Source of the DNA: a virus | Taxonomy: Duplodnaviria; Caudoviricetes | Reading direction: 5' to 3' (one strand) | IMG/VR virus record: IMGVR_UViG_3300017737_000066 | Span: 1-27,652 of that record | DNA length: 27,652 nucleotides | Part shown: positions 1 to 27,652 of the stretch, in pieces | How positions within the stretch are numbered: the stretch's first letter is position 1 | How the letters are laid out: the number at the start of each line of letters is the position of its first letter | Program-made: the position numbers and the translations under genes | Notes under the pieces: generated by a model | The model's input: only the letters and a program-made list of their open reading frames with translations | Databases searched by the model: none | What the model was told of the DNA's origin: nothing

Positions 1-2
1 AG

Positions 3-1463
3 AGCATAACGTTTGCTAACAAATGGCACTGTTGCTATTTGCGTGTATGTGGAAATTCTGTTGTTGTCTACTTCTGCTTGTCTGTAAGAAGCAAAGTTCA
101 TTGGTGGTTGAAACTTGATATCAAACATTGCTGTGTCAATGTTCACACCTTTTTCTAAAAGGTAACGTTTAAACTCTTGATTAAATTCATCTGATACTAA
201 ATTTTGTAGTCTTTCACAGTATTTGTTGAACCTTAGTTCTTGAATGTATGCTGTTCCTACTCTGCCATCATTGAAACTGCTTTGCGAATCGTCTGCACCT
301 GTTGGCAAATATGAACTTGGTATTCTTAAACCTCTTAATAATTTGTTTGTAAAGTATTTTAGGTCATCAATCTCACCAAGGTTAGTACCGCCTGGTAATG
401 TTTCTACTTTAGAACCTCTTCCTTCTGCTGTTTGTGGGAAGAAATAGTCCTCGTTGATTGAAAGTGGATTATAAGAACTGTCTACTACGTTTGTTCCACC
501 ACCTGTTGATGAAGGAATACGTCTTTGATGAATCTCTGTTTTAACTCTTTCCACAAATTGCATTGCCAAGTGACTTGGCATATTACCTACGTCAATGTAA
601 AACACTCTTCTTTCAGGTGCTCTTTGTACTCTGTAGATTATAATTGCGTCTTCCAGTAATTCTTTTTGTTTGTAAACTTTAAAAATGCTTTCCAACAGTG
701 AATTACCAAACGGAAAGTTGTTGTCCAGTCCTTCACTTAAACTTAAATGTACCATGTGGTCGGCATCAACAGCAATTTCTCTTTGTCCTGTGCCAAATCT
801 TGTTCCTGGTGCTGATGTATTGTCCACTCCAGTCATTCCTCTTACTCCGCCAGTCAAATATCCTGATCCACCGCCAGTAACATTGCCTGTTGTTTGATAA
901 GGTGTAGTTGCTACAAGACTTTTAAAGTTAAAATTGATATCTTTTATAACATATTGCTCAGGAGTTTTACCTGTGCTTTCATTTACAATTATTTTTGTTA
1001 CTTTTGCTGGATCAACGTGAAACATTTTCTTTGTTTCCGGATCTCTAATAAAGAATGCATCACCATACTTGAATACGTTACGCATAATCTTAAACACACG
1101 TTTAGAAAAGTCGTTCATTTTGCACCATTGGTGCAGGTATTGTTCTATGATTTGTATTTCTGTATTAGTTGCTTTCTGATTGTATTCAAATTTGAATGGT
1201 GTATTGTTTTGTGTATTGTTTTGTGTGCAAAATTCTGCTAGGATATCCAATGCGGCATTCACTTCTGAATCTAAATCCATCACATTGTATTGTCCGTATC
1301 TTTCAATTCTGTTTGGTGCACCGCTGTACACATCTGGAAGATATGATGAGTAGTTTGTTTTGGCTGGTCCAGCCTTTCCACCTACTCCACCACCTAAAGG
1401 TGAATTCATTCCGCCTGTGCCGTCTGATAGTGGCACTTCTGTAAAATATTTTTTCCAACTCAT
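3..1463 (-). CDS. gp20: Portal vertex protein (T4 gp20-like), 3' end outside the window
   Basis: Not in the ORF track because it has no stop in the window. Manual translation from ATG at 1463: MSWKKYFTEVP...YLPDVYSGAPNRIERYGQYNVMDLDSEVNAALDILAEFCTQ...IYRVQRAPERRVFYIDVGNMP...EDYFFPQTAEGRGSKVETLPGGTNLGEIDDLKYFTNKLLRGLRIPSSYL...ELRFNKYCERLQ. These are hallmark gp20 motifs. Confidence 0.95.
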   Translation of the reverse strand, partial: MSWKKYFTEVPLSDGTGGMNSPLGGGVGGKAGPAKTNYSSYLPDVYSGAPNRIERYGQYNVMDLDSEVNAALDILAEFCTQNNTQNNTPFKFEYNQKATNTEIQIIEQYLHQWCKMNDFSKRVFKIMRNVFKYGDAFFIRDPETKKMFHVDPAKVTKIIVNESTGKTPEQYVIKDINFNFKSLVATTPYQTTGNVTGGGSGYLTGGVRGMTGVDNTSAPGTRFGTGQREIAVDADHMVHLSLSEGLDNNFPFGNSLLESIFKVYKQKELLEDAIIIYRVQRAPERRVFYIDVGNMPSHLAMQFVERVKTEIHQRRIPSSTGGGTNVVDSSYNPLSINEDYFFPQTAEGRGSKVETLPGGTNLGEIDDLKYFTNKLLRGLRIPSSYLPTGADDSQSSFNDGRVGTAYIQELRFNKYCERLQNLVSDEFNQEFKRYLLEKGVNIDTAMFDIKFQPPMNFASYRQAEVDNNRISTYTQIATVPFVSKRYA

Positions 1464-3607
1464 TATACTGTATCCGACATTTCTGTTGTTGCTTGTGAAG
1501 TTATTCTGCTGTAACGATTGCCATCACTCATTGCCATCAAAATTTGTTCCATCGTACTATTTAACTGATCCAACTTGTCTCCGGTTGAACTTGCGGATGC
1601 CGTTGTTGATCCTACCATACCGCTTCTTAAATTTGTCATTGCATTTCCTAAGTTATCTAAACTGTTAGCATACATGTCTATTTTGGATTTGTCAAGCTCA
1701 TCGAGTGTTTTATTCAAGTTTTTGGCAAAGTTTTCTGATCCTCCACCGAAAATCTTACCTACAAAGCCTGTAACAGCACCTACAGTACTTCCTGCCCCCA
1801 TTGCCGCCATTGCTCCTGACAGTGCCAAAGTGCCTTTGGCTACTTGTATTAAATTGCCGCCATCTACTAATGAAAAACCTTGTAAACCACTGCTAAACTT
1901 CTCTAATGCTCCTCCCATTAAGAAAGTTGCCGCGGCTAAACCTGCTCCTATTGCCGTGATTGCTAGTCCTAAATTCGCCGCACCTAATAGAGTTGCCGGA
2001 TTTGCCATTGCTGTCAAACCGCCTGCTAAACCTTTTAGTCCGCCACCCATGCCGGCTAGTAAACCGCCACCACCTGCACCAGTCTTTCCTAAAACAGATT
2101 TCGCTCCACCACCCGGTCCGCCTCCTGTTAGATAACTTGTAACTCCCTTGACGGCTTTCTTGCCGGCGATCGCAGTCAATGCCGCCGCCGCTACACCTGC
2201 CGCAACGTATAGTCCTCCCATTGCCACTTTGCCACCTTCTGACAACTCATCGAACCAATCGTTAAATTTCGTTCCTAAATCATCCAATGTGGTTGCAATA
2301 AAAGATTCAGGACCAATTATGCTTGCCAAGCCACCTATAATAATATCAACTCCTTGTTGGAATGGAGTCAATAATTTTTGAAATTTTGAACGCAAGTTTT
2401 CACTGGCATTCTGAAATTGTTTTGCACCTTCAGTGCTTGCCGCTCTTGCTTCTTGTTCTGCTATGATGGCACTTGTACTTTGTCCTAAGAATTTTCTGAA
2501 CTTAACAGAATCTGCCGCAACATTGAAAAATTCATTGCCCACGCCTAGTTGAGTAGCAATTAATTTTTTCTGACCTTCGTCCATGTTGGCAATGCTTTCA
2601 CCGTTACGTGCCAGTGCTTGAATAAACATATCACTTGCACCAGGTACACCATCTCTCAATGCCGACACTGCTTCACGCACACCGTCCACAGCAAATATAC
2701 CAACTTGTTCTCCGCCTTCTGGGAATCCTTTTGCTAACAATCCTGTAACAGCACTTACCATTTCTGGTGCCGCCGCTTTGACCCTTACCATGGTTGCTTC
2801 TATTTCACTGTTTGAAATTAAACGTAACTCTCTGGCATCTGCCACTGCTTGTAATTCATCTTTCACTTGATCTCTTTGCAATCCAGTTAATCTTGACAAT
2901 TGGTCTAATCTCAATAGATATTCTTGCGAGCCTGCAACCAACTGTGAATTACTCATTGATTGAGATCTGCCCAAAGTAGTCTGTAAGTCTAGATAATCAG
3001 CAAAGCCTTCTGTGATATCTTCCATAGAAAATCCAAGACCTGCGATTGTTTTTCTGAAATCACTCTGTAATAGTGATGTCATTATTGTGTTGAATCTTCT
3101 TGCACCTTCGTTTGCACTACCGCCAAAACCAGCCAGTGATGTGTTGGCACTCATTAATGCCTGGGCTAATCTTGTCATGTCTATTCCGGCGTCGCCTGCT
3201 ATACGTCTAAAATCACTAACTGTTTGAGTTGTGTTCGCGCCTATCTCTGCCAAGTTTCTGAAAGTGTCAACATTTTCAAACACTCTTGCCGCTAGGTCGG
3301 CTGTGAATTGTAAAAATACTTTGTTTAATCCTGTGGTGCTTTGTGATAGAACACCGAGTCCGCCAACCAATCCGTCTGCTCCATCTTTCAACATTGCAAA
3401 GCCGGCTCCTGCCGCACCTAAAACTTTTTTGAATACAACAACTGATTTGCTGGTTTTTTTGGTTTCTTCTGTGAACTCGCGTTGAGCACCACTGTTACCA
3501 CCACCTCCAGACCCACCTACAGCCTTCAATATCTTTTTGGCAGTATCTTCGCTGGCTAGCCCACCTTTTTTAACCGCGTCTTCTAATAATTCTTCAATTG
3601 TTGCCAT
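1463..3607 (-). CDS. Probable tail tape measure protein
   Basis: 714 aa, Ala/Gly/Leu-rich and predicted helical, with hydrophobic Gly/Ala stretches in the C-terminal half. Divergent from a gp26-like gene. Its TAA overlaps the portal ATG (TAATG). Confidence 0.7.
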   Translation of the reverse strand: MATIEELLEDAVKKGGLASEDTAKKILKAVGGSGGGGNSGAQREFTEETKKTSKSVVVFKKVLGAAGAGFAMLKDGADGLVGGLGVLSQSTTGLNKVFLQFTADLAARVFENVDTFRNLAEIGANTTQTVSDFRRIAGDAGIDMTRLAQALMSANTSLAGFGGSANEGARRFNTIMTSLLQSDFRKTIAGLGFSMEDITEGFADYLDLQTTLGRSQSMSNSQLVAGSQEYLLRLDQLSRLTGLQRDQVKDELQAVADARELRLISNSEIEATMVRVKAAAPEMVSAVTGLLAKGFPEGGEQVGIFAVDGVREAVSALRDGVPGASDMFIQALARNGESIANMDEGQKKLIATQLGVGNEFFNVAADSVKFRKFLGQSTSAIIAEQEARAASTEGAKQFQNASENLRSKFQKLLTPFQQGVDIIIGGLASIIGPESFIATTLDDLGTKFNDWFDELSEGGKVAMGGLYVAAGVAAAALTAIAGKKAVKGVTSYLTGGGPGGGAKSVLGKTGAGGGGLLAGMGGGLKGLAGGLTAMANPATLLGAANLGLAITAIGAGLAAATFLMGGALEKFSSGLQGFSLVDGGNLIQVAKGTLALSGAMAAMGAGSTVGAVTGFVGKIFGGGSENFAKNLNKTLDELDKSKIDMYANSLDNLGNAMTNLRSGMVGSTTASASSTGDKLDQLNSTMEQILMAMSDGNRYSRITSQATTEMSDTV

Positions 3608-3635
3608 TATGTGATACCAAAATCCTTGTTACTTG

Positions 3636-3683
3636 TATTTAATGCCAATCATTAAGTATGCAGTTAATATGTCATACTAAATA
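3636..3683. promoter_or_regulatory. Divergent pair of putative late promoters (TAAATA on each strand) around a pseudo-palindrome
   Basis: TATTTA 3636-3641 (TAAATA on minus), 9 nt, ATTAAGTATGCAGTTAAT 3651-3668, 9 nt, TAAATA 3678-3683. TAAATA is the core of the T4 late promoter TATAAATA. Confidence 0.65.
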
Positions 3684-3725
3684 TTAGCAGTTTAAAAGTT
3701 AATAACAATATTTATTGGAGATTGA

Positions 3726-4592
3726 ATGTCACAAGAACAAATAGGTACAAATAATAACCCACTTAAAAAGTATTACAGACAGCCCAAACAGTTTGTAAGA
3801 TTGCCAAGTGGTTATAAATTTTATCCTGAAGGATCTATACAGGTTCCTGAATCAGGAGATGTTGCTGTGTATCCTATGACAGCAAAAGATGAAATGTTGC
3901 TGAAAACTCCAGATGCATTGTTGAATGGAGAAGCCACTGTGACAGTGATACAGAGTTGTATACCGTCAATTAAGAATGCATGGGCAATGCCTTCGATAGA
4001 TTGCGATGCGGCATTGATGACCATCAGAATGGCCACATATGGAACCAGCATGACTATGCCAATCAAAGTGCCGGGCACATCCATTGAGAAAGAATTGGTG
4101 TTGGATTTACAAGAAAGTTTGAACAGCATCCTGTCAGCACAATACAATGATACATTTTTTTATCAAAACATGGAAGTAAAAACAAAACCTTTAACGTACA
4201 AAGAGTTTACCGAAAGTGCAATCCAAACATTTGAACAGCAAAGAATTCAAAAGATTGTAGATGACACAAAAATGAATGATGAAGAAAAAGTAAAAGCATT
4301 TCAAGTAACTTTCAAAAAATTAACAGAATTAAGTGTGGGCATGGTGGCTAACACAATAGCATCAATCACAGTGGATGGCGAGACTGTAACCGATGCCAAA
4401 CAAATCAAAGAGTTTTTGGAAAACACTGACAAACAATTTTTCAGTTCCATCATGGAGCATTTGGAAAAAAATAGAGAAGTATTTCAATTAAAACCTCAAA
4501 TCATTAAATCTTCAGAAGAAGAAATTAAGAACGGAGCACCTGCTGAATACACAATACCTGTAGCATTTGATTCAGCAAATTTTTTCGTATAA
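3726..4592 (+). CDS. gp26: Baseplate hub assembly / tail assembly chaperone protein (T4 gp26-like)
   Basis: N-terminal LPS.G...V.VYPMTAKDEMLL...TVIQSCIP...SIDCDAALMTIRMATYG pattern typical of gp26-like proteins. GGAG SD upstream. Ends in NFFV*. Confidence 0.7.
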   Translation: MSQEQIGTNNNPLKKYYRQPKQFVRLPSGYKFYPEGSIQVPESGDVAVYPMTAKDEMLLKTPDALLNGEATVTVIQSCIPSIKNAWAMPSIDCDAALMTIRMATYGTSMTMPIKVPGTSIEKELVLDLQESLNSILSAQYNDTFFYQNMEVKTKPLTYKEFTESAIQTFEQQRIQKIVDDTKMNDEEKVKAFQVTFKKLTELSVGMVANTIASITVDGETVTDAKQIKEFLENTDKQFFSSIMEHLEKNREVFQLKPQIIKSSEEEIKNGAPAEYTIPVAFDSANFFV

Positions 4593-4639
4593 AGATATCA
4601 ACACTGCCGACTTCTGACATTATCAAACTCACCAAGGAA

Positions 4640-4816
4640 ATGGAAGGTGAAATTAAAAATTTTAAATCCGATCTATTCAAATTGGCATGGTTCATGCGTG
4701 GATCAATCACTCTGGATGAAATATATGCTACCTGTCATGAAGATAGAGAAGTAATGGGCGGAGTTGTCAAAGAAAATCTAGATACTGCTAAAAAAACAGG
4801 ACAACCCTTCTTTTAA
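4640..4816 (+). CDS. Small baseplate hub assembly protein (gp51-like position); possibly made as a -1 frameshift extension of the upstream gene
   Basis: 58 aa ORF missed by the track: MEGEIKNFKSDLFKLAWFMRGSITLDEIYATCHEDREVMGGVVKENLDTAKKTGQPFF*. The frame is open upstream to 4571 and overlaps the gp26-like end in the -1 frame. Confidence 0.75.
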   Translation: MEGEIKNFKSDLFKLAWFMRGSITLDEIYATCHEDREVMGGVVKENLDTAKKTGQPFF

Positions 4817-4906
4817 CATATAGATACTATATATAAAGTATAAAAAATCATACACACACGGTGCCTAGAACCAAATAGCATCATTTAATCAATGACACAC
4901 ACATTC

Positions 4907-4912
4907 TAAATA
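4907..4912 (+). promoter_or_regulatory. Putative late promoter TAAATA
   Basis: TAAATA 8 nt upstream of ATG 4921, with no SD in between. Confidence 0.45.
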
Positions 4913-4920
4913 AATCACAT

Positions 4921-5493
4921 ATGCAAGTCTACACACAAATTGTACGACCCCAGGAGTTGGATGAGGATGACCTGTGGATTCCCTGTCTTAAAACAGCCAC
5001 CGTTGAACACTCATCTGCAGATGCACAATCGGGATTGATCATCACACACATTGAAGCCATCAAACACTATGCACACAGTCTTACAGAACTGTTGGAACAA
5101 AAGGTGTATGCGGTGGGATCAAAAACTTATGACCGACTCGTAGAGGCGGGCTTCGCAGAAAATAATATTCATTGGCGACACACTGCCAACGATTTAAAAC
5201 TGCGTTCCAAAAACACAGGCCCACTCACTTGGCTCCACGGAGACAAGTACGCCAGAGATTTTCGTGCCATACCTGAAGTCACAGCAATACAGACATACGA
5301 ATCAAAACCAGATCCTACAGCCATCAAACAGATATTGAAATTGGAACCAGATGTTATTCATGTGTATTCTGATTCTGTATTGAAAGAGTTGGAGATTAGG
5401 AACTGGAGTCACACCAAGTTGAAACACGTTGAGTCAGCGGAACCTGATGCCGCTTTATGGTTGGATTGTGAATCGTTTGATCCTAATGTTTAA
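4921..5493 (+). CDS. hemD: Uroporphyrinogen-III synthase (HemD)-like protein, short and divergent
   Basis: HemD-like motifs in the expected order: VRPQ, IPCLK, LIITHIEAI (cf. FTS.NAV), VYAVGSKTYDRLVEAGF (cf. AVG..TA..L...G), WLHGD, QTYES (conserved Tyr), DVIHVYSDSV (cf. F.S.S.V). 190 aa. Confidence 0.65.
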   Translation: MQVYTQIVRPQELDEDDLWIPCLKTATVEHSSADAQSGLIITHIEAIKHYAHSLTELLEQKVYAVGSKTYDRLVEAGFAENNIHWRHTANDLKLRSKNTGPLTWLHGDKYARDFRAIPEVTAIQTYESKPDPTAIKQILKLEPDVIHVYSDSVLKELEIRNWSHTKLKHVESAEPDAALWLDCESFDPNV

Positions 5494-5512
5494 GAACGAC
5501 TAGCGTCGTTCT
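5493..5512. terminator. Hairpin at the convergence of the hemD-like and minus-strand transcripts; possible terminator
   Basis: AGAACGAC-tagc-GTCGTTCT, a perfect 8-bp stem directly at the hemD stop. Only a weak T-tract (GCTTTT) follows. Confidence 0.45.
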
Positions 5513-5878
5513 GCTTTTCGCTTACGCTCAAGCATTTAAGCAATTACATAACGAAGTTATGTTGTGCATCATGCAGACAGTTGATCCATACTTCACCCAG
5601 TAACGGGAAAAGTATGAAGCCATCATGCGAGACTAGCCTGCCATTTTGTGAAAGGAACTTTTGTACGGAAGCGGTGACCCGCCAACTCCCTATTCCAGAC
5701 TTCATTAGTCACGGTCAACTGCGGCACCCTTCACAAACAAAGTGAGCAGTTGTGATGTTGTATCTTTTTCACAGAGCATCTTCTTTTGTGCCTTTAGTAA
5801 GCACTTGCCTTGCAACTCAGGATTCACCATTATTTTTCAAACGCACTTCCTGGATCTACGATCAGCGATGTTGCTATG
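5494..5878 (-). ncRNA. Candidate ~385 nt structured non-coding RNA (or structured origin region) of unknown family
   Basis: No ORF >=60 aa, GC-richer than the flanks, about 10 stems tiling the region. Two stems contain G-U pairs on the minus strand that would be A-C mismatches on plus (5788-5804; 5645-5655 with 5727-5737). Confidence 0.55.
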
Positions 5879-6310
5879 TTAAGCCTTTTTGTAGTTTTTA
5901 AGTTCTTCTTTTAGGATTCGGGAACCACCAACTCTCACATTGATAATTCCGTTGTAGTAATCATCGGTTTCTAGTACTCGCCTTTCGAATTGTTCTCGAG
6001 CCTCGAGATAACTCATTACGCCTCTACCTTTACAGATGTATAATATTTCCCTAGTAAATTTTTCTTCGCCTAATTCTGCCACGTCAGCATTCAAATGGTC
6101 TGAAGATCCCCAATAGTCCTTCCAGTCCGATTCAACTTTGCTTCTACGTTTGTTTATCCTGCCCTTGAGAGGTGGACGTGTCTTCTTGAATTTCGCCAGT
6201 TTTTTACCCACATACTTCTTACCGTTGGTTGTGTTTGTAATGAGATACACAAATCCTTCGCAGTCTTCCGGCAGTGTGTGAATGGGGTTACCCTGATAAG
6301 TCCATGGCAT
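5879..6310 (-). CDS. GIY-YIG family endonuclease (catalytic domain only)
   Basis: GFVYLITN..NGKKYVG (GIY...YIG variant), YWGSS, F.REIL, conserved Glu region YLEAREQ, terminal YYN. 143 aa with no C-terminal DNA-binding repeats. Confidence 0.85.
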   Translation of the reverse strand: MPWTYQGNPIHTLPEDCEGFVYLITNTTNGKKYVGKKLAKFKKTRPPLKGRINKRRSKVESDWKDYWGSSDHLNADVAELGEEKFTREILYICKGRGVMSYLEAREQFERRVLETDDYYNGIINVRVGGSRILKEELKNYKKA

Positions 6311-6327
6311 ATGGACATACTTACTGA

Positions 6328-6546
6328 TTATTTTTTTCGCTCTTGTTGTTTTTGGATCTTGCTCACTTTGTATTGTGCTTCAAGTTCTTTACGTCTTTGA
6401 CGTGCCAAAATTCTAATTTCCGCTAAAGCCTTTCTAGCGGCTACTTTGGTAGCGAGGCTTCGCCTCTCAGCAAACAACTCGTTTGCCTTAAAATAAGCCA
6501 TGTACGCCTTGGTCAGTTTATCGTGTGTATCATCTAGAATGGTCAT
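6328..6546 (-). CDS. Small basic helical protein, possibly a histone-H1/Hc1-like DNA-binding protein
   Basis: 72 aa, K/R/A-rich (YFKANELF...AARKALAEIRILARQRRKEL). Start overlaps the end of gp46. The family call is from memory of similar phage proteins. Confidence 0.55.
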   Translation of the reverse strand: MTILDDTHDKLTKAYMAYFKANELFAERRSLATKVAARKALAEIRILARQRRKELEAQYKVSKIQKQQERKK

Positions 6547-8314
6547 GTGTTTCTACGTCATTAGCATATGCTGTGAAGCCGTTTTCTTTAACAACCTTAA
6601 GCACATTGTTCACTCTGCCCATCAATTCATCTTTGTGGGATATTAAAAATATATTTTTGCCTGATTCTCTGCTCATTTTTTTCAAAATAGCCAAACTGCT
6701 TTCAACTCCTGCTGAATCCATACCAGAATCTATTAATTCATCCAAGAACAACAAGTTGATCTGTTGATACAAGTTTTCCCATACATCTCTAAATGCAAAA
6801 CTTAAACCTAAAATTAATCTGTTTCTTTCTCCTCTACTCAAGTTGTCAAAGTCTAGTTCTTGTCCCAGTTGAGTGATCTCCACACTTAAATCATTTTTAA
6901 ATGTGACCAAGTGTGGAAGACCCAATTGATCCAAGTAGTGAGTTAACCTGTTGTTCAAGAAGGTTAAGTTTTGATCAATTATTTTCTTTCTTATGAAAGA
7001 ATCTTTATTTGTCAACAATTTATACAAAAATTCTTGATGTTCTTTCAATTTTTGTAGTGTGTTTGCTGTGTCCCAATTTATTTCTTGTACTGCTTGATTT
7101 TTTAATTCGTCTATTTGATCTAGATATGGATTTGATTCTTCTTTTTTGTTAACAAGTGCTGTGTTGATTGATTCCACATATTGTCTGTGATCATATGCTT
7201 CTTTAAGTGTGTCATAGTATGTGTCAGGTCTTTGATCCAAATCGCCCACTGCTTTGATATCTTTTACAGTTTGTTCTAATTGTTCAGCCAATTCCATTAC
7301 ATAACTGTTGGATTCTCCATATTCTTCTTCCAAAGTTTTCTGCATTTGTTCTATTTTATCTTGAGGCAGATCCTGTCCACAAGCATAACAAGAAGTTTCG
7401 CTATTAAGTTTTTCTAAATCATCATGCAATTTTTTTGCTGTCTTATCTGCTTGTTCAATAGTTGATTCCAAACCGGCTCTGTCTTTTTGCAATTGTCTTA
7501 ACGCATCATTAAGTTTTGTCCAATCTTCAAGTTTTTGATGTGTTTCTAATTCTTTATCAATGTCTACGCCTTCTAACTCTTTCAAGTTTTTTTCTAATTT
7601 TTCTATATCTGTTCTGTTTTGATTTTGCCAAGCACTGCTTTTGTTGTTTAAACTGTGAATTGTTTCTTCTACTTTTTCATTGCTAATTTTTAAACCTTCT
7701 AATCTTGCTGTTTCTAGTGCTATATCTTCTTTTGAACGTTTGATGTGTGTTTTTAAGATGTCTGCTTTCTCAGACAACAATTGAATTCCTAACAGTTGTT
7801 CAATTATTTCTTGTTGTTCATTGTTGTGTAAACTTAAAAAGGGTTGAGTGTATGTGTTCAAAGCCACAATGTGTTTAAACATTTTTGGATTCATTCCAAT
7901 CATTCTGTTCAGGTCTTCTTGTGTTTTACGTGAATCTCCTTGACTGACATCTGATAGTTCTTGTTCTTGGTCGTCAATGTAATACTTCATTACATTTGGT
8001 TTTCTGCCACGTTCTACTCTATAATTTACACCATCTTTTTCAAATGCTATTGTGACCAACATTGCTTTGCTGTTGGTTTTATTCACTAGATTGTCTTTAC
8101 GTATTTTTGTAAGTGCTTCGCCATACAATGCGTAACACAATGCATTAACTATGGTTGTTTTACCTGTACCATTACGTGAACCTGCGTCATCGCCACCCAT
8201 GTCTAAGTTTTCACCCAACACCAGTGTTAATAATTTTTGTTGAAAGTCTATTGCTTGGGTTTGATTACCCACACTCATAAAGTTTTTTACAGTAATTGTT
8301 TTAATCAGTATCAT
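6530..8314 (-). CDS. gp46: Recombination endonuclease ATPase subunit (T4 gp46 / SbcC / Rad50-like)
   Basis: Walker A GSRNGTGKTT, coiled coil with CYAC zinc hook, signature LSRGE, Walker B LFLDE-LIDSGMD, H-loop LISH. Confidence 0.95.
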   Translation of the reverse strand: MILIKTITVKNFMSVGNQTQAIDFQQKLLTLVLGENLDMGGDDAGSRNGTGKTTIVNALCYALYGEALTKIRKDNLVNKTNSKAMLVTIAFEKDGVNYRVERGRKPNVMKYYIDDQEQELSDVSQGDSRKTQEDLNRMIGMNPKMFKHIVALNTYTQPFLSLHNNEQQEIIEQLLGIQLLSEKADILKTHIKRSKEDIALETARLEGLKISNEKVEETIHSLNNKSSAWQNQNRTDIEKLEKNLKELEGVDIDKELETHQKLEDWTKLNDALRQLQKDRAGLESTIEQADKTAKKLHDDLEKLNSETSCYACGQDLPQDKIEQMQKTLEEEYGESNSYVMELAEQLEQTVKDIKAVGDLDQRPDTYYDTLKEAYDHRQYVESINTALVNKKEESNPYLDQIDELKNQAVQEINWDTANTLQKLKEHQEFLYKLLTNKDSFIRKKIIDQNLTFLNNRLTHYLDQLGLPHLVTFKNDLSVEITQLGQELDFDNLSRGERNRLILGLSFAFRDVWENLYQQINLLFLDELIDSGMDSAGVESSLAILKKMSRESGKNIFLISHKDELMGRVNNVLKVVKENGFTAYANDVETHDHSR

Positions 8315-9320
8315 TGTTTAAATCTCTAAATATTCTAAGCAAGACAGATTTATCATATGCATCAGACTCAATTGTTTCAATTTCTTTAGAAACAATTTGA
8401 TCTACACTTTCAAATTTTGTAATATCAAGTTCTGTGTTAATTTCTTCTTCTTGTTTGCTTGGGATTAGTGTTATTTCTCTACAATTATATTCTTTCATAA
8501 AAGTTTCTTTAATATAACTGGCTTCTTCAAAACTGATGTCTATATCCAATGTAACTCTTAGATGCATTTTCTTTTTCATGATCTCTTTGGTTTTGTCCAA
8601 CAGTGTGCTTAATTTTACATTTCTGTACTTGGGACAATTATCCCAATTGAAATAAACAGGCTCTGTGCCATGTTCTAATATCATCATACCACGTTCATCG
8701 TCATCAACATCTGCATAATTGTGTGGAAAAGGATTGCCTAAATAATGAATATTATTTTTGACCTGTCTTTTATGAAAGTGTCCTGAGAAAACGTATTCTT
8801 GTTTTTTAAAATCACTTGGTCGTAATTCTCCTGTGTCAGGCATTTCTACCATTGCATTCATAAAGAAGTTGGGTAATTCAAAATGACCAAACATATATTT
8901 GCATTCCATATTACCAACTTTTTTCCATTCATTGCCTACTAACCAAGGCACTAATATAGTGTCATCTATTTTTGTAATTTTATTAACCATAGTGATGCCG
9001 GGAATAAATCTGCCAAATTCTACAGATTGAATATCTCTACTGTCTTTGTAATATAAATCGTGATTGCCTGGAAAGAAATAAAATTTATCAAATGCTTTTC
9101 CTAATTTTTCTAAACATCTAATAGAAGCATCCATAGTGGTTATGTTTACACTATTCCTGTTGTGATGCCAATCGCCACAAAACAATCCTGTTTCACAGCC
9201 ATGTTTCTTTGCTAGTTCGATATACCAATCAACGAATTCTTCACAGTCATCGTTGTGTAATTTAGAATTGGATTTTAATCCGAAATGAATGTCGGTAAAA
9301 ACTGCTAATTTCTTGAACAA
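8301..9320 (-). CDS. gp47: Recombination endonuclease nuclease subunit (T4 gp47 / SbcD / Mre11-like)
   Basis: Metallophosphoesterase motifs TDIHFG, GDWHH, GNHD, GHF, SGHFH. TTG start with AGGAG SD. Adjacent to gp46. Confidence 0.95.
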   Translation of the reverse strand: MFKKLAVFTDIHFGLKSNSKLHNDDCEEFVDWYIELAKKHGCETGLFCGDWHHNRNSVNITTMDASIRCLEKLGKAFDKFYFFPGNHDLYYKDSRDIQSVEFGRFIPGITMVNKITKIDDTILVPWLVGNEWKKVGNMECKYMFGHFELPNFFMNAMVEMPDTGELRPSDFKKQEYVFSGHFHKRQVKNNIHYLGNPFPHNYADVDDDERGMMILEHGTEPVYFNWDNCPKYRNVKLSTLLDKTKEIMKKKMHLRVTLDIDISFEEASYIKETFMKEYNCREITLIPSKQEEEINTELDITKFESVDQIVSKEIETIESDAYDKSVLLRIFRDLNNDTD

Positions 9321-9341
9321 AATAATCTCCTACTTTTCTTT

Positions 9342-9370
9342 AGAATACACGAAAGTGTTGTATTTGTCAA
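9342..9370 (-). promoter_or_regulatory. Sigma70-type promoter for gp47-gp46
   Basis: Minus strand TTGACA (9370-9365), 17 nt, TATTCT (9347-9342), then AGGAG and the TTG start. Confidence 0.8.
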
Positions 9371-10222
9371 CTACTTTTTCGTTCGTTTACTGACTTTAGG
9401 TTTTGGATTCGATTTGTTTGCAGTCTTTGGTGCACCTGAATCGCCTTGAGTCTGTCGTGACATACTAGGCATCATATTGTTAAGTTCCAGAATATCATCT
9501 CTAATATTTTGATTACGTTTTTCAATATTGATAATTCTTACAAACGAATTAGTAACTGCCGCTGTGTAATAAGCAAATGGATTATCTGATTTAGATTCAT
9601 CAAATTGTAAACCAATTTGAGCCAATTGCAATATGGCTTGTCCTTGCATCTCATCATTGTATGTGTAACCTCTCACGTTACCTCTTGTTCCATAACGTTC
9701 ACACAGTTTCATCCACATTTTTGCCAGTTCATTTGTGGCTCTGCCTGATTCTTTATTGAATTTGCCGTTTTCTAAACCACCTTCCCAGTGACTTTTTCCC
9801 ACACAAATTAAATTGCCTTTTCTGTCATATTTCCAATGTTGGAATGGTGGAAAGTTTACCTTGGTTTTACCATCTGCCACTGTTTTTGGATTCTTTTTTC
9901 TACCAGGTTCATCTGGCACGTGATCAAATGTCATCACCCTAAAAACTACATCATCCTTGTCAATCTTTCTATAATCTATTTGGCATTCTCCCAATTTAGT
10001 TTTAGGATCTAATTTTTTACGTCTTTCGTAGTCTTGATGTGTTAATTTTTTGGCTTTATTTCTCTTGGCTTGAGCAACAGTTCTAATGTTTATTGCATCC
10101 ACGTTTTTCACAATCAAGTTGTATTCGCTGTATGCTTCGTCTATAAAACTGCAAAATGATGCCTTAGACTTATGAATTTCGGATAATAGGTCTCTGTTGT
10201 TTAGATAATTGACTTTTTTCAT
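9371..10222 (-). CDS. gp55: Late-transcription sigma factor (T4 gp55-like) with a large insertion
   Basis: NYLNNRDLL N-terminus; RGYTYNDEMQGQAILQL...FDESKSDNPFAYYTAAVTNSFVRIINIEKR. Lies upstream of gp47-gp46, as in T4-like phages. Confidence 0.9.
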   Translation of the reverse strand: MKKVNYLNNRDLLSEIHKSKASFCSFIDEAYSEYNLIVKNVDAINIRTVAQAKRNKAKKLTHQDYERRKKLDPKTKLGECQIDYRKIDKDDVVFRVMTFDHVPDEPGRKKNPKTVADGKTKVNFPPFQHWKYDRKGNLICVGKSHWEGGLENGKFNKESGRATNELAKMWMKLCERYGTRGNVRGYTYNDEMQGQAILQLAQIGLQFDESKSDNPFAYYTAAVTNSFVRIINIEKRNQNIRDDILELNNMMPSMSRQTQGDSGAPKTANKSNPKPKVSKRTKK

Positions 10223-10248
10223 TAATGTTCCTTGTTATATATCTCTTC

Positions 10249-10277
10249 ATTATAAACTACTCAGTTAATTTTGTCAA
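10249..10277 (-). promoter_or_regulatory. Consensus sigma70 promoter for gp55
   Basis: Minus strand TTGACA (10277-10272), 17 nt, TATAAT (10254-10249). AAGGA SD before ATG 10222. Confidence 0.9.
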
Positions 10278-10283
10278 TAAATA
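10258..10283 (+). promoter_or_regulatory. Putative late promoter of the baseplate operon
   Basis: TACTCAGTTAAT (10258-10269), 8 nt, TAAATA (10278-10283), which lies 5 nt before ATG 10289. Confidence 0.65.
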
Positions 10284-10288
10284 AATGT

Positions 10289-11218
10289 ATGGCAGACAAT
10301 TTTCTAAAAAAAGCGACAGATTTGACATCAAACAAAGTAGGTGACATGAAAACAATGGCTAATGACATTGTGAGCAATACTTCAGGTTTTTTAAACACCA
10401 ACATAGATACATTTGGTAAAACATTAGATTCAGTATCCAGTTTTGCTTTTGGTAAAGCCAAAAGACTAAAAGGTGAGTTGAAAAAACTTACTGACGGTAT
10501 ATTTAAATTTGATAAATCTGCTCCAGCGATCACAATGAACACAGACGGTAACACAGACAGCGGAGACCAAGACTGGCGTGTGAGTTTGTCAATGCCACAA
10601 AGTATTACTCAAATGATAGCAGGAGAAAAAACACTGTTGGATCCTTTAAAAGCCACAGGCAACAGATTGGTATTTCCTTATACTCCAACAATATTGGTAG
10701 GACAATCAGCCAATTGGAATCCAATGCAACCGGTACACACTAACTATCCGTTTTATGCTTATGAAAATTCACGTGTGGATCAAATGACAATCTCAGCACA
10801 CTTCTATGTGCAGAACGAAATGGAAGCAAGATATTGGGTAGCGGCTGTGCATTATTTGAGATCAATGACAAAAATGAGTTATGGGCTATCACCAAACAAA
10901 GGTGCTCCACCTCCAGTGGTGCGTTTAAACGGATACGGAGATTTCACTTTCAAAGATGTTCCTGTGATTATTCAAAACTTTACATTTGATTTAAAAGAAG
11001 ATGTTGACTACATCAGCACAAAATTAACAGCAGAAGAATCTGGAACATCTGATGGTCAATCATCTGTTGCCTCAACTGGCGGAACTTATGCCTGGGCACC
11101 AACAGAAAGTTTAATGACTATTGGAGTTGTACCACAATACAGCAGAACAAAACAAGCACAATTTGATCTTGCCGATTTTGTTAAAAATGGCGGAACAAAA
11201 GGAAGTGGATTTATTTAA
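10289..11218 (+). CDS. Baseplate tail-tube initiator/cap protein (gp48/gp54-like)
   Basis: LVFPYTPTI...HYLRSMTKMSYG...GAPPPVVRLNGYG..FKDVPVIIQNF tube-fold pattern; first gene of the baseplate operon. ATG 10289 is preferred over the track's TTG 10271, which lies inside promoter elements. Confidence 0.65.
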   Translation: MADNFLKKATDLTSNKVGDMKTMANDIVSNTSGFLNTNIDTFGKTLDSVSSFAFGKAKRLKGELKKLTDGIFKFDKSAPAITMNTDGNTDSGDQDWRVSLSMPQSITQMIAGEKTLLDPLKATGNRLVFPYTPTILVGQSANWNPMQPVHTNYPFYAYENSRVDQMTISAHFYVQNEMEARYWVAAVHYLRSMTKMSYGLSPNKGAPPPVVRLNGYGDFTFKDVPVIIQNFTFDLKEDVDYISTKLTAEESGTSDGQSSVASTGGTYAWAPTESLMTIGVVPQYSRTKQAQFDLADFVKNGGTKGSGFI

Positions 11219-11520
11219 TGGGATTCTTTACAAGCTCAAGTCCATATGCATCTACAAGAATTGTTGATGATCAATATCTCGACATAATGACAATACGTCC
11301 AGTGCCGGCACAACCGGACGATGTGTTGTACACTGTGGAACCACAATACAATCATAGACCAGACTTGTTGGCTTATGATCTTTACGGCAACGAAAAACTA
11401 TGGTGGGTGTTTGCTCAACGCAACATGGACAAAATTTCTGATCCAGTTTACGATCTTATTCCTGGCTTAGAAATTTATATTCCACAAGGACCCGCTCTTA
11501 GAGATACACTAGGAGTGTAA
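11218..11520 (+). CDS. gp53: Baseplate wedge protein (T4 gp53-like, LysM-like)
   Basis: YTV...RPDLLAYDLYGNEKLWWVFAQRN...DP..DL.PG..IYIP signature. Confidence 0.85.
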   Translation: MGFFTSSSPYASTRIVDDQYLDIMTIRPVPAQPDDVLYTVEPQYNHRPDLLAYDLYGNEKLWWVFAQRNMDKISDPVYDLIPGLEIYIPQGPALRDTLGV

Positions 11521-11521
11521 T

Positions 11522-13936
11522 ATGTTCTTTAACAAAAAAACAAATTCAAATGTAACTCTTAAAAAAGGTGTTACTGAAAAGGTAGGCGCAACAGTTGAAT
11601 GGAAAGACAGCGGTCTTTCTTACATGGATGTTGAAACTAACACTTCAGTAACAAAAGATGAAAACGTATCAAAAAAGAAGAAAAAACCCAATGTCCAGGT
11701 AAAAGAATTTATAAGAGAATTCATACCCAACCCTCTACACGACTATGAATCATACAATGCTGTATTCACACTGGCGGCACTGACACTGGAAGAAGTAAAT
11801 TTCCCCAACATACTTTATAATAGAATGCCTCTTCATCCTGTGGCACATTCCGCTGGTAAAGGCAAAATAGAAGAAGTTACTTTTTACAAACAAGCAGGAG
11901 TAAGTCTTGAATACTTTATAGATAATGTTGAAATAAAATCTTTCATTTCTCCCAATCAAAAAACAAAACACGTACAAAGGTCAGAACTTTCTTTTACTGT
12001 GACAGAACCTTTCAGTATTGGTTTATTTTTACAGACTATGGCGATACAAGCCGGCAAAGCCGCAGACGATGGCAACGTTGAATTTACAAGAGCACCGTAT
12101 GCCTTAATAGTGGATTTTGTTGGTCAAGATGTAAATGGCAAAATTTTTAGAAATAACAATCTACGTAAAGTTATGCCTATTCAAATGACAAAAGCGGCAA
12201 TAAGAGCCAGTCAGGCAGGTGCTGTGTATGATTGTACTGCCGCACCTTGGATAGAAACTCCAACAATGGATGTGAATAATAAAATAAACACTGATATCAC
12301 ACTGTCAGGAAAAACTGTTTACGAAATGATGCAGGTGGGAGATGACAGTTTAATGGGGCAATTAAATTTTAAAGGCGAAGATTTAGACAAAAAAGCCAAG
12401 AAGAAAGAAAAACTTGCCACAGTGCCTACAGATGACTTTGTGATATATTTTCCTGAGAACTCTGAAGTTGAATACACAGAAGCAGAGAGAAAAAGAGTTT
12501 TGAAAGATAGAGCAACAATGACAAGCGATGGCTCAGGAGATTATTTTTTCAATACCGAAAAAAGAGACAGCATTGTGGAAACACTACTAGGAAAAAATAT
12601 TCGAGTAACCAACGAATACACTGGCACAAGCGGACAAGGAGTAAGAGTGTTTCAAACCGAAGGTGAAGGATCAAATGCAACTTTTTTAGGCAATGACATT
12701 GGAGCATCAAAAATGGCTATCAATGAAAATAACATGGCTATAATGGGTAAGAAATTTCCTGATTTTGAAGAAAAATATGACAAACGCAAAAAAACTTTCA
12801 CCAGAGATGGTATCACTTTAAATCTTAGAGCGATGACTTTAAGTTTTAAAAAAGGTACTCGTGTCACAGACATAATTGAAACAGTGATACTGTTGAGTGA
12901 ATATGCTAAAAATTTAACAAAAAATCCTGACGAAATGAAAAACAAACAGCCAGGCAAACATCCTTGGTTTAGAGTAAGAACCAAATGTTTTCAACTGCAG
13001 GATTCTTTTTTCAAAATGAAAACAAATAACCATCCTAGATTAAATGTTTTCAGTATAGTGCCTTATCAAGTGCCAGACACTATATTTGACGATGATACAT
13101 CTATGCCGACAGGTATTACTGTGCTTAGACAAAACATTGTAAAAGGATACAATTATCTTTACACTGGATTGAACAAAGATATAATGGATTTCCAGTTGGA
13201 CTATAATTTTGCTTTTTTCAATAGTGCTCCTCAAAATATGAATAAAACTTCGTCAACTTCATCTGCTGGAGGTAACAAGAGTATAGAAAAATCAGGAGTA
13301 GCAACAAATGTGCCAAAAATGTTTGTAACAGATTCTGAAGACAATAAACCAGGAAATTTAGCATCTAGAATTGTAAAAGCACAAAAAGAAGCCAGCGGTG
13401 AAGGAACAGAAAATGAAAGTGCAGAATTAAAAATTGCTAGAACAATGAATGATAGAATTATCAATGGTGGAACAACTGATTTAATTCAAATGGATTTAAC
13501 AATAATTGGAGATCCTTACTTCTTACCAGCAAGTGGGATGATGAATTCAGATGAACCCACAAGATTTTTTGTGGATCCTAGACCATATGCCACAGAATCT
13601 TCAAGTGATAAAAACAACGGTAACGGCAGGGGAGAAATAAATTATCAAGATACTTCTTGTTTTATAGAAATGAATTTCCAAACACCGATTGATTATCAAC
13701 CTGGTGGGGATAATTTTATTTTCCCTCAAGGTGGGTCGTACCAAAACGGAGCAGGGGAAACAATTAGATTGGGTGAATTTAGCGGTATATTCCAAGTTCA
13801 AACAATCTTGAGCACTTTCCGACAAGGTATGTTTGAGCAAACATTGAGAATAAACAGACAAGCCAACATGACATTGAATGCTGTGGAAGGCTCAGGCAAC
13901 AAGAAAAAAATTCAAAAAGATAACAGTAAAGACTAA
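11522..13936 (+). CDS. Baseplate hub protein (gp27 / P2 gpD-like), enlarged
   Basis: Lies between gp53 and gp5. C-terminal DLTIIGDPYFL and FSGIFQVQTILSTFRQGMFEQTL motifs are typical of hub proteins. 804 aa. Confidence 0.65.
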   Translation: MFFNKKTNSNVTLKKGVTEKVGATVEWKDSGLSYMDVETNTSVTKDENVSKKKKKPNVQVKEFIREFIPNPLHDYESYNAVFTLAALTLEEVNFPNILYNRMPLHPVAHSAGKGKIEEVTFYKQAGVSLEYFIDNVEIKSFISPNQKTKHVQRSELSFTVTEPFSIGLFLQTMAIQAGKAADDGNVEFTRAPYALIVDFVGQDVNGKIFRNNNLRKVMPIQMTKAAIRASQAGAVYDCTAAPWIETPTMDVNNKINTDITLSGKTVYEMMQVGDDSLMGQLNFKGEDLDKKAKKKEKLATVPTDDFVIYFPENSEVEYTEAERKRVLKDRATMTSDGSGDYFFNTEKRDSIVETLLGKNIRVTNEYTGTSGQGVRVFQTEGEGSNATFLGNDIGASKMAINENNMAIMGKKFPDFEEKYDKRKKTFTRDGITLNLRAMTLSFKKGTRVTDIIETVILLSEYAKNLTKNPDEMKNKQPGKHPWFRVRTKCFQLQDSFFKMKTNNHPRLNVFSIVPYQVPDTIFDDDTSMPTGITVLRQNIVKGYNYLYTGLNKDIMDFQLDYNFAFFNSAPQNMNKTSSTSSAGGNKSIEKSGVATNVPKMFVTDSEDNKPGNLASRIVKAQKEASGEGTENESAELKIARTMNDRIINGGTTDLIQMDLTIIGDPYFLPASGMMNSDEPTRFFVDPRPYATESSSDKNNGNGRGEINYQDTSCFIEMNFQTPIDYQPGGDNFIFPQGGSYQNGAGETIRLGEFSGIFQVQTILSTFRQGMFEQTLRINRQANMTLNAVEGSGNKKKIQKDNSKD

Positions 13937-15420
13937 TGGCAAAAAATTTAAACACACGAAAATCACACTCAATAGATCCTAAATTAAATCAAGGACCTTT
14001 TGAAGCCATTGTGAGAAATGTGTTGGATCCCAAATACAGTGGAGCAATAGAAGTTGAATTGGTTAAAACATTGGATTCAGGCAATGCCACAACCACAGGA
14101 CAATTCATCACAGCAAAATATCTCAGTCCATTTTATGGCACAACCAATGTGGCAGGACTGAACAAAAACAAAGATCATAGAGACAGTCAACAGAGTTATG
14201 GTATGTGGTTCGTTCCACCTGATGTGGGCAACACTGTGATGATTATGTTTATAGAAGGCAACATCAATAGAGCATACTGGATTGGTTGTATTCCACAAGA
14301 ATTAATGAACGTGATGATTCCAGGCTCAACACCTGCCATGTCAAACACAGACACAACAGATTCCGAACATCAAGAAGATCCTGCAGATGCAGACATCAGA
14401 GGCAAAAAAATGCCTGTGGGTGAACACAACAAATTAAAATTTGCTGACCGTCCTGCAGACAAACCTTTGATGATTAAAAAACCAATCAACAGATTATTTA
14501 AAGCAGTGTTGGACAATCAAGGTTTAATAGCAGATGAAATTAGAGGACTCACAACATCTAGTGCTAGACGTGAAGTGCCTTCAAGTGTGTTTGGAATAAA
14601 CACACCAGGACCAATTGACAAAGTGTTTACACAAAATCAACCTATAGCATCTGCTAGAACAGGTGGTACATCATTTGTTATGGATGATGGTGATGACAAG
14701 TTTATAAGAAAAACAAAAGCCAAAGATGGTCCAATGGAATATGTGGACGTGGAAACCAGCGAGGATGTTATTGAGGGCGATAAAAACACTCCTCACAATG
14801 AACTTTTTAGATTAAGAACACGTACAGGACATCAAATACTGTTACACAATTCAGAAGACCTTGTGTACATTGCCAATGCCAACGGCACAGCATGGATTGA
14901 AATGACTGCCAACGGTAAAATAGATTTTTATGCAGAAGACAGTGTGAGTGTTCACAGCAAAGGAGATTTCAACTTTAAAACAGACAGAGATTTCAATCTA
15001 GAAGCAGGCAGAGACATTAATTTAAAAAGTGCCACAGTTAATCAAGAGTCCACAACACACAACTTGTTGACCACTGGAGCACAAACTGTGGAAGTGGGTA
15101 CAGCACAAACAATCACAGTTGGAGGAACAACCAATCATTATGCTGGTGGTGATATCAATTTAGACGTTGGAGGACTCATAAATCTTTCTAGCGGAATAGC
15201 AGTGGCTACGCCGGTGGCGCCTTTAGCGGCTTGGAGCCTTCCAGGCGAAGCAAATGAAAGCATCATGAAACGTGTGCCACAACACGAGCCATGGAGCCAT
15301 CATGAAAATTTTGATCCAATGGCAGTTGCATTGGCTAAAACAGACAGAAGTGAACAAGAGGATATTGTGGTTGCAAAACCGATCAATATTCCAGACACAT
15401 TTAAAAATGCGAGGACATAA
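13936..15420 (+). CDS. gp5: Baseplate central spike (gp5 / VgrG-like), no recognisable lysozyme domain
   Basis: N-terminal OB-fold motif GMWFVPPDVGNTVMIMFIEGNINRAYWIGC, then RLRTRTGHQILL and beta-helix repeats (FNFKTDRDFNLEAGRDINLKS; QTVEVGTAQTITVGG). Confidence 0.85.
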   Translation: MAKNLNTRKSHSIDPKLNQGPFEAIVRNVLDPKYSGAIEVELVKTLDSGNATTTGQFITAKYLSPFYGTTNVAGLNKNKDHRDSQQSYGMWFVPPDVGNTVMIMFIEGNINRAYWIGCIPQELMNVMIPGSTPAMSNTDTTDSEHQEDPADADIRGKKMPVGEHNKLKFADRPADKPLMIKKPINRLFKAVLDNQGLIADEIRGLTTSSARREVPSSVFGINTPGPIDKVFTQNQPIASARTGGTSFVMDDGDDKFIRKTKAKDGPMEYVDVETSEDVIEGDKNTPHNELFRLRTRTGHQILLHNSEDLVYIANANGTAWIEMTANGKIDFYAEDSVSVHSKGDFNFKTDRDFNLEAGRDINLKSATVNQESTTHNLLTTGAQTVEVGTAQTITVGGTTNHYAGGDINLDVGGLINLSSGIAVATPVAPLAAWSLPGEANESIMKRVPQHEPWSHHENFDPMAVALAKTDRSEQEDIVVAKPINIPDTFKNART

Positions 15421-15692
15421 TGCCAGGAATTAGTAGAGTAACAGTAGACACAGCAGTAGGCACAATAGTTGGTAATTTAGCACCAAAAGTTATTGTGGAA
15501 GGAGTACCAATTGTTGTTGTTGGAGCGGCAGTGGAGCCTCACGCACCTTGTCCAATACCTCCGCATTGTGATGCCACTATGAGCGGTAGCAGTGCAAAAG
15601 TAAAAGCAAATTCAATATTCATATGCAGGGAAGGAGACGCGGCAACTTGTGGTCACACCGCTACTGGTAGTGGCAAAGTATTTGCCGGTTAA
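15420..15692 (+). CDS. PAAR-type spike tip protein (gp5.4-like)
   Basis: 90 aa; HAPCPIPPHC, GSSAKVKAN, ICREGDAATCGH, GSGKVFAG. Directly after gp5. Confidence 0.9.
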   Translation: MPGISRVTVDTAVGTIVGNLAPKVIVEGVPIVVVGAAVEPHAPCPIPPHCDATMSGSSAKVKANSIFICREGDAATCGHTATGSGKVFAG

Positions 15693-15695
15693 ATA
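15690..15695 (+). promoter_or_regulatory. Putative late promoter TAAATA overlapping the PAAR stop codon
   Basis: TAAATA 5 nt upstream of ATG 15701. Confidence 0.45.
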
Positions 15696-15700
15696 TCATT

Positions 15701-16141
15701 ATGGCACAGAAAAAATTATATAAAGAGGTTACAGTTACATCTGCTCAAACAGCCAAAACACCTGCTACACAAAGAATGTACAGAGGGTTGAGTACAGTGA
15801 ATCCAGACAACACATCATTTGGTTTAAATGATATAGGATTAATCAAACAGGATTTGTTGAATCATTTTCATATATCACAAGGCGAGAAACTTGAAAATCC
15901 AGAGTTTGGCACAATCATATGGGACGTAATACACGATCCTTTAACACCAGATTTAGAAGAAGCAATTAAAGAGGATATTATCAAAATAATCGACACTGAT
16001 CCTAGAATAAAAGCGGACACAGTGATAGTAACACCATTTGAAGCAGGATTACAAATAGAAGTTGAACTAACTTATGTCAAATATAATGTGTCAGAGAAAC
16101 TAAGATTGACATTTGACGAAAATAATGGGTTACTGAATTAA
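15701..16141 (+). CDS. gp25: Baseplate wedge / sheath initiator (gp25-like)
   Basis: LIKQDLLNHF...GEKLENPEFGTIIWDVIHDPL...IIDTDPRI pattern of the GPW/gp25 family. Confidence 0.9.
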   Translation: MAQKKLYKEVTVTSAQTAKTPATQRMYRGLSTVNPDNTSFGLNDIGLIKQDLLNHFHISQGEKLENPEFGTIIWDVIHDPLTPDLEEAIKEDIIKIIDTDPRIKADTVIVTPFEAGLQIEVELTYVKYNVSEKLRLTFDENNGLLN

Positions 16142-16142
16142 A

Positions 16143-16169
16143 TGCTCTGTTTATACAAACAAATAAATA
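16143..16169 (+). promoter_or_regulatory. Putative late promoter upstream of gp6
   Basis: TGCTCTGTTTAT (16143-16154), 9 nt, TAAATA (16164-16169). AAGGA SD before ATG 16191. Confidence 0.55.
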
Positions 16170-16190
16170 ATGTTATAACAAAGGAAACCA

Positions 16191-19100
16191 ATGTCATCCA
16201 CAGATAGACAAAACAGATTATTGCTGGCAGAAGACTGGAAAAGAGTATATCAGTCTTACAAAAATGCGGAATTCAAAAGTTACGACTTTGACACAATCCG
16301 TAGAACAATGATCCAATACATCAGACAAAATTATCCAGAAGATTTTAACGATTACATTGAATCATCAGAGTATCTAGCACTAATTGACTTGATTGCTTAT
16401 CTAGGACAAAACTTGGCTTTCAGAACAGACTTAAATGCTAGAGAGAATTTTTTAGAAACAGCAGACAGAAGAGATTCAATATTAAGATTAGCAAGATTAA
16501 TCAGTTACAATCCAACACGTAATCAAGCCGCAAACGGATTGATGAAAATTGTAGGTGTCAGCACAACTGAAAATATTGTAGATAGCAACAACTTAAATTT
16601 AAGCGGACAAACAATCAGTTGGAATGATGCAGGTAACACAAATTGGAATGAACAATTTACTAAAGTTTTAAATGCTTCATTGGCAGAAAATGAAAAATTT
16701 GGTAATCCAGTAAAATTAGAAAACATAGATTCAATCCCAACTAGTCAATACAGAATCAATGCCAACAGCACTGAGGTGCCTGTGTATTCTTTTAACAAAA
16801 CAGTGAATGGACAAAATTTACCATTTGAAGTTGTTTCAACTTCTTTCGACAATGGTTCTGTGATAGAAGAAGCACCACTTACAGGAAGAAAATTTAGTTT
16901 GCTTCACAGAGATGATGGTAAAGGCAACAGCAGTAACAACACAGGATTTTTTGCACACTTTAGACAAGGTGTACTTGACAATGGCGATTTTTCAATCGAT
17001 GTACCGTCAAACAATCAATCAGTTGCAATTGAATCTAGCAATGTAAACAACACAGATGTTTGGTTGTATCAATTAGATACTGACACAGGATTAGAAAGTA
17101 CAGAATGGACAAAAGTTGATGCTGTAACAGGTAACAATGTTATATACAATTCAACAACAAAAGATTTAAGAAATATTTACACAGTGTTGAGCGACACTGA
17201 TGATTCAATCAGTCTTAAATTTGCAGATGGAATATTTGGAAATTTACCGCAAGGTAATTTTAAAGTATACTACAGAAGAAGTAAAAATCAAAATATTAGA
17301 ATTACTCCTGCTGATATGCAAAATATTCAAGTGGATGTACAGTATGTTTCATCAAACAATCAAATAGAAGTTTTAACATTAACATTTGGATTGCAATACA
17401 CAGTTGATAATGCAACAACATCTGAAACCAACGACAACATCAGATTAAATGCTCCAGCAACATACTACACACAAAACAGAATGATCACCGGTGAAGATTA
17501 TCAAGTTGCACCATTAGGAACAAATCAAGAAATTATCAAAGTAAAAGCAACAAACAGAACTTCAAGCGGAATTTCAAGATATTATGATCTAATAGATTCA
17601 ACAGGAAAATACAGTAACACAAATGTATTTGGCGCTGATGGTATAATATACAAAGAAGAAACTGAAAATGTAGACACATTTAGTTTTGCAACTCAAACAG
17701 ACATTGAAGGTGTAATTATAAATCAATTAGAACCTTTATTATCTAAAAATCAAACTAGAAATTATTACATAGAAAAATTTGCTAAAATATTATTAACTGA
17801 TTTAATTCCGGTTTGGCAACAAGTTACAAATGCTACAAATGAATCTACAGGTAAATTGATAGATGATGTAAATGTTTTAGATTATCAAGTTGGAACATAC
17901 ACAGCAAGTCAATTGAAATATATTGAACCAGGTGCTATGATTAAGTTTACTGCACCAGCAGGCAAACACTTTATGCCAGACAACAGTATAATGGCAGGGC
18001 CAGGAGATCATCCAGGTGCTAAAGACTATATTTGGACAGCAGTTGTCAGTGTTTACAATGATGGAGTCACAAATAATACAGCAGGCGAAGGCGCAATCAA
18101 ATTTAATGATGTGATTCCTACAGGTGCTGTTGCAAGTGAAATATTACCTAAATTTTCAAAACAATTTTCAGATGATGTTAAAACAGTTATAATTGATCAG
18201 GCGTTTGCTTATAACAACTTTGGAATACGTTATGATGTACAAACAAGAAAATGGATGGTTATTGACGAAAACAATTTAAACGTTTATGGAGATTTCAGTA
18301 TTGGTAAAACTGGTGATGAGTCAAATCAGCAATTAGATTCAAGTTGGTTGATCAGATGTATCAACAATGGTGCTACGTACACAATCACATACAGAGGTTT
18401 AAGATATGTGTTTGAAAGTAATAAAGAAGTAAGATTCTTTTATGACAGTGCTGATAGAAACTTCAATGCAAAAACAGGAACAACACTTCAAGACAAAGTG
18501 AGTGTAATGTCCGTTAACACAAAACCAGACAGTAATTCTGCATTTAATAATGATATTAATTTTGCTATATCCACAGAGTACAGAACTTTAAGCGGATATG
18601 TAGACAGTGCTAAAATAGAACTTACGCAATTTGATTCTGACCAAGACGGCATAGTGGATAATCCAAATGCTTTTGATCTTGTGGTTGACCCTGCTACTAA
18701 TTCAACAACAAAATATGTTTTCCAAAAACTAATCAACGAAAGTGATGGAACACAGAGATATCAATACTGCAATGCAAGTACAGAAAATATCTATATTAGA
18801 CAAACATCAGTGGGTGCTATTGGAGATTATCCAAACAGTTCTATTGTGTATCTAATAGACAGCAACAGTTTTAAACAGATCAACACAACAACCAACACAA
18901 CATCAAATGTAACAAACTATATTGCTCATGTTGGGAGAGACAATATTAAATTTCAATATGTACACACAGTGGACGGAAACACAAGATTAGATCCTAGTTC
19001 ATCTAACATAATGGATATGTATATTTTAACAAGAACTTATGATATCAATTTCAGATTATGGTTAACAGGAGTAACAGCAACCAAACCATTATTACCAAGC

Positions 19101-19679
19101 AGTGATTCGTTGTACACAAACTTTAATACACCGTTAGCAAAAATTAAATCAATCAGTGACACAATAGTGTATCATCCAGTAAAATACAAAATATTATTTG
19201 GGTCACAAGCAGATACAAGTTTACAATCAACATTTAAAATTGTTAAAAATTCTGAACAAGTTACCAACGACAGTGATATTAAGAGTAGAGTTATCACAGC
19301 AATAAATCAATTCTTTGCTTTAGAAAATTGGGAATTTGGTGATACATTTTATTTCTCAGAATTAAGCACTTATGTGATGAACGAATTAGCACCAGACATA
19401 ACAACTTTTGTTATTGTGCCTAAAGAAGGTTCAAAAGCATTTGGAAGTTTATTTGAAATTAAATCAGAAAATGATGAAATTTTTATTAGTGGTGCAAAAG
19501 TTTCAGATGTTGAAATAATAGATGCTGTTACAGCCTCTAAACTTAAAGCAGACGGAAACATCACAACAAGTTCATCAACAGTTAGTACATTAAGTGGCAC
19601 ATTACCTGCTAGTTCAAGTTCAAATTCTAGTTCAAGTTCTAGTTCAAGCGGAGGCTCTAGTGGAGGAAGTGGATATTAA
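16191..19679 (+). CDS. gp6: Baseplate wedge subunit (T4 gp6-like), enlarged
   Basis: DFDTIRRTMIQY...DFNDYIESSEYLALIDLIAY...ENFLETA.RRDSILRLARLISYNP; KFADGIFG.LP; ETNDNIRLNAP..Y.TQNRMITGEDY. Ser/Gly C-terminal tail. Confidence 0.9.
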   Translation: MSSTDRQNRLLLAEDWKRVYQSYKNAEFKSYDFDTIRRTMIQYIRQNYPEDFNDYIESSEYLALIDLIAYLGQNLAFRTDLNARENFLETADRRDSILRLARLISYNPTRNQAANGLMKIVGVSTTENIVDSNNLNLSGQTISWNDAGNTNWNEQFTKVLNASLAENEKFGNPVKLENIDSIPTSQYRINANSTEVPVYSFNKTVNGQNLPFEVVSTSFDNGSVIEEAPLTGRKFSLLHRDDGKGNSSNNTGFFAHFRQGVLDNGDFSIDVPSNNQSVAIESSNVNNTDVWLYQLDTDTGLESTEWTKVDAVTGNNVIYNSTTKDLRNIYTVLSDTDDSISLKFADGIFGNLPQGNFKVYYRRSKNQNIRITPADMQNIQVDVQYVSSNNQIEVLTLTFGLQYTVDNATTSETNDNIRLNAPATYYTQNRMITGEDYQVAPLGTNQEIIKVKATNRTSSGISRYYDLIDSTGKYSNTNVFGADGIIYKEETENVDTFSFATQTDIEGVIINQLEPLLSKNQTRNYYIEKFAKILLTDLIPVWQQVTNATNESTGKLIDDVNVLDYQVGTYTASQLKYIEPGAMIKFTAPAGKHFMPDNSIMAGPGDHPGAKDYIWTAVVSVYNDGVTNNTAGEGAIKFNDVIPTGAVASEILPKFSKQFSDDVKTVIIDQAFAYNNFGIRYDVQTRKWMVIDENNLNVYGDFSIGKTGDESNQQLDSSWLIRCINNGATYTITYRGLRYVFESNKEVRFFYDSADRNFNAKTGTTLQDKVSVMSVNTKPDSNSAFNNDINFAISTEYRTLSGYVDSAKIELTQFDSDQDGIVDNPNAFDLVVDPATNSTTKYVFQKLINESDGTQRYQYCNASTENIYIRQTSVGAIGDYPNSSIVYLIDSNSFKQINTTTNTTSNVTNYIAHVGRDNIKFQYVHTVDGNTRLDPSSSNIMDMYILTRTYDINFRLWLTGVTATKPLLPSSDSLYTNFNTPLAKIKSISDTIVYHPVKYKILFGSQADTSLQSTFKIVKNSEQVTNDSDIKSRVITAINQFFALENWEFGDTFYFSELSTYVMNELAPDITTFVIVPKEGSKAFGSLFEIKSENDEIFISGAKVSDVEIIDAVTASKLKADGNITTSSSTVSTLSGTLPASSSSNSSSSSSSSGGSSGGSGY

Positions 19680-22600
19680 TGGCATACGACAACAATCAGA
19701 AAGATTTCAGTTTGCCTGCAGGCAAAGATGACGGTAAAAGAGAATCCTCAGAATTTTTACCTAAATATTTCAGAACTCCCGTTAATAATAAATTTTTACA
19801 CAGCACAGTTGACCAACTAGTATCTCAAGGAACATTAGAAAAATTAAATGCTTACTATGGACGTAAGATTACAGACGCCTACAAAGCATCTGATTTGTAT
19901 GTACCTGAAGTAACTGCTGATAGAGAGAATTACAAATTTGAACCTAGCATTGTACATCAAGATGATTTAGGCAATGTAAATTTTTATTCAGACTATTTGG
20001 ATTTTGTTAATCAAATACAAAACTTACACGGAAATATTTCTGATCACAGCGTTCTTAATGCTCAAGAATATTATGCTTGGTCACCAAGAATTGATTGGGA
20101 CAAATTTGTTAATTACAGAGAATACTTTTGGATGCCTTATGGTGCATCAACAGTAACAATAACAGGACAACAAAGAAATGTTGTTAGCACTTATTCAGTA
20201 ACTAAATCTGATCAAACAGACAACTATGCTTATATTTTTACTCCTGACGGACTTACAGCCAATCCAACACTAAAACTTTACAAAGGTCAAACATACAAAT
20301 TTGATATTAATGCAGAAGGATTACCTTTTGTTATAAGAACGCAAAGAATACTAGATGCTTCATACAATGTGACTGACGGTATTGATGTGCAAAGTGTTGA
20401 AAAAGGAATAATAACTTTTCAAGTTAGTGATTCAGCACCAGAAAAATTATACTATGGAAGTGATAATGATATTAATGCTTGGGGATTGATACAAATATAC
20501 AACATAGAAGAAAATTCAGTAATAGATGTTGCTAATGAAATAATAGGCAAAAAGAATTATACCACTGCTGATGGAGTAGCATTATCAAATGGTATGAAAA
20601 TAAATTTTGCCGGCACAGTTACACCTGTGGAATATGCTGAAAAAGATTATTTTGTTGAAGGTGTAGGTGACGCAATTGAGTTGATAGATGCACAAGAACT
20701 AGAAGTAAAAAGTGCTTTTACTGATGTAACACCAATTCCATTTGATTCAAAAAACTTTGACACTGTGGGATTTGGAACAGCCACATCATATGCTATTGAT
20801 AAAGATTACATTGTTGTAAACAGAGCATCACCAGACAGAAATCCTTGGAGTAGATCCAACAGATGGATTCATAAATCTGTTATACAAGAAAGTGCTAAAG
20901 CGAACGGACAAATTGCAAACATTGATCAAGCCACAAGAGCACGAAGACCTATCATTGAATTTGAAGCAGGTATTAAACTATATAATTTTGGTTTTAAAAA
21001 GAAAGAGAATATTGATTTAATAGACACAGTTACAAAAGATGTAATGAGTGACGTTGAAGGTTCTCAAGGTTTTTTCATTGACGGTGTTGCATTAACAAAT
21101 GGAATGAAAGTGTTGTTTACTGCTGACACAGATCCTCTTGTTAAAGATAAAATTTTTGAAGTTAAGTTTATTAATTTTACAGAAGGAACCACAGTTACTA
21201 CACAAATCAGTTTGGTTGAAAGTGTAAATGCTTCTCCATTAGAAGGAGAAACTATTTTGGCTACTGACGGAATTGCAAATCAAGGTAAATGGTATTATTA
21301 CAATGGAACATCGTGGGTTCCAGGACAAGCAAAAACTAAAGTTAATCAAACTCCTTTGTTTGATTTGTTTGATAACAACGGTATAAGTTTCACTGACAGT
21401 ATTGTATATCCTAATAGTTCTTTTATGGGTAACAAAATATTCACTTATGTTGAAGGTACAGGCACAGTAGATACTGAATTAGGATTTGCATTAACTTATT
21501 CAAATGTAGAAAACATTGGAGATATTGTTTTTGATTTCAATTTGTTGAATCAAAGTTACACATATCAATCACAAAGTACTAGTGGAACGTTAACTTCGGA
21601 AACAGCATTTTTGAAAAAATACAATGCTAGTGGCAACTTTACAACAGTAAATGGTTGGACTAAAGCACCTACTGACAGTTTTCAAAAAGTTAATAGACAG
21701 TATGTTGCATCTAACAATCAGAAAAATGATTTTGCTATTGACGTTTACAACAAAAGTGGAGATTTAAATGATCTAAACGTGAATGTGTTTGTCAATAATG
21801 TTAAAAAAATTGAAAATACTGATTGGTCAATTTTAAGAATTAATGGTGAAGCATTTGTTAACTTCACTACTGAATTAGCAGTTAATGATATAGTTGTTAT
21901 TAGAACAAGCAGTGCAACACCTAAAAACAGTAACGGTCATTATGAATTTCCGACAAACTTACAAGCCAATCCACTTAATGCAACAACAACAAAATTTACA
22001 GTTGGGCAAGTAACAGATCACGTTAAATCAATTACTAATGAACTAAAAGATATACAAGGTGTAACTCCAGGATTTAGCAATTTAAGAGACTTCCCAAATG
22101 CAACACAATATGGTAGAAAATTTTTACAACACAGTGGACCAATGGTGTTGTCTTCATACTTGTTGAACAACAAAGATGTAAATTTAATTTCAGCGATTAC
22201 TGACAGTCAAAACGATTACTATAAATTTAAACGATCATTTATCAGTGCTATGGATGATTTAGGGTTTGACGGAACATCTAGTCAAATAGTTGATAAAATT
22301 TTACTTAAACTTAACAAAGACAATAATAATTCATTACCATATTTTCAAACAGATATGTTGGGAATTGGTGCATTCAAAACTACTAGACACACAGTTTTAG
22401 ATATTGATAATAAATTTTTTGCATTGTCTAACAATTTTGATCTAACAGCATTGTCAACCAAAGCAGTGTATGTGTATCACAACGATGCACAACTAGTGCA
22501 TGGTGTTGATTATGTGTATGCTAACGGATTTGTTCAAGTATCAAAAACAGTTGCACTAGATGATATTATTGTGGTTAACGAGTTTGAAACAACAAACGGA

Positions 22601-23083
22601 TCACACATTCCAGCAACACCAACTAAATTAGGACTATATCCAAAGTACACTCCAAAAATTTATTTAGATACAACAGCAGTTACTCCAGTAAATGTTATTC
22701 AAGGACATGACGGAAGTATTATGGTTGCATTCAATGACTTTAGAGATGATGCTATATTAGAATTAGAAAAAAGAATTTTTAACAATATTAAAACAACATA
22801 CGATAATGAGTTGTTTGGCATTAAGTCTTTTGTTCCAAGAGCATACAGCACAAATAAATTTACATTTGAATCAATTAACAAAACACTGTTAGGTGACTTT
22901 AACGATTGGTTAACATTTGTAGGTAATGAAGATTACACAGCAAACACTTTTCACACAGAAGACAACAGTTTAACTTGGAATTACAGCAATATGGTTTCTC
23001 CATCAGGCAACAAGTTGTTAGGATTCTGGAGAGGTGTGTACAATCATGCTTTTGATACAGACAGACCAAATATTGCTCCATGA
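19679..23083 (+). CDS. Giant virion structural / baseplate protein (gp7-like), segment before the in-frame TGA
   Basis: 1134 aa ORF coupled to gp6 (TAATG); FLPKYFRT, IDWDKFVNYREYFW motifs. Ends at a TGA after which the same frame stays open. Confidence 0.75.
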   Translation: MAYDNNQKDFSLPAGKDDGKRESSEFLPKYFRTPVNNKFLHSTVDQLVSQGTLEKLNAYYGRKITDAYKASDLYVPEVTADRENYKFEPSIVHQDDLGNVNFYSDYLDFVNQIQNLHGNISDHSVLNAQEYYAWSPRIDWDKFVNYREYFWMPYGASTVTITGQQRNVVSTYSVTKSDQTDNYAYIFTPDGLTANPTLKLYKGQTYKFDINAEGLPFVIRTQRILDASYNVTDGIDVQSVEKGIITFQVSDSAPEKLYYGSDNDINAWGLIQIYNIEENSVIDVANEIIGKKNYTTADGVALSNGMKINFAGTVTPVEYAEKDYFVEGVGDAIELIDAQELEVKSAFTDVTPIPFDSKNFDTVGFGTATSYAIDKDYIVVNRASPDRNPWSRSNRWIHKSVIQESAKANGQIANIDQATRARRPIIEFEAGIKLYNFGFKKKENIDLIDTVTKDVMSDVEGSQGFFIDGVALTNGMKVLFTADTDPLVKDKIFEVKFINFTEGTTVTTQISLVESVNASPLEGETILATDGIANQGKWYYYNGTSWVPGQAKTKVNQTPLFDLFDNNGISFTDSIVYPNSSFMGNKIFTYVEGTGTVDTELGFALTYSNVENIGDIVFDFNLLNQSYTYQSQSTSGTLTSETAFLKKYNASGNFTTVNGWTKAPTDSFQKVNRQYVASNNQKNDFAIDVYNKSGDLNDLNVNVFVNNVKKIENTDWSILRINGEAFVNFTTELAVNDIVVIRTSSATPKNSNGHYEFPTNLQANPLNATTTKFTVGQVTDHVKSITNELKDIQGVTPGFSNLRDFPNATQYGRKFLQHSGPMVLSSYLLNNKDVNLISAITDSQNDYYKFKRSFISAMDDLGFDGTSSQIVDKILLKLNKDNNNSLPYFQTDMLGIGAFKTTRHTVLDIDNKFFALSNNFDLTALSTKAVYVYHNDAQLVHGVDYVYANGFVQVSKTVALDDIIVVNEFETTNGSHIPATPTKLGLYPKYTPKIYLDTTAVTPVNVIQGHDGSIMVAFNDFRDDAILELEKRIFNNIKTTYDNELFGIKSFVPRAYSTNKFTFESINKTLLGDFNDWLTFVGNEDYTANTFHTEDNSLTWNYSNMVSPSGNKLLGFWRGVYNHAFDTDRPNIAP

Positions 23084-26000
23084 GAAATGCTTGGATATTC
23101 ACAAGCACCTACATGGTGGGAAACTGTTTATGGTCCAGCACCATACACTAAAGACAATTTAATTTTATGGCAAGATTTAGAAAAAGGTATTGTAAGAGAG
23201 CCTAGTAAAAAAATTGTAATTAAAAACAATTACAAAAGACCTGGCTTAACAAACAATATCCCAGTGGACAGCGAAGGTAATATTAGAAGTCCATTTGATA
23301 GTTCTTATGCCAGAGGTGCAGTATTACAACTCACTAGAGACAAGTTTAAGTTTGGTGATCATTCTCCAGTAGAAAATACATGGAGAAGAAGTGTACATTA
23401 TCCATTTTCACTTTTAAAAAGTTATATTTTACATCAACCAAACAAAGCAATAGGTATAGGATTAGACACAAATAAAATTAGTAGAAATGCTAGTGGACAA
23501 ATTGTATACAATTCATTAACTGCTATAAGACCTGCAAACATTGTTTGGCCGAGTAGTGTCAATGATAGCACAGTTACATTGACTGCTGGATTGGTAAATT
23601 ACATTTACGAAGTGGTTGAAAATTCACAAACAACAAATTATGCAGATTACAAAAAACAGTTTGGCGAACTACAAACGCAAGTAGGATTCAAAGTAAGAGG
23701 TTACAGCAACAAAGATAAATTTAAACTGTTGCTAGACAGTAAAACTCCATTGAATTCAACAACACTGTTTGTGCCAGAAGAAAATTATCGTTTAATTTAC
23801 AATGTGTCTACACCGGTAGATATTTTAACTTACAGTGGATTAATTGTAGAAAAATTAGCAAGAGGTTTCAGTATAAAAGGATATGACAAGAATGATCCTT
23901 ATATTAGATATCATTTACCATTTGAACAATCTAGTGATCCAACAATTACAGTGGGCGGAATAAGTTCAGCATTTGTAAATTGGAGCGAAAACAAAAGATA
24001 CGATAATGGAGCATATGTAAAGTTTGGTGAAGATTTTTATGCTACAGATGAAACACACATTTCAACATCATCTTTTGATGCTTCAAAATTTATTAAGTTA
24101 GTAGAACTTCCAATGGAAGGCGGTGCATCTGCTCTTTTAAGAAAAACTTTTTTAACAGATACAGTTCAATCTGTTGCATACGGAACAGTGTATGAAGACA
24201 TTCAAACAGTTGTTGATGTGATATTAGGATATGAATCATACCTTAAAGCAAAAGGATTTGTGTTTGATAATTATGATGCACAAACTCAATTGGTAGCCAA
24301 CTGGCAATTAAGTGCTAAAGAATTTTTATTCTGGACAACACAAAATTGGGACGAAGGTGCAGTTATCAGTTTAAGTCCATCTAGTAAAAAATTAGTTGTT
24401 ACATCACAATATGCTACAACTGATAATGTAGTTGAAAATTATTATTCTTATGGTGTGTTAAAAGAAGACGGAAACAAACTAGACAGAGTAAATTTAAGAA
24501 TTGTTAGAAAATCAAACACGTTTGAATTGTTTACAAAAAACACAGTAAATGGAATATATTTTGCTAAGGTTCCACTTGTACAAAAAGAACACGTTTGTTT
24601 ATTAGATAATACAACATCATTCAGCGATTTAATTTATGATCCAGCAAGTGGATACAAACAAGATAGAATTAAAATGTTGGGTTATGTTACAGAATGGGAT
24701 GGTAGTTTAAATATTCCAGGGTTTGTGTTTGACGAAGCAAAAGTAAAATTATGGGCTCCTTACACAGATTATGCAATGAGTGATGTGGTAAAACACAAAC
24801 AGTTCTATTACACAGCAAATTCAAAATTAAAAGGAACAACAGAATTCAACATCAACAACTGGCGTAAACTAGACGGCAAGCCGGAAAGCAGTTTGTTATC
24901 AAACTTTGATTATCAAACAAATCAATTTGCTGACTTCTATGATTTAGATACAGATAACTTTGATAGACAACAACAAAAACTTGCTCAGCATTTAATTGGA
25001 TATCAACCAAGAACATATCTAAGTAATATTATTAATGATGATGTCAGTCAGTACAAATTTTATCAAGGCTATGTTAGAGAAAAAGGAACAGCAAATTCTC
25101 TTAACAAATTGTTTGATGCACTAGCAAGTGCTGATAAAGAAAGTATAGAATTTTTTGAAGAGTGGGCAATCCGTAAAGGACAATATGGAGCAGTGGACAC
25201 TTTTGACGAAATAGAATACAGAATAGATGAATCACAGGTAAGATTAAATCCACAACCTGTTTTATTAACAAATGATCAACCAGCAACAGCAACAGATTTA
25301 GTTTACAGAATACAATCAGGGCAAACTTATCTAGCACCTAAAAATTATCAACACACACCATTTCCTGTAAAATATGACAAAAACACTTATATCAAAACTG
25401 CAGGACCTGTAAACCCAATAGATATTTCGCTTACACTAGCACAATATGATGACTTGTTGACTTCAACAAGTGTATCAACACTAGATGAAGGACAATATGT
25501 ATGGATTGGTGACAACAAAGGTACTTGGAGTGTCTTGAGATACAGTAACACAGATCAAAAAATTGTATCAATAATAAAAGATGGAAGTGTTATTTCCGTT
25601 AATACATTGAATAATCCAGACTTGGCAGTTGGTGAAATTTTTGTTGTAAATGCTAATGGTACAGATTATGTTTTCAAATCCACGTTTGTAGGAATAACTT
25701 CTATTCAATGTGAAGACGTAGAAGGATTTGCTTCAATACCGTCTGCTGTAGGTTTTATTAAAAGATTTACTGAATCAAGATTAAGTTCTATAAATGATAT
25801 TAACACAAGAGTATTTGATCAAGGTCTTAAAGACAATGAAAAATTTTGGGTTGATGAATCAGATGATGGCAAATGGAAAATTGTTAACAACAAATTTGTG
25901 TTTAAAAAACACAATGAATTAAGTTCTACAAGCCTATCAGGAGATGAAAGTTTCGGTACAGTTATATCTGCTAACAAACAAAACTCAACAGTATTAGTCA

Positions 26001-27652
26001 GTCAGCCAACATATGAAGATGGAAAAATTTATGTGTTTACCAGAGGTTCTGAAAGCGGAACATTAACATTATCACAAATAATAGAATCACCAACAACTGA
26101 TCCGTTGTTATCAAATACCGATCTATTTGGTTCAGGCAGTAATTTTGGAAAAGCAGTTGATATTTCTCCAGATGGAAATTTTGTAGTGATAGGTGCTCCT
26201 AATGCCGGTAATTTAAAAACTGAGTACAAAGGAGTGTACAACACAAACAGCAATTACAATGTTGGAAATATAGTTCAATACAAACAACAACTTTGGAGAG
26301 CAACAAATCAAATAGAAGGTGCAATAGCACAAGATTTATTCTCAACTTTTGATTCATCTGCTTTTTATAAAGAAAACGTAGGATTTCAAACAACAAATTT
26401 ATTAATAGGTGACAGTATATTTTTAAACCAAACAACAGATCATATTTTAATAAGAGCATCTGTAGAACAGTACACAGCAACTAAAATAGGTGACAGATTA
26501 ATATTAGATTACCTTGATTTTAATAGTGCATATCCAATTGACAGAAACAACTATTCTAAAGCATCAAATCAACCGTTTAGTGGTGTTGGATCTCCAACAA
26601 TTAAAAATAATATATTCGGTGGTGCTGAAATTTCTATTCAAGAAAAAGTTGATGAAATTTTAGAAATATCAAACACATTAACAGATCCTGTTGTAGGAAA
26701 TGTGTTAAGCACAGCAACAGCAGAAGGTACTGTGGTGTATGTGAGAAAAGTTGCCGCTAAATCTTTAATATATCTTAAAGATGTGAGCGGTGTATTTGCT
26801 GAAAGCGGAAGTTTAACTTTAGATGTATTGCCTATTGGAGATTACACAAGAGTAAATTCAGAAGCCTATGATTACCTTGGCGGTTGGTGGAAAGTAAGCA
26901 TAGGTGCTAATGTTACAACAAATGCTGGTTCAGATGTAACAACTAATGTCGTAATACAAGATATAAAAGTCTTAAATGAAGTAAGAGACACTAATAAATT
27001 TTTCAGTTCAATGGAACAACCTGTTGCTCCAATAACTCCTCAAGCACCATTAGTAAAAGCACAATTTGGAATTGGAACATACTATCAAGATTACTATATT
27101 GATGCAGGAACAAATTCATGGCTGATTAATTCAAATCCTCAACCTATTTTAAGTAAAAAATGGTTTGTAAGAGCAGGATACGATATTGCACACGACAGTA
27201 CATTAAATTCAAGCACCTCAACCAACAATGTAAGTGTTTGGTTTAACAATGTCGATACAGGTGCTTTTAATTTTGCTGATTTAAATATTAGTAGTACAGA
27301 CACAAACGGACTTAAAGAAGTAGTAGATGTATGGGAAGGTTACATTGATGTAGATTCTCAACCAGATAACAATGCAAATTATTATTTTCCGACAGTAGGA
27401 GTGCACCAAATATATGATCCTATCACTCAAGCACAGGCAGATGTAACGTTTGTTCAATTTATAGCATTAGAAAAAATAAGAATTTATTTTAATAACTCAA
27501 ACAATAAACAATTTAGTTTAGGTTCTAATGCAAGTGCATCATCAACTCTTACTAGATTAGGTGGCGGTGTAAACAGAACTATAGGATCTATTGAACAAAC
27601 AGTACAATCAGGAAACACAGATGGAGACATTTTAGTTTTCGAAAACACAACG
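23084..27652 (+). CDS. In-frame continuation of the giant structural gene (1523 codons, open to the window end)
   Basis: Manual translation finds no stop from 23084 to 27652: EMLGYSQAPTWWETVYGPAPYT... Contains the gp7-like motif YQGYVREKGTANSLNKLF (KGT at 25082), FG-GAP-like and CBM-like motifs. First ATG is at 23087, without a good SD. Confidence 0.85.

Follow-up and report, generated by a model that had tools for sequence, protein, structure and literature searches.

The DNA analysed here (the window, 27,652 nucleotides) is a fragment of a large T4-like phage with portal and baseplate genes, gp46, gp47 and a late sigma factor, and directly behind its GIY-YIG nuclease gene the minus strand encodes a covarying, strand-specific, doubly pseudoknotted structure of RNA type that is real, widespread and largely undescribed. 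We propose, with a probability that we put at roughly 0.55, that this element is the primer half of an initiator-free replication origin, which would work in the manner of ColE1 RNA II without being a member of the ColE1 family. A sequence-only reading of the same region had mainly favoured an RNA cofactor or guide of the nuclease, and had named a primer or R-loop RNA at a replication origin as its alternative; among the readings weighed here, it is that alternative which fits best.

A covarying RNA fold on the minus strand

The stems that the sequence-only reading had drawn on the minus strand are borne by complementary arms at those very positions, and most of them are recovered by folding. 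Against 100 shuffled controls the minus strand folds better than chance, with z = -2.66 (1 of 100 shuffles as good), and the plus strand gives z = -1.94. The RNA begins with a 5' domain (5788-5874, minus strand) that consists of a junction, 5874-5812, and a hairpin, 5804-5788; its pairing starts at 5874, next to the nuclease stop codon at 5879-5881. This domain is sub-type dependent, and in alignment A1 the junction 5812-5874 varies between sub-types. In many homologues (L116, L122, L126, L060 and others) A/C-rich leaders with several GGCA repeats stand ahead of the RNA, the repeats being possible protein-binding sites.

Next comes a covarying stem (5754-5781, minus strand) that closes a conserved loop, 5777-5757, and leads to the core (5645-5752, minus strand). 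The core holds pseudoknot 1, in which 5737-5727 pairs with 5655-5645, and pseudoknot 2, in which 5712-5708 pairs with 5678-5674, together with the helices 5690-5686/5671-5667 and 5698-5692/5659-5654. A last RNA hairpin (5587-5616, minus strand), with a GNRA loop in many homologues, completes the body of the RNA, whose loops are of the RNA-style GNRA type.

Support for this fold comes from alignment A2, which covers the core (window positions 5558-5784) in 68 distinct homologues; these were retained from 102 rows once near-duplicates, rows with long insertions and 12 type-A rows in which the repeat calls were doubtful or the inserts large had been dropped. The named structure of 37 pairs has 86.4% paired cells, as compared with 64.7% in shuffles and 38-50% in slid controls, and a covariation of 0.55 versus 0.205 in shuffles (0 of 500 as high), figures that lean towards the structure because it was derived from the same alignment. 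G-U cells exceed A-C cells by 279 to 56, from which it follows that one strand folds, and the earlier observation that G-U pairs favour the minus strand is thereby upheld. Covariation among relatives is strong, and it includes the 11-bp pseudoknot that had been proposed from the window (our pseudoknot 1) as well as the second one, pseudoknot 2, which is the best-covarying helix of all (97.6% paired). A GCGG/CCGC stem that had been proposed at 5671-5682 does have both its arms, but it is only half conserved, and its loop forms pseudoknot 2. Mutual information in A2 picks out the two pseudoknots, the loop stem around 5777-5757 and helix 5690-5686/5671-5667; RNAalifold recovers just 10 pairs from this alignment because it is divergent. 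A model built on A2 (R1) gives scores of 47-136 bits on loci outside its training set, and 23 bits on the 3' half of type B, one of the sequence types of the element.

Relation to Rfam families

Neither Rfam nor ARAGORN gives a match in the window, be it to a group I intron, RNase P, tmRNA or a known ribozyme, and likenesses to group I introns, RNase P, C/D-box RNAs and K-turns that were noted by eye are not conserved across sub-types. For RF01712 (gathering cut-off 40 bits) the window has no match to E 10, and for RF01718 (cut-off 37 bits) it has no match. The earlier statement that the RNA is undescribed and belongs to no known family thus holds for the window itself, but not for the family as a whole, since distant homologues pass two Rfam fragment models.

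The first of these is RF01712, Methylobacterium-1: in the 22 homologous loci scanned, L555 is the sole homologue above the cut-off of 40, at 49.9 bits, and L539 and L577 stand at 31 bits. The matches cover the conserved-loop stem and the pseudoknot-1 stem, and end at the 5' arm of pseudoknot 2; the stem at 5754-5781 and the one that follows it are the counterparts of P2-P3 of Methylobacterium-1 in distant homologues. The arrangement that marks this motif, P2-P3 stems with a pseudoknot and then CCG, is present, and the same elements covary in A2; moreover, R1 links the window type and L555 at 76 bits. The second is RF01718, Polynucleobacter-1, which matches the 5' domain of L049 at 59.4 bits (cut-off 37), with an adjoining core that scores 73 bits with R1. 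Methylobacterium-1 is described as a probable non-cis-regulatory RNA of Methylobacterium and marine DNA, and Polynucleobacter-1 is listed as possibly cis-regulatory, in the passages of Weinberg et al. (2010, PMC2864571) drawn on here. The two motifs appear to be fragments of a larger family, of which the window is a distant relative and not a scoring member. Within the portions of the literature that we drew on there is no account of the full element, of its twin repeats or of any role as an origin; fragments of it may be present in the alignments of Fremin et al. 2023 (PMC10690425), and the motif notes of Weinberg et al. 2010 may comment on its context.

Twin repeats and a tail of DNA-type hairpins

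The last hairpin of the RNA is flanked by two identical direct repeats of 7 nt, X1 (5622-5628, minus strand), which follows CUC, and X2 (5568-5574, minus strand), which follows UCU; X1 would be a self-guide, and the template strand of X2 its target. A repeat finder returns 199 identical pairs in 209 elements (ten mis-calls dropped), with 37 forms of the 7-mer. Because such a finder selects for repeats, the comparison was repeated with the anchors only, taking the best first anchor where several existed: among 219 distinct elements both anchors are found in 181 and lacking in 38, and the anchored elements show 7/7 identity in 167 of 181 and 6/7 in 10 more. Identity over 6 nt between X1 and X2 holds in 45 of 46 cases within variant classes, as opposed to 2.5% across classes. 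Sub-type E and several chromosomal copies have repeats that are shorter or do not match fully.

Variable 7-mers of the kind that a guide would carry exist; a search for an outside target, which covered the element's 11 own contigs, gave no pattern. No complement of X recurs consistently within the element or its 1.5 kb flanks, and the sole complement that is always present is the element's own template strand. The 7-mer is not depleted in the window or in ten contigs, and no inverted, tandem or palindromic target layout recurs in the 11 contigs (a GTTCGA cluster in G002 is probably due to tRNA T-loops); on these two grounds, both judged within the window and those contigs, a guide against host DNA was set aside as unlikely.

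Past X2 lies a tail of mini-hairpins of DNA type (5493-5562), namely 5562-5546, which has a GAA triloop on the plus strand, 5529-5519, and 5511-5494, which doubles as a terminator-like site for the plus-strand gene. The sequence-only reading had counted the terminal hairpins as parts of the RNA; being of DNA type, they probably lie outside the folded RNA. Across 167 distinct tails, the 150 nt past X2 contain 100 sense and 76 antisense hairpins with a C-GNA-G triloop, 176 in all, where dinucleotide shuffles yield a mean of 1.95; none occurs in RNA bodies or coding controls, and 46 of 68 non-redundant tails have such a hairpin. As set out in the parts of PMC13037366 used here, DNA mini-hairpins of this high stability are formed by GNA triloops alone, and for one of them the matching RNA hairpin is much less stable. 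The same source places these DNA hairpins at the priming sites of G4 and RSF1010 and in N4 promoters. With an RNA-like body closed by GNRA loops and a DNA-like tail closed by GNA loops, the element is therefore bipartite. A HemD-like gene (4921-5493, plus strand; Pfam HEM4, E 1.5e-4, below the cut-off), shared by the closest relatives only, converges on the element.

Distribution in phages and integrated elements

Most large-phage relatives carry the element between the block of gp46, gp47 and the late sigma factor, which in the window lies upstream of it (6530-10222, minus strand), and the baseplate-hub gene, and all 10 of the long phage contigs examined have one copy each. In the small phages L123 and L149 it immediately precedes genes for a terminase small subunit or a ParB-like protein. 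The window's gp46 has its nearest isolates in Phosso, PA5oct and Atu_ph07, at 44-48% identity. There is no significant R1 match in PA5oct, Atu_ph07, Phosso, Vibrio phage 2.275.O or Melnitz, and blastn of the RNA against phage isolates gives no match; the syntenic gap of PA5oct holds a loop-like variant that scores merely 9.3 bits with R1, and none of the four annotated ncRNAs of this phage lies in that gap. Long, hairpin-rich and poorly coding gaps adjoin a Holliday junction resolvase gene in PA5oct (L327:7017-8531) and in Phosso (L329:7410-8425), the latter gap being of 1 kb and followed by RNase HI; both gaps are possible diverged homologues in cultured phages.

Several further features of these contigs were recorded. 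Genes that resemble SufE and serine hydroxymethyltransferase (called from sequence only) lie between gp46 and the nuclease gene in L029 and L036-L042; 12 of the 80 contigs L001-L080 break off within the element, less than 450 nt past the nuclease gene, a possible sign of assembly breaks or of mosaic strains at this place; and L533 (PBLX01000043.1), a phage contig with the GIY-YIG gene, the RNA and the baseplate hub, has been binned into a bacterial MAG. Over the whole window AGCT (4 versus 133), GGCC (8 versus 74) and GCWGC (0 versus 26) are strongly depleted, as are CATG and TGCA, which suggests avoidance of host restriction sites.

The element also occurs in bacterial chromosomes. In GTDB genomes, 14 of 120 motif matches were judged true homologues on inspection, and R1 confirms the RNA in 9 of 9 bacterial genomes picked by motif match (47-76 bits). 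Of ten copies retrieved, 7 are enclosed by direct repeats at a distance of 5-15 kb, and in four of the 7 the repeats are tRNA ends; because several copies are related, the ten amount to fewer than 10 independent cases. The 65 proteins of six integrated elements include tyrosine integrases, serine resolvases, ribbon-helix-helix proteins and cargo, and none of the 65 belongs to a Rep, primase or helicase family, although 40 of them have no Pfam family, so that a cryptic Rep is possible. No GIY-YIG gene is found in the integrated elements. TAAATA, which we take to be a T4-type late promoter, stands 112-189 nt upstream of the core in 8 of the 10 integrated copies; ATAAATA has three occurrences only in the window, each just ahead of a structural gene. 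The small integrated elements L598-L607, with integrase, resolvase, ribbon-helix-helix gene and cargo, are candidate new satellites; one of them, L600 of Methylophilales LSUCC0135, measures 5.2 kb. A protein without Pfam family that has a similar N-terminal stretch is encoded in three of them (L599:10685-11314, L601:12127-12807 and L602:10886-11629) and is a candidate for a cryptic Rep.

A proposed origin opened by template capture

In ColE1, RNA II base-pairs through one of its upstream segments with the template strand farther downstream. Pairing of an upstream stretch of RNA with a downstream template needs direct repeats such as X1 and X2, and it is for this reason that we propose template capture. 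From the observed fold, repeats, tail and distribution we infer each step of the function. The RNA would be transcribed by read-through in the window, where no promoter-like site is found between 5300 and 6700; in some relatives transcription would start from a promoter of sigma-70-like or late type. The RNA would fold while being made. X1, presented by the folded core, would base-pair with the X2 template strand while the polymerase opens X2; if X1 captures the template in this way, the repeats must be identical, yet are free to drift together. A persistent RNA-DNA hybrid could then grow across the tail and form an R-loop at a single-strand initiation site; the loading of primase or helicase would fall to the mini-hairpins there, and synthesis would start from the end of the RNA. 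As satellites, the small integrated elements would rely on this same origin, which the late sigma factor of a helper phage would switch on.

In the portions of the ColE1 literature that we cite, the origin opens by a persistent RNA-DNA hybrid without a plasmid initiator, and the displaced strand is where the helicase is loaded (PMC5043065); from the RNA II hybrid, RNase H produces a primer (PMC5043065, PMC11012335); and the trigger of the persistent hybrid is termed speculative (PMC5043065). No Rfam similarity to RNA I or RNA II is found in the window or in 22 homologous loci, and three queries of 72,556 plasmids returned no homologue. Strand skew in 11 contigs follows gene direction and gives no origin signal, and no RNase H (PF00075) is found in five long contigs, all of them incomplete. 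Eight RNA-library runs out of 23, which as contigs only cannot show a discrete transcript, give scattered, low-depth coverage of coding and non-coding sequence alike; a primer RNA may be rare in such libraries.

An RNA that acts in trans, as an RNP scaffold, a dual-guide RNA or a ribozyme, appears unlikely. Its repeats would bind a dimeric protein or an outside target, and its tail would consist of terminators or single-strand promoters, in keeping with the ornate fold, the two pseudoknots and the conserved loop, with the one tail hairpin that scores as a terminator, with the use of GNA hairpins as N4 promoters as well (reported in the part of PMC13037366 cited above), and with a sigma-70-like promoter within 300 nt in 8 of 101 type-A loci. 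However, no abundant, discrete contig appears in the eight RNA-library runs, X is neither avoided nor palindromic in its own contigs, and 37 forms of X that change in step fit base pairing more easily than protein recognition. Nor do five long contigs encode a reverse transcriptase; a reverse transcriptase template was likewise discarded, with no RVT_1 in 5 of 5 contigs (incomplete).

A signal for packaging or genome maturation, be it a pac-like site or a cofactor akin to prohead RNA, that satellites copied for packaging by the helper, we hold to be more doubtful again. Resolvases act in the packaging of branched DNA, an established role of T4 endonuclease VII, and both the location of the element in L123 and L149 and the late-type promoter of the integrated elements would suit such a signal. 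In large phages, however, the element lies between gp46 and the baseplate hub, away from terminase; it is common to phages of very different size; and the twin repeats are left unexplained. The terminal repeat of PA5oct, moreover, is far from the syntenic gap, as given in the section of PMC7318152 used here.

Returning to the origin, we would generalise the proposal only tentatively, and at odds well short of even. The element may represent a new class of self-targeting origin RNAs, in which a scaffold with a reprogrammable 7-nt self-guide would capture the template at an identical downstream repeat and open an R-loop over a mini-hairpin priming site. In an abundant lineage of large T4-like phages, such an RNA would be the origin that has so far gone unrecognised. 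It would have no sequence relationship to ColE1, and Rep-less satellites would pirate it via the late promoter of the helper, with interchangeable resolvases that process the branched intermediate. Few large phages have a known origin, and hundreds of natural variants with paired 7-mer change make the trigger of the hybrid testable by paired mutations. If true, the proposal would also supply a function and a full-length structure for two orphan Rfam motifs and define a class of Rep-less satellites.

The neighbouring nuclease

The gene next to the element (5879-6310, minus strand) encodes a SegE-type GIY-YIG nuclease of 143 aa, assigned to PF19835 (124.6 bits versus a cut-off of 25) and to PHROG447, whose annotation as 'NAD synthetase' is a misnomer. 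Its structure model has a pLDDT of 94 and shows the basic insert as a beta-hairpin; in a Foldseek comparison, catalytic domains of I-TevI rank first (probability 0.97, E 0.09), and the invariant residues of the protein are Tyr, Gly, Glu103 and Asn120. Stand-alone GIY-YIG domains are known, and the absence of a DNA-binding domain is not unusual in itself. The GIY-YIG family also includes T4 endonuclease II and Slx1, the latter an example of junction processing by such a domain.

A search that started from the protein gave 80 viral loci, 68 of which extend at least 450 nt past the stop codon; the element is found in 66 of these 68, in several sequence types, and the two loci without it (L076, L080) have another gene context. 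Searches with RNA motifs gave a GIY-YIG gene in all 71 type-B loci that have 1 kb of upstream sequence and in 52 of 76 type-A loci, the other 24 having none within 1.5 kb, a linkage that is inflated because both motifs were taken from gene-linked loci. Gene and RNA are inverted together in six loci, and in L086 and L162 the gene is turned opposite to the RNA.

In type-A loci without GIY-YIG, its place between gp46 and the baseplate hub is taken by a RusA-like resolvase (PHROG244), by endonuclease VII or by unrelated genes. When the search started from the RusA-like protein, type-A RNA was found in 16 of 75 loci with enough flank and sub-type E RNA, called by eye and with one motif, in 58 of 80; type E RNA (L401-L468, downstream of the RusA-like gene) has a similar 5' domain, a different core and the same 3' layout. 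PHROG244 is absent from three long GIY-YIG contigs, as is GIY-YIG from the RusA contig G003; all of these contigs are incomplete. GIY-YIG homologues of cyanophages, rhizobiophages and phage Melnitz, in six annotated records, have a downstream gap of less than 150 nt and hence no room for such an RNA.

These findings make it improbable that the RNA is a guide or cofactor of the GIY-YIG nuclease. The idea draws on the near-complete linkage in the protein-first and type-B loci, on the joint inversions and on the basic beta-hairpin in the model. Yet the linkage that had been looked for, sound as it is in the protein-first loci, fails in the 24 type-A loci and in the integrated elements, the RNA occurs with unrelated nucleases (PHROG244, endonuclease VII) or none, homologous proteins occur without room for it, and the origin of the search motifs flatters the association; the obligate linkage to one effector family that characterises RNA-guided systems is not found. 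The exchange of GIY-YIG with PHROG244 and endonuclease VII in the gene slot instead suggests that the window protein is likely a junction-resolving nuclease, and the simplest reading of these sequence data is that it is one of three interchangeable junction-processing nucleases. At the proposed origin, it would serve the replication and recombination locus in that capacity and would not be guided by the RNA, which suggests a role for the very common, misannotated phage nuclease family PHROG447.

Comparison with known systems

The nuclease shares the fold of its catalytic domain with I-TevI, but, unlike that homing GIY-YIG enzyme, has no homing DNA-binding domain. As to the RNA, the 103-nt model of Methylobacterium-1 spans roughly one third of the element, without pseudoknot 2, twin repeats or tail, and the 5' domain of the window is another fold than Polynucleobacter-1, which it does not match.

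OMEGA/HEARO, TIGR-Tas and bridge RNAs likewise combine a structured RNA by a nuclease gene with short variable segments that flank a hairpin. The element differs from them in that it has no fixed protein partner and in that its two variable segments are identical and match its own DNA. The G4 origin, RSF1010 ssiA and the N4 promoters, so far as the source cited above describes them, have C-GNA-G DNA hairpins as does the tail of the element, whose hairpins, in contrast to those sites, cluster on both strands behind a folded RNA.

With ColE1 RNA II the element would share a long folded RNA, the absence of an initiator, a persistent hybrid and downstream loading of a helicase, and probably also a small accessory gene and a multimer resolvase nearby. 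It differs from ColE1 in that it resides in phages and integrated elements and not in the plasmids searched, and in that it carries variable 7-nt twin repeats.
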